The position numbers and the translations under genes are program-made. The notes under the pieces are model-generated. The model did not search any database. It saw only the letters and a program-made list of their open reading frames with translations, and was not told where the DNA came from. Of a DNA stretch of 64,000 bases, positions 1 to 64,000 are shown one piece after another. The DNA is from Octopus vulgaris. Its lineage: Eukaryota. The stretch is taken from the NCBI GenBank assembly GCA_951406725.2, contig OX597838.1, positions 15,934,001 through 15,998,000 on the forward strand, in the 5' to 3' direction. The number at the start of each line of letters is the position of its first letter. The first letter of the stretch is position 1.

Positions 1-560
1 CAAAGGGTTCGCCCCATTTAGCTGTCACTTTTGCTCTTATTTCTATCTGTGAGTATGTTTATGCGTGTACATATTAGTGCGGATGTCCTCGCTGGAGATT
101 GCGGGGGTATCAATCTGTGTGTGCGTGTGTGCGCGCGTGTGTGCGTGTGTGTGTGCGTGTGTGTGTGTGTGTGTGCGTGTGTGTGTGTGCGCGCGCATTT
201 ATGCATGTCAGCACACACATATATATGTATATATATATAAGTATACTCACAAAAGCACACAGGTATACACACACACATACATATGTATGCGTGCGAGTAT
301 GTGTGTATGTATGCATGCATTGTACGTGTTTATGCGTATCTGCATGCATGCAGACACACTCACACAGACACTCACACACACCTGCACGTACAAACACATG
401 TTATATAGGTTTCAGCTACTTGCCATGCTGGAGCATTTCCTTCAACGGTTGCTGACGATTATAATCGGCTCCGATATTTCTTTCAGGCTGATCATCATGT
501 CATTGCTAATTAATTATTGAATGGCAGGTCATAAACACGGGTACACATGCACACACACAT

Positions 561-636
<76 letters not shown>

Positions 637-778
637 GCACACACGCACACACACACTGACACACACGCACACATGTATGCATATATGTGGTACAAATGTA
701 CAGAAAACAAAAGACAGACACAGGTGAGGGAACAAGAAGCAGGTGTATTATTTTAACGTTTGAGGATAATGGAAAAGT

Positions 779-814
779 CTTTGACGTTTCGAGCCTACGA
801 TCTTCGACAGAAAG
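779..814 (-). ncRNA. Degenerate minimal hammerhead-like motif (Penelope pLTR type)
   Basis: Minus strand: cttt-CTGTCGA-a-gatc-gtag-gctc-GAAA-C-GTC-aaag. Stem I cttt/aaag is intact, but the core has A6->U and stem II has one mismatch. Confidence 0.45.
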
Positions 815-958
815 GGATGAGAAAAATATATTTATATATATATTGCGAGGGTATATAGAAAAATATTTATATTGTTTTTTGCTTGTTTCAGCTCAGAGAT
901 GCGGCCATGCTGATGCACCGCCGTTTTGTGCTACACTGTTATTACGAAGAACCTCCCC

Positions 959-1010
<52 letters not shown>

Positions 1011-1188
1011 CATGTTTGTGTTGATGTGTTCATGTCCTGTTAATTAGCAGTTCGGCAAAAGAAACAGATGATACAAGTCCCAGACCTAAAAATATATATT
1101 GGGGGTCGATTTGTTCTACAAAATCCACCAAATCCCTAGCATGTCTGTTGGCCAATAGTGGAAAACACTAACACATATGCACACGCGC

Positions 1189-1239
<51 letters not shown>

Positions 1240-1508
1240 CACACATAACTGAGACGAATACGAGCTAGTTTTTCTTTTCTGCTATTCATCTGGTTGGCGG
1301 TTCTTTGACATTTCAAAAGATGGTTCGAGAACGAAAAAAAGTCTTTATACCATTATGTATTCCCCGAAGCATGGACTGCTGAAGATGAATACCCTGTTAA
1401 GCTCCTTTGTAGGGACATTTACTCAATATCTTATTTCGAGAAGTAATAGGACGGCCGCGATAGCCAGAGGGTAAACTCTATTGTGACTGCAATATTTTAT
1501 CTTACATT

Positions 1509-1722
1509 AAGGCGGCGAGCTGGCAGAATCGTTTGCACATCGGGGAAAATACTTAGCTGCGTTTTGCATGTATGTTCTGAGTTCAAATTCCGCCGAGGTC
1601 CACTTTACCTTTCATCCTTTTTGGTGTCGATTAAATAGTTAACAATTGAGTACTGGAATCGATGTAATTGACTCATTCCCTCCTCCAAAATTGCTGGCCT
1701 TGTGCCAAAATTTGAAACCAAT
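1509..1722 (+). mobile_element. tRNA-derived SINE, family B (older tail variant)
   Basis: AAGGCGGCGAGCTGGCAGAATCG head, B box GAGTTCAAATTCC, CCTTTCATCCTTT..GTCGAT body; homologous to 8283-8514 but with a different tail. Confidence 0.85.
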
Positions 1723-1941
1723 ACTTCATTTTTCTGTTCCTTTCTGTTTTTGTTCCGTTACTTTGTTTGACAAAGATCTATTTAAATCGATATATATATA
1801 AAACAGAATGGGAAGATATAAAATATTCCTTTTATTAACTTGGTATAGTTACGATGATCAAATTTCTGTTTAACGTACAACACTTACAAACACACGCGCA
1901 TGCGCATACACACAGCTAGCTTGCTAGATAGAAGAATGAAT

Positions 1942-1982
<41 letters not shown>

Positions 1983-2113
1983 GCATATATGTAATGTATA
2001 TGTATGCGTATACATAAACACACTATATGCATATACATATATATGCGCATATATATATATGTATATGTAATGTATATGTATGCGTATTTGTATGCATACA
2101 TAAACACACTACT

Positions 2114-2151
<38 letters not shown>

Positions 2152-2457
2152 CGCGTGTGTGTGTGTGTGTACGTATGTATGTATGTATGACTGTATAACT
2201 AGACATCTTGGCAACGGACTAAGTGATGAGGAAATAACTAAATGTTACAGATCAGAGTTCGAATCCTATCAGATATCATAAGGCGATAATTTCAACAATA
2301 CACACACACACGCACATCTATACATATATGCACACACATATATATGTGTATGTAGTATATACATTTGTATATGTAAAAGTATAGACTCACGTGCGTATCT
2401 GAGTGTTTGTGAACGTGTGTGCATATTATATCTATAAAAAGTATGTATGTATATGGA

Positions 2458-2515
<58 letters not shown>

Positions 2516-2607
2516 TATGCATATATATATATGTATGTATATATATATATATACATATATACTTACAGATATACATACATATATGTATACATACATATAT
2601 ATATATA

Positions 2608-2720
<113 letters not shown>

Positions 2721-3398
2721 CATATATACATATATATAGCTTAGTTGAAGTTCAAGCTCAAGATAAGGTTGACACGGAGATAAGAGAAACTTCACCGACA
2801 CCTTCCACCCTGAAAACTATTTTAGATCGGTGGAGTGGGGTCGGGCGAAGGATGGGGGGGTGGGATGATGTTTGGGATGGGGGGGGGGGGGCAATATAAG
2901 CTAAATGGGTTGGAAGGGTGAACGAGTAAAAGAATGTGGGGCGAGGGATTGATGGTGCAGACTATGGCATGTCGTTCATCATAATCATCATCATATTTAT
3001 CATCTTCATCACCTTCCGTATCATTAACATCATCATCATCATCGTCGTCGTCGGTACCACCACCACCACCACCACCATGAAGCTCATTATCATCGCCGCC
3101 ACCTTCCCCCTCAAGCCAGCTCCTCTTTATCGTCCTCCGTCTGAATCATTACTCCAACTACTACCACTAACATCAGCATCATCATTACAATCACCACCAC
3201 CACCATCATCGTCATCGTCATCGTCGTCAACAACAACAACAACAACTGCAACACAACCACCATCGCACCACAACCACCGCCTCCACCCTACCACTATCTC
3301 GATCGCCACTAGTTCCAATCCAGCACGTCTACCACCTCTGGGACCACCACCACCAACAACAACAACATCAACACCACGTCTGCTATCCTTCTCCCACC

Positions 3399-3453
<55 letters not shown>

Positions 3454-3485
3454 GTCTGTCTGTCTGTATCTATATCCATCCATTT

Positions 3486-3520
<35 letters not shown>

Positions 3521-3639
3521 ATCTATATATCTATCTATCTGTCTATCTGTCTATCTATCTATCTCTGTCTGTCTGTCTTCTGTCTGTCTGTGTCTGCCTG
3601 TCTAACCATTCATCTATCCATCTGCTCATTTATGCATTC

Positions 3640-3679
<40 letters not shown>

Positions 3680-4448
3680 CAATATCTCTCCTCTCTCTCT
3701 CTCTCCTTCCCTCTTTCACCCACTCTCTCTCTCTCTTTCTCTCTCTTTCTCTCCGCACCGTTGATATAGTCCAAAAAAGTCTTAGACATCGGTCAATAAC
3801 AGAACGCAAAGAATCTAAACAAATGCTGCAAGGTATTTTATCCAAATTTTGTAAATTTTAAAAGCTAGTGTCTCTCATATATTTAGCCACAATGATATAT
3901 TAAAAATTAATCATAGGGTCCCCCGCTCGAGTTTGTCCGAGGGGTCCTCTCTTGGCGCAGGCATTCTCTTGGCACGGGGCACTATTTGCACAAATCTGTG
4001 TTGCTTAAAACGAACCCAGTGTAATAGTTATGCATAAAGAGATAGGATCGAAACAACTGGCTAATCAAATCTGACCAGGGGTTAAACAACTACTACTATA
4101 ACAATAGCAACAAAATTACAACATACAAATGTAGTCCATGACACGCTATTGCATTTTGCATAGAATGCAGGATGATCAAGGCTTGGACAGCTTTTAGGAT
4201 AGGTCCCAGAGGAACCTATGACCGAGAGCTGAATAGCAACAGCAATGACAAGTTCTACACGACTAACACTGTTCTATTCATACACACACACACACACACA
4301 CTATCATCATCATCACCACCACCACCATTACCCACAGCAACAATAAGAATAATAACAATAACAACAATAATAATAACAATAATGATAAAAACAATAATAA
4401 TAACAATAATGACAACAACAATGATAACAAAAATTATAATAACAACGA

Positions 4449-4636
<188 letters not shown>

Positions 4637-4639
4637 GGA

Positions 4640-4780
4640 AGAGCAGGGGGAATGACCTGAAGATAGAGATAGAAGCATTTATGCGCGCAGCACAAGAACA
4701 AGCGTTAAGGACAAACTGTGTGTAGAGCAGAATCGACAGCACTACCGAGAGCGACAAATGCAAAATGTGTGACGAGAGGG
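4640..4780 (+). pseudogene. R4/Dong-clade LINE ORF fragment (region before the zinc knuckle)
   Basis: Translates as DLKIEIEAFMRAAQEQALRTNCV*SRIDSTTESDKCKMCDER, matching the AAQEQALRT..CxxC signature of R4-clade elements; in-frame stop; abuts (AAT)n. Confidence 0.75.
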
Positions 4781-4984
4781 ATGCAGGATGGATAAAGCTT
4801 GAACACCTTTCAGGATAAGTATATATTTATGTCTATCTATCTATGAAGCCCGTCGTATATATGTATAAACACACACACACACACATACATACATACATAC
4901 ATACATACATACATACATACATACATACATACAAACATACATACACATATGTAAATACATACATACACACACACACCAGTCCAA

Positions 4985-5260
4985 CTGCGTGACACCTTGG
5001 GCAAGTGAAACTGAAAGAAGCCCGTCATGTATATGTGTGTGTGTATTTTTCTGTCTGTGTCTGCCCCCACCCATCGCTTGACAACCAATGCTGGTGTGTT
5101 TACGTCCCCGTAACTTAGCGGTTCGGCAAAAGAGACCGATAGAATCAGTACTAGGCTGACAAAGAATAAGTCCGGGGGGGGGGGCATTTCCTTGACTAAA
5201 ACCCTTTAAGGCGGTGCTCCATCATGGCCGCAGTCAAATAAATGAAACACGTAAAAGAAT
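4985..5260 (+). mobile_element. SINE family A, truncated/rearranged copy
   Basis: CACCTTGGGCAAGTG...GAAGCCCGTC...CGCTTGACAACC...GGCGGTGCTCCATCATGGCCGCAGTCAAAT. Confidence 0.85.
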
Positions 5261-5269
5261 GATAGTAAG

Positions 5270-5490
5270 CAAATAAGTCAACGTGCCTGTCGTACAACCT
5301 GCTAGAAATAGCAACGAAAATCTCTCATAAAATACACTCTGTGATCTTAAAAAAAGAAAGAGAAAAGACGGACAAATTGGATAAGGTAGTCTTGGGTACA
5401 TGGGTACACTATGTCTAAAAATAAGATGTAATGGAATGCGTTTGATCGTAGGTCTGTTAGGGGCTGGCTTAGGGTTAAACAACAACAACA
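5270..5490 (+). repeat. Old interspersed repeat (SINE/LINE-tail-like) ending in (CAA)n; diverged minus-strand relatives near 28990-29420
   Basis: CCTGCTAGAAATAGCA...GGAATGCGTTTGATCGTAGGTCTG...TAAACAACAACAAC; reverse-complement-like words CTGTTATTTCTAGC (about 29074) and CTGCTCTTTCCAGCAG (about 29406). Confidence 0.5.
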
Positions 5491-5714
5491 GAAACAAGGC
5501 CGGTGCCAAGAACAACAACGCTACTAATAACAACAACAGCGGTAAGGGGAGTAACACCTTCAAGTACATATTCCGTACTCAGTAACCCTGTTACTCTGAC
5601 ATACCCATCTAACACCCAGCTGATATACCTCTCCATTCCTTCATCCATCCTTCCCTCTATCTACCCATTCGTGCACCCTCACAGTTTCTTTTCTCTCTTT
5701 CTGTCGCTGACTTC

Positions 5715-5741
5715 ATCTCTCTCTCTCTCTCTCAATCTCTT

Positions 5742-5782
<41 letters not shown>

Positions 5783-5843
5783 CTATCTATATCTCTCTAT
5801 CTATCTACTTATCTATCTGCTTACCTACCTATCTATCTGTGTT

Positions 5844-5927
<84 letters not shown>

Positions 5928-6106
5928 CCTATCTATCTACTTATCTATCTATCTGTCTGTCTGTGTGTCTGTCTATCTATCAATCAGTCTATCTATCTAT
6001 CTATCTATCTATCTACCTATCTATCTATCTACCTATCTATCTACTACCTATCTATCTACTTATCTATCTATCTGTCTGTCTGTGTGTCTGTCTATCTATC
6101 AATCAG

Positions 6107-6187
<81 letters not shown>

Positions 6188-6205
6188 CTAACTATCTGTC
6201 CATCT
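5715..6205. repeat. (CT)n/(TCTA)n compound microsatellite
   Basis: Direct inspection. Confidence 0.95.
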
Positions 6206-6232
6206 AGCAAGCTAGCCGTCCGTTTTTCTGCA

Positions 6233-6380
6233 CCAGTGTTTTTCAACCATATTTTGCCTGTGGCTCCCTTTGATTTCTATTTTACTCTACTGGACCACCA
6301 TTGCCATTTCATGTTTAAAATATCCTATTATATTTTTGTAATTAGATATTATTAGGAATTGTAAAAAAAAAAATGTTAAA
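6233..6380 (+). mobile_element. hAT-like non-autonomous element, left end
   Basis: CAGTGTTTTTCAACCAT terminus resembles hAT/Charlie ends; homologous to the start of 27572-27870. Confidence 0.5.
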
Positions 6381-6644
6381 ATATTTTAAAACTAATTGAT
6401 AGCGACAGAAGCGGTATTTCAACCGAAAGGTAATATTTATCCCCACTTAAGAGTGAGTGTTTAGTTAGAACACTGAATACTGTAATAGTCATCACGAAAG
6501 AACCTTTCATATGGGCTTGTGATGCATATGAACTCTCGTGTTTATATCGCGAGCGGGAGATGATCAACCACCATCACCGCCGGGCCTACCATATCACATG
6601 CGCCTATGAGTGAAATGTCAATTATGTAACTTGGAATCCTGTTA

Positions 6645-6753
6645 TGTCACCTGATGAGGCATTTCTGCACTGTGGAGCTCACTGAAATTCATTATATCGT
6701 TCGCCACCAACTAGGGCGCAGAGTAGAATTATGCCGAAACGGTCGTTGTGATA
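6645..6753 (+). ncRNA. Type I hammerhead ribozyme motif with long stem II (Penelope pLTR-like)
   Basis: tgtcac-CTGATGA(6651-6657)-GGCATTTCTGCACTGTG...CGCAGAGTAGAATTATGCC-GAAA(6736-6739)-C-GGTC-GTT^gtgata. Stem I 6 bp, stem II about 17 bp, followed by AATAAA at 6754. Confidence 0.7.
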
Positions 6754-6806
6754 AATAAAGTTTCCAGCACATTCTGTCTTCCGTATCAACTATTTAGAAC
6801 ATACAT

Positions 6807-6970
6807 AGGCGTAGGAGTGGCTGTGTGGTAAGTGGCTTGCTTACCAGCCACACGGTTCCGGGTTCAGTCCCACTGCGTGGCACCTTGGGCAAGTGTCTTC
6901 TACTATAGCCTCGGGCCGACCAAAGCCTTGTGAGTGGATTTGGTAGACGGAAACTGAAAGAAGCCCGTCG

Positions 6971-7021
<51 letters not shown>

Positions 7022-7242
7022 ATGTGTGTATGTGTTTGTGTGTCTGTGTTTGTCCCCCAACATCGCTTGACAACCGATGCTGGTTTATTTACGTCCCTGT
7101 AACTTAGCGGTTCAGCAAAAGAGACCGATAGAATAAGTTCTAGGCTTACAAAGAATAAATCCTGGGGTCGATTTACTCGACTAAAGGCGGTGCTCCAGCA
7201 TGGCCGCAGTCAAATGACTGAAACAAGAAAAAGAGTAAGAGT
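6807..7242 (+). mobile_element. tRNA-derived SINE family A, full length, with internal (TA)n(TG)n
   Basis: A box TGGCTGTGTGG, B box GGTTCAGTCCC, CORE-like CACCTTGGGCAAGTG, tail GGTGCTCCAGCATGGCCGCAGTCAAATGACTGAAACAAG. Confidence 0.92.
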
Positions 7243-7324
7243 AATACATACATACATACATACATACATGCATACATACATACATACATACATACATACA
7301 TACATACATACATACATGTATTAG

Positions 7325-8740
7325 TACTGGCATTGTTTCGAGTGCCTGTACTCATACCAACATTTGGGCTGCTTAATTGGATGCTTGATGAGATCCGAGC
7401 TATTGATGTGAAAACCAGAAAAATACTAACAAGCATAATTTCCGCATAGACAGTGACGTAGACCGTCTCTACCTAAAACAAAAACAAGGTGATCTAGGCT
7501 TAACATCGACTCAAAATGCCTTTGAATATCGTATCATATCCCTTCGGTAGCATCTTTTAACCACCAAGTGTCAAAGTGAATCCCTTGAGCAAGTTTGTAA
7601 TACATGAGGCTGATAATATCATAAGATTTGGAAGGCAGCTCCTTGAGCAACATTCCTTGTCTGATAACCTAGAATGCATGCCCAAAGAAGTCGCACGACT
7701 CTACCGCAACATATCATCAGATGAAAGGATGAGCCTATTTGGACAGAAGACTAGCATGGATATGTCAGTAGAAAGTTCCGAGATGATAGTAATATTGATT
7801 ATCAAAGCGGTCTATCATGAACCAAAAGTCGGATTTCTACCCCCCACTTTGAATGGTATGCGTTTGCAATCCAGGAACAAGAAATATCAACCAAATACCT
7901 AATGCATAAAGGGATAGATATTAAAGAAAAGCAGTAAAATTTCACAACCGATGCACTTCGTGGAGTTAACACCGAAGATATCATCCACATCATAAGCAGT
8001 TGTCCAAGAATGTTAGCACAGTATCATCTACCGATGAAACATAATGTAGTTAGAACACTTTATAATGAAATCCGTCGGAAGGATAACCCCAAGACAAAGA
8101 AATAAGAACCCACTAGCCACTTATAATAAAAAGGAGTACTGGTGGAATGTCCCAGTGAAAAACCTCAATAAAATGTAAGCACAGCAGACCTAATATAATG
8201 ATTTGGGTTAGAGATCTATGATGAATTATTCTCAGTCTCTTGATTTTGAGTGATTACTTAGTCAACCAAATCTGAGAAAAAAAAGGCGGCGAGCTGGCAG
8301 AATAGTTAGCACGCCGGGCGAAATGCGTAGCCACATTTCGTCTGCCGTTACGTTCTGAGTTCAAATTCCGCCGAGGTCGACTTTGCCTTTCATCCTTTCG
8401 GGGTCGATTAGATAAGTATCAGTTAGGCACTGGGGTCGATGTAATCGACTTAATCCGTTTGTCTGTCCTTGTTTGTCCCCTCTGTGTTTAGCCCCTTGTG
8501 GCTAATAAAGAAACAGATTAGCTGCCCAGCAGATGTCAACATAAAGCTGAAGATAGTAAAAGAGAGAATACTAACGCTGAACTACTGAGAAACCTGCCGT
8601 TACTCTATCCAGATTATAAGTTCAGGTATATACCTGTAATTATTGGGGCCCTGAGATATGTAACGCACTGTTTAAATACAAATCTTAAGAAATTAGGCTT
8701 ATCAAAACCAGAGAGGTGAAAGCTAATTCAAAGACTACCT
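7325..8740 (+). pseudogene. Decayed R4/Dong-clade non-LTR retrotransposon ORF (RT C-terminus, CCHC knuckle, restriction-like endonuclease), interrupted by a SINE B
   Basis: Frameshifted pieces: PVLIPTFGLLNWMLDEIRAIDVKTRKIL; DSDVDRLYLKQKQGDLGL; FEWYAFAIQEQEISTKYL; TEDIIHIISSCPRM..MKHNVV; EYWWNVPVK..KHSRPNIMIW; ISCPADVNIK; YPDYKFRYIPVIIGAL. Confidence 0.85.
8283..8514 (+). mobile_element. SINE family B, full length
   Basis: tRNA-like head with B box GAGTTCAAATTCC; body GCCTTTCATCCTTTCGGGGTCGAT..AAGTA; tail TTTAGCCCCTTGTGG..AAAGAAA. Confidence 0.92.
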
Positions 8741-9110
8741 TTGTCTTAATTCAAATTCTACTTCTCATACACCCCACCAGCACCACCCTCACATCCCATT
8801 CACCGAAAATTTCAAAGATCTTTTTTTTCTTTCTCACCCCGACATCATCACCTCATATCTATCCACTTTAGGTTCCCCTACAACACTTATTTAATCTATC
8901 CCACCATGCACCTGGTCATCACTCTAGTCTCTTAACCATTCCCCCCCCCTTCCACTCTTCCACCCGTTTCTACACCCGACTGTGTCTTCTCAGTGATTAA
9001 GTTACAATTAAGTACCTTGTTGATGCTGTTGCTAAAGTTGTACTTGTTTTTACTTTAGTTATCGCTCTTATTGTTTAATTGTTGTTGTTGTGGTCGTTAC
9101 TATTGAAGTT

Positions 9111-9497
9111 GTGGAGGCGTAATGGCCCAGTGGTTAGGGCAGCGGACTCGCGGTCATAGGATCGCGGTTTCGATTCCCAGACCGGGCGTTGTGAGTGTTT
9201 ATTGAGCGAAAAGACCTAAAGCTCCACGAGGCTCCGGCAGGGGATGGTGGTGATCCCTGCTGTACTCTTTCACCACAACTTTCTCTCACTCTTACTTCCT
9301 GTTTCTGTTGTACCTGTATTTCAAAGGGCCGGCCTTGTCACTCTCTGTGTCACGCTGAATATCCCCGAGAACTACGTTAAGGGTACACGTGTCTGTGGAG
9401 TGCTCAGCCACTTACACGTTAATTTCACGAGCAGGCTGTTCCGTTGATTCGGATCAACCGGAACTCTCATCGTCGTAACCGACGGAGTGCTTCCACC
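9111..9497 (+). mobile_element. tRNA-derived SINE family C, full length
   Basis: A box TGGCCCAGTGG, B box GGTTTCGATTCCC; 12-bp TSD ACTATTGAAGTT at 9099-9110 and 9498-9509. Confidence 0.93.
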
Positions 9498-9692
9498 ACT
9501 ATTGAAGTTACTGCTGTTACCGTTGTTGTTGTTGTTATTGCTGTTACTGTTGTTTTTGCTTTTGTTTTTGATGTTCGTGTTGCTGTTGCCGTTGTTCTTG
9601 GTGTTGTCAATGTACGTCTCTACAGTCTGCATATACGATGGGCTTGACACTTCTATGCACGTGTGCATGTATGAATGCGTATATGTCGGCAT

Positions 9693-10109
9693 ATACTCTT
9701 TTACTCTTTTACTTGTTTCAGTCATTTGACTGCGGCCATGCTGGAGCACCGCCTTAAGTCGAGCAAATCGACCCCGGGACTTATTCTTTGTAAGCCCAGT
9801 ACTTATTCTATCAGTCTCTCTCTGCCGAACGCTAAGTTACGGGGACGTAAACACACCAGCATCGGTTGTCAAGCAATGCTAAGGGGACAAACGCACACAC
9901 ACAAACACATACACACACACACATATATATATATATACATATATACGACAGGCTTCTTTAAGTTTCCGTCTACCAAATCCACTCACAAGGCATTGGTCGG
10001 CTCGGGGCTATAGCAGAAGACACTTGCCCAAGATGCCACGCAGTGGGACTGAACCCAGAACCATGTGGCTGGTTAGCAAGCTACTTACCACACAGCCACT
10101 CCTGCGCCT
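9693..10109 (-). mobile_element. SINE family A
   Basis: Reverse complement of the 6807-7242 element. Confidence 0.92.
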
Positions 10110-10316
10110 ATGTATATTTTTTCTTTCTTTTTATTTTATTTGTTTCAATCATTAGACTGCAGCCATGTTGGGGCGCCTCTTTGAGGAATCCTTTGTCGAA
10201 TAAATCGACTCAAGTACTTGCCTTTTTGCTTAAAGCTTCGTACTTATTCTGCCGTTCGTTTTTCGTCGAGCGATTACGTAAACATACCAATACAGGCTGT
10301 CAAGCTGTGGTGGGTA

Positions 10317-10361
<45 letters not shown>

Positions 10362-10908
10362 ATTAAATTTATCCGGATGAATACGTCTTCGTCCTTTAAT
10401 AGGGATTTTTTGCCATAGATTTTTAATGCCTTTTCATCATACGTTATTTACGAGTTTTTAAATCGTATAGGTATGAATGTATGTACACAAATACTCAATA
10501 TCAGTCTTAATTTATTAAACAAAGTTCAATAAATTCCATCAAATAAATGAAATGAAGCAGATTGGATGTTCAAATGGATTAGCCTTTTCTTTCATAATCT
10601 AAAAACAGCTGGATAAATTTAAAAGAAAGAAACTTACGAAATACATGCAAACTCGTATAAAGATGTATTTAAAGGGAACCACTTACGTGATTGTGTTAAG
10701 ATGTAATATAATTTGTCGTAAATTGTAAATGATGAATTTACAACTTTTCTGCTTGAAACGAAAGAATACCATAAAATAATTTCCTTTGGCATACATGCAT
10801 ACACACATACAGACACTCTCCCCACCTCTTTCTCTCTCTCTTTCTCAAACATGAAAGTGCTGGGTAGACGAGGTGGATGAAGAGGCATTGAGTGTTTCGT
10901 TAAGAAAA

Positions 10909-11312
10909 ATTAAACTTTAATAACAATAAATCTCTGAACGAGGTATAAACAGTAACTGCACGACAATGTGAGGTATACTTGCCATCTAAATGTGGCTTAC
11001 CAGTAAGGGTGGGTGTTACTGTAGCTTGTAGCCCCAGGAGATATAAGTATTTGCATTGGGACCCCTTTCATCGAAAACCGGTGATTGTCGTACGCTGATG
11101 ACAGGTCAATACCTAGAAACTGCAGTCCGTGCGTATCACTTAGGTTGACGAGGGAAGGGTGACCTCCCTTTGCAAATACCATAAGGGCGCAGAAAGTGTG
11201 CCTAAAGCCAGCTGGAGACGATGTTCTCCTGGGGCTATAAGCTACAGTAACACCCACCCTTAGTGGTTAGCCATATTGAGATGGCAAGTATACCTCACAT
11301 TAAACTTTAATA
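10909..11312 (+). mobile_element. Hammerhead-containing rod-shaped element (retrozyme-like), about 390 nt
   Basis: 77-bp inverted arms 10965-11041/11225-11301 (5 differences), further internal pairing, HHR at the apex, and 14-bp direct repeat ATTAAACTTTAATA at 10909-10922 and 11299-11312. Confidence 0.75.
11081..11139 (+). ncRNA. Type I hammerhead ribozyme
   Basis: gtgat-tgt-cgtacg-CTGATGA(11095-11101)-c-aggt-caat-acct-a-GAAA-C-TGCA-GTC^(11127)-cgtgcg-t-atcac. Full conserved core, GUC triplet, palindromic helix III ACTGCAGT, bulged stem I. Confidence 0.85.
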
Positions 11313-11727
11313 TATATATATATATATTTCCCAGATTCTTAATCTCTGCATTTTTTTACGAGGATAAAAAAAAAATCGAAAGAAATTACAAATTAAGAAA
11401 TTTCGGTGGGGACGGGGAGAAATTGAAATTTTGAAAACGTGATTTCTGGGCAAAATCGTATTGACCCCCTTTTATACGATGAAGCAAAACATTGTTTGTG
11501 ATCCTTCTTAAGAACAGAGAGCACTTTCATGCAAACCCATGGAAATTGCACCCTCCCCTCCTTCACTTTTAAACAAACAATAACTACCATTACGCCAGTA
11601 ATCCAGTACACTATATATCACCTGTGCCGATTCTGCCCATAAGAAAGGAACAAAAAAATACAATGTGGTTGTAGGTCATAACACTCAGGCAACGCCGGGA
11701 TGCATTGCCAGTGTGTGTGTGTGTATG

Positions 11728-11803
<76 letters not shown>

Positions 11804-11894
11804 CACACACACATATATATATGAATATATATATATATGTGTATGTATATATGTATATATATATGCATGTGTATATATCTATATCTATATCTAG

Positions 11895-11952
<58 letters not shown>

Positions 11953-12209
11953 GTATATGTATATATGTATATGTATATATGTATATGTATATATGTATAT
12001 GTATATATGTATATATATGTATATATATATATTTGTGTGTATGTCCGTGTGTGTGTGAGTGTCTGTGCGCGTGTCCGATTGTATTAGTGTGTATGTGCAT
12101 CCTTGTGTGTATATGCGAGTATGTATGCATGTATATATGATAGTTGCATTAGTGAATGTAAGCGTGTGTAGTGTTTGTCTTTGTAATTGCATGTGTGTGT
12201 GTGTGTGTG

Positions 12210-12273
<64 letters not shown>

Positions 12274-12359
12274 TTATAGAACATCCTCCCCAACCCTTTC
12301 AAATACGAAATGTTAGCATCATAGGGTTTCTCATCCCCCTTCCTCTGAATAAAACGCTA

Positions 12360-12452
12360 TGACCTTTGACCCACTTTAAAGCCCTTCATTTGAAGATGCC
12401 GACTAGATAGAGTACCCTTACTAAACATCTTATTTACTGGGTCACCGGGTCA
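12360..12452. promoter_or_regulatory. Candidate nuclear-receptor response elements (DR1 and DR2)
   Basis: TGACCT-T-TGACCC at 12360-12372 (DR1) and GGGTCA-CC-GGGTCA at 12439-12452 (DR2), inside a non-repetitive island. Confidence 0.3.
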
Positions 12453-12713
12453 TAGAACAGCGCGCACGCGCGCCCGTATCTGCGTGAGAGGGTTTTAATG
12501 TATCGGTGTGTTAGTGATGTCGTGTAGATCCCATAATGTGTTTGTGTGAATGGGAATATGCTAATATGTGTGCGTGTGTGTGCGTGTGTGTCGATACATT
12601 GAAGTGTATGCATATGATGCTATGTACGCGGATATGCTATTATTCCAGTGTGCATATATATCTAGATGTGTGTGCATATGTGTGTGGATGTGTATGCATA
12701 AGTGTGTGGATGC

Positions 12714-12752
<39 letters not shown>

Positions 12753-12808
12753 AGACATGTTTCTATGTATCAGTGTATATGCGTGAGTGTGTGTGTGTGT
12801 ATGTGCAT

Positions 12809-12859
<51 letters not shown>

Positions 12860-13542
12860 TATGCGTGTGTGTGTGTGAAGAACACGAAAAGAAAACAATA
12901 CTAAATGTAGTAAAATAAGAGTGAAGACGAATGAAAAATAATATTTTCATATTACTCTAAAGTAAAAATATATACATAATATATAAATATACTCAAAAGA
13001 GGATACGAAGTAAACTCGTAGCTACACATGGGCCGCTCCCCTATTTATGTACATACGTATATACATAGTTCATAAATACACTTATACATACATATATACA
13101 TACGTACATACGAATGTATGTGTGCTTGTATTATCAGTTCATGGCTTTGATGTACAGTATCCAAAGCTTGACAGATGTAAAAACACATATTGGGTTATTC
13201 AGATGTCGTAATGCTAACTGGTAAGACAGCCCCCAAAACCTTGAAGAGGGCTGGCTGTTCATTGGACAGTGCGTAAAGTTCATTTCCGCTACTCACTTCA
13301 GGTCACATGACGCCAATAATTAGAAGACTTGCAAACTGCTGCAAGTGGCTGCTGGATATTGTTAAACTGTTGCTGAATGGTGAACAACTTTGATGCAACA
13401 GATAAGAGAATCTTTTCTTGCTGAAATTAGTTATTTCAAGTAAAACGTCAGTGAAAAATACGAAACAGTGTTGTTATCATCTAAAGATAAAAAACTATCT
13501 AATTGGGAATTCCGCTAATGAAGGTTGTTAATATGTTAAGTC

Positions 13543-13902
13543 GGATATTTTCCTTTTGAACGGCACATGTCAACATAATTTCTAGTTAACTAAACACTTT
13601 AAAACTTCGTATACTGGTAGAATGTGTCAAAATAAAACATTTTTTCTCTTGGCTTTCTTGAGAAAATTGTAATTTGTAAGTTTAACGTAGTTTAATTTTT
13701 CGAATTTTAACCAATCGATGGCCTTTATTTAGCTAAAATTCGAAAATTTAAACTACGTTAAACTTACAAATTACAATTTTCTCAAGAAAGCCAAGAGAAA
13801 AAAATGTTTTATTTTGACACATTCTACCAGTATACGAAGTTTTAAAGTGTTTTAGTTAACTAGAAATTGTGTTAACAGGTACCGTTCAAAAGGAAAAGAT
13901 CC
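13543..13902. mobile_element. Fold-back MITE with about 167-bp TIRs and 8-bp TSD (Merlin- or MULE-like)
   Basis: Arms 13543-13709 and 13734-13902, 24-bp spacer, GGAT...ATCC termini, TSD GTTAAGTC at 13535-13542 and 13903-13910. Confidence 0.88.
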
Positions 13903-14499
13903 GTTAAGTCTTCTTGTTAAGAAATACAGAAACTACTGCATAAAGTCCAAGGCAGGGCTAACTAACCATAATATTATAGATATTAAAAGTTTCTCGTATT
14001 TCTGTTTGCTTCAGGAATGGTGTATAATAAAAGCCAAACTAGATTGTTGGTTATGCTCACAGAGAAAGCTAAGCGGAACGGACGAGTAAAACAAATTATT
14101 TTCCTCTTCACATAAATAACTTATGGTTTTTAAGATTTCTTTAGTCTTTGGGTCCAGGGAAATGACCTGAGCAGCATAACATGATGCATACTACTCAAGA
14201 ACCTTCTGTAGTCCCTCTTAAGTTTCCTTGTTAAGAAATACAGAAACTATTGCAAAAAAAGTTGAATTTCACAAGGAAGCACAGAGACATCGGGTGAATA
14301 AAGATGTGGCCTTATTGATTATGTTCTAAGTTATGCTGAAATGGAAAATTCTATTGCTGGGAAGCCTCTCGATAAAATGAGAGAGGCGGGGCGAGTTTTC
14401 GAGACCGTGGACCCAAAGGAGTATATATGCTGAGCGAATCTTCTCTTGAAATCTTTGATTGTGAGTCTTGTACTACATTTCTTTTGAATATCCTTTCAA

Positions 14500-14652
14500 T
14501 TACAGGTACTACTCATTTTCGCCTGCTGAGTGGACTGGAGTAACGTGCAATAAAGTGTCTTGTTCAAGGGCACAACGCGTCGCCGGGAATTGAACTCATG
14601 ACTTTACACTCGTGAGCCGAATGCCCTAACCACTAAGCCACGCGCCTTCACA
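14500..14652 (-). mobile_element. CORE-type tRNA SINE (family E), 5' part
   Basis: Minus strand: GAAGGCGCGTGGCTTAGTGGTTAGGG..GAGTTCAATTCCCGG..TGTGCCCTTGAACAAGACACTTTA..CTCCAGTCCACTCAGC. Confidence 0.8.
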
Positions 14653-14681
14653 TATATACATCTAATATAGTTGAATAAGAT

Positions 14682-14890
14682 TCTCTTTTACTCTTTTACT
14701 TGTTTCAGTCATTTGACTGTGGCCATGCTGGAGCACCGTCTTTAGTCAAGCAAATCAACACCAGGACTTATTCTTTGTAAGTCTAGTATTTATTCTATCG
14801 GTCCCTTATGCCGAACCGCTAACTTACGGGGACTTAAACACACCAGCATCGGTTGTCAAGCAATGTTGGAGGGACAAACACAGACACACC

Positions 14891-14965
<75 letters not shown>

Positions 14966-15142
14966 ATACATATATATGTATACATATATACGACGGGCTT
15001 CTTTCAGTTTCCGTCTACCAAATCCACTCACAAGGCTTTGGTCGGCCTGAGACTACAGTAGAAGACACTTGCCCAAGGTGCCACGCAGTGGGACTGAACC
15101 CGGAACCATGTGGTTTGTAAGCAAGCTACTTACCACACAGCC
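14682..15142 (-). mobile_element. SINE family A
   Basis: Reverse complement of the family A consensus; extreme 5' bases missing. Confidence 0.9.
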
Positions 15143-15352
15143 GAGTAAAATATTTGTAGTATGATATGCAAAGCTCGTCCAAGGCTATTGGCTACCTGCT
15201 CAACATACAGAGCAAATGCTCTTCCTACTCGATATATACCAGGTTCCGTATTATCCGTAGAGTTCACATGAATAGTTAAATTGTAGAAAATGGGTATGCA
15301 TTTTCACACTGGGTGAAATTACTGTGGGCTCTAACGAAGGACTTATTCAAGC

Positions 15353-15459
15353 AATCTCCTGAGGAGGCGCATTTTACACTTAGATGGATGATAATGATTA
15401 CACAACATCACACCAATGTACAACGGGTATAAGAATGAGTCGAAACAATTGTAGTGTTT
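15353..15459 (+). ncRNA. Decayed type I hammerhead motif with long stem II
   Basis: CTGAGGA(15359-15365)-GGCGCATTTTACAC...GTATAAGAATGAGTC-GAAA-CAATT-GTA^. Palindromic helix III ACAATTGT; stem I (aatctc/gtgttt) partly mismatched. Confidence 0.6.
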
Positions 15460-15497
15460 TTAACTAGAGGATGTCGCTCATTCCATTTTCTATCATT

Positions 15498-15553
<56 letters not shown>

Positions 15554-15580
15554 CTCTGTCTGTCTCTCTCTCTCTCTGTG

Positions 15581-15651
<71 letters not shown>

Positions 15652-15653
<2 letters not shown>

Positions 15654-15797
15654 AGCAGTTCGGCAAAAGCGACCGATCGAGTAAGTACTGGGCTTACAAA
15701 GAATAAGTCCCGGGGTCGATTTGCTCGACTAAAGGCGGTGCTCCAGCATGGCCGCAGTAGAATGACTGAAACAAGTAAAAGAGTAAAAGAGTAAAGA
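15652..15797 (+). mobile_element. SINE family A, 3' part
   Basis: AGCAGTTCGGCAAAAG...GGTGCTCCAGCATGGCCGCAG...AAGTAAAAGAGTAAAAGAG. Confidence 0.88.
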
Positions 15798-15867
15798 GTA
15801 TATATATAAAGGGAGAATTCACACAAAAAAAAACAAAAGACGAACCACATATATACACATATACATA

Positions 15868-15938
<71 letters not shown>

Positions 15939-16433
15939 GAGAGAGACAGAGACAGAGAGAGAGATAGAAAGACAGAGAGAGAGAGAGAGAGAGAGAGATA
16001 TGGATGTATGGATACGCGCATGCACACACACACACACATACATATTCACGCATACCGACAATATCAAGGGTCATATTATTACAAATGGACGTAAAAATGT
16101 ACTTAATCTAAACCGCAAAGATAAGCAGCACAATAAAGGAAAGTAAAAAACGATAAAATCATATCAAAGTGCTGATCAGCTATCTTTATGTATATACAAC
16201 TAGAGCAGGCGAGATACGTTTCTACACAGTCTACTAAGTACTGACAAAAGACTGGAGGTAATTAGCGGAGGTTAAAGATTATTCATTTTTATAAATATAT
16301 TTCACAAATTAATTACTGCTGAAAACAAATTAACGACTATTTCTCTCCACCACTTGTAATGGAAAAAATCACTCCGTATAAGCTATATTTACAGGACGAG
16401 AAACAATTTATTTTCTCACGATGATGGCGCATG

Positions 16434-16488
<55 letters not shown>

Positions 16489-16799
16489 ACACACGCACGC
16501 ACATACACACTCACAAAGATAAATACTGTCATACGCAACCACAAAGATAGGCTTGGGAGGTCCTTAAGCAGGTATCCTGGTATTTCAAATAATTACTCTC
16601 AGCACCAGCGTTTTAGCTGATAGGAGAGAATGCGAGGGAAAATTTGAAGTTCTGTGCGCTCTACGAACGAATTATACATGCATACATACATACATACATA
16701 CATACATACATACATACATACATACATACATACATACATACATACATCGTTCCATCTATCTATTGATCCATCCATTAATTCATCCATCACTCCATCCAT

Positions 16800-18110
16800 T
16801 GCTCTTTCCGAAAGTTCTCCGGAAAAGAGCGGCTAGATGATCTTCTTCGACGCCCAAGGTCTCTCCAAGTACGTCGTTGCACTTTTCCTCTGCTAATCAT
16901 CTATAAAAGGCTGCAGTGGACGTTCCATCTATCGCAGTATCCGATTGGCTGAGGGCTGTGAGCGCTTGAAGACATTCCACTTTCCACATGCTCCCCCTCG
17001 GTCTCTATTTTACCCAGGACTGCAGCTCTGTTAAATAAACTAGCTGCGGAAATACGTATCTGGCGAACGCTGACCACGCTTGTTCACCGTCAAGGAAGCA
17101 CTGGATATGTCGTAGCCTTTGCGCATATCTGTGCAACAACCACGGCTTGCCCAGGCCACCACTCAGGCAACCGACAGCAGATAGACCACCTGACCAACGA
17201 GACGAGTCTCTTCCACAAGAAGTGGAAGAGTATATGCTCTAGCATTATCAGACGGTGGCCAGGACAAGGCACGATGGTCAAGCGATAGTAAATGACGGAC
17301 GCAAAATACGCGTTAGCCACATCTGTCCGACCTTTCAGGGATAGCTTTCTCTCAGCTCATTTCTGGGTGAGAGTAGTCACCCTGCTCGTTACCTCGTCCC
17401 AGTTTTTGTCCATCTGAAGGTCTGGACCGAACCAGACCCCAAGCAATTTAACCGGTCCCTCCGTCCAGCGCCCAACGCCCAACGACGCAGTTGGACGGTA
17501 TGGACTTGCTTCTCCAGGTGCCGAGCCGCAAGCCCATTGATTTTTCCTGGTTAATTCATCGCTCTTGAAACCGCCGCGTAGTCCCTGAGAGCGGTGCCGA
17601 TAATTTCTATGTGTTTATGATCCGACACCACTACGGTGACGTCGTTGGCATTTGCCGACACGCATCTCCAATATCCTAGGTCATGCGGGATGCTTCTAAA
17701 CGCCTCCAGTTTGGGTAGTAGCTCGGGAGTCAGTACATACAAGAGAGACGAGAGGGAGCAACCTTGCCAGATCGTGCCAGGTTCTTTAGCCACATTCTCA
17801 ATGATGTATCGCGTGAGTTGGAAGTTGTCGTAGATGGATCTTTTCAGGATGGCAGATGTCTGTGCCTCCCCTACCAGATTCCCGACGTCAAGCGCCAACC
17901 TCGTAGCTAACACCTTGGTAAAAATTTTGAACTCTGCATTCAGCAGAGTTATGGGCCTAAAGTTGTCAATACAACCCACCCTTGTTCGGATCTTTTCTCA
18001 GCAACGCCACCGCTCCTCGGCTCACAAAACTGGGAATTCTCCCATTCTGTTGCCAGTTGCAGTAAACATTTACTAAGAGGTCGCCGAACAGGTCTGGCAT
18101 GTATGCGTAA
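16800..18110 (-). pseudogene. Decayed L1/Tx1-clade LINE reverse transcriptase
   Basis: NFRPITLLNAEFKIFTKVLATRL..EAQT..RSIYDN; QGCSLSSLLY (QGCPLSP motif); ANANDVT (degenerate YADD); GRWTEGPVKLLGVWFG. Internal deletion and stops. Confidence 0.85.
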
Positions 18111-18849
18111 AAGTGGTACACGAGTAATTATTGCTCTATCATAAAAATGAACAGATGACACTCATATCATAGATGTTTGCTTGGCTTAGCTGCCTGACTG
18201 TACGTCTGGCTGGCTGGCAACCCGCGTTTAACTGGGTTTTCTGATTGATGATAGCCTGACCGTACATCAGATGTTGAAAACAGCGTATGGCAATAGTGTT
18301 TGTTTATTTATAGAACGAAGTTGGTGTTTTGCTTTATTATTTTATTATTTTATTTTATAACAATTTTCTCTGTGAGAGGAAAGAAAAAAATGTTTAAATA
18401 AATTTATCAAACACGGGTTGTAAATATAAAACATACTTTCGGTGGCCAGCTGGAGTTAGGGTACTTGGTGCAATAGTTAAGTGTGGGACTAGCTTTTCCA
18501 CCTGTTTACTGTTCTGTGAGAGAAGTCTGCATTCGGTACACATATAATTCGGTCGTAGTTTTCAGGGATTTTTTTCTTCTTCTAAAAAGTTTGAAAAGTC
18601 GATTTATAGGACCACAGCTATCGGTGGTCGTGGGTTCAATACTCGGGTTGGGTACTGCATTGCATTCTGCATGTAAACACATTTATCAATAAACATGTAC
18701 TTCATTTGAATAGCTCCGAACAAGCTATAAGATGTCGCAAGAGTACTCAACTTCGACTGAAATACTTCTTATAGCAAAACAGCTGTAAATGACTCCTGTT
18801 TCTACCTTTTTTTTTGTCATTCATTAATTGAAGAAGTTTGTTTCTTATC

Positions 18850-19196
18850 TACATGGTTCCGGGTTCAATCCTTCTGCGTGGCACCTTGGGCAAGTGTCTT
18901 CCACTGTAGCCCCAGGCCGACAAAAGCTTTGTGAGTGGATTTGGTAGACGGAAACTGAAAGAAGTCCGTCGTATAAATGTATTTAAGTGTGCGTGTGTGT
19001 GTATCTGTGTATGTGTTTGTCGCCCACCACCGCTTGACAACCGGTGTTGGTGTGTTTACGTCACGTATCCAAGCGATTCGACAAATGATACCGATAGAGT
19101 AAGTGCCAGGCTTTATAAAAAAAAGTAATAAGTACTGTGCTCGATAGGTTCAGCTAAATTTTTTTAAGGCTGTGCCCCAGCAAGGCCGCGGTCAAT
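18850..19196 (+). mobile_element. SINE family A, diverged, 5' truncated
   Basis: CATGGTTCCGGGTTCAATCC..CACCTTGGGCAAGTG..GTGCCCCAGCAAGGCCGCGGTCAA. Confidence 0.85.
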
Positions 19197-19581
19197 ATCC
19201 ACTACTGCTTCTCAGTCTCCTTGTAGATGGCTTGAGTCTTGGCATCACTGCACCCACTGCTTTTCATCTGAACGAAAAAGGACGTTTATACCTGTGAACA
19301 GTTAACAATCCTTTTCAGGGCTATTGTGAGAACGATAACACGGCCCTTTACATTTAATTCTTGAACCCCCTGCGATGTTCTTGTGGCTTCTCCAAGGCTT
19401 TTCACCCTGTTGTTACTACATTATTTATGGTGTATTGGAAAAATCACTTCCTTCTCAATGTCAATTTTTGCAACTTAACGCAAAAAATATTTAAAGAGAT
19501 GTACAACGAAAAAAATGGTTGAACTTATTAAGACCATTGCCTAGTATTTAATACCCGAGTAACACCCGGTACTCCTGCTAG

Positions 19582-19982
19582 TCTATATATATAAAAGAAA
19601 AGTTGTGTGGTGTCTGTCTCCTACGATTTAGATTCCTAACTACTCCCACATTTTGCAGTGCAGTTTAACCAAAAGCGGGTATCTTATAGTTGTGATTCAT
19701 ATCGGGCCCTTCTGGGTATTAGCGCGCGTCTACGATGAGTCTACGATTTGATAAAAAAATTACCATCACTTTTTTCCATTTTTAATGCATTTTTTGCTAT
19801 TATATAAGGGAAGTAACTCTCTAAAAATGTCTACGATGAGTCTACGATTAAAAAAAAAATTACCATAATTTTTTTCCATTTTTAATGCATTTTTTGCTAT
19901 TATATAAGGGAAGTAACTCTCTAAAAATGCTTATATAGTTATTTCCCTTACAAACCCGAGCAACGCCGGGCGATACTGCTAG
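19582..19982 (+). mobile_element. Non-autonomous Helitron
   Basis: 5' TCTATATATATAAAA; 3' hairpin CCCGAGCAACGCCGGG then CTAG followed by T; internal ~101-bp tandem duplication 19728-19828/19829-19929. Confidence 0.8.
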
Positions 19983-20639
19983 TTTATAATAAAGCAGAAG
20001 ATTTTGGTTTCCAAGTGGCTTCAATGCTGAAGTAAAGTAGCAAAATTCCTTCTTTTATTGGTTATGGTGTTTTTGCAGGGCAAATAGTCAGCTATAGTAC
20101 TATTATTAATAATACTAATAAATTTTTATATAGAATAAAGAAACTATTAAGACATTTAATAAAACAAGGGTTCAGATTTCGTAAATTGGTTAAAACTTTT
20201 AATCGCTGTTTAGGTGGGAAACTTGAAATTTTAAATAAACATGGGGTAGCATCTAGTCTTCAACTTAGCAAATATTTAAATATTTGTAAAGATTTGGAAT
20301 GTTTCCGATCAAGTTATTTGCTTACTACGTCACCAATATTGTTTGAGACAAATGAGGAAGTAATAATTACGTTCTACGTCATCTATAGTTAAAATAATCG
20401 TTTCAGTTCCAGAAGTGATGGAACCACGTGGTTTGAAAAACATGTAAGTGTTAATACTTTGTTGTTTTATTATCTTTTAAACACTTTCAGGATCTTTATA
20501 TTTTGACCGACAGATTATTACTGTTATTAAATACTCTACAGAATATTTGCAGTTCTGAATAGGAACACGGAATTACATAACGAGTAAAGTTACCAGTAAC
20601 TAGTATCTTTTTTCGAAGCTTGACTACTATATAAGGATC

Positions 20640-20857
20640 AGACACGTTAGCGCGCCGGGCGGAATGCTTAGCGGTATTTCGTCTGTCGTTACGTTCTGAG
20701 TTCAAATTCCGCCGAGGTCGACTTTGCCTTTCATCCTTTCGGGGTCGATAAATAAAAGTACCAGTTTCGCACTGGGGTCGATGTAATCGACTTAATCCCT
20801 TTGTCTGTCCTTGTTTGTCCTCTCTATGTTTAGCCCCTTGTGGGCAATAGTAAAATA
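20640..20857 (+). mobile_element. SINE family B, 5' truncated
   Basis: Family B body and tail; TSD TATATAAGGATC at 20628-20639 and 20858-20869. Confidence 0.9.
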
Positions 20858-21085
20858 TATATAAGGATCGCTGTGGACAGCCCGTATATTTTTTTATCGT
20901 ACATTTAATTTTTTTCTATATGGTATAATTTAATTATATCATTGTTATTTCATTGTTGAATTGATAAAAGATGGTTCTTCTCTCATTTATATACGTATAT
21001 TATATTTTGTGAAATTTGATTTAGTATTACGAAATTGAACTTTTCCCTGTAAGTTTTAAATAATATTCGCTAATATTATTATTTT

Positions 21086-21378
21086 GTGTGGAGGCACATG
21101 GCCTAGTGGTTAGAGCAGCGGACTCGGGATCGAGGGTTCGAATCTCAGACCGTGCGATATGTGTGTTTATGAGTGAAACACCTAAGCTCCACGCGGCTCC
21201 GGCAGAAGGTAATGGCGAACTTCTGCTGACTCTTTCGCCACAACTTTCTCTCATTCTTTCCTCCTGCATCTTGCAGCTCACTTGCGACAGACCGGTGTCC
21301 CGTCCAAGTGGGGAACCTATACGCCAAGAAACCGGGAAACCGGCCCTTATGAGCCAGGCATGGCTCGAGAAGGAACAA
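21086..21378 (+). mobile_element. tRNA-derived SINE family D
   Basis: Head shared with family C (GGAGGCACATGGCCTAGTGGTTAGAGCAGCGGACTCG); distinct 3' part TGCGACAGACCGGTGTCCCGTCCA..GAAACCGGGAAACCGGCCC. Confidence 0.88.
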
Positions 21379-21411
21379 CCCCAAAAATATTATTATTATT
21401 ATTATTATTAT

Positions 21412-21519
<108 letters not shown>

Positions 21520-21527
21520 TTATTGGT

Positions 21528-21885
21528 AGGCGGAGGTGTGGTTATGTGGTTAGAAGTTTGCTTCCCTACCATATGGCTCCTGGTTCAATCCCACAGCGTA
21601 GCACTTTGGGAAATTGTCTTTTTCTATAGCTTCGGGCTGACCACAGTCTTGAGAGTGGATTTCGTCGACAGAAACTGAAAGAAGACCGTTGTGTGTGTCT
21701 GTGTTAGTCCTCCACCACCGCTTGACAACCGATGATGGTGTGTTCAAGTTCCTGTAACTTAGCGGTTCAGCAAAAATGGCCGATAGAATAAGTACTAAGC
21801 CTTCAAAATTAAGTCCTGATTTGTTCGACTAAAACCTTTCAAGGAGGTGCCCCAGTATGGCCGCAGTCAAATGACTGAAGATAAA
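21528..21885 (+). mobile_element. SINE family A, diverged
   Basis: Homology to family A throughout. Confidence 0.8.
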
Positions 21886-22992
21886 AGAACTATCTATTTC
21901 TTTCTCTCTGTCTATATATATAGAGAGAGGGAGAGAGTGTGAAAGAGAGAAATAGGGTGGGGAGAGTGGAGGAGGGAGAGAAAGAAGTGAGAATTGGCGA
22001 CATTCCTTCGCGAAATAAAAATTTTTGTTTATTTCTATGGTGATGTGTTTAGTGCGAAACGGTAAACAGGTGACGATAGTTGGGGTGGAGAATGGATGGG
22101 TGGGAAGAAGAAATGATCGGGGTAGATGGGGTGAGATTAGATTGAAGGTGGGTAGGAGTTTAAGTGCCGCAAGGGAAACCGGGGCGGTGGGTGTATCCGT
22201 TCGGATGGGGGTTTTGGATGCTGCTGGTGCTGATTGTGATGGTGCTGATTGTGATGATGATGGTAAAGTTAGGAGTAGTGTAGGTGTTGGTTTTCGTGTT
22301 ACTGGTGGAGGTGGTGGTGGTGGTCGCGATGGTGGGGAAGGCGTTGGCGGATGGTGTCAGTGGAACTGGAGAAGTTATTGAATTATGGAGAAGTTTGGCG
22401 AGGACACACAGCTGCGGCGGTAGTGGTGGTGGTGGTGGTGGTGGTAGTGGTGGTGGTGGTAGTGGTGGTGGTGGTGGTGGTAGTGGTGGTGGTGGTCGTG
22501 TTATACTGTGTAGAGGGCAAAGCGGTAAACGAGAGGGAACAAAGTATGCGCGCGCATGTGTGCGTAGTGTAGCGTAGGAGATGGCACGTCTGTAGGTGCC
22601 GCTGGTTGTGGAGATGGAAGGGTAGCAGGGCAAGATGAGGGGAGGTCAAGCGAGAATCGATCTGGCGGCGAGAATCGGGTGGAGCGGAGCGGAGTGTGGT
22701 TTTGGAAAATATGGTGAAGATGCCGGAGATGAAGTTGATGAGGGTAGATTATAGATATTCGTGTTTCCTTCTCTCTTTCCCCTCTCCCCCATACTCGCAG
22801 GGTTGAGAGTAAGAAGCAACATACAGTGAAGAGGTGGTCAGCTTGGATTTCCAAGTCCTTACGATTTCTGAAGGTCACGCCAGAGCTGTTCCCACTTGTT
22901 GAAGGCAGCGTAACAAAACCGTTTGAGATTGATGGAGTAGCGCAAAAATCCTAGTTGTTATGCATGTGGTAGTAAAAAAAAATATAGATAAA

Positions 22993-23159
22993 TAGGCACA
23001 GGAGTGGCTGTGTGGTAAGTAGCTTGTTTACCAACCACATGGTTCCGGGTTCAGTCCCACTGCGTGGCACCTTGGGCAAGTGTCTTCTACTATAGCCTCG
23101 GGCCGACCAAAGCCTTTTGAGTGGATTTGGTAGACGGAAACTGAAAGAAGCCCGTCGTA

Positions 23160-23235
<76 letters not shown>

Positions 23236-23462
23236 TGTGTCTGTGTTTGTCCGCCACCCAACATCGCTTGACAACCGATGCTGGAGTGTTTATGTCCCCG
23301 TTACTTAGCAGTTCGGCATAAGAGACCGATAGAATAAGTACTGGGCTTACAAAGAATAAGTCCCGGGGTCGAGTTGCTCGATTAAAGGTTGTGCTCCAGC
23401 ATGGCTGCTGTCAAATGACTGAAACAAGTAATAGAGTAAAGAGTAAAGAGTAAAGAGTAAGT
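22993..23462 (+). mobile_element. SINE family A
   Basis: Full consensus with internal microsatellite and (AGAGTAA)n tail. Confidence 0.92.
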
Positions 23463-23761
23463 AAAACACTTGTGGGCCTTTTGTCATGAAGAACATGTAC
23501 GAAGCACGAGTGCAGGGAATATGAACTATTCTTTCGAACAACGAAAGACACAAATGGAAAACAAAACAAACATAAAGAACGACCCTTCATCAGCTGTTGG
23601 CTGATATGTGTATGTACACTAACACACACGCATCACTTCGACACCTGAGCGTGGAACACCTTGCAGCTGTTCAGCCAGCGTCGATTTGTTGGAGGGTGTG
23701 AGCTAATGTACAGCACAAACATTTGTTCACTGTAAACAAAAAATGTCTGCAGGTCGTTTGG

Positions 23762-23836
<75 letters not shown>

Positions 23837-23883
23837 CCTACCTACCTACCTACCTACCTACCTACCTACCTACCTATCTATGG

Positions 23884-23932
<49 letters not shown>

Positions 23933-24010
23933 CCTACCTACCTACCTACCTACCTACCTACCTACCTACCTACCTACCTACCTACGTATCTATCGATCTA
24001 TCTATCTATG

Positions 24011-24044
<34 letters not shown>

Positions 24045-24247
24045 CACATACATATGCAAATATATATATACGTATGTGTGTGTGTATGTATGTGTGTGTA
24101 TGTATGTATGCGTGTGTGTACGTATATACATATTTACCCCGGGACACAGAACATATATGCATTTCTGGATCATATATGCATTATATAACGTCGGTAAATC
24201 CGCAAAAGAAGCACACTCTAAGTCATACTCTAAAGATAGATAAGGAC

Positions 24248-24321
24248 GGTCTACGGGATTACCCTGGGTTTCACGTCCATGAAGCGTTTAACTTTACAGT
24301 GTATCATCAGACCCCACAACC
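24248..24321 (-). ncRNA. Type I hammerhead ribozyme, intact core
   Basis: Minus strand: ggttgtggggt-CTGATGA-t-acactgtaaagttaaacgcttcatggacgt-GAAA-CCCAGG-GTA^-atcccgtagacc. Stem I about 11 bp including G-U pairs. Confidence 0.7.
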
Positions 24322-24336
24322 AACAGGGTGCCAACA

Positions 24337-24410
24337 GGTTTTGGGGTGTGATGATACGCTGTAAAGCTAAACGCTTTATGCACGTGAAACCCAGGGTAAA
24401 TCCACAAATC
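24337..24410 (+). ncRNA. Type I hammerhead motif, C3->G variant
   Basis: ggttttggggt-GTGATGA-t-acgctgtaaagctaaacgctttatgcacgt-GAAA-CCCAGG-GTA^-aatccacaaatc. Confidence 0.55.
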
Positions 24411-24634
24411 GGCCTTATCTATCTTGATATATATATATATATATATATATATTTAGGCGCAGGCTATACACGCACAAAATGCATGTTTCAGTTTCTGTCA
24501 ACCAAATCCAGTCATAAGGTTTTGGTCAGCCCGGATCTATTGTAGATACTATAGTAGATAACGCGCAATGAGATTGAACCAAAGACCATATGGTTGGGAA
24601 GCAAACTTCTTAAGCACACACCTACGCCAACCCC

Positions 24635-24665
<31 letters not shown>

Positions 24666-25142
24666 TAATCTTCTTAGATTGATAAGGAGAGAGAGGGAAG
24701 AGAGAGAAAATTAAATGTATGAATGTGCGTGCTCGAGAGAGGTAGTAATTATTTAAAAAATCATAAAAACGACATTGCGTGCGTGTGTGTATATATGTGT
24801 GTGTGTGTGTGTGTGTATTTGTGTGTGTGTATGCGTGTGTGAGTGAGTGAGCATATGCGCGTGCTTGTGTGTTTGAATAGGGGGAAAAAGAGGGAGAGGA
24901 AAAGGAGAGCGTGAGAGAGGAGGCAGGAAAATATTTAAAGAAAAAAGAGTGGATGGAGTGGGTGGGTGGGGGAAGAGGATTTTCGGAGCGGTAAGAATTC
25001 ATTCTTGTGGAGGAACTTGGCGTCTATTCGAGGTCATTCGGTACAAGATTTCATCGCTTCCCGCCACCAGTGTGTTGTAGGTTTTCGACTTTATTTTTGA
25101 AAAACCCCAATCCTCTCTTGTGATGCCTGACTAATGTATGTG

Positions 25143-25194
<52 letters not shown>

Positions 25195-25293
25195 CATATA
25201 TACATGCGCTCACGCACACACACACATATTCATACACTTTTATATGTATGTAAGAGTGTGTACTTGTTTAAAGGAAGTAATTTTATTGAAGTA

Positions 25294-25338
<45 letters not shown>

Positions 25339-25373
25339 AAGATTATACTAATAGCTATATGTATATGTGTGTG

Positions 25374-25420
<47 letters not shown>

Positions 25421-25677
25421 GTAGGTATGTGTGTATATATAAATGTGTGTGTGTGTGTGTGTGCATGTATGTATGTATGCGTGTGTGTACGTATGTACAT
25501 ATTCACCCCGGGACACAGAACTTATATGCATTTCTGGAAACCGGACACATAATCACGCCTGAAACATTTACCAGCCGCAGACCAACTGAAAACTAATTCC
25601 TAATTAGTTAAATATAAGTATGCTCTTGCACGACGAAAAAAGAAAAGAAAGAAAGAAAGAAAGGAAAGAAAAATGTT

Positions 25678-25878
25678 AATCCTTTCTACCAAAGGCACAA
25701 GCCCTGAAATTTAATGATGGGAAGGGACTAGTCGATTATATCGACCCCAGTGGTTCACTGGTACTTAATTTATTGACCCCCGAAATGTTGAAAAGCAAAG
25801 TCGACTTCAGCAGAATTTGAACTCAGAACGTATGGACCGGCGAAATGCTGCTAACGATTTTGCCAGCTCGGTGCCTTA
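25678..25878 (-). mobile_element. SINE family B (older tail variant)
   Basis: GTCGATTATATCGACCCCAG..GGTACTTAATTT..AAAGTCGAC..ATTTGAACTCAGAACG..TGCCAGCTCG. Confidence 0.82.
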
Positions 25879-25899
25879 ATAATAATAATAATAAAAATA

Positions 25900-26478
25900 A
25901 ATGTCCTGATGCTGTACCAGGCAGTAGCTGTCATGGCTTCTGATCTTAACTGATTGGAAGTGTTATTATGTACATTGTTTTGTCTTGGTATAAAAGATGG
26001 GCTACAGCAAATATTCTGCTCAATACCAAAGATTTGCTTGTCAATTGTTTGACCTTAACCAGTTGAGCATGTCCCTTAGTGGCTGACGATATGTGCATCT
26101 CTGAACACGAGCAGAAGTAGTAGGGGAGCATCATAGCCATGTGTTGAGAGGGATTCTTTGGAGTCTGAATAATTCACCTCTGGAAACATGGGTGTTTCGT
26201 TCAACATCCTTAAACAACCCTTATTCAGGGACCTTTTGAGCGGGACGGGTGACTGGACCAGAAGAAAATTCTAACTGGGCCCCACGTTTAAGGTCATGCA
26301 ATGTTTATCTTGATATGAGAACACCATGTCGCACACATATGGTTATGATGCATGTGCCTGGTGTACCCTTATCAGACGGGTAGTCATGATGGGTATACTT
26401 GGTTTCGTATATTTTACCCCAGTGTCACTTTGATGGCATGCACTGCTCTCTCACTCAATAATAATAATAATAATAATC
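25900..26478 (+). mobile_element. Probable LINE 3' UTR-type repeat ending in (AAT)n, sitting in an AAT run
   Basis: Non-coding 560-bp block ending CTGCTCTCTCACTC(AAT)n with (AAT)n also on its left. R4/Dong assignment is inference from the known TAA-repeat targeting of Dong. Confidence 0.5.
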
Positions 26479-26644
26479 ATCCTTTCTATTACAAGCACAA
26501 GGCCTGAAATTTTAGGGGACGGGTTTAGTCAATTACATTGACCACCGTATTCTAATAAAACTTAGAATACGGAGTGTAAACATTAAGCAGAGAAATGTTA
26601 TGTATTTCTTGTCCGGCTGATGAAGTCTTGCAAGCACACACACA

Positions 26645-26765
<121 letters not shown>

Positions 26766-27173
26766 ACACACAATACTAGGTAGTTCGTCATCAGGGAATA
26801 TTTCTTCTGTGTATGTGGAATGTGTGTGCAATGTGCGTTCAGATTTCACGTTTAGGAAAGGGGCTATCCTGATGGGGTTACCGTCGCTCTTCTTTGTGGC
26901 CCTTCTTTGACATATTTCAGTGTAAAATATTGCATGTGTATGCAGGGAGAGGTTTCATCCCTAATATTGATTGTACAATGCTTAATTTCAGTATATGTAT
27001 GTATGTTGGATATGTGTCTTGGTGTTTCGATCTAGATGTTTGTTTTTCCTCTTGTGACGCTGACTGCAGCAACCAACTCTGTTTCTTCGAATGTCTAAGT
27101 AGTTTTTCAATTTTAACAGTATTATTTCGATATGTAGGTGACCTGAGTGTATATGATCTGTTATAATGTATAA

Positions 27174-27561
27174 TGTGGAGGCGCAATGGCCCAGTGGTTA
27201 GGGCAGCGGACTCGCGGTCGTAGGATCGCGGTTTCGATTCCCAGATCGGGCGTTGTGAGTGTTTATTGAGCGAAAACACCTAAAGCTCCACGAGGCTCCA
27301 GCAGGGGATGGTGGTGATCCCTGCTGTACTCTTTCACCACAACTTTCTCTCACTCTTACTTCCTGTTTCTGTTGTACCTGTATTTCAAAGGGCCGGCCTT
27401 GTCACTCTCTGTGTCACGCTGAATATCCCCGAGAACTACGTTAAGGGTACACGTGTCTGTGGAGTGCTCAGCCACGTGCACGTTAATTCCACGAGCAGGC
27501 TGTTCCGTTGATCGGATCAACCGGAACCCTCATCGTCGGAACCGACGAAGTGCTTCCATCC
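27174..27561 (+). mobile_element. SINE family C
   Basis: Near-identical to 9111-9497; TSD ATAATGTATA at 27163-27172 and 27562-27571. Confidence 0.93.
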
Positions 27562-27571
27562 ATAATGTATA

Positions 27572-27870
27572 GCAGTTTTTCAACCATTTTTGCCAATGGA
27601 CCCTTTTGATTACTATTTCACTCTGGTGGACGCCCATCGCCACTAGACGTTCAAACGCTAACTTTATAGATACTGCTTTCAAAATTCCTATTTTCCTTTT
27701 CACACATTTACTTTTGCTGGTTGAACTACGTAAAACATTAGAGAAAGAGACTTAACTGTTTCTTCTTATAAATACATCTAAAACAAATTTTTTTCAAGGA
27801 CTTTTAATATACTACTTTGGATCTCAAATTTGCTAATTGTTATTTGCTTGCGTGGACCACCCCCAAAAAT
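27572..27870 (+). mobile_element. hAT-like non-autonomous element remnant
   Basis: CAGTTTTTTCAACCATTTTTGCC..GGACCCTTTTGATT, homologous to 6233-6380. Confidence 0.5.
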
Positions 27871-27958
27871 CATATATGTGAATACGGAAAAAAAAAAAAC
27901 GAAGAGAGAAACAAATATGTAGGGATTAACGGTTTAACATATATATATATATATATAT

Positions 27959-28124
27959 AGGCGCAGGAGTGGCTGTGTGGTAAGTAGCTTGCTTACCAAC
28001 CACATTGTTTCGGGTTCAGTCCCACTGCGTGGCACCTTGGGCAAGTGTCTTCTACTATAGCCCCGGGATGACCAAAGCCTTGTGAGTGGATTTTGTAGAC
28101 GGAAACTGAAAGAAGCCCGTCGTA

Positions 28125-28198
<74 letters not shown>

Positions 28199-28407
28199 TG
28201 TGTCTGTGTTTGTCCCACAACATCGCTTGACAACCGATGCTGGTGTGTTTACGTCCCCGTAACTTAGCGGTTCGGTAAAAGAGACCGATAGAATAAGTAC
28301 TAGGCTTACAAAGAATAAGTCCTGGGGTCGATTTGCTTGACTAAAGGCGGTGCTCCAGCATGACCGCAGTCAAATTACTGAAACAAGTAAAAGAGAGAGT
28401 AAAGAGC
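27959..28407 (+). mobile_element. SINE family A
   Basis: Full consensus. Confidence 0.92.
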
Positions 28408-28659
28408 ATATGTTAACGGTTCAATATATATATATATGCCCAATCATGCAATTTCAACTTTTGCGAGGAAAATCTGTGGAACTCGTGTGAACCTTTACCT
28501 GTCTTAGAAAATGAATGTATGAAAATAGAAGAGTACAATAATAGATATGTGAAATGGCATAAATGAAACGAGATGGATAAGAGTTGGACAGAGGGACAAC
28601 GTGAAAGGTTGCAATAGGTGGACAAAAGTGATGGGCAAAATGTGAATGAGAGGATATAA

Positions 28660-28962
28660 CTGGCACTCAGTCGGTTATAATGAACAGGGTTCCAGTTGAT
28701 CCAATCAACGGAACAGACTGTTCGTGAAACTAACGTGCATGAGGCTGAGTATTCCACAGATACGTGTACCCTTAACGTACTTCTCAGGGAGATTTAGCGT
28801 GATACAGTATGTGATGAGACTGGCCCTTTAAAATACAGATACAACTCATTTTTGCCAGCTGAGTGGACTGGAGCAACGTGAAATAAAGTGTCTTGCTCAA
28901 GGACACAACGCATCACCGGGAATTGAACTCAAGTCTTTACGATCGTCGCCGAATACCCTAAC
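28660..28962 (-). mobile_element. SINE family E (CORE body, family C-type tail)
   Basis: CORE-like TGTGTCCTTGAGCAAGACACTTTATTTCACG on the minus strand; tail ACGTTAAGGGTACACGT..CTGTTCCGTTGAT shared with family C. Confidence 0.82.
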
Positions 28963-29139
28963 AAACTTTTTTGCCACGGCGATTTTGTCTTTTCAATGGT
29001 TATTCTGGACTACACCGTCTAATGTCTCCTTCCATGTTTAAGAAAGCAGTAATGTGATCTGGAAACGATTAAACTGTTATTTCTAGCGACCACATTGACC
29101 TCGTAGACTCTTACAAGGTGGGCCATTGTTGTGAATAAG

Positions 29140-29275
29140 ATGTCATTGATCATAGGATACATTATGACATGTCATTGATCATAGGATACATTATGACGTT
29201 GATCATAGGATGCATTATGACATGTCATTGATCATAGGATACATTGATCATCGGATACGTTGATCATAGGATACA
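29140..29275. repeat. Minisatellite, about 29-bp unit with core TTGATCATAGGATAC
   Basis: Six copies of the core with variable spacers. Confidence 0.9.
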
Positions 29276-29737
29276 ACCTGTGATCAAAACCCTTCCACAA
29301 ATGACAATCTCGCCTTTTCGAAGTATGTACAACTACATCATCTAACGTCCTTCTTTTTTTTCTTTCTCGGTGCTAGGTGGTTTGCTTGATTCGAAGAATA
29401 TTTAGCTGCTCTTTCCAGCAGTCATGAGATCACACTGTAGCACAGTTATCGGTTTCTCTCATTAACCTCGTTTTCCTGGGGTGGAATTAAGGAGTGTGGC
29501 GCTGGTGTTGATGCATTTTATGTCAACAGGATGCTTCTGGGAATTCCTGAGTCAGTAACTAGATCGCAGCCCTCACTCCTACGCCACCCGCTGTACTACG
29601 GTGCCAGTTTAGGGTGGGCGTGTGATGGATATAAGGTGACATTACGAGTTCGTATTCGGGCACTGGCAGTTTTTGGAGATCACGTCTATTAAATAGGTGA
29701 GGCGAGAATTCTTTCTTTGAGGTGCTGTTTGGGAGAC

Positions 29738-29799
<62 letters not shown>

Positions 29800-29976
29800 C
29801 AGTAAGGGCAGCAGCAGCTGCTGTAGTAGTGAGAGTAGTAGTAGCAGCAGTGATATCATTACTAATTGGCAATTACAGCTACAGTAGTGGTGGTGGTGGT
29901 GGTGGTGGTGGTGGTGGTGGTGGTTATAGTAGTTGTAGCAGCAGCAGCAGAAGAGTACGAAAGTCACTTGCCGCCG

Positions 29977-30035
<59 letters not shown>

Positions 30036-30620
30036 TCTTCTTCTTCTTTGATACTAAATAAATTCCTCAATGAAATCAGGATGATGAAGATGATGACAGC
30101 AAAGGTTATGAAAATGCTGATGATAGAGAAGGTTACTGATGAAAAGGAAGAGAAAGCAGAAAAAAGCTAAGATGACTCATTGAATTAAATGAATTTTTAT
30201 TTGGTTTAAAGTGGAGTGGGTGCTAGAAATTTACTATAAAAAAGAAAAAAGATAATTAACAGCGACCGCCCCCTCGCAGTTTGAACCGGCAACTGTTTGC
30301 TCCGAAACCTGATGCATTGCCAGCCCGGTCATCTTCAGTGGCGTGTACTGGCAAATGGCATAGCAGCTGTCAACGAGTCCGTCAAAACATTTCCTCTGAG
30401 CCATCTGTTGGCAGATGAACGGGGAGGAAGAGAGACAGAGGGAGATGGAAGAGATAGAGAGAGGTGAAAGAGGTGAGGGTTGAGGTTTACATAGGATGGG
30501 GGAAGACGCAGAGCGATGACGTCATATACGTAACGCCGCAAATGATAGTACGACGGAGTGAAAGAGTATAGAGAGAGCAAGGGAGATGATAGAAGTGCAA
30601 GTTTTATATATATACATATA

Positions 30621-30651
<31 letters not shown>

Positions 30652-30849
30652 CAGGGAGAGAGAGACAGAGACAGAGAGAAGAGGATATACGGGTAGAAAC
30701 AAAGGAAGGAACAGAAGAAAAAGTCATATGGGAAGAATGTGCATATTTGAAGGGAAGTGGTTAATTACTGAGAAAGGGTTCGAATGTTTGTGTGCATTCA
30801 CACTTGTTCAAACACCAACGCGCGGGCACACACTTATATGCATGCACTG

Positions 30850-30921
<72 letters not shown>

Positions 30922-30924
30922 TAT

Positions 30925-31158
30925 ATTTCTTTACTGCCCAGAAGGGGCTCAACATAGAGGGGACAAACAAGGACAAACGAAGGGATTGAGTCGATTATAT
31001 CGCCCCCCCCCCCAGTGCGTAACTGGTACTTTATTTATCGACCCCGAAAGGATGAAAGGCAAAGTTAACCTCGGCGGAATTTGAACTCAGAACGTAGCGA
31101 CAGACGAAATACCGCTAAGCATTTCGCCCGGCGCGCTAATGTGTCTGCCAGCTCGCCG
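30925..31158 (-). mobile_element. SINE family B
   Basis: Reverse complement of the family B consensus. Confidence 0.9.
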
Positions 31159-31749
31159 TGTGTGTGTGTGTATATATATACATAAGTTTACGTGAACAAA
31201 CGAAATAGCACTCAATGCATTGTGTAGTGTTTATATTTATAAGTAAACAGATGATGATTCACTCTTGCAGTTATTTGCCGTGAATGAAATTATAACTGCA
31301 AGTCGCTGATAAAGCTACTTTCCAAGTCGTTATTGAAGTCGGTGCTTATTGATCAAAGCAGGTCACTTCACTGAAATAGTTACCGACTTTAAATAGAACT
31401 AAGACGCGAGGGAGACGACGCCACCGAAGTTTATATTCATCAACAGTGGATGCTAAGCAGTGTGGTCCTTGTGGTTTGCAATGGTAACCTTTTTAACTCT
31501 TGTCTGAGGATGTACAATTGGTAGCAAGTTCTACAGAAAAGTCTGCTTGTGGTGACAGTTATACAATAGATCTGACTTTCTTTTGAGCGACTTTGTGAAC
31601 TTTTCAATAGCTGAAACTTTCAGATAGAAATCAATATTCATTAAAATCAATAAGCATATAAATTGTATACTTATCTTTTCGAAGATATTTAAAAACTAAC
31701 AACGTATTACATAGCGTTCTTAAATTTACTTGTGAAAAAAGTACATATA

Positions 31750-31990
31750 TGGAGGCGCAATGGCCCAGTGGTTAGGGCAGCGGACTTGCGGTCGGAGGAT
31801 CGCGGTTTCGATTCCCAGACCGGGCGTTGTGTGTGTTTATTGAGCGAAAACACCTAAAAGCTCCATGAGGCTCCGGCAGGGGATGGTGGTGATCCCTGCT
31901 GTACTCTTTCACCACTCTAAAGGCGGTGCTCCAGCATGGCCACAGTCAAATGACTGAAACAAGTACAAAAAAAAAAAAAAAAAAAAAAAA
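31750..31990 (+). mobile_element. Chimeric SINE: family C head, family A tail, poly(A)
   Basis: C sequence to CTTTCACCAC (about 31915), then CTAAAGGCGGTGCTCCAGCATGG..GAAACAAGTAC and A24. Confidence 0.88.
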
Positions 31991-33082
31991 TATTATTAAT
32001 ATTAAATTCAATAATACAAAAAAAGAATAACTGTTCACTACCTATACTATAATATTTAACGTTACAAACTATTCTATAGATCAATCACACTTAATACTTT
32101 TAGATTTTAGTTCACATATAATAATTATAAAAAAATAAAAATTAAATAAATGTACGTATCTAAATTATGATTAACAAACAAAGCAATTAGAAATTCATAT
32201 TTTTTCAATCAATAAACATATAAATAAATAAATTACTCCATTATTTCTTAAATAAATATTATACTTATCTTTCCGAAAATATGAAATAAGTATCTAAGCT
32301 ATGAAGAAGTTTTAATATTCAAATTTTAATTTTAGCTGCAATATTTTAAGTAAAAAAGTTTCTTATTCTTTACTTTACTAGAAGTAATAGCTTGTCCTAT
32401 ACTTTTACGGGTGTAATAACTTGTCCTGTACTTTTCCAGATCTATAATCTTAAGAATATGACTTTTTATGCTCGCAGTTTTCCATGTAATCCATGATTGT
32501 TCCAGTCATTGCTGTTATAAGATAATTAATAATGTGTCACTTAATAATTTAAGATTTTACCTTATAAAATACTGAAAGATAATATTTCAATTTTTTTCCA
32601 TGTAAGTGATGATAATATTTCAATTATTTCATATTTAATTTAAATATATGTTGTGATTGAATTATTTGATATTACCCATCCACACCAAATCAATGGCAGG
32701 GATTTTAAACATGTTGTTAGTTGCACCATGGCTCACCAAAAGTCACAAACAACAAGACACCAAAACCATCAGTTACCAGGCTCACCTTAAGTAACCTAAT
32801 TTTACAATATCACGAGGTCATAGGAATTCATTCAACGAAAAATTTCTAATGATTCCGGGATTTTTTTTCCGAACCGAAATAAGGGATTTGCAGCATATTA
32901 GGAGGTCAGGGTACTTGATTCCACGCAAAAAAAATAAAAATTTTTTCTTAGTGAAAATCGTGCGGGTGTTATTATAGAAATTGACCATAATGTTGTTGTT
33001 ATTTAGGCTCAAATCTTACACCACATATGCATATGTATATACGTATACTTACATGTATACGTATATACATATGCATATGTGG

Positions 33083-33597
33083 GCACAGGACATCACAAAA
33101 CGTAAACAATAAAAAATGCGAAGTTCGAGGACATGGAATATATGAACTTTTTTGCAAACAACGAAAGAAACAAATGGAAAATGAGACAAACAACACAAAG
33201 AACGACCCTTCATCAGTTGTCGACTGTTTTTCTAATCCGTATTTTGAGCAATTCACAAAAATTCGAGCAATTCACAAGATACGCCTTCGATAAAACAGTT
33301 GCTCCCGCAAAGCAAATTAAATAAAATTCGGGATTTTGCGGAGGTTCAAAATTAGTGACAAAAACAGGACAGTGAAAACAAACAGGAACGGCTGCTAAGC
33401 CTAAATAAGGTGGTGGTGACGAACGTGAAGAAACAAGCTCGGACAGGAGGCAGACAAGAAAAGGTCTTTCTTGTCCGGCGGCAAAAGGAAGAAAGAATGA
33501 AACACAAATTAAAGAAGAAAGAAAATGGCCGATGGTCACGTTGGAACCACGTGAGGAAAGAAAGAAGAGGGAGAGTGACAGACAGAGAACTCTGAAG

Positions 33598-33636
<39 letters not shown>

Positions 33637-33933
33637 GAACAAACTTACTTAGAAATGGATGCGTGCGTTCTGTCGTGTAATAACAAATTAATAAATAAAA
33701 CTTATGCATATATACATATATGTACGTACCTACATCTACATGTATATATACATGCATATATGGGTACAGGACACAAAAAAAAAAAACGTCTAACACAATG
33801 AGAAACGAAAACATACACACAAAACCAAGGAACTGGACATTTTTCTTAAACAACGAAAAAATAGAGTACAGGACAAATAACAAGGAAAATTCCCCTTCTT
33901 CAGTCGCCATGATTTCATCTACTCCGCGTTCCG

Positions 33934-33940
<7 letters not shown>
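33083..33940 (-). repeat. Two copies of an unclassified repeat carrying CTGA(T/A)GAAGGG; third copy at 23470-23602
   Basis: Shared plus-strand layout GGG(C/T)ACAGGACA...AACAACGAAA...CCCTTC(A/T)TCAG. PLE-terminal origin is only a guess. Confidence 0.4.
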
Positions 33941-33969
<29 letters not shown>

Positions 33970-33974
<5 letters not shown>

Positions 33975-34210
33975 GTGGAGGTACCCAATAGAAACCGGAA
34001 TTTTGCAAAATTATTTTATTCACTTAGTTTTACATGCTTATACTTTTACCGCTCTCAAAGTATTCTCTATTTAAAGCACTGGATCGGTCCAAACGCGTTT
34101 TCCACCGTTCGGAGCAGTCCTAGAACTATTGCAAAGTGATTCCTTTTAGCGTCTCCACTCCCCGTCGTTTTTTCATCTTCCCCTCTTCCACATTTGAAAA
34201 ACGCTCACTT
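33970..34210 (-). mobile_element. Mariner transposase C-terminus and terminal repeat
   Basis: Minus-strand translation ETLKGITLQ*F*DCSERWKTRLDRSSALNREYFE (mariner W..R...C...GEYFE motif), then a TIR-like end. Confidence 0.75.
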
Positions 34211-34220
34211 ATATAGCCAT

Positions 34221-34422
34221 TCTTTTACTTGTTTCAGTCATTTGACTGCGGCCATGCTGGAGCACCGCCTTTTAGTCGACCAAATCGACCCCGGGACTTA
34301 TTCTTTGTACGCCCAGTACTTATTCTATCGGTCTCTTTTGCCGAACCGCTAAGTAACGGGGACGTAAACACACCAGCATCGGTTGTCAAGCAATGCTAGG
34401 GGGACAAACACAGACATACACA

Positions 34423-34466
<44 letters not shown>

Positions 34467-34631
34467 CATATATACGACGGGCTTCTTTCAGTTTCCGTCT
34501 ACCAAATCCACTCACAAGGCATTGGTCGGCACGGGGCTATAGCAGAAGACACTTGCCCAAGATGCCACGCAGTGGGACTGAACCCGGAACCGTGTGGTTG
34601 GTTAGCAAGCTACTTACCACACAGCCACTCA
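34221..34631 (-). mobile_element. SINE family A
   Basis: Reverse complement of the consensus. Confidence 0.92.
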
Positions 34632-35087
34632 AAAAAAAAAAAAAAGAAAAAGATGAAGTGTAGAGCATGGTGCAAAAACTGAAAGTCAGAATCAAAAAGA
34701 TTCTTCCGAGTAACGGAGATTGAAAGACAGATAAAAGAGAGGACGAGGGTAAGGAAAATGAGAAGCGTTAGTCTGAGAAAACATGCAGACATTATAGCAT
34801 TGCATTATGTTTTTCGGTTACTTTGAAATACAATTCCTCAGTTATTTGCCATTGTCGCAGAACGAAGGTGTACCGCAGGGACACATCTCATAGTCAATTT
34901 AATTCGGTCAATCTACTTGCACACTGCTATCTATGACAATAATAACAGCATCAACTGCTGTATCAGCAGCAGCAAAAACTGTATTACAAGTTATGGGAAA
35001 AATCTGAACCTAGAGAGAATCAATCACATCCGAAGTATATATGCAGATATATGTACGAACATAAAGACATACACATGTACGTACACA

Positions 35088-35149
<62 letters not shown>

Positions 35150-35732
35150 ATCGCACGCACATACACATGTAATACATGAATACATACACTGATATGCATA
35201 CACATACGCATACAGATAGGTGCGTACATGTGCGTTACTGTAAGACAATTAAATGCCTATTAAAGTGAAGTGTCAGGAAATACATATTGAACTCAATCTT
35301 TGAGGCAACGCCTAATGTATGTATGTATGTATGTATGTATGTATGTATGTATGTATGTATGTATGTATGTATGGGAAGAGAGAACGAGTGTGAAAGAGAG
35401 ACAGATAGAGACAGGAGACAGAGAGATACATGCGCAGGCGTGGCTGTATGGTGAGAAGCTTGCTTCACAATTGAAACGCATGGTTCCAAGTTCAGCTCCA
35501 GTGCATGGCACCTTGGGCAAGTTTTTTCTTCTAAAGCCTCGAGCCGACCAAAGCTTTTTGAGTGTATTTGCTGGACGGAAAACGAAAGAAGAACGTGCGC
35601 GTGCGCGCGTGTGTCTATCACTTAATACTTGGTGTGAGTTTGTTTGCGTCTCCGTAACTCAGAGGCCCGGAAGAAAGATGGATAGGATCAATCCATTAAA
35701 TTATTATGTGTACGTACGTATGTATATATATA

Positions 35733-35781
<49 letters not shown>

Positions 35782-36843
35782 TTTTATTCTTTTATTTGTT
35801 TTAGTTATTTGACTGCGGCCATGCTGGAGCACCGCCTTAAGTCGAACAAATCGACCCCAGTATTTATTCTATTGGTCTCTATTGTCGAACTGTTAAGTTA
35901 TGGGGACGTAAACACTGTGGCGTCAGCAGTAAAAAAACTTATGGAGCAAGGATAGGTCAAGACGTGTATGTGTGTGTGTGTGATATGCATGTATGTATGT
36001 ATGTATGTATGTATGTATGTATGTATGTATGTATGTATGTATGTATGTATGTATGCATGCATGTATGCGTGCATCTATGAACGATTCCCTCTGTTAACTT
36101 TATTAGAACAAACTATATTTATTACGGACTGGAATGACGATTCATCGGTTGAATGTCATAAATTAGTCTTAGTCACTGACAATTTTTCTCGCTTTATAAT
36201 CGCAAGTCAGCCACGTTGTTGCAAAATCTGCAAATCATTTCCAGTTACCATTATTATCAATAGAAATATTTTTTGGTGATGGACAAGCATTATGCAAAAG
36301 TTCAACGAAAACTTGTAGTCATGTTCTAGAGTGTAATGAAATAAATTTAGGTATTTGCTCAACTGGACCAATGAGTCTTGGTGCTGTTAATTTGATGTAG
36401 CTGGCATTTCCAGTTGGGTAGAATTAACTTATCTGCATGAATACTTCTGGTAAATATATCTTTCTTTCAATTTAGATAGTTATCGGAGTAAGACGAGTGT
36501 TCTATCTTTAAGTGCACAGACCGCATCTCTGCGAACCGTTTTTTGTAAAGCTTTGATCTTTCGAGGATCATACTCTTTCCAGATACCGGACGACAAAAGC
36601 GAGAAGAAAAACAGTAACGACGACATTAACAACAACAAGAAAATTAATAATAAGTAAAACAGCAATAACGACGACAGCATAAGAAAACATAAAAAAAAAA
36701 CAGCATACTAAAAACCTAATATATTTTATTTTAATTTTGTGGGGTTTTTTTTACATGATTTTTCTTTTCGTTACTCTTTGTTTTGTTTTTGTACTTCCAT
36801 CATCATCTTTGGGCTACATTCTGTTCTACTACTTTCTGACCAG

Positions 36844-36910
<67 letters not shown>

Positions 36911-37097
36911 GCTACTGCTGCTGCTGTCGAATGTAAATAATGTAAATAATGTAAATAAGCCCGTTGTAGTTCAGGCTCCCGCCGCTAGAAGCCACTTGAT
37001 GCGACCCTCAGGCATCAGTCTGCCGACCGGCATCGTCGTGTGAAGTCCTACTGCTACGTAGTGCATCTTTGTTTTGCTGTGCTTCTCCTTGTTCGCG

Positions 37098-37621
37098 ATG
37101 GCTGAAATGAAGGAACAGCGTGCTTCCATGAAATTCTGTTTTCTGCCGAGGAAAACAGCAGCCAAGTCAGCTGAGATTTCTCAATCAGCTTTCAAGGACG
37201 CTGCCTTGAGTAAAACACAATTTTTACGAGTGGTTTTCACGCTTTAGGAATGGTCACTTGTCGCTTGAAGACCAATCGCGTTCAGGACGACTGTCGACCT
37301 CCCAAACGAATGAGAGGATCACGACAATTCATGAACTGATCTTGGAAGACCGATGCCGAACAACTGACGAACTTGTTGATATGAACAGTGTGTCCTGGAG
37401 CTCCTGCCAACGAATTTTGAGCGAAGAATTGAGAACGAAAAAAGTAGCAGCAAAATTTGTGCCTCGCTTGCTCACAGAAGATCAAAAACAGTCATGACTG
37501 AATGCGTGTCGTGAACTGAAAGAACAGTTGGAAGTTGATCCGTACCTTTTTCCGAAGGTCATCACTGGTGATGAGGTGATGAAAGCTGGTGCTACGGCTA
37601 TGACCCGGAAACGAAACAGCA
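37098..37621 (+). pseudogene. Mariner transposase N-terminal half, decayed
   Basis: MAEMKEQRASMKFCF..YEWFSRFRNGHLSLEDQSRSGRLST..AAKFVPRLLTEDQK..KVITGDE..WCYGYDPETKQQ, with frameshift and stop. Confidence 0.9.
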
Positions 37622-37901
37622 AATTTTAGGCCTTGTGCCTTTAGTAGAAATGATTATTATTATTATTAATGTGTGTGTGTTTGAATAAATGTGTGCGTGC
37701 ATGTATGTATGTATGTATGTATGTATGTATGTATGTATGTATGTATGTATGTATGTATGTATGTATGTATGTTAAAGTCTTCAGAAATCCCTACGTAGTG
37801 ATTCCCTATTTAACGTCTTATAGGCTTTCTTCGTGGAAAAATGTTATCCCCAGAATGAAAGTCTCACATATAGAAACGTGTAAAACCAAACTCTCTCTCT
37901 T

Positions 37902-38012
<111 letters not shown>

Positions 38013-38126
38013 CATGCACACACATTGAGCTCACACTAATGCATATATGTATATGTTCGTACGTGCACACACTCACATTATTATACATTTACCATTACTT
38101 AAAATTTTGCATCGATTAGGCTTCCA

Positions 38127-38568
38127 AGAAGAGGAAGGAGAAGATGAAAATAAAGATGAAGAAAAGAAGAAGTAAGAAGAAGGAGAAGAAGAAGAAGAAA
38201 GAGAAGAAGAAAAAAAGAAGAAAGAAAAGAAGAAGAAAGAAGAAGAAGAAGAAGAAGAGAAGAAGAAGAAAGAGAAGAAGAAGAAGAAGAAGAAGAAGAA
38301 GAAGAGGAAAGAAAAGAAGAAGGAAAAGGAAGAGAAGATGATGATGGTGATGATGGTGAAGAAGGAGGAGAAAGAGAAGAGAGAAGAAGAGGAGGCGATG
38401 AAGACGGAGAAAGAGAAGAAGAAGAAGAAGAAGAAGAAGAAGAAGAAGAAAGACGTTGATGATGATGAAGGAGAAGAAAGTAAAAGAAAAAGAAGAAAGA
38501 GAAGAGAGAAGGAGGAAGAGATGAAGAAGAAGGAGGAGGAGAAGTCGATGACGACGATGACAGAAGAC
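38127..38568. repeat. (GAA)n-rich purine tract
   Basis: Direct inspection; similar tract at 60480-60830. Confidence 0.9.
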
Positions 38569-38963
38569 ATCTAGATTAAATGCACTTAATAACCTCCAGC
38601 GTACGCCTGATGTCCCCTGATCAATAAAGCCTGCTTAGCCTTGACTTATCTCACACACATACACACACATTCATGCATGTATACAAATACACACACACAC
38701 ACACACACATTCATGCATGTATACAAATATACACACACACATCTATATTTATTTACGCATCCACACGCCTACTTCACACACACACACACACACACACACA
38801 TGCTTATATACAGACTCACACACATACACATACACGCACACGCACACGTACACACACGCAGCTACGTATGAACATACAAACATACATATCTAAACAAACA
38901 CACGCACACACACACTTACATAGATAGAATCACTCCCCTACACACACATACAGACACACACAC

Positions 38964-39002
<39 letters not shown>

Positions 39003-39020
39003 TAGATAGAATCACTCCCC

Positions 39021-39073
<53 letters not shown>

Positions 39074-40820
39074 TTACACATACATTATTACGCTGCCACC
39101 GACAACCGATAGGGTCACGTGGTAAGCGTCATTGTCCCAGATATATATTTGCTCATTTATTTCGTTAACGTTGTTGTTATTGACGTTCTTCCTTCTTCTT
39201 CTTCTTCTTCTTCTTATTATTATTATTCTTATTATTATTATTATTATTAATTTTTTTTTTATTCGTCAGGTCCTTTTCCAACCAACCAACCAACCACTTA
39301 CCGGTCTTCCCCTTCTGCCAACATCCTCCCTCACCCTTCTCTCCTTCCCTACTCGCCTTTCGCCCTTCATACATCCGGGCACTTAAGTGAAAAAAAGAAA
39401 AAGTAACTAAAAAAAAATAAAGAAAAACGGAGGGGACTGCGTGCAAACACGACCTTACTCTCCGCCCTGCCCCCTTTCCCACATCACTCACGGGTTTCCT
39501 TGTCCATCGCTTCACCACCGTCGCCCCTTCTCCTTTACCGTTGTCATCACCATTACCGCCGCCGTCGTCATCTCCTCCTCCTCCTCCTCCACCACCACCA
39601 CCACCATCGTACTACTGCCACCATAAGCACCACTGGCACTGCCACCGCTGCCACTAATGGCACTCATCATCGTTACATTTATCTCACCGCCACCCCATCG
39701 CCACCATCACCATCACAATAACCACCACCACCACCGCTGCCACCACTACAATCACCGCTACACCATTATCTCCACCACCGCCCCCTCCACCTCCACCACC
39801 GCCGCCGCCGCCTCCACCACCGCCGCCGCCTCCACCACCACCACCACCACACAACTACTACTATTACTACCGCGATGACCATCACAACTACACCACCATC
39901 TTTACCACCTACATTATCTCCAGCACCACCACCACCATTACCACAACCACCACCACCGTCACCATCACTACCTCCACCATCATCACCATCACTGCATCCT
40001 CCACCACCACCGACATGATTACCACTACTCTCATCATCATTACCATCACCACCGCCAACAACAATAGCAACCGATTATGGAGCTTAACAACTGCAGCAAC
40101 AATAATAACAACAACAGCAACAACAACGACATCAGCAATGAGGGAGGAATGGTTATTGACCATCTATAGAGTACAAAGTTTAATCTTTTCAATAATTGCA
40201 ATAAAGGAGGTGAATTGGCCGCGGTAGTAAAGTGGCGAACAAAATGCTGCCTAGTGGTATATTGTTATGATCTGGGTTCAAATCCAGCCGAAGTCATCTT
40301 AACTTTCATCTTTCCAGGGGACCGAATAACAACGTACAAGTTGTCTTCTGGAACTGATATAAATGAGTGAATCCTTTCCCCACCTCCCAAAATTTTTATC
40401 TTTGGGACTATTTAGGAAAATCATTACCGGAAAGACAAGAGGAGTTTGTAAAATGATACGATATGCGATAAATTGACATTTGAATACAAATAGAACTTCG
40501 CAAAAATGCATATATATATATATATATTTCTATTTTTTGTTTCTTGAATTTATATTCGTGTGGCATCCTGTCTTTGTTTCGTATACATTCGATCCTCTTT
40601 CCAAGAAATCTAATGCCTGTGGCTTAGTTTTTCCTTGGGGCTGGCCGGTTCGGAGTGATATCGAGATTAAACAGCCGAAATTGCTAAGATGATCCGGTTC
40701 CGACTGAAGATTAGAGGCTTCGAGTGACCCGTCTGTTTTTTTTGTGTCGTCTCTTTGTGTGTTTTTTGCGTTCTTGTCCCACTTTGTAATTTATATTTTA
40801 TATTTAATTTCTATACATAC

Positions 40821-40863
<43 letters not shown>

Positions 40864-41156
40864 GGCGCAGGCGAAGCTGCCTAGTAAGAAGCTTGTTTCC
40901 CGACCACATGGCTTCGGATTCATCAGTCCCACTACATGGTACTTTGGGCAATTGTCTACTACTATAGCCTCGGATCGACCAAAGTCTTGTGAGTGAATTT
41001 AGTAGACAGAAACTAAAAGAAGCTTGTGGGCTATGCTCGAAACGTAAAACAACCACTCTTTTCTTTCTCTGAGCGTCTTATTAATACCTTACATGTGTTA
41101 CGCCCTCACATTGCGTTTTTCTTGTCTTTTTCTCGTTTTTTTTAAAAAAAATTAAC

Positions 41157-41262
41157 TATCAGGTCATCCCATAAGTTCTGTCCGAATTTTGAATAAAGAA
41201 AACAAGTGATCAAATGTTATATTTAATTGAAATTTAATCATCAGTGTACTTTCCCTGATTAT
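41157..41262. mobile_element. Mariner-like terminal fragment
   Basis: TATCAGGTCATCCCATAAGTTCTGTCCG resembles a TA-flanked mariner TIR. Confidence 0.5.
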
Positions 41263-41263
41263 C

Positions 41264-41638
41264 TTACCAACTACATGGTTCCGGATTCAGTCCCACTGCG
41301 TGGCACCTTGTACAAATGTCTTCTGCTATAGCCTCGGACCGACCAAAGGCTTATGAGTAGATATGGTAGACGGAAACTAAAAAAAAGCCCGTTGTATATA
41401 CATGTGTGTGTGTGTGTGTGTGTTTGTGTTTGTTTATGTATGTCTGAGTTTGACCCCCCACCATCGCTTGACAACTGATGTCGGTGTGTTTACGTCCACG
41501 TAACTTAGCGGTTCAGCAGAAGAGACCAATAGGATAAGTACTAGGTTTACAAAGAATAAGTCGTGGGGTTGATTTGTTCGACTAAAGGTGATGCTCCAGC
41601 ATGGACGCAGTCAAAATGACTGAAACAAATAAAAGAAT
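41264..41638 (+). mobile_element. SINE family A, 5' truncated
   Basis: Homology to the consensus. Confidence 0.88.
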
Positions 41639-41699
41639 AATCGAGATAACCGATGTATTCGCTTTGGCATTAATATGTAAAGCGTGACCTATGGCATGA

Positions 41700-42400
41700 T
41701 AATGGTTTAGACTCTGTAGAAACAATACTGAAGAAGGCGGCGAGCTGGCAGAAACGTTAGCGCGCCGGGTGAAATGCTTAGCAGTATTTCGTCTGCCATT
41801 ACGTTCTGAGTTCAAATTCCGCCCAGGTCGACTTTGCCTTTCATCCTTTCAGGGTCGATTAAATTTGTACCAGTTACGCACTGGGGTCGATATAATCGAC
41901 TTAATACGTTTGTCTGTCCTTGTTTGTTCCGTCTGCGTTTAGCCCCTTGTGGGTAGTAAAGAAATAGGTATTTCGTCTGCCGCTATGTTCCGAGTTCAAA
42001 TTCCGCCGAGGTCGACTTTGCCTTTCATCCTTTCAGGGGTCGAGCAATCAAGTACCAGTTACGCACTGGATTCGATGTAATCGACTTAATCCCTTTGTCT
42101 GTCCTTGTCTGTCCCCTCTATGTTTAGCCCCTTGTGGGCAATAAAGAAATAAGAAACAATACTGAAGATGTGGCTTATATTGTCAGCAGCTGTCCCCAAA
42201 AGATTTCACGATAGAATCTGCCTAAGTGACATGATGTCATGACTGAAACACCGTCCAGTTGTTTTTGGGAAAGGGATATTCTTGGAGGTACAAATACAGG
42301 AAGTCACAGTGATGTGGATGGAAACTAATTTATAATATGAAAGAAAACTGGTTGAACGTTCCTATGAAAACGTTTGTTAAGAGTCGATACAACAGACTGT
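41700..42400 (+). pseudogene. R4-clade LINE fragment (zinc knuckle to RLE) split by SINE insertions
   Basis: Removing the SINE B dimer and one TSD gives FRLCRNNTEDVAYIVSSC; later ENWLNVPMKTFVKSRYNR. Homologous to 7950-8200. Confidence 0.65.
41733..42152 (+). mobile_element. SINE family B dimer inside one TSD
   Basis: Full unit plus a head-less unit starting GGTATTTCGTCTGCC (about 41967); 16-bp TSD AGAAACAATACTGAAG on both sides. Confidence 0.9.
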
Positions 42401-42778
42401 GGAGGCGCAATGGCCCAGTGGTTAGGGCAGCGGACTCGCGGTCGGAGGATCGCAGTTTCGATTCCCAGACCAGGCATTGTGAGTGTTTATTGAGCGAAAA
42501 CACCTAAAGCTCCACGAGGCTCCGGCAGGGGGGGGTGAACCCTGCTGTACTCTTTCACCACAACTTTCTCTCGCTCTTTCTTCCTGTTTCTGTTGTACCT
42601 GTATTTCAAAGGGCCAGCCTTGTCACACTCTGTGTCACGCTGAATCTCCTCGAGAACTACGTTAAGGGTACACGTGTCTGTGGAGTGCTCAGCCACTTGC
42701 ACGTTAATATCACGAGCAAGCTGTTCCGTTGATCGTATCAGCTGGGACCCTCATCGTCGCAACCGACGGAGTGCTCCT
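42398..42778 (+). mobile_element. SINE family C
   Basis: Consensus match; TSD TACAACAGACTG. Confidence 0.92.
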
Positions 42779-43014
42779 ACAACAGACTGAACAAAATACT
42801 CTGAGAGAGTAAGGGTGGGAAGAAAACGAGAAAGAAAAGGAGAGAGAAGGAGAGAGAGAGAGAATGTGCAATGTAATAGAAATTAGATGGTCATCAAAAG
42901 TGAATACGTTAAAGATAAAAAGATAAAGAAAACCTTTTTTGGCGAACTATTGAGAAATTTGTTGATATTGCAATTGGACAATAACTTTAGATTTATACTT
43001 GCAAATATTCGGGC

Positions 43015-43312
43015 GTGGAGGCACATGGCCTATTGGTTAGATCAGCGGACTCGCGGTCGAGGTATCGAGGGTTCGAATTTCAGACCGGACGATGTGTGTG
43101 TTTATGAGCGAAACACCTAAGCTCCACGCAGCTCCGGCAGAAGGTAATGGCGAACTTCTGCTGACTCTTTCGCCACAACTTTCTCTCACTCTTTCCTCCT
43201 GCATTTTGCAGCTCACCTGCGACGGACCGGCGTCCCGTCCAGGTGGAGAACCTATACGCCAAGGAAACCAGGAAACCGGACCTTATGAGCCAGGCGTGAC
43301 TCGAGAAGGAAC
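43015..43312 (+). mobile_element. SINE family D
   Basis: Homologous to 21086-21378. Confidence 0.9.
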
Positions 43313-43376
43313 ACACAACAAACACATACATGGGTCAAAACATACTAATCCACACATGCAACGGATATGTATGGAC

Positions 43377-43426
<50 letters not shown>

Positions 43427-44089
43427 GTACATATATGTATGTATGTGTATATGTATGTATGTGTGTATGTGTGTGTGTGTATGTGTACACGCGTATACAT
43501 ATACAGATAAATGCAGGCATAAATGAATAACAAATTGATGTCTATATTTCAAGGAAAATGTCAAGTTTCTATTTTGGAAACCGGTTATTTTTTATTGGTG
43601 GGAAATGAAAAATGAAGCCAAAAGTACAAACATACATGCCTGCCTGCATACATGCATACATACATGCATGCATACATGTGTACGTATATACATACATGCA
43701 TGCATAGAGACATAAATGCCGACATATATGCATATATATACATACATATGTTTTTATCATTTTCCTCTGCAATTATGCCAACCTAATTGACCCTAGATAA
43801 GTAACAGCTATTCTTTCTCTCCAAAACTAACCAAATAAAACAGAAATAAGTAGCTGCCTCATCCCAGTTCATATGACCAGACATCATAATTTCCTACGAC
43901 TGTAACAGGACAAGGAAATTGTGAATTTTTTCAAACAGGCTTAAGGTAACCTTCTTAAGGCTCAGAAATATAGTCTTTGTAAACAAACCATTTTAGACTT
44001 TATACCTCTCTCCTCGTCTACTGAGCAATCTATGTTTCTATTGTTATGTGTCATTGTGAGATAAGGACCACAGACAACCACCAGCGTAA

Positions 44090-44335
44090 ATATCTTACAA
44101 AGTGGAGCAGATATATGCTGTGGTCGCTAAATGAACCTTTCACTCACCTGGCGAGATAAGATTACACAGATAATCCCTCCATCGAATCAACTCGAGCCAC
44201 AAGAATCAAATCGAGATGCCTAGGGTAAATACTGCGCATGTCTGACTCGCATCTCTCTCGTAACATACTCTATGACCAGCAACACCAGGGTCAAAGCCTG
44301 GACGGTGGCCAAAATACGTTGTTCAAAACCCAAAA
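44090..44335 (+). pseudogene. RTE-clade LINE fragment (end of RT region)
   Basis: LTWRDKIT..PSIES..LG*ILRMSDSHLSRNILYDQQHQGQSLDGGQ resembles the RTE W.GH..RM...R.P...LYG.L..G.R..G motif. Confidence 0.7.
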
Positions 44336-44451
44336 GACATGTATAGCGACGTATACATATTTTTATGTATACAATACATTAGACATTTTAAATTTGGCGG
44401 AGCCTATCATCCTTCACACATAACCTCAAAGCACTTTTCCAAGAAGGGATT

Positions 44452-44484
<33 letters not shown>

Positions 44485-44797
44485 GGGGATGGCGGGAAAG
44501 TGAGAGAGAGAGAGTGTGTGAGAGAGAGAGAGGGAGAGAGAACAATCAATCTTCCTTGTGGTGCTATTTTCAACTCGACAGAGCTTGAACTCAAAGACCG
44601 GAGAGCTGGAACCAGGAAGTATTGCATTTTATCCGAAGCTACAGCATCTCTCACAGTACACATACGCACGCCCAAACACCCAGGCACATATATGTGAGAA
44701 GGCATGTATGGACACATGCATGTATTAATGTATTAATGTATTTCTGCATATATATATGTATGTGTACATACATACATACATACATACATACATACAC

Positions 44798-44872
<75 letters not shown>

Positions 44873-44947
44873 AACATACATGCATGCACATATATATCTG
44901 TGTGTGTGTATATATGAAGATATATATGTATATATGTATATATATAT

Positions 44948-45343
44948 AGGCGCAGGAGTGGCTGTGTGGTAAGTAGCTTGCTAACCAACCACATGGTTCC
45001 GGGTTCAGTCCCACTGCGTGGCATCTTGGGCAAGTGTCTTCTGCTATAGCCCCGGGCCGACCAATGCCTTGTGAGTGGATTTGGTAGACGGAAACTGAAA
45101 GAAGCCCGTCGTACATATGTATATATATGTGTTTGTGTGTCTGTGTTTGTCCCCCTAGCATTGCTTGACAACCAATGCTGGTGTGTTTATGTCCCCGTTA
45201 CTTAGCGGTTCGGCAAAAGTGTCCGATAAAATTAGTACTGGGCTTACAAAAGAATAAATCCCGGGGTCGAGTTGCTCGATTAAAGGCGGTGCTCCAGCAG
45301 TCAAATGACTGAAACAAGTAAAAGAGTAAAAGAGTAAAGAGTA
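44948..45343 (+). mobile_element. SINE family A
   Basis: Full consensus. Confidence 0.92.
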
Positions 45344-45872
45344 TATATATATATATATATATGGTGTTCACCAACGCTGCTTGTTCAACTGAAGTGAAAT
45401 TAAGAGTTGAGGAAATACATGACTTATGGGTGTTTATTAGAAAAACATTGTGGTGTGGCTGTTTGCCTGAGATTATGTCTACGCTTATGTATGTATGCGC
45501 TGTAACATATTAAAATATATATATGTATGTATATATATATGTGTATATATATATATATATCTGTGTGTGTGAGTATACACACACACTCACTGAATGACAC
45601 TTATGTACGTATATATATATATATATATATATTTATGTATATATGTATGTGTATGTATATATATATATATATGTGTGTCTGTGTGTGTATGCATGTATGC
45701 ATGTATGTACGTATATATGCGTATGTGTATGCATATCTGATAACTAAAATTATATACAAGTAATTAAATATGTGTATATATAATATAAATTTGTAGGTAT
45801 GTTTTGTCTTGGGACTATATACAAGTTTAAACTTCTTGAACTTTGCTATACACATCTGTGTGTGTGTGTGTG

Positions 45873-45908
<36 letters not shown>

Positions 45909-46123
45909 CATATATATGGTAGATATACATAAATACTTTTACGTATATGACTGCTTATATGTATATATAAATGCCCACGCATACATACATAGATATATAC
46001 ATACATTTATATATACACACACACACACACACACAAAATATACCAATTCACCCCGTTGTTGTACATGGGGGTGCGACCTGTGTGATTTTAGTACGTGCAA
46101 TGTTTTCGTTTAATTGCTGCAAA

Positions 46124-46159
<36 letters not shown>

Positions 46160-46372
46160 CACACACACATATATATATGCGTATATATGTATACACACTG
46201 AATATGTATGTATATAAGTATGAATGTGTATGAGTATGTGGTGACTGTGTGTGGGTGTACTTTTGTATTATTGTTTACGTGATAAGTGTACACGCAGTTA
46301 CCCGGCCGGGGTAAACAACCAAAACTTCGACTACAGTTATATAACTACACTACACACAGACACACATGTAAG

Positions 46373-46403
<31 letters not shown>

Positions 46404-46546
46404 ACACCGACATTGCTATTTTTGTTTAAATTTAAGGAACATATGAACATAAGAAGAATGTACTGAAAATCGGAGAATCTAGCGGTGGAATTTCGACGTA
46501 AAAAAAAAAAAAAAGAAAAATGATATTTTTTATTATTATTTCATTA

Positions 46547-46586
<40 letters not shown>

Positions 46587-46765
46587 CATATCTCACATTT
46601 TCTTATCTACGTTTATCTATTACTGATTACTCATACATTGTTCCATGAGACCTTTCCATTATTTTCGTGATTTTAATTTCACCGACGCCCTCCGTACTCA
46701 GTTTCATGTTATGAGTTGCAATATTTTTGTTGTTTCCCTAAAGGTTCCCTTCCCACCATTTACAC

Positions 46766-46804
<39 letters not shown>

Positions 46805-46842
46805 CACGCACGCACACATGCACACTCATACACGTGTATATA

Positions 46843-47025
46843 TAGCGGTATTTCGTCTGTCGTTACGTTCTGAGTTCAAATTCCGCTGAGGTCGACTTTG
46901 TCTTTCATCCTTTCGGGGTCGATAAATAAAGTACCAGTTTAGCACTTGGATCGATGTAATCGACTTAATACCTATGTCTGTCCTTGATTGTCCCCTCTAT
47001 GTTTAGCCCCTTGTGGGCAATAAAG

Positions 47026-47030
<5 letters not shown>
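46843..47030 (+). mobile_element. SINE family B, 5' truncated
   Basis: Starts TAGCGGTATTTCGTCTG; body and tail intact. Confidence 0.9.
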
Positions 47031-47080
<50 letters not shown>

Positions 47081-47235
47081 GTATATATATATACATATAT
47101 ACATCCCAATTTTAAGTTTCTTCTTTGTTGCTACTTATATATGTAGTATATTTTGTCTTGTATTCATTTATTGGGTCTAGACAATAGATTGCAACCCTGG
47201 TGGGGCAGAGTCTTCAAGCTGGTTTTAAGCGATTA

Positions 47236-47320
47236 CCGTATATACCGGCGTACAGGACGGAACCTGAATTTTAAAAAATCACCCCAGAACTAGGGGGTCG
47301 TCTTATATACTCCGTATAAA
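47236..47320 (+). mobile_element. Tc2/pogo-like DNA transposon terminus
   Basis: TA-CCGTATATACCGGCGTACAGGACG..GGGGTCGTCTTATA resembles CCGTA-starting TcMar TIRs. Confidence 0.5.
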
Positions 47321-47551
47321 ACCTGAGCCTTAACAACCTGTAGTTTAGAGTAGAACCAATGTCAAAGGAGAACACTGTAACGCACTCGCATCGATCCTAT
47401 GGTTCTACAGCGCAGTGTTTTCTATTGATATTCGCACATATCGATGGAGAACACCGTAAAACACTCACATAGATCCTACTGATACTTACACAGATGTTTG
47501 GGATGCTGAATTACTAGTAAGTTTATATTAAAATGACAGCACGGCAAACTT

Positions 47552-47932
47552 AGCGTAGGAGTGGCTGTGTGGTAAGTAGCTTGTTTACCAACCACATGGT
47601 TCCGGGTTCAGTCCCACTGCGCGGCACCTTGGGCAAGTGGCTTCTAATATAGCCTTGGGCCCACCAAAGACTTTTGAGTGGATTTGGTAGACGGAAACTG
47701 AAAGAAGCCCGTCGTATATGTATATATATATGTGTGTGTGTTTGTCCCCCAACATCGCTTAACCGATGCTGGTGTGTTTACGTCCCCGTAACTTAGCGGT
47801 TCGGTAAAAAAGACCGATAGAATAAGTACTAGGCTTACAAAGAATAAGTCCCGGGGTCGATTTGTTCAACTAAAGGCAGTGCTCCAGCATGCCGCAGTCA
47901 AATGACTGAAACAAGTAAAAGAGTAAAAGAGT
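47552..47932 (+). mobile_element. SINE family A
   Basis: Consensus match. Confidence 0.92.
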
Positions 47933-48765
47933 ATGTATGTATGCATGCATGTATGTATGTATGCATGCATGTATGTATGCATGCATGTATGTATGCATGC
48001 ATGTATGTATGCATGCATGTATGTATGCATGCATGTATGTATGCATGCATGTATGTGTACAGGGTTAGAGTTTGTGTGTGTGTACGTACAGAGGATCGTT
48101 TCCTCAATCCTAACGGTTTCGCACGGTTGAACTCGTATCGGAAAGAGAAACGAGACAAAACGTTTTTATTGTAAGGTATTTTTCTGACTCTCTGACTATT
48201 CTGCTGATGATAGGCTGCCCTATGTTGAAGCTAGTTTTGAGCTATTATTCTTAGATGTTAAACCAAACCAAAGCTCGACCGATAGCTGGGATCTCAACTT
48301 ACTTTCTCTCTATACTGCTATATGCCTCTGTTTCTCACTCTCGCTACCTCTCTTACTTTCTCACTGACTCTCTTCTTTCACATTCTCTCTCTCTCTCTCT
48401 TTCTTTCTCGCCTTGCTTCTTTTTCTCCCGCCTCCCTCTCTCTCTCTCCCCCTCTTTTTTGCTCTGTTTCTCTCCAAGTCTTCTCAATCGTGCCCAGTCA
48501 TGTCCTGTTCTTGATGGTTTTTGTAAGATGCCCAGGCATCAGCGGAGTTGCGTGCAATCGCTGAAAAGCATGGCGGACAATCGAACTCATCATTACTTCC
48601 AACCCACTTCCTTTACACACCTGCCGCGTGCCACCGCTACCACCAATACCATCATCTCCCCACCCCGCTTCTTTTCTTTCCAAACCTTCTCTCGCTTTAC
48701 ACGTCTGTTTTACACATTCACACAACTTCTATACTTGAACAAGCATAGATGCATAAATACGCAAA

Positions 48766-49290
48766 TGCATACATACATACATACATACATACATACATAC
48801 ATACATACATACATACATACACACACATACATACATATATACATAATACATACATACATACATACATACACACATACACACGTACATACATACATACATA
48901 CATACATACACACATACACACGTACATACATACATACATACATACGTGCATACATACATACATACATACATATATACATAATACATACATACATACATAC
49001 ATACATACATACATACATACACACATACACACATACATACGTACATACATACATACGTACATACATACATACATATATACATAATACATACATACGTACA
49101 TACATACACATACACGCATACATACGTACATACATACATACATACATACATACATACATACATACATACATACATACATACATACATACGTACGTACGTA
49201 CGTACGTACATACATATATACATACATACATAATACATACATACGTACATACATACATACATACATACATACATACATACATACATAATA
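48766..49290. repeat. (TACA)n degenerate microsatellite
   Basis: Direct inspection. Confidence 0.95.
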
Positions 49291-49595
49291 CAAACAAAGA
49301 TAGACGAGTGTATACGTATGTATACGTTCAAATACATATGCATGTACACATTGCTACTAATAATGGCATCTACACATAAACACGCATGCATCCTAGTGCA
49401 TGTAGATACAAACGTGTGTGCGTGTATTCATGTACACACATATGTATGTGTGTGTATATATATGTATATATACATGTATGCACGCATGTGTGTATACTCA
49501 TACACAGACACACACACATATATGCAGATAGATATATAGATAGATGGACAGACAGACAGACCGACAGATAGATAGATAGACAGACAGACACAAAC

Positions 49596-49650
<55 letters not shown>

Positions 49651-50284
49651 CAAATAGACAGACCGACAGACAGACCGTTAGACAGACAGACCGACAGACA
49701 GACCGACCGACAGACAGACATATAGATAGATAGATAGATAGATAGATAGACATACATTAACCACAGCATTAGCTGCAACAGCAACCAAAAGCAACATAAC
49801 CAAACCAACAACGATCACCTTTCCACTAACAAACATTAAACACAACCTCAGCTACAACAACAACAGCAACAACAACAAACCGATGTCATTCACTATCACA
49901 CTACTATGACCACTCTCCACTACCGCCTCTACTGCTGCCACAACTATTATCTCTACAACCACCTGCTACTGACAGTAGTTCAAGTGACAGTATCATCTAA
50001 CCTCTTTCTCTTCCTCCATATCCCCCCATCCCACCCCACCCCCTCCATACTCAATCTATTGATCTGGGTTCATTCGGTGCACCATGCAAAGTTACTTCTG
50101 GACTTTGGCTTCATTAAAGACAGGTGATTCTTTCTTTCTTTCTTTCTTTCTCTCTCTCTTTCTTTCTTTCTCTCTTTCTTTCTTTCTTTCTTTCTTTCTA
50201 TCTCTCTTTCTTTCTCTCTCTCTTTCTTTCTTTCTTTCTCTCTTTCTTTCTTTCTTTCTTTCTTTCTCTCTCTCTCTTTCTTTC

Positions 50285-50320
<36 letters not shown>

Positions 50321-51120
50321 AGTTTCTCTCACTCTCTCGCTTTCCCTCTCTCTCTCTCGTTCTCCCCCTCTCCCTCACTCCCTCCGTACTAATGATGATA
50401 ATATTAACGATGGTAATGATGATGATGACGACGACGACGATGAATATGATGGTGCTGGTGTTATTGTTGATGATGATAATGACAACAATGACGTTGGTAG
50501 TGATAGTGGTGCTGGTGGTAGTCGTCATCATCATCGTCGTCGCTATTGTCATTGAGAGGCAGCTGCTGCTAACGATGATGATGGTTGCACTCACGGTGTT
50601 GATCACGGTAATGACAGCGATAATGACAACGGCGGAGGCGAAGATGACGACGACGACGATGGTGATGATGATGATGTTGATGATGACGTCGATAATAAAG
50701 ACGATGATGTTGAAGTACCGGTTGGTACGATGAATATGATGATGATGACGGTAGTGATCATGGTGATGATGATGATGACGGTAGTGATCATGATGATGAT
50801 GACGGTGACGATGATGATGATGATGATGATGATGTTGATGATGATGATGATAATCGTCGTAATAATGTTGGTGTTTGTAATGGCGGTGGTGGTGGTGTAG
50901 CATTAGTCGTCGTCGTAGTAAAAACAGTGACAATATTACTATAATGGGCGTTATGTCCGTCTGTTTGTCTCTTCCCTCTTCACGGTCAAACGACTGGACC
51001 AATGGTCACGAAGTTTTTCGGGATTACGAAGGAGGTAGTCAGGAAGGTTTTTAGCGAAAAAAAAATGTAAAAAAGTATTATTATTTAGTGGATATTGAGG
51101 GTAATTGTTCAGTTTACGAG

Positions 51121-51352
51121 AGCGGTGAGCTGGCAGAAACGTTAGCACGCCGGGCGAAATGCTAAGCGGTATTTCGTCTGCCGCTACGTTCTGAGTTCAA
51201 ATTCCGCCGAGGTCGACTTTGCCTTTCATCCTTCCGGGGTCGATTAAATAAGTACCAGTTACGCACTGGGGTCGATATAATCGACTTAATCCGTTTGTCT
51301 GTCCTTGTTTGTCCTCTCTGTGTTTAGCTCCTTGTGGGTAGTAAAAAAATAG
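51121..51352 (+). mobile_element. SINE family B
   Basis: Consensus match. Confidence 0.92.
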
Positions 51353-51362
51353 GTATACTACA

Positions 51363-51456
51363 CTTGTCTTGAAAGCCCTCGGCTTGTCTTGAAAGCCCTC
51401 GGCTTGTCTTGAAAGCCCTCGGCTTGTCTTGAAAGCCCTCGGCTTGTCTTGAAAGC
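51363..51456. repeat. Perfect 20-bp tandem repeat x4.7
   Basis: CTTGTCTTGAAAGCCCTCGG x4 followed by CTTGTCTTGAAAGC. Confidence 0.95.
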
Positions 51457-51645
51457 TCCACGAGGCTCCGGCAGGAGGTGGTGGCGACCCCTGTTATACT
51501 CTTTCGCCCCAACTTTCTCTCACTCTTTCTTCCTGTTTCTTGAGTAACGCTGCGATGGACTGGCGTCCCGTCCAGCTGGTGGGGGGAACACATACGCCAC
51601 AGAAACCGGGAAACCGATCCCATGAACCGGGCTTGAAAAGGGCGC
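51452..51645 (+). mobile_element. 5'-truncated family C/D-related SINE
   Basis: AAAGCTCCACGAGGCTCCGGCAGG..CTGCGATGGACTGGCGTCCCGTCCAG..GAAACCGGGAAACCG. Confidence 0.82.
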
Positions 51646-51689
51646 ATTAATAATAAATACTATAACACACACATACACATACACACACA

Positions 51690-52073
51690 TTGGAAGCACT
51701 CCGTCGGTTACGACGACGAGGGTTCCGGTTGATCCGATCAACGGAACAGCCTGCTCGTGAAATTAACGTGTAAGTGGCTGAGCACTCCACAGACACGTGC
51801 ACCCTTAACGTAGTTCTCGGGGATATTCAGCGTGACACAGAGAGTGACAAGGCCGGCCCTTTGAAATACAGGTACAACAGAAACAGGAAGTAAGAGTGAG
51901 AGAAAGTTGTGGTGAAAGAGCACAGCAGGGATCACCACCATCCCTGCCGGAGCCTCATGGAGCTTTAGGTGTTTTCGCTCAATAAACACTCACAACGCCC
52001 GGTCTGGGAATCGAAACCGCGATCCTATGACCGCGAGTCCGCTGCCCTAACCACTGGGCCATTGCGCCTCCAC
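51690..52073 (-). mobile_element. SINE family C
   Basis: Reverse complement of 9111-9497. Confidence 0.93.
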
Positions 52074-52267
52074 ATACACACACATACACATACAAACACA
52101 CACTCATTTGCACACGGATGCACAAATTGGTTTTAGCATGGTACATTATAGTCTTTATGTTTCGTTTTAGACCAGAGTTGATATAAGAGGGTATTTGTCT
52201 TCGACGTGGACTTGAAACTAAACCGTTGAATAAGAAACTCACCACTATATATTTTTTAAATAGATAT

Positions 52268-52682
52268 AGGCGCAGGAGTGGCTGTGTGGTAAGTAGCTTG
52301 CTAACCAACCACATGGTTCCGGGTTCAGTCCCACTGCGTGGCATCTTGGGCAAGTGTCTTCTGCTATAGCCCCGGGCCGACCAATGCCTTGTGAGTGGAT
52401 TTGGTAGACGGAAACTGAAAGAAGCCCGTCGTATATATGTGTATATATATATATATATATGTGTGTATTTGTGTGTCTGTATTTGTCCCCCTAGCATTGC
52501 TTGACAACCGATGCTGGTGTGTTTACGTCCCCGTCACTTAGCGGTTCGGCAAAAAGAGACCGATAGAATAAGTACTGGGCTTACAAAGAATATGTCCCGG
52601 GGTCGATTTGCTCGACTAAAAAAAGGCGGTGCTCGCTCCAGCATGGCCGCAGTCAAATGACTGAAACAAGTAAAGGAGTAAA
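52268..52682 (+). mobile_element. SINE family A
   Basis: Full consensus. Confidence 0.92.
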
Positions 52683-53929
52683 ATAGATATAGCAGTAACA
52701 ACGCTCAAAATATGAAGGTTGAAGAGTTACATAGACACACATGCAATCACGGAGATGATTTATGACGGTTGAAATTAACTCCAACTTGAACTCGAAACAA
52801 TTTTGTGGACTCGTTGCACTTGGTTACATTAGCAAATGTCATTGTAATAATACCCGAATCAAAAACACACACAAAAAAAAAGGAACAAAAACTGAACTAA
52901 AAATGTGGATTTTTTTTTTCATTTTTTATTCTAAGCTGATGTTTCTTAGTGTGGGTAAAATAGAAATGATAACGAGAAGAGAAAAAAAAATGTTTAAAGC
53001 ACCACTTAACATTGGCAAGACAATGAAAATGTCTTGCCAAAGACGTTTGTAATTTTTCTTTTATAATTCCTTAATATTCGACAAATAATTCTTGTTTTTA
53101 TATTTTATGCTATTTTCGTTAGAATTGCAACGAAAGGGAATCGTGAGAAAAATTTATTTAGTTGAAGAAACTGAAACTACTAAAAAGGAAAGCAAAGAAA
53201 ATTAATTAAAAAAGCAAAGCAATAAGGTTATACATCTTTTTTCTTTAAAAAAAACCCCTTTATTTCATGCGGCTTTCTATGTAGGCCGACTCGACTCCCT
53301 CGCCTCCCATTCTACAGCTTTTCTGATTCCTTTACCTTCTCTCTTTCCTCACCTTCCAAACTCCGTCCACATAATCTTAGCCTAGTCTTTAATTCTTGAA
53401 AATCATGTAAATTTTGCTCGCCTAATGTTTTTCCATAATGAAACTGACATCCAAAAGCATCCAATTATGGTATAGAACGGACCATTTTAGTCATATAACA
53501 ACTTACAAAAACTGCTACGTTCATTTTTCCATTGATATCATTACGTGTCAATATTTTCGTCGTACCGCTGCGACCTGATCACTGACACACTTCCACTGCA
53601 GTCGATTTTTGTCAGAAACCAGTTTGCAACTATTGTGCGATTTCAGATGGCTAAAGGAGCTCCTCCAACTATAATGGTTCTAGCCCATGGCCTCAGTTCA
53701 AGCCACTTGCTAGACAAATATAACTCAAACCTACAGAAGTTCAAACTGAAGATTATCAACCTCGTTAATCTCATTACTGTGACAAGAAGACCTGCACCAG
53801 TCATAGGTACTTCCTCTCCTTCTCACACAGTCAAATGAGCGCTGTTTTTGTTTGTTCCTTTTATTCCATGCCTGTAGTATACTAGATAAAATTTAAGTTG
53901 ATAATTTAACATGGTATTCAATAAATATA

Positions 53930-54522
53930 ATATCCTTTCTATTGGAAGCAAAAGGCCTCAAATTTAGGAGATGGAAATTAAGTCGATTACATTGATGCCA
54001 GTGTTTCACTGGTACTTAATGTATCGACCCCAAAAGGATGACAAGCAAAGTCGACCGCGGCGGAATTTGAACTCATAACATAGCGGCAGACGAAATACCT
54101 ATTTCTTTACTACCCACAAGGGGCTAAACACAGAGAGGACAAACAAGGACAGACAAACGGATTAAGACGATTACATCGACCCCTGTGCGTAACTGGTACT
54201 TATTTAATCGACCCGGAAAGGATGAAAGGCAAAGTTGACCTCGGCGGAATTTGAACTCAGAACGTAGCAGCAGACGAAATACCTATTTCTATTTCTTTAT
54301 TACCCACAAGGGGCTAAACACAGAGGGGACAAACAAGGACAGACAAACGGATTAAGACGATTACATCGACCCCAGTGCGTTACTGGTGCTTATTTAATCG
54401 ACCCGGAAAGGATGAAAGGCAAAGTCGACCTCGGCGAAATTTGAACTCAGAACGTAGCGGCAGACGAAATACCGCTGAGCATTTCGCCCGGCGTGCTAAC
54501 GATTCTGCCAACTCACGCTTTA
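53930..54522 (-). mobile_element. SINE family B trimer
   Basis: CGAAATACC recurs at 54091, 54275 and 54465 (periods 184 and 190); only one head. Confidence 0.9.
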
Positions 54523-54571
54523 TTCAATAAACATATCAACAGTGAGAGAAGGTGGTGAACTGACAAAATTG

Positions 54572-54830
54572 GGATCTGTTCCATCTCATTCACAGATTTT
54601 TTAATAAATTTTTTTTTTAGCTAAACACTTTGAAACTTCGGATACTGGTAGAATATGTCACGTAGAACAGGGTTTACTCTTAACGTTTTTGACAAAATTC
54701 TGTATTTTAGAAGTTATTTCGTGTTAAAGTCATCGTATTTGGATAATTTTAACCAATCAATGACGTGTATTCAGCTGAAGAAAATTATTGCTGCTGTTTG
54801 CGAACAACGTCTTCCGGGTCCATTGACAAA
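54572..54830 (+). mobile_element. Diverged relative of the 13543-13902 MITE arm
   Basis: Starts GGATCT; shares CTAAACACTTT(G/A)AAACTTCG.ATACTGGTAGAAT and AATTTTAACCAATC. Confidence 0.6.
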
Positions 54831-54951
54831 ACTATGAATGTTCGACAATAGAAAAATTTAAACAGAAAATCTCCCCTTACAAAACCCTTCTTTAATAACC
54901 ATAGATGTTTTTATACCAACATATATGAGAATGTGTCCATCTATCTATCTA

Positions 54952-55015
<64 letters not shown>

Positions 55016-55408
55016 CATCTATCTATATCTCTATATCTCTATCTATATACATATATATATATGAACACACACACACACGCACACACACTCACATACTCAC
55101 ACACACACACATTAATAATAGGCAGTGACAATGGCCAAATTCGTGTTTGATAAGTACTTCCTCCGGTGCTGCTTGCCAAATTCTCTGCTAACAAATCAGC
55201 CTCAACCATCTTTTCACCTGACGTCCAAGTACACTCAAAGCCTGAATCCAGTTTGTAACAGAGAGCCCTACAAAGCCCTTGCACCCGATTCCCACCTTCC
55301 ACAGCTCTTCCTCACTTCCATTTTATTTGCATTCTTCTACTAACTCTGCATACGTTCCCTCCTTTCTACATGTCTACTAGTTTCTCTCTACCCATATTTC
55401 TCTCTCTC

Positions 55409-55440
<32 letters not shown>

Positions 55441-55649
55441 CTCATCATCCTCATTTTCTCCATCGTAACGACACGATGTAACGTGCTTGACACAACAACC
55501 GGATCAAGTCTTAAGGTCATTACACGCTTTGGACCAAGATAGAAAAACAAATGGCGCAATCAAGAAAGAATTGCAAGCGCATTGTGAGCAGCAATGTATA
55601 ACAACATCTGATAGCCCGATCGATACAGTGACATATATATAATCACTTA

Positions 55650-55850
55650 TGCTTTGCAACCCTCTCCCTTAAAGTTAAATCCATTTGTAAGCTTTTCTTT
55701 AAAGTTTTAAACTCCAATTTTCCACCACACCATAAATATTACCGTATCTTTAACAAATCTTTTATTAAAGTCTCCTACTCCACCATGCCTAATTTAAGCT
55801 CCATAATTGGCTCCTCTAATAGACGCAAACTTCACCACCTCACGGTAGAC
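55650..55850 (+). pseudogene. Penelope-like element RT C-terminal/linker fragment
   Basis: Open frame [45 protein letters not shown] matches the PLE motif FP..H....IFN....KVSYS.MPN...II. Confidence 0.75.
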
Positions 55851-56111
55851 CCTACGAACTATTCCACTGAACCCCACCCCAACGTACATGGTAGCAATAA
55901 TGCAACCCTTAGAAACCGTACCCGATTCAATAATCCTTTCTACTATAGGAAAATTGACTTTCATTTTGTTCTTGAATTTGCCTATATATATGTATATATA
56001 TATGCATATATATATATATATGCATATGCAAATTATATATATATATATATGTGTATGTGTGTGTGTGTGTGTGTTTGTGTGTATGTATGTGAGTGTATGT
56101 GTAACATATTT

Positions 56112-56156
<45 letters not shown>

Positions 56157-56220
56157 TACATTCACGCACACATACCTACATACATACATAATATATATGT
56201 ATATATTTATGTGTGTGTGC

Positions 56221-56267
<47 letters not shown>

Positions 56268-56742
56268 CATACATACATATACAGAGGAGTAAATACGGAC
56301 GTTTTACTAAAAGCAAAATACAAATCAAAACTCGACACAGATGTACAACAAATGTGAAATAAATCATGAGATCTGACAGGATTTAGCAGCTGAGTAATTT
56401 CAAAACCGGTGTTGATGACTTTATCAGTTATAACAGCATCAACATGATCCTTTGAGACCTACAGCAAAGCGCACGAGCTGTCCGCCATTATTTCTATAAT
56501 TTCAATCAGATGAAGTCAAGAATAGTTTAAACTGTTAATGGACAAATGGATTTGAGAACGGTTTTATTGCAAACTAAACATACAGAACTAATAGAGAAAT
56601 AAGAAAACTCATGAATTAAACAGTTTAAACCTTGTTGTCGCGTATTTGATATATTATTACAAAATAATGTTGTTCTCTATCACACTTGCACTACATATAT
56701 ATTTATATATTTCATTTATAATTTACGACTATATTTACGTAG

Positions 56743-56779
<37 letters not shown>

Positions 56780-56788
56780 TATATATAA

Positions 56789-56836
<48 letters not shown>

Positions 56837-57251
56837 TATATATATCATTTTTAAAACAGTTTGATCCGCTTCTGTGCTACTTAAAGTTTCGCATACACAT
56901 ATACCTACATAATGCATATGTATACATATATAAGCACACAGAGGCACACACACACATACACTCACACATATGCTTAAAATATATAGTAACGTGATGGGTG
57001 ATTTGAACTCACGACGCAAAACAGTGCACATGAATAATAAACAATAAACTGTGTTGCAACACTATTCCTGACCCTAAATGCTACCCTATCAGTTTCAGCC
57101 AGAAATACAATACATCCTAAATAAACAATCCAATAAGAAACCATACAAAATTTCATTCTTTTGGGAGAGGAAAAACAGAAATTTGAGTACAAAATGGCTG
57201 ACAGTTGAAAATGGAAGAGCAAAACAAATTTTATTTATTTCCTAGGTTAGA

Positions 57252-57286
<35 letters not shown>

Positions 57287-57502
57287 GTGTGTACGTGCGT
57301 GTGTGTGTGTGTGGTGTAGATTTTCAAATTTCGTTGAATAAAAGAAAAAAGTTCGCTAAGTTACGTATACGTTTGTATGCATGTATGTTTATATTACGTA
57401 TATGCGTGTGTTTAGGAGTGTATGTATGTATACACACACACACACATATATATGTGTGTGTGTGTATATATATATACATATATGCATATACATGTTTGTG
57501 GG

Positions 57503-57568
<66 letters not shown>

Positions 57569-57597
57569 TGCATATACATGTTTGTGGGTATATATAA

Positions 57598-57669
<72 letters not shown>

Positions 57670-58251
57670 GCGTGTGTGTGAATGGTTAGCTGACTGGACG
57701 GCTAACAGTGGCTGGCTGGCTGGGTGAACTGAAAACATGTTGATCAATATATAGATAACTATGTCTTCATATAGGTCTATAGAGATCGATATATTGTCAT
57801 ATCGATGTAGAGACAGCCAACTATATAAATATTTATTTAAAAGGAAACGAAATCATGCAAACATACACTAACATTATACATACAAATATACACGCGGGTA
57901 TGCATGTATACACAAATATATACACGCACGTGTGTTTGTGTCTGTGTAAGCGTGTGGATGCTTGTGCGTGCGTGTATGTTTGTGTGCATGTATGCCGATG
58001 TGCGTGTGCATGTATGCGGATGTGTGTGTATATGTGTGTGTATGCATGTGTGCATGTGTGCTTGTGCGTGTGAGCGTGTGTGTGTATGCATGTGTGCTTG
58101 TGCGTGTGAACGAGTGTGTCTTATTGTGTGTTTGTGTGTGTGTGTGTGTGTGTGTTTATATCATCTGGTGAATAGTTTCTTCGGTCGGTTAAAACTGAAA
58201 CAACAAAACGTAAACATACACACACACACACATACATACACGCACACACAT

Positions 58252-58287
<36 letters not shown>

Positions 58288-58392
58288 ATTCAACATAACC
58301 TAAACAGAAATTCGTTAACAAACACACAGAAAACCACTAAACACGCCACCATCCCCAACATGACGACATTAAACCAACCCCCAAAACACACA

Positions 58393-58433
<41 letters not shown>

Positions 58434-58613
58434 CCACAACACACACACACACACACACAATACCACGCACGCACACACTCACGCGCATATGCACACATGC
58501 ATATGCGCTCGCACGCGCGCACTCACTCACTCACACATAAATAAACAAAGAAAACAATAAGTAGATGACCTGGAAAACCAAAGTATTTAATTGGTTCAAA
58601 TTGTACGTACGTA

Positions 58614-58614
<1 letters not shown>

Positions 58615-58645
<31 letters not shown>

Positions 58646-58659
58646 CGATGATGATGACG

Positions 58660-58690
<31 letters not shown>

Positions 58691-58746
58691 TGGTGATGAC
58701 GATGATGATGATGACGACGGCGACGACGATGAAGATGATGATGATG

Positions 58747-58809
<63 letters not shown>

Positions 58810-58818
58810 GTAATAATG

Positions 58819-58885
<67 letters not shown>

Positions 58886-58926
58886 TAATGATAATAATAA
58901 TAATAATAATAATAATAGTAATAATG

Positions 58927-58974
<48 letters not shown>

Positions 58975-59016
58975 GTAATAATGATAATAATAATAATGAT
59001 AATGATAATAATGATA
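58615..59016. repeat. (GAT)n/(AAT)n compound microsatellite
   Basis: Direct inspection. Confidence 0.95.
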
Positions 59017-59491
59017 ACGAGAATCCTAGTTGTAAGTAACCATAAAAATTGTTCAGCGATGTGAAAAACGCTTATTTTTTTTTTATTATTTACGTTTTTT
59101 TTTTCATCTGACCAATTGTTGTTGCCTTGTTTTTCACAGCCGCCATTTTTAATTGTGATCTTCTGCACTTCCTTTTCGTCGATTCTTTTGCAATTTATTC
59201 GAAACTATGTCGGTGCAAATCAATCCAATCCACGCCGTTCCACGTCCGCGTTCTCGACTATGTACCCCCCAACACACACAAACACTCACTCTCTCTTTCT
59301 CTCTCGTTTACCCCTTTCTCTCCCTTGCGCACGCGTTTCACGTGTATTTCCCATTATTTCTGCCAAAATATGTTGCTTGTTAGAATCTGCTGAGTTAACC
59401 AAATTATAAAAATTTTATCAATTAATTATTTTGTCGACAATTGAACTAAAGTGATGAGAACTCTTTCTATCCATCTCTCCCCGTCTCCCAC

Positions 59492-59555
<64 letters not shown>

Positions 59556-59668
59556 TATATGTATAAATATAGATATATACACATATATAAATATAAATAT
59601 ATATACATATATAATTAAAATACACATTAGTTTGCAATATTTTAGCAAAAAGGAAAGCTATAATTGCC

Positions 59669-59728
<60 letters not shown>

Positions 59729-59819
59729 CATACAATATTATATACATAATATAATAAATATAATATGATATATATGTTATTTTACATATTTATATATATA
59801 TATGTATTTATATATATAT

Positions 59820-59877
<58 letters not shown>

Positions 59878-59936
59878 TACAATATTATACACATATTATA
59901 TGTACATTATAATACACACACACATATATATATTTA

Positions 59937-59989
<53 letters not shown>

Positions 59990-61475
59990 GTGTGTGTGTG
60001 TGCATGTATATGTTTATGTATTGAGAGATAGGTAAACCAGTTCAGTAGTTTTGGACAAAATTATTTGATAATCAATAAATTTGGTCAACTCAGCAGATTC
60101 TAGCAACATAACATCAAGAATAAAAGAATATTTATGCATAAACACATAGACAAGTGCACACACAAACACACGCAAAAGACATTTTTACGCTAAATATATC
60201 CGCACGAATATATATGGACGTACATTATACTTAAACATACATAAATACATACATACATTCGTATATTACATATACATACAAGCATACATACACAAAAATA
60301 GTACACGTATTTATGTGCCATGCACCTAGAAAGAGCAATGGTTTAGAGCAAGAGTGAAAGCCAGCATGTGCGTCTGTGCACACAGAAGGGTAGGGGGGGG
60401 GAAGAAGTAATCGATCGATAAACACAGAAATACAGTATGTCGTGGTTGAAGAGTGCGAGTGTATGGATAGAGAATGTAGAGGGGGGAGAAGAAGAAGAAG
60501 AAGAAGAAGAAGAAGAAGAAGAAGAAGAAGAAGAAGAAGAAGGGAGGAGGAAGAAGAAGAAGAAGGTGAAGAAGAAGAAGAAGAAGAAGAAGAAGAAGAA
60601 GAAGGAGGAGGAGGAAGAAGAAGAAGGGAGGAGGAGGAGGAAGAAGAAGAAGAGGGTGAAGAAAAAGAAGAAAAAGAAGGTTTAGAAGAAGAAAAAAAAG
60701 AAGGTGAAGAAGAAGAAAAAGAAGGCGAAGAAGAAGAATAAGGTGAAGAAAAAGAAGGAGGAGGAGGAGGAGGAGGGGAGGTGGAGGAGGGGAGGAGGAG
60801 GCATAGAGGAGGAGGAGGAATAAACAGAAAGGGAAACATATATGCGTTTATACATAGTGATGGTACAGTTGCTTTTAGTTTTATGTGTGGTAGTGATGGT
60901 AATGATGATGGTGGTGGTGGCGGCGGCGGTAATGGTGGTGGTAGTGGTGGTGGCGGATGATGGTATCGATGGTCGTGTTAGTAGTGACGTTTTTACTGTT
61001 GTTGTTGTTGTTGGTGGTGGTGGTGGCGACTCGAGCTAAATAAGTGAATTCAGAACGCTTTTATGGATCCTCTGGTTGACCGACAAATGGTCCTGTTTAC
61101 TATATAGATCCAATGTAATGAACATAAAAATCACACACATGCGCACACGCACACAAACATACCCCCCCCCCACACATATATGTACGAATACACACCCATA
61201 CAAACTCACATACCCACCCAAAACACGCACATACATAAATACATACATATACACATCCATATAAACATATATAGTATATATATGTATATACATATATATA
61301 TATAATATATATATACTAAAGTGATGAGAAGTTACACATACCCTTATACACAGAAGTATGTATGTGTGTGTGCGATTGTATGTCTGTGTGTAGATATATA
61401 TATCTATCTATCTATATATATATATATATATATAGATAGATAGATATATATATATATATATATGCATACATATAT

Positions 61476-61506
<31 letters not shown>

Positions 61507-62084
61507 TATATATATTTATATAGATATACATATATATATATGTTTGTATATATGTATGTATATATGTATGTATGCATACGCACGCACACATACAAACAGT
61601 TCTTAAGATTCATACTGGATATGATGATTCTATAGACATTACATATATATACGTATATGTTCGAACATGTATGGATACATATACAGAGAGAAGGGAAAAG
61701 TGATAGAGAGATAGATAAAGAGAGAGAGAGAGAGAGAGAGGGAAAGATTTTTGTTGATGATTTTAGGTACACTTCAGTACTAATCCAGGAAAACTATAAT
61801 TAACTTCATTCCAGCTTTGCCCGTCCCAATCTTTCCCCAGGCTGCATTCAACTCGGATCATATTCAATGTGCTTGCGCGCGTGCGTGAACGCACGTGTGT
61901 GCATGTTTGTGTGTGTGAGTAGGATTATCTGTTTATGTTTATCTATCTATCTATCTTTCTATCTATCCACTTTTTTTTATCTATCTATCAATAGGTATTC
62001 CCAAGACACACACAAATAGCATCTTCAAATGTAAATTGTGATCTCTTCAGGGTCAACAGCTCTAAGATTCATGCTCGAATATCC

Positions 62085-62310
62085 GTTTCTTTATTACCCA
62101 CAAGGGGCTAAACATAGAGGGGACAAACAAGGATAGACAAAGGGATTAAGTCGATTACATCAACCCCAGTGCGTAACTGGTACTTAATTTATCGACCCGA
62201 AAGGATGAAAGGCAAAGTCGACCTCGGCGGAATTTGAACTCAGAACGTAGCGACGGGCGAAATACCGCGAAGCACTTCGCCCGGTGTGCTAACGTCTCTG
62301 CCAACTCGCC
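62085..62310 (-). mobile_element. SINE family B
   Basis: Reverse complement of the consensus. Confidence 0.92.
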
Positions 62311-62413
62311 GAGGAGCTTTTTTTTTTTTTTTTTTTTTGGTGCAGGATCACGAAATGTTGGGGTTATTGCTTCTCTGCGTAAAAATAGGCGTGGCGGTAT
62401 GGTAAGAAGCTGC

Positions 62414-62639
62414 AAGCTTGGCAGAAACGTTAGCACGCCGGGCGAAATGCTTTGTGGTATTTCGTCCGCCGCTGCGTTCTGAGTTCAAATTCCGCCGAGG
62501 TCGACTTTGCCTTTCATCCTTTCGGTGTCGATCAAATAAGTACCAGTTACGCACAGGGGTCGATATAATCGACTTAATCCGTTTGTCTGTCCTTGTTTGT
62601 CCCCTCTGTGTGTAGCCCCTTGTGGGCAGTAAAGAAATT
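62414..62639 (+). mobile_element. SINE family B nested in the head of an older SINE A (62386-62782)
   Basis: 18-bp TSD GGTATGGTAAGAAGCTGC at 62396-62413 and 62640-62657. Confidence 0.92.
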
Positions 62640-63305
62640 GGTATGGTAAGAAGCTGCTTCCCAACCACATGGTTCTGGGTTCTGTCCCACTGCATGACAC
62701 CTTGGGCAAGTGTCTTCTACTATAGCCTCGGGCGGACCAACTCCTTGTGATTTGGTAGCTGGAAACTGAAAGAAGCTCGTTGTCGAAAGGCATTGGAACT
62801 GCATTTTATCAAGAATTCTCACCAAAACTAAACGTTTGGAAGAAAAGCAAAGACAATGTGCATGAACACTCTTTCAAATGGAACAAATCATAAACACTAC
62901 ATAGTTAACTCACACAGGCCTATTTTACCCGGATAATACGACTGAGGAGAAATAATGCGAGTACTTGAATACTCCAGCTTGGTCCTCTCTAAACATATCA
63001 TTTTCAAATCAATCAACATCGTTGCAAATGTATGTTTTCATTGGACTTTGGACTCTTTAGATTTATTTCGTACTTTATAATTGTGCCTGAACTCTCTTGG
63101 GAATCACTTTTTCAATCCTCAAAATGTAATGCATATATTTACAAACATGTTAATATGAATATGATAAGAGAAGGAGTGGAAGATCGAGAGAGAGAGTGAG
63201 AGAGAGAGAGAGAGAGTGAGAGAATGAAAGACTTTCAAAATCAATGACCGAATCAAGAATGATATCTTGAATTGCAATTAAATTTCAACAAGTTGAAATT
63301 TAATA

Positions 63306-63733
63306 AGGCGCAGGAGTGGCTGTGTGGTGCAGGAGTGGCTGTGTGGTAAGTAGCTTGCTTACCAACCACATGGTTCCAAGTTCAGTCCCACTGCGTGGCA
63401 CCTTGGGCAAGTGTCTTCTACTACAGCCTCGGGCCGACCAAAGCCTTGTGAGTGGATTTGGTAGACGGAAACTGAAAGAAGCCCGTCGTATATAAATATG
63501 TATATATATATATGTATGTGTGTATACGTTTGTGTGTCTGTGTTTGTTCCCCCAACATCGCTTGAGAACCGATGCTGGTGTGTTTACGTCCCCATAATTT
63601 AGCGGTTCGGCAAAAGAGACCGATAGAATTACTAGGCTTCCAAAGAGTAAGTCCTGGAGTCGATTTGCTCGACTAAAAGGCGGTGCTTCAGTATGGCCGC
63701 AGTCAAATGACTGAAGCAAGTAAAAGAGTAAAG
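63306..63733 (+). mobile_element. SINE family A with duplicated A-box segment
   Basis: GCAGGAGTGGCTGTGTGGT occurs twice at the 5' end; the rest matches the consensus. Confidence 0.92.
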
Positions 63734-63769
63734 TGGATCACATCAATACAATATAATTGAAAAGAAGCT

Positions 63770-63814
<45 letters not shown>

Positions 63815-64000
63815 TTCCCTTTTATTTTTCTTCTTTTTCTTTTTTTCTTTCGTATCTTCCTTCCTAAAATTGATACCTTAAAAGGTCATTTAGCACCAGC
63901 CACCTGTTAGTCAACAGAATATCCGCTTTCTCTACTCTCTCCTCTTCTCTTTTCTCTTTCTCCTATTTAAAACAAAACAAAATGACATATACACACACAT

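What the first reader, a model, noticed from the sequence alone, without database searches (positions are those of the whole stretch)
10909..11312. Viroid-like rod with a hammerhead ribozyme at its tip: candidate octopus retrozyme / integrated circular RNA
Seen: what looks like a MITE (77-bp inverted arms 10965-11041/11225-11301; 5 differences, 2 of them G-U pairs on the plus strand) keeps pairing inward (GTATTTGCA 11047-55 with TGCAAATAC 11171-79; GTGAT with ATCAC; CGTACG with CGTGCG). It ends in a complete type I hammerhead: CUGAUGA, GAAA, GUC^ at 11127, palindromic helix III ACUGCAGU, and a stem I bulge that could contact loop II. The unit is asymmetric: 42 extra nt (10923-10964) lie outside the left arm, and a 14-bp direct repeat ATTAAACTTTAATA spaced 390 nt apart bounds the whole. 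Known: metazoan non-LTR retrozymes are repeats of a few hundred nt with type I HHRs that yield structured circRNAs, and palindromic helix III typifies Penelope-associated and dimeric HHRs. Inference: joining the two direct repeats gives a 390-nt circle in which the extra 42 nt close the far end of the rod, so this may be a circularly permuted cDNA of a rod-shaped circRNA rather than a DNA transposon. Caveats: the 10.1-11.1 pair is C-A, so this copy may be weakened, and the 14-mer may be a plain TSD.
Basis: partly seen in the sequence, partly recalled or inferred. Interest (0 to 1): 0.9.

Follow-up and report, generated by a model that had tools for sequence, protein, structure and literature searches.

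The report
Hammerhead retrozyme with Penelope-type inversion
The 'rod' is one back-to-back double insertion of a common 354-base repeat that carries a conserved hammerhead ribozyme motif and was likely pasted in by Penelope-type enzymes, and a separate jumping gene inserts again and again at one spot just in front of that motif.

Summary
The locus is one insertion of a dispersed, ORF-less repeat with a 351-355-nt tandem unit and a type I hammerhead (at least 428 exact core matches). The window holds an inverted 120-nt copy joined head-to-head to a 262-nt direct copy; 49 nt of the unit are missing. The 77-bp arms are the overlap of the two copies, the 42 extra nt are a Penelope-type 'tail', and the 14-mer is a target duplication. 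Copies end at two fixed sites about 43 nt apart. Of 44 inverted insertions, 30 use one site at each end and none uses the same site twice under strict windows. Hammerhead helices covary across subfamilies; cleavage and circles are untested, and no autonomous partner was found. Beyond the brief: an L1/Tx1-like LINE inserts at one 14-bp site directly before the hammerhead, and relatives target the same position in other hammerhead repeats here. The scan noted Tx1 targeting of hammerhead-bearing Penelope ends before, in other genomes. Verdict: non-LTR retrozyme with a Penelope insertion signature and a site-specific LINE parasite.

The parts
10909..10922 (+). Left copy of the 14-bp target-site duplication (last base shared with the element end)
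   Evidence: other insertions carry different 8-15-bp duplications
10922..10964 (-). Tail: the 43 nt that follow end site 1 in the unit, here inverted; its outer end is end site 2
   Evidence: unit positions m1-m43; in tandem copies this sequence follows CCTCACATT directly
10965..11041 (-). Rest of the inverted, 5'-truncated copy (m278-m354); forms the left arm of the apparent rod
11040..11041 (.). Head-to-head junction, 2-nt overlap (GA) between the inverted and direct copies
   Evidence: segments overlap at L001 1641-1642
11040..11301 (+). Direct, 5'-truncated copy of the unit (m93-m354), 97% identical to the reference natural copy L022; ends at end site 1 (CACATT)
11070..11083 (+). 14-bp site (ATCGAAAACCGGTG) duplicated when the L1/Tx1-like LINE inserts into other copies; empty in this copy
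11081..11139 (+). Type I hammerhead: outer stem 11081-85/11135-39, stem I 11089-94/11128-33, CUGAUGA 11095-11101, stem II 11102-05/11112-15 with C-A at its base, GAAA 11116-19, palindromic helix III 11119-26, predicted cleavage after C11127
   Evidence: cleavage not tested
11299..11312 (+). Right copy of the target-site duplication (first 3 nt, ATT, shared with the element end), followed by a (TA)n run

Best explanation
The locus is one head-to-head double insertion of a 354-nt hammerhead-bearing tandem repeat (a non-LTR retrozyme), likely made by a Penelope-like reverse transcriptase/endonuclease acting in trans. Shown: the unit, its tandem and inverted copies, two fixed 3' end sites about 43 nt apart, one site at each outer end of inverted insertions, AT-rich target duplications, and covarying hammerhead helices. 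Inferred: the enzyme nicks both strands of an AT-rich target about 14 bp apart; one nick primes cDNA at site 1 and the other at site 2 on an uncleaved multi-unit (or re-ligated) RNA; the two truncated cDNAs are joined through a short overlap. That gives arms equal to their overlap and a tail on one side only. The hammerhead likely works weakly and as a dimer, and its cleavage would not be needed for insertion. An L1/Tx1-like LINE uses the repeat as its insertion target, directly 5' of the hammerhead, and leaves the hammerhead whole on its 3' side.
For: Family size: 3545 first-look candidates; 428 exact matches to a 33-nt core pattern, 0 for the reversed control. Unit: 354-nt period in L022 and L017; 351 and 355 between neighbouring cores. 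Ends: of 80 distinct loci, 36 are direct (23 end at site 1, 11 at site 2, 2 at m61/m63) and 44 inverted (30 site 1 + site 2, 0 with the same site twice, 14 with one end outside the strict windows). Among the 24 inverted loci from the two searches not shaped like the window, 12 are strictly mixed and 0 strictly same; in a third, partly overlapping sample, 11 of 14 mixed and 0 same. Inner junctions are scattered over the whole unit. This matches the published Penelope anatomy: an inverted 5'-truncated copy at the 5' end and a 30-40-bp tail often at one end only (PMC8557442, passages; PMC3846280, passages), and two internal RT start sites bounding the tail, with ATT cleavage on both strands (PMC11167929, parts 1-2 of 4). 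Template: 27 of 30 copies picked by a pattern 3' of the cleavage site run more than 15 nt through it. Hammerhead: N7 takes all four bases while most core positions are 94-100% fixed; 8 of 20 pairs change on both sides, 0/500 shuffles reach that; C3-G8 swaps to U-A or U-G; helix III stays palindromic in four forms in 45 of 55 distinct cores. LINE.
Against: No autonomous Penelope with a matching terminal repeat was found: 39 loci of two RT + GIY-YIG families showed only nested repeat copies, so the mobilising enzyme is inferred from end structure alone. The tail (about 42-47 nt) is a little longer than the published 30-40. Looser windows give one possible site 2/site 2 locus (L104) and one possible site 1/site 1 locus (L114). 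Rfam does not recognise the hammerhead, U4 is C in 13 of 69 copies, and the G10.1-C11.1 pair is lost in the young subfamilies. The shuffle control does not correct for relatedness, and the 25 rows were hand-picked for diversity from 55 cores. No array longer than about 2.1 units was seen (752 nt, L041).
Confidence: 0.82

Rival explanations
1. Same element and enzyme, but the template is a self-cleaved and re-ligated 354-nt circle copied by rolling reverse transcription, as proposed for retrozymes. This can coexist with the best reading.
For: Copies cross the cleavage site (27 of 30) and many exceed one unit (22 of 36 direct copies, inflated by the junction query). Natural units fold well as circles (z -5.6, -5.2, -2.8). 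Coral, mussel and axolotl retrozymes accumulate as circles (PMC7229834, passages and section 14).
Against: One circle would give identical laps. Tandem units within one insertion differ at 138 of 905 subfamily-diagnostic cells (220 expected for unrelated copies), and 17 of 37 pairs differ at 3 or more; L005 joins two different hammerhead subfamilies. That fits linear read-through of mixed arrays or jumps between RNAs. Later mutation accounts for part of the differences.
Confidence: 0.3
2. One reading: a circularly permuted cDNA of a 390-nt rod-shaped, viroid-like circular RNA.
For: The locus does fold into a long hairpin (-205.5 kcal/mol as a 390-nt circle).
Against: The 14-mer is locus-specific; no other locus among 80 shares this inversion point; 49 nt of the unit are missing; ends are fixed, not permuted.
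Confidence: 0.02
3. The repeat is a SINE-like element moved by the L1/Tx1-like LINE, and the inversion is ordinary LINE twin priming.
For: The LINE is physically tied to the repeat and also makes 14-bp duplications. L1 twin priming makes 5' inversions (recalled).
Against: The LINE inserts almost only at the hammerhead site, while the repeat lands in varied AT-rich and (TA)n sites. The repeat has no poly(A) end. Both outer ends sit at fixed internal sites and the two arms overlap, which L1 twin priming, as I recall it, does not give.
Confidence: 0.06
4. A MITE or foldback DNA transposon with 77-bp terminal inverted repeats.
For: 77-bp inverted arms at this locus.
Against: Arm length varies, 36 of 80 loci have no inversion, copies are 5'-truncated and tandem, and duplications vary from 8 to 15 bp.
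Confidence: 0.01

Closest known systems
Metazoan non-LTR retrozymes (Cervera and de la Pena 2020, PMC7229834; mussel repeats of about 350-390 bp)
   Same: ORF-less tandem unit of 351-355 nt, 43-44% GC, type I hammerhead with short palindromic helix III, duplications longer than 4 bp, self-paired unit.
   Different: C-A at 10.1-11.1 in young subfamilies and U3-A8/U3-G8 in older ones; mostly dispersed 1-2-unit insertions, about half inverted; circles and cleavage not shown. Searches for octopus with hammerhead or retrozyme listed no paper describing it.
Penelope-like elements with pseudo-LTRs, inverted 5' copy and tail (PMC8557442, PMC3846280, PMC11167929); retrozymes as non-autonomous PLE derivatives (bioRxiv 10.64898/2026.07.22.740005)
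   Same: Head-to-head inversion, tail on one end, two fixed 3' sites, AT-rich and microsatellite targets, hammerhead in the repeat.
   Different: No ORF and no matching autonomous element found. The one-site-per-end pairing is counted here; the passages read say only that the tail is often at one end, and PMC11167929 saw no strand difference in start site in vitro.
Target-specific Tx1-clade LINEs (Tx1L in Tx1D, Keno in U2, Tx1-Mar in Mariner-N4; PMC4494074, passages)
   Same: ORF1 with a CCHC-type knuckle, ORF2 with AP endonuclease, RT and zf-RVT; insertion at one site of another repeat; tandem piling at the site.
   Different: The target is the sequence 5' of a hammerhead in several diverged retrozyme families. 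Searches listed no paper with this target; Repbase was not available. Placement in Tx1 rather than L1 was not tested by a tree.
Viroids and viroid-like rod-shaped circular RNAs
   Same: Hammerhead motif; a long hairpin at this one locus.
   Different: The rod is a DNA-level inversion that differs per locus; the heritable unit is branched and genome-encoded.

Membership tests
Non-LTR retrozyme | Type I hammerhead in the repeat unit | tested here: met
   (motif, free N7, covariation); Rfam gave no hit; base of stem II is non-canonical in young subfamilies
Non-LTR retrozyme | Tandem unit of 150-450 bp, under 50% GC, duplications longer than 4 bp | tested here: met
   351-355 nt; GC 0.43-0.44; duplications of 8-15 bp at non-microsatellite sites; longest run seen 752 nt
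Non-LTR retrozyme | Highly self-paired unit | tested here: met
   three natural units as circles: z -5.6, -5.2, -2.8; 57-64% paired
Non-LTR retrozyme | Self-cleavage in vitro | not testable with these tools
   needs transcription assay
Non-LTR retrozyme | Accumulates as circular RNA | not testable with these tools
   only assembled contigs of runs guessed to be RNA were on offer
Non-autonomous Penelope-like element | Inverted 5'-truncated copy at the 5' end | tested here: met
   44 of 80 loci (enriched by the query); 14 of 29 loci in a pattern-picked sample
Non-autonomous Penelope-like element | Optional tail between two fixed 3' sites | tested here: met
   sites at m344-m3 and m38-m50; 34 of 36 direct copies end at one of them; tail about 42-47 nt
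Non-autonomous Penelope-like element | Homology to the pseudo-LTR of an autonomous element | tested here: inconclusive
   none in 39 loci of two families; 15,926 first-look candidates exist and other clades were not sampled (one search failed)
MITE | Fixed terminal inverted repeats and fixed short duplication | tested here: not met
Integrated viroid-like circle | Copies are circular permutations of one rod-shaped unit | tested here: not met
   fixed ends, locus-specific inversion points
Integrated viroid-like circle | Ribozyme in both polarities of the unit | not tested
   no dedicated antisense ribozyme search beyond Rfam
Target-specific Tx1-clade LINE (the inserted element) | Two ORFs; ORF2 with AP endonuclease, RT, zinc finger | tested here: met
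   best solved relative is LINE-1 ORF2, E 1.7e-57
Target-specific Tx1-clade LINE (the inserted element) | Independent insertions at one target site | tested here: met
   13 of 19 hand-paired ends share 14 or more identical nt; five variants of the 14-mer are each copied on both sides
Target-specific Tx1-clade LINE (the inserted element) | RT groups with Tx1 rather than L1 in a tree | not tested
   no named Tx1 reference among the 120 listed hits

The most novel reading that the evidence does not exclude
A three-layer parasite system. Penelope enzymes insert the retrozyme by double priming, one protomer at each of two RNA start sites, and the palindromic hammerhead helix III may pair two RNA units to hold both templates. 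A LINE lineage has tracked hammerhead repeats as they diverged and inserts just 5' of the ribozyme, so that it is transcribed inside retrozyme RNA, has its 3' end cut by the host hammerhead, and is sometimes carried along by the Penelope machinery.
Probability: 0.3. Interest if true: 0.75.

Novelty: new variant of a known kind. Interest (0 to 1): 0.5.

Why it matters
The element itself is a new member of a known class. Two things go further. First, hundreds of short copies with countable ends make the open question of how Penelope elements form inverted repeats with a one-sided tail directly testable: the one-site-per-end pattern predicts double priming at two RNA sites, which the existing in vitro Penelope assay could test. 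It is also structural evidence, independent of sequence homology, that animal retrozymes move by Penelope machinery. Second, a LINE lineage that inserts just 5' of hammerheads in several diverged repeat families adds a ribozyme-bearing retroelement to the known LINE targets. The locus is also a caution: Penelope-type inversions mimic both MITEs and viroid-like rods.

Tried and rejected
Rfam scans at E<=10 found no hammerhead family. Sequencing runs: no RNA holder listed; 20 of 24 rows hold part of the unit, under four organism labels. Contigs of four runs laid on 10840-11400 cover the element but not its flanks in the three guessed-RNA runs, and the listed joints include none from 11298 back to 10909; contigs cannot show strand, ends or absence, so this is no evidence either way. 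Autonomous partner: a Penelope-like RT + GIY-YIG fragment beside L051 led to two families (64% identical proteins) whose ends do not match the unit. A 71% match beside a Penelope ORF in L129 proved to be a second retrozyme family. A Pfam accession for a Penelope domain was not in the library, and the search with the window's own Penelope-like fragment failed. The idea that the LINE is the repeat's autonomous parent was rejected: it is flanked by a duplication of host sequence. A-to-I editing as the cause of the arm differences was rejected: the four left-arm changes are not A-to-G on either strand's sense reading of the unit. The lowest-energy fold of the hammerhead keeps stem I but pairs the core GAU with GUC; I take this as uninformative on activity. 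The 91 of 132 segments crossing the cleavage site were discounted as biased by the queries and replaced. Ten duplicate or segmental-twin loci were dropped from 90 before the counts.

Full report
Observation. The genome is 2.8 Gb in 227 contigs. The nearest named relative of a LINE protein found below is from Argonauta hians, which fits a cephalopod; the species is not established here.

The unit. The stretch belongs to a dispersed family (3545 first-look candidates, 40 scored; 428 exact matches to a 33-nt hammerhead pattern, 0 for the control). Other loci show the sequence running on past window 11301 into the reverse complement of 10922-10964, then through 49 nt the window lacks, then back into 11040. 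The period is 354 nt in L022 and L017, and 351 or 355 between neighbouring cores. Numbering the natural L022 unit so that m354 is window 11301, the window is an inverted copy m278-m43 joined by a 2-nt overlap to a direct copy m93-m354. The arms are the stretch copied twice. The inward pairing near the hammerhead is real structure of the unit (z -4.15), and three natural units fold as branched circles, 57-64% paired. The 14-mer is a target duplication: other loci carry other 8-15-mers, and many sit in (TA)n runs where no length can be read.

The ends. After dropping 10 duplicate or twin loci from 90, 80 remain. Of 36 direct insertions, 23 end at site 1 (m344-m3), 11 at site 2 (m38-m50) and 2 at m61/m63. 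Of 44 inverted insertions, 30 have site 1 at one end and site 2 at the other, none has the same site twice, and 14 have one end outside the windows. Two of the 14 are cut by the LINE described below, four are mixed under looser windows, and L104 and L114 could be same-site cases. The first search used the window's shape and favours mixed ends. The 24 inverted loci do not have that bias and give 12 mixed, 0 same. A third sample, overlapping by 10 loci, gives 11 of 14 mixed and 0 same. Inner junctions are spread across the unit. Inverted arms resemble each other more than unrelated copies do (122 of 1103 diagnostic cells differ, 297 expected), so both arms mostly come from one source; gene conversion could add to this.

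Mechanism. Penelope-like elements are described with an inverted 5'-truncated copy at the 5' end and a 30-40-bp tail often at one end only (PMC8557442, passages; PMC3846280, passages). A purified lizard Penelope protein cuts both strands at ATT and starts reverse transcription at two internal RNA sites that bound the tail, and hammerhead cleavage is not needed for insertion (PMC11167929, parts 1-2 of 4). The window's duplication begins with ATT on the plus strand and reads TATT from its other end on the minus strand. I infer double priming: each nick primes at one of the two sites, and the truncated products are joined. A search for Penelope with twin priming, inverted and tail listed one unrelated review (listing only). 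Of 30 copies picked by a pattern 3' of the cleavage site, 27 run more than 15 nt through it and 1 breaks near it at an internal deletion, so cleaved linear monomers are not the main template. Tandem units inside one insertion often differ at diagnostic sites (138 of 905; 17 of 37 pairs at 3 or more), which favours mixed multi-unit transcripts or jumps between RNAs over one rolling circle without excluding circles. The enzyme was not identified: two RT + GIY-YIG families show no matching terminal repeat in 39 loci.

The hammerhead. In 69 copies N7 is T 29, C 14, G 13, A 13, while most core positions are 94-100% fixed; U4 is C in 13. Among 55 distinct cores, C3-G8 alternates with U-G and U-A (38, 7, 7; 3 C-A), 10.1-11.1 is C-A in 40 and G-C in 11, and helix III is a palindrome in 45, as CTGCAG, CTATAG, CCGCGG or CTAG. 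On 25 hand-picked rows, 94.8% of cells pair, 8 of 20 pairs change on both sides, 0 of 500 shuffles reach this, and slid controls fall to 22-51% (relatedness is not corrected). The older subfamilies combine U3-A8 or U3-G8 with the canonical G-C, and the young ones combine C3-G8 with C-A, so each lineage seems to carry one weakening change (inference). U3-A8 cores, palindromic helix III and weak dimeric cleavage are reported for Penelope hammerheads (PMC4209133, parts 1-2 of 4), and a mismatch at the base of stem II for an axolotl retrozyme (PMC7229834, passages). Rfam did not match. Activity is untested; only 1 of 9 predicted Xenopus retrozyme dimers cleaved in vitro (bioRxiv 10.64898/2026.07.22.740005, parts 1-3 of 5).

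The LINE. Two loci left the unit at the same base and ran into a 5.3-kb element with ORF1 and an ORF2 of AP endonuclease, RT and zf-RVT, closest in PDB to LINE-1 ORF2. Of 30 5' junctions, 28 follow the repeat directly and 2 follow another LINE's 3' end plus the same site. Of 30 3' junctions, 28 continue into the repeat, one into a different hammerhead repeat and one into the site alone. Both queries held 24-34 nt of repeat, which may favour such hits. In 19 ends paired by hand by position, 13 share 14 or more identical nt, and five variants of the 14-mer are each copied on both sides; one pair (L138/L170) differs at a variant base. LINE ends are 94-98% alike while their hosts are 74-95% like the reference, so these are separate insertions into existing repeats. 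The site is window 11070-11083, ending 11 nt before the core. A second hammerhead repeat (357-nt period, 1726 candidates, 66-74% alike in its 3' part) is broken at the matching place in 8 of 25 loci, by elements whose ORF1 is 23-56% identical where a match was found. In 19 related LINE copies picked by an internal ORF2 piece alone, 10 show a recognisable 3' end and 9 of those have a hammerhead-like core just after it, in at least three further sequence types; 3 more are followed by family-2-like sequence, and 6 show no 3' end. Tx1-clade LINEs are known to target other transposons, U2 genes and microsatellites (PMC4494074, passages). Searches for Tx1 with hammerhead, Penelope or retrozyme listed no paper on this target. 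Two earlier, unchecked notes of this scan report Tx1 elements at hammerhead-bearing Penelope ends in other genomes (read after my own result). Repbase and all supplements were not seen and may already hold these families.

Verdict. The locus is not a viroid-like circle and not a MITE. It works like a non-autonomous Penelope element and meets every retrozyme feature testable here. Alone it is a new member of a known kind; the counted end pairing and the hammerhead-adjacent LINE target raise it to a new variant. Interest 0.5.

Noticed in passing
L131:596-5911 (G000:C10:80674395-80679710); target equals window 11070-11083: Near full-length L1/Tx1-like LINE inserted at one site 5' of the hammerhead; 227 and 188 first-look candidates for its two junctions.
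   Followed up: yes
L192-L216 (for example L195, G000:C9:114.54 Mb): Second hammerhead repeat family, 357-nt period, with tandem and inverted copies; 8 of 25 loci are broken at the matching site by other LINE-like elements.
   Followed up: partly
L227, L230, L232, L234, L235, L238, L241, L184; L231; L236: At least three more hammerhead-like repeat types seen only as LINE 3' flanks; units not defined.
   Followed up: no
L130 (G000:C12:44.849-44.855 Mb) and L168: L130 holds a LINE lacking its 3' end, joined to the repeat at m290, inside site 1 and site 2 ends; L168 has an inverted copy of repeat plus LINE 3' end. Possible co-mobilisation of LINE and repeat, or later rearrangement.
   Followed up: partly
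L243 (G000:C1:11168400-11169270): Array of about seven 119-nt pieces of the unit's 3' part plus tail, behind an inverted site 1 copy.
   Followed up: partly
L192:1724-1733 (G000:C14:50.244 Mb): A family-2 repeat breaks at the LINE target position but continues into a 5'-truncated Penelope-like ORF; chance or link unresolved.
   Followed up: no
L121 (G000:C6:66.16 Mb): Long Penelope-like element, 811-aa open frame with RT and GIY-YIG-type end, 855-bp terminal repeat, no hammerhead found by my scan.
   Followed up: partly
window 55632-55979 and 17378-18058: A fragment that looks Penelope-like (recalled motif; no Pfam or PDB hit) and two pieces 72% like the LINE ORF2 region.
   Followed up: no
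window 9676-9874 and 10103-10305: Two 70-80% alike copies of another short repeat, about 430 nt apart.
   Followed up: no
L139 (G000:C1:68.83 Mb): 1.1-kb internally deleted LINE copy that keeps both ends at the target site.
   Followed up: no
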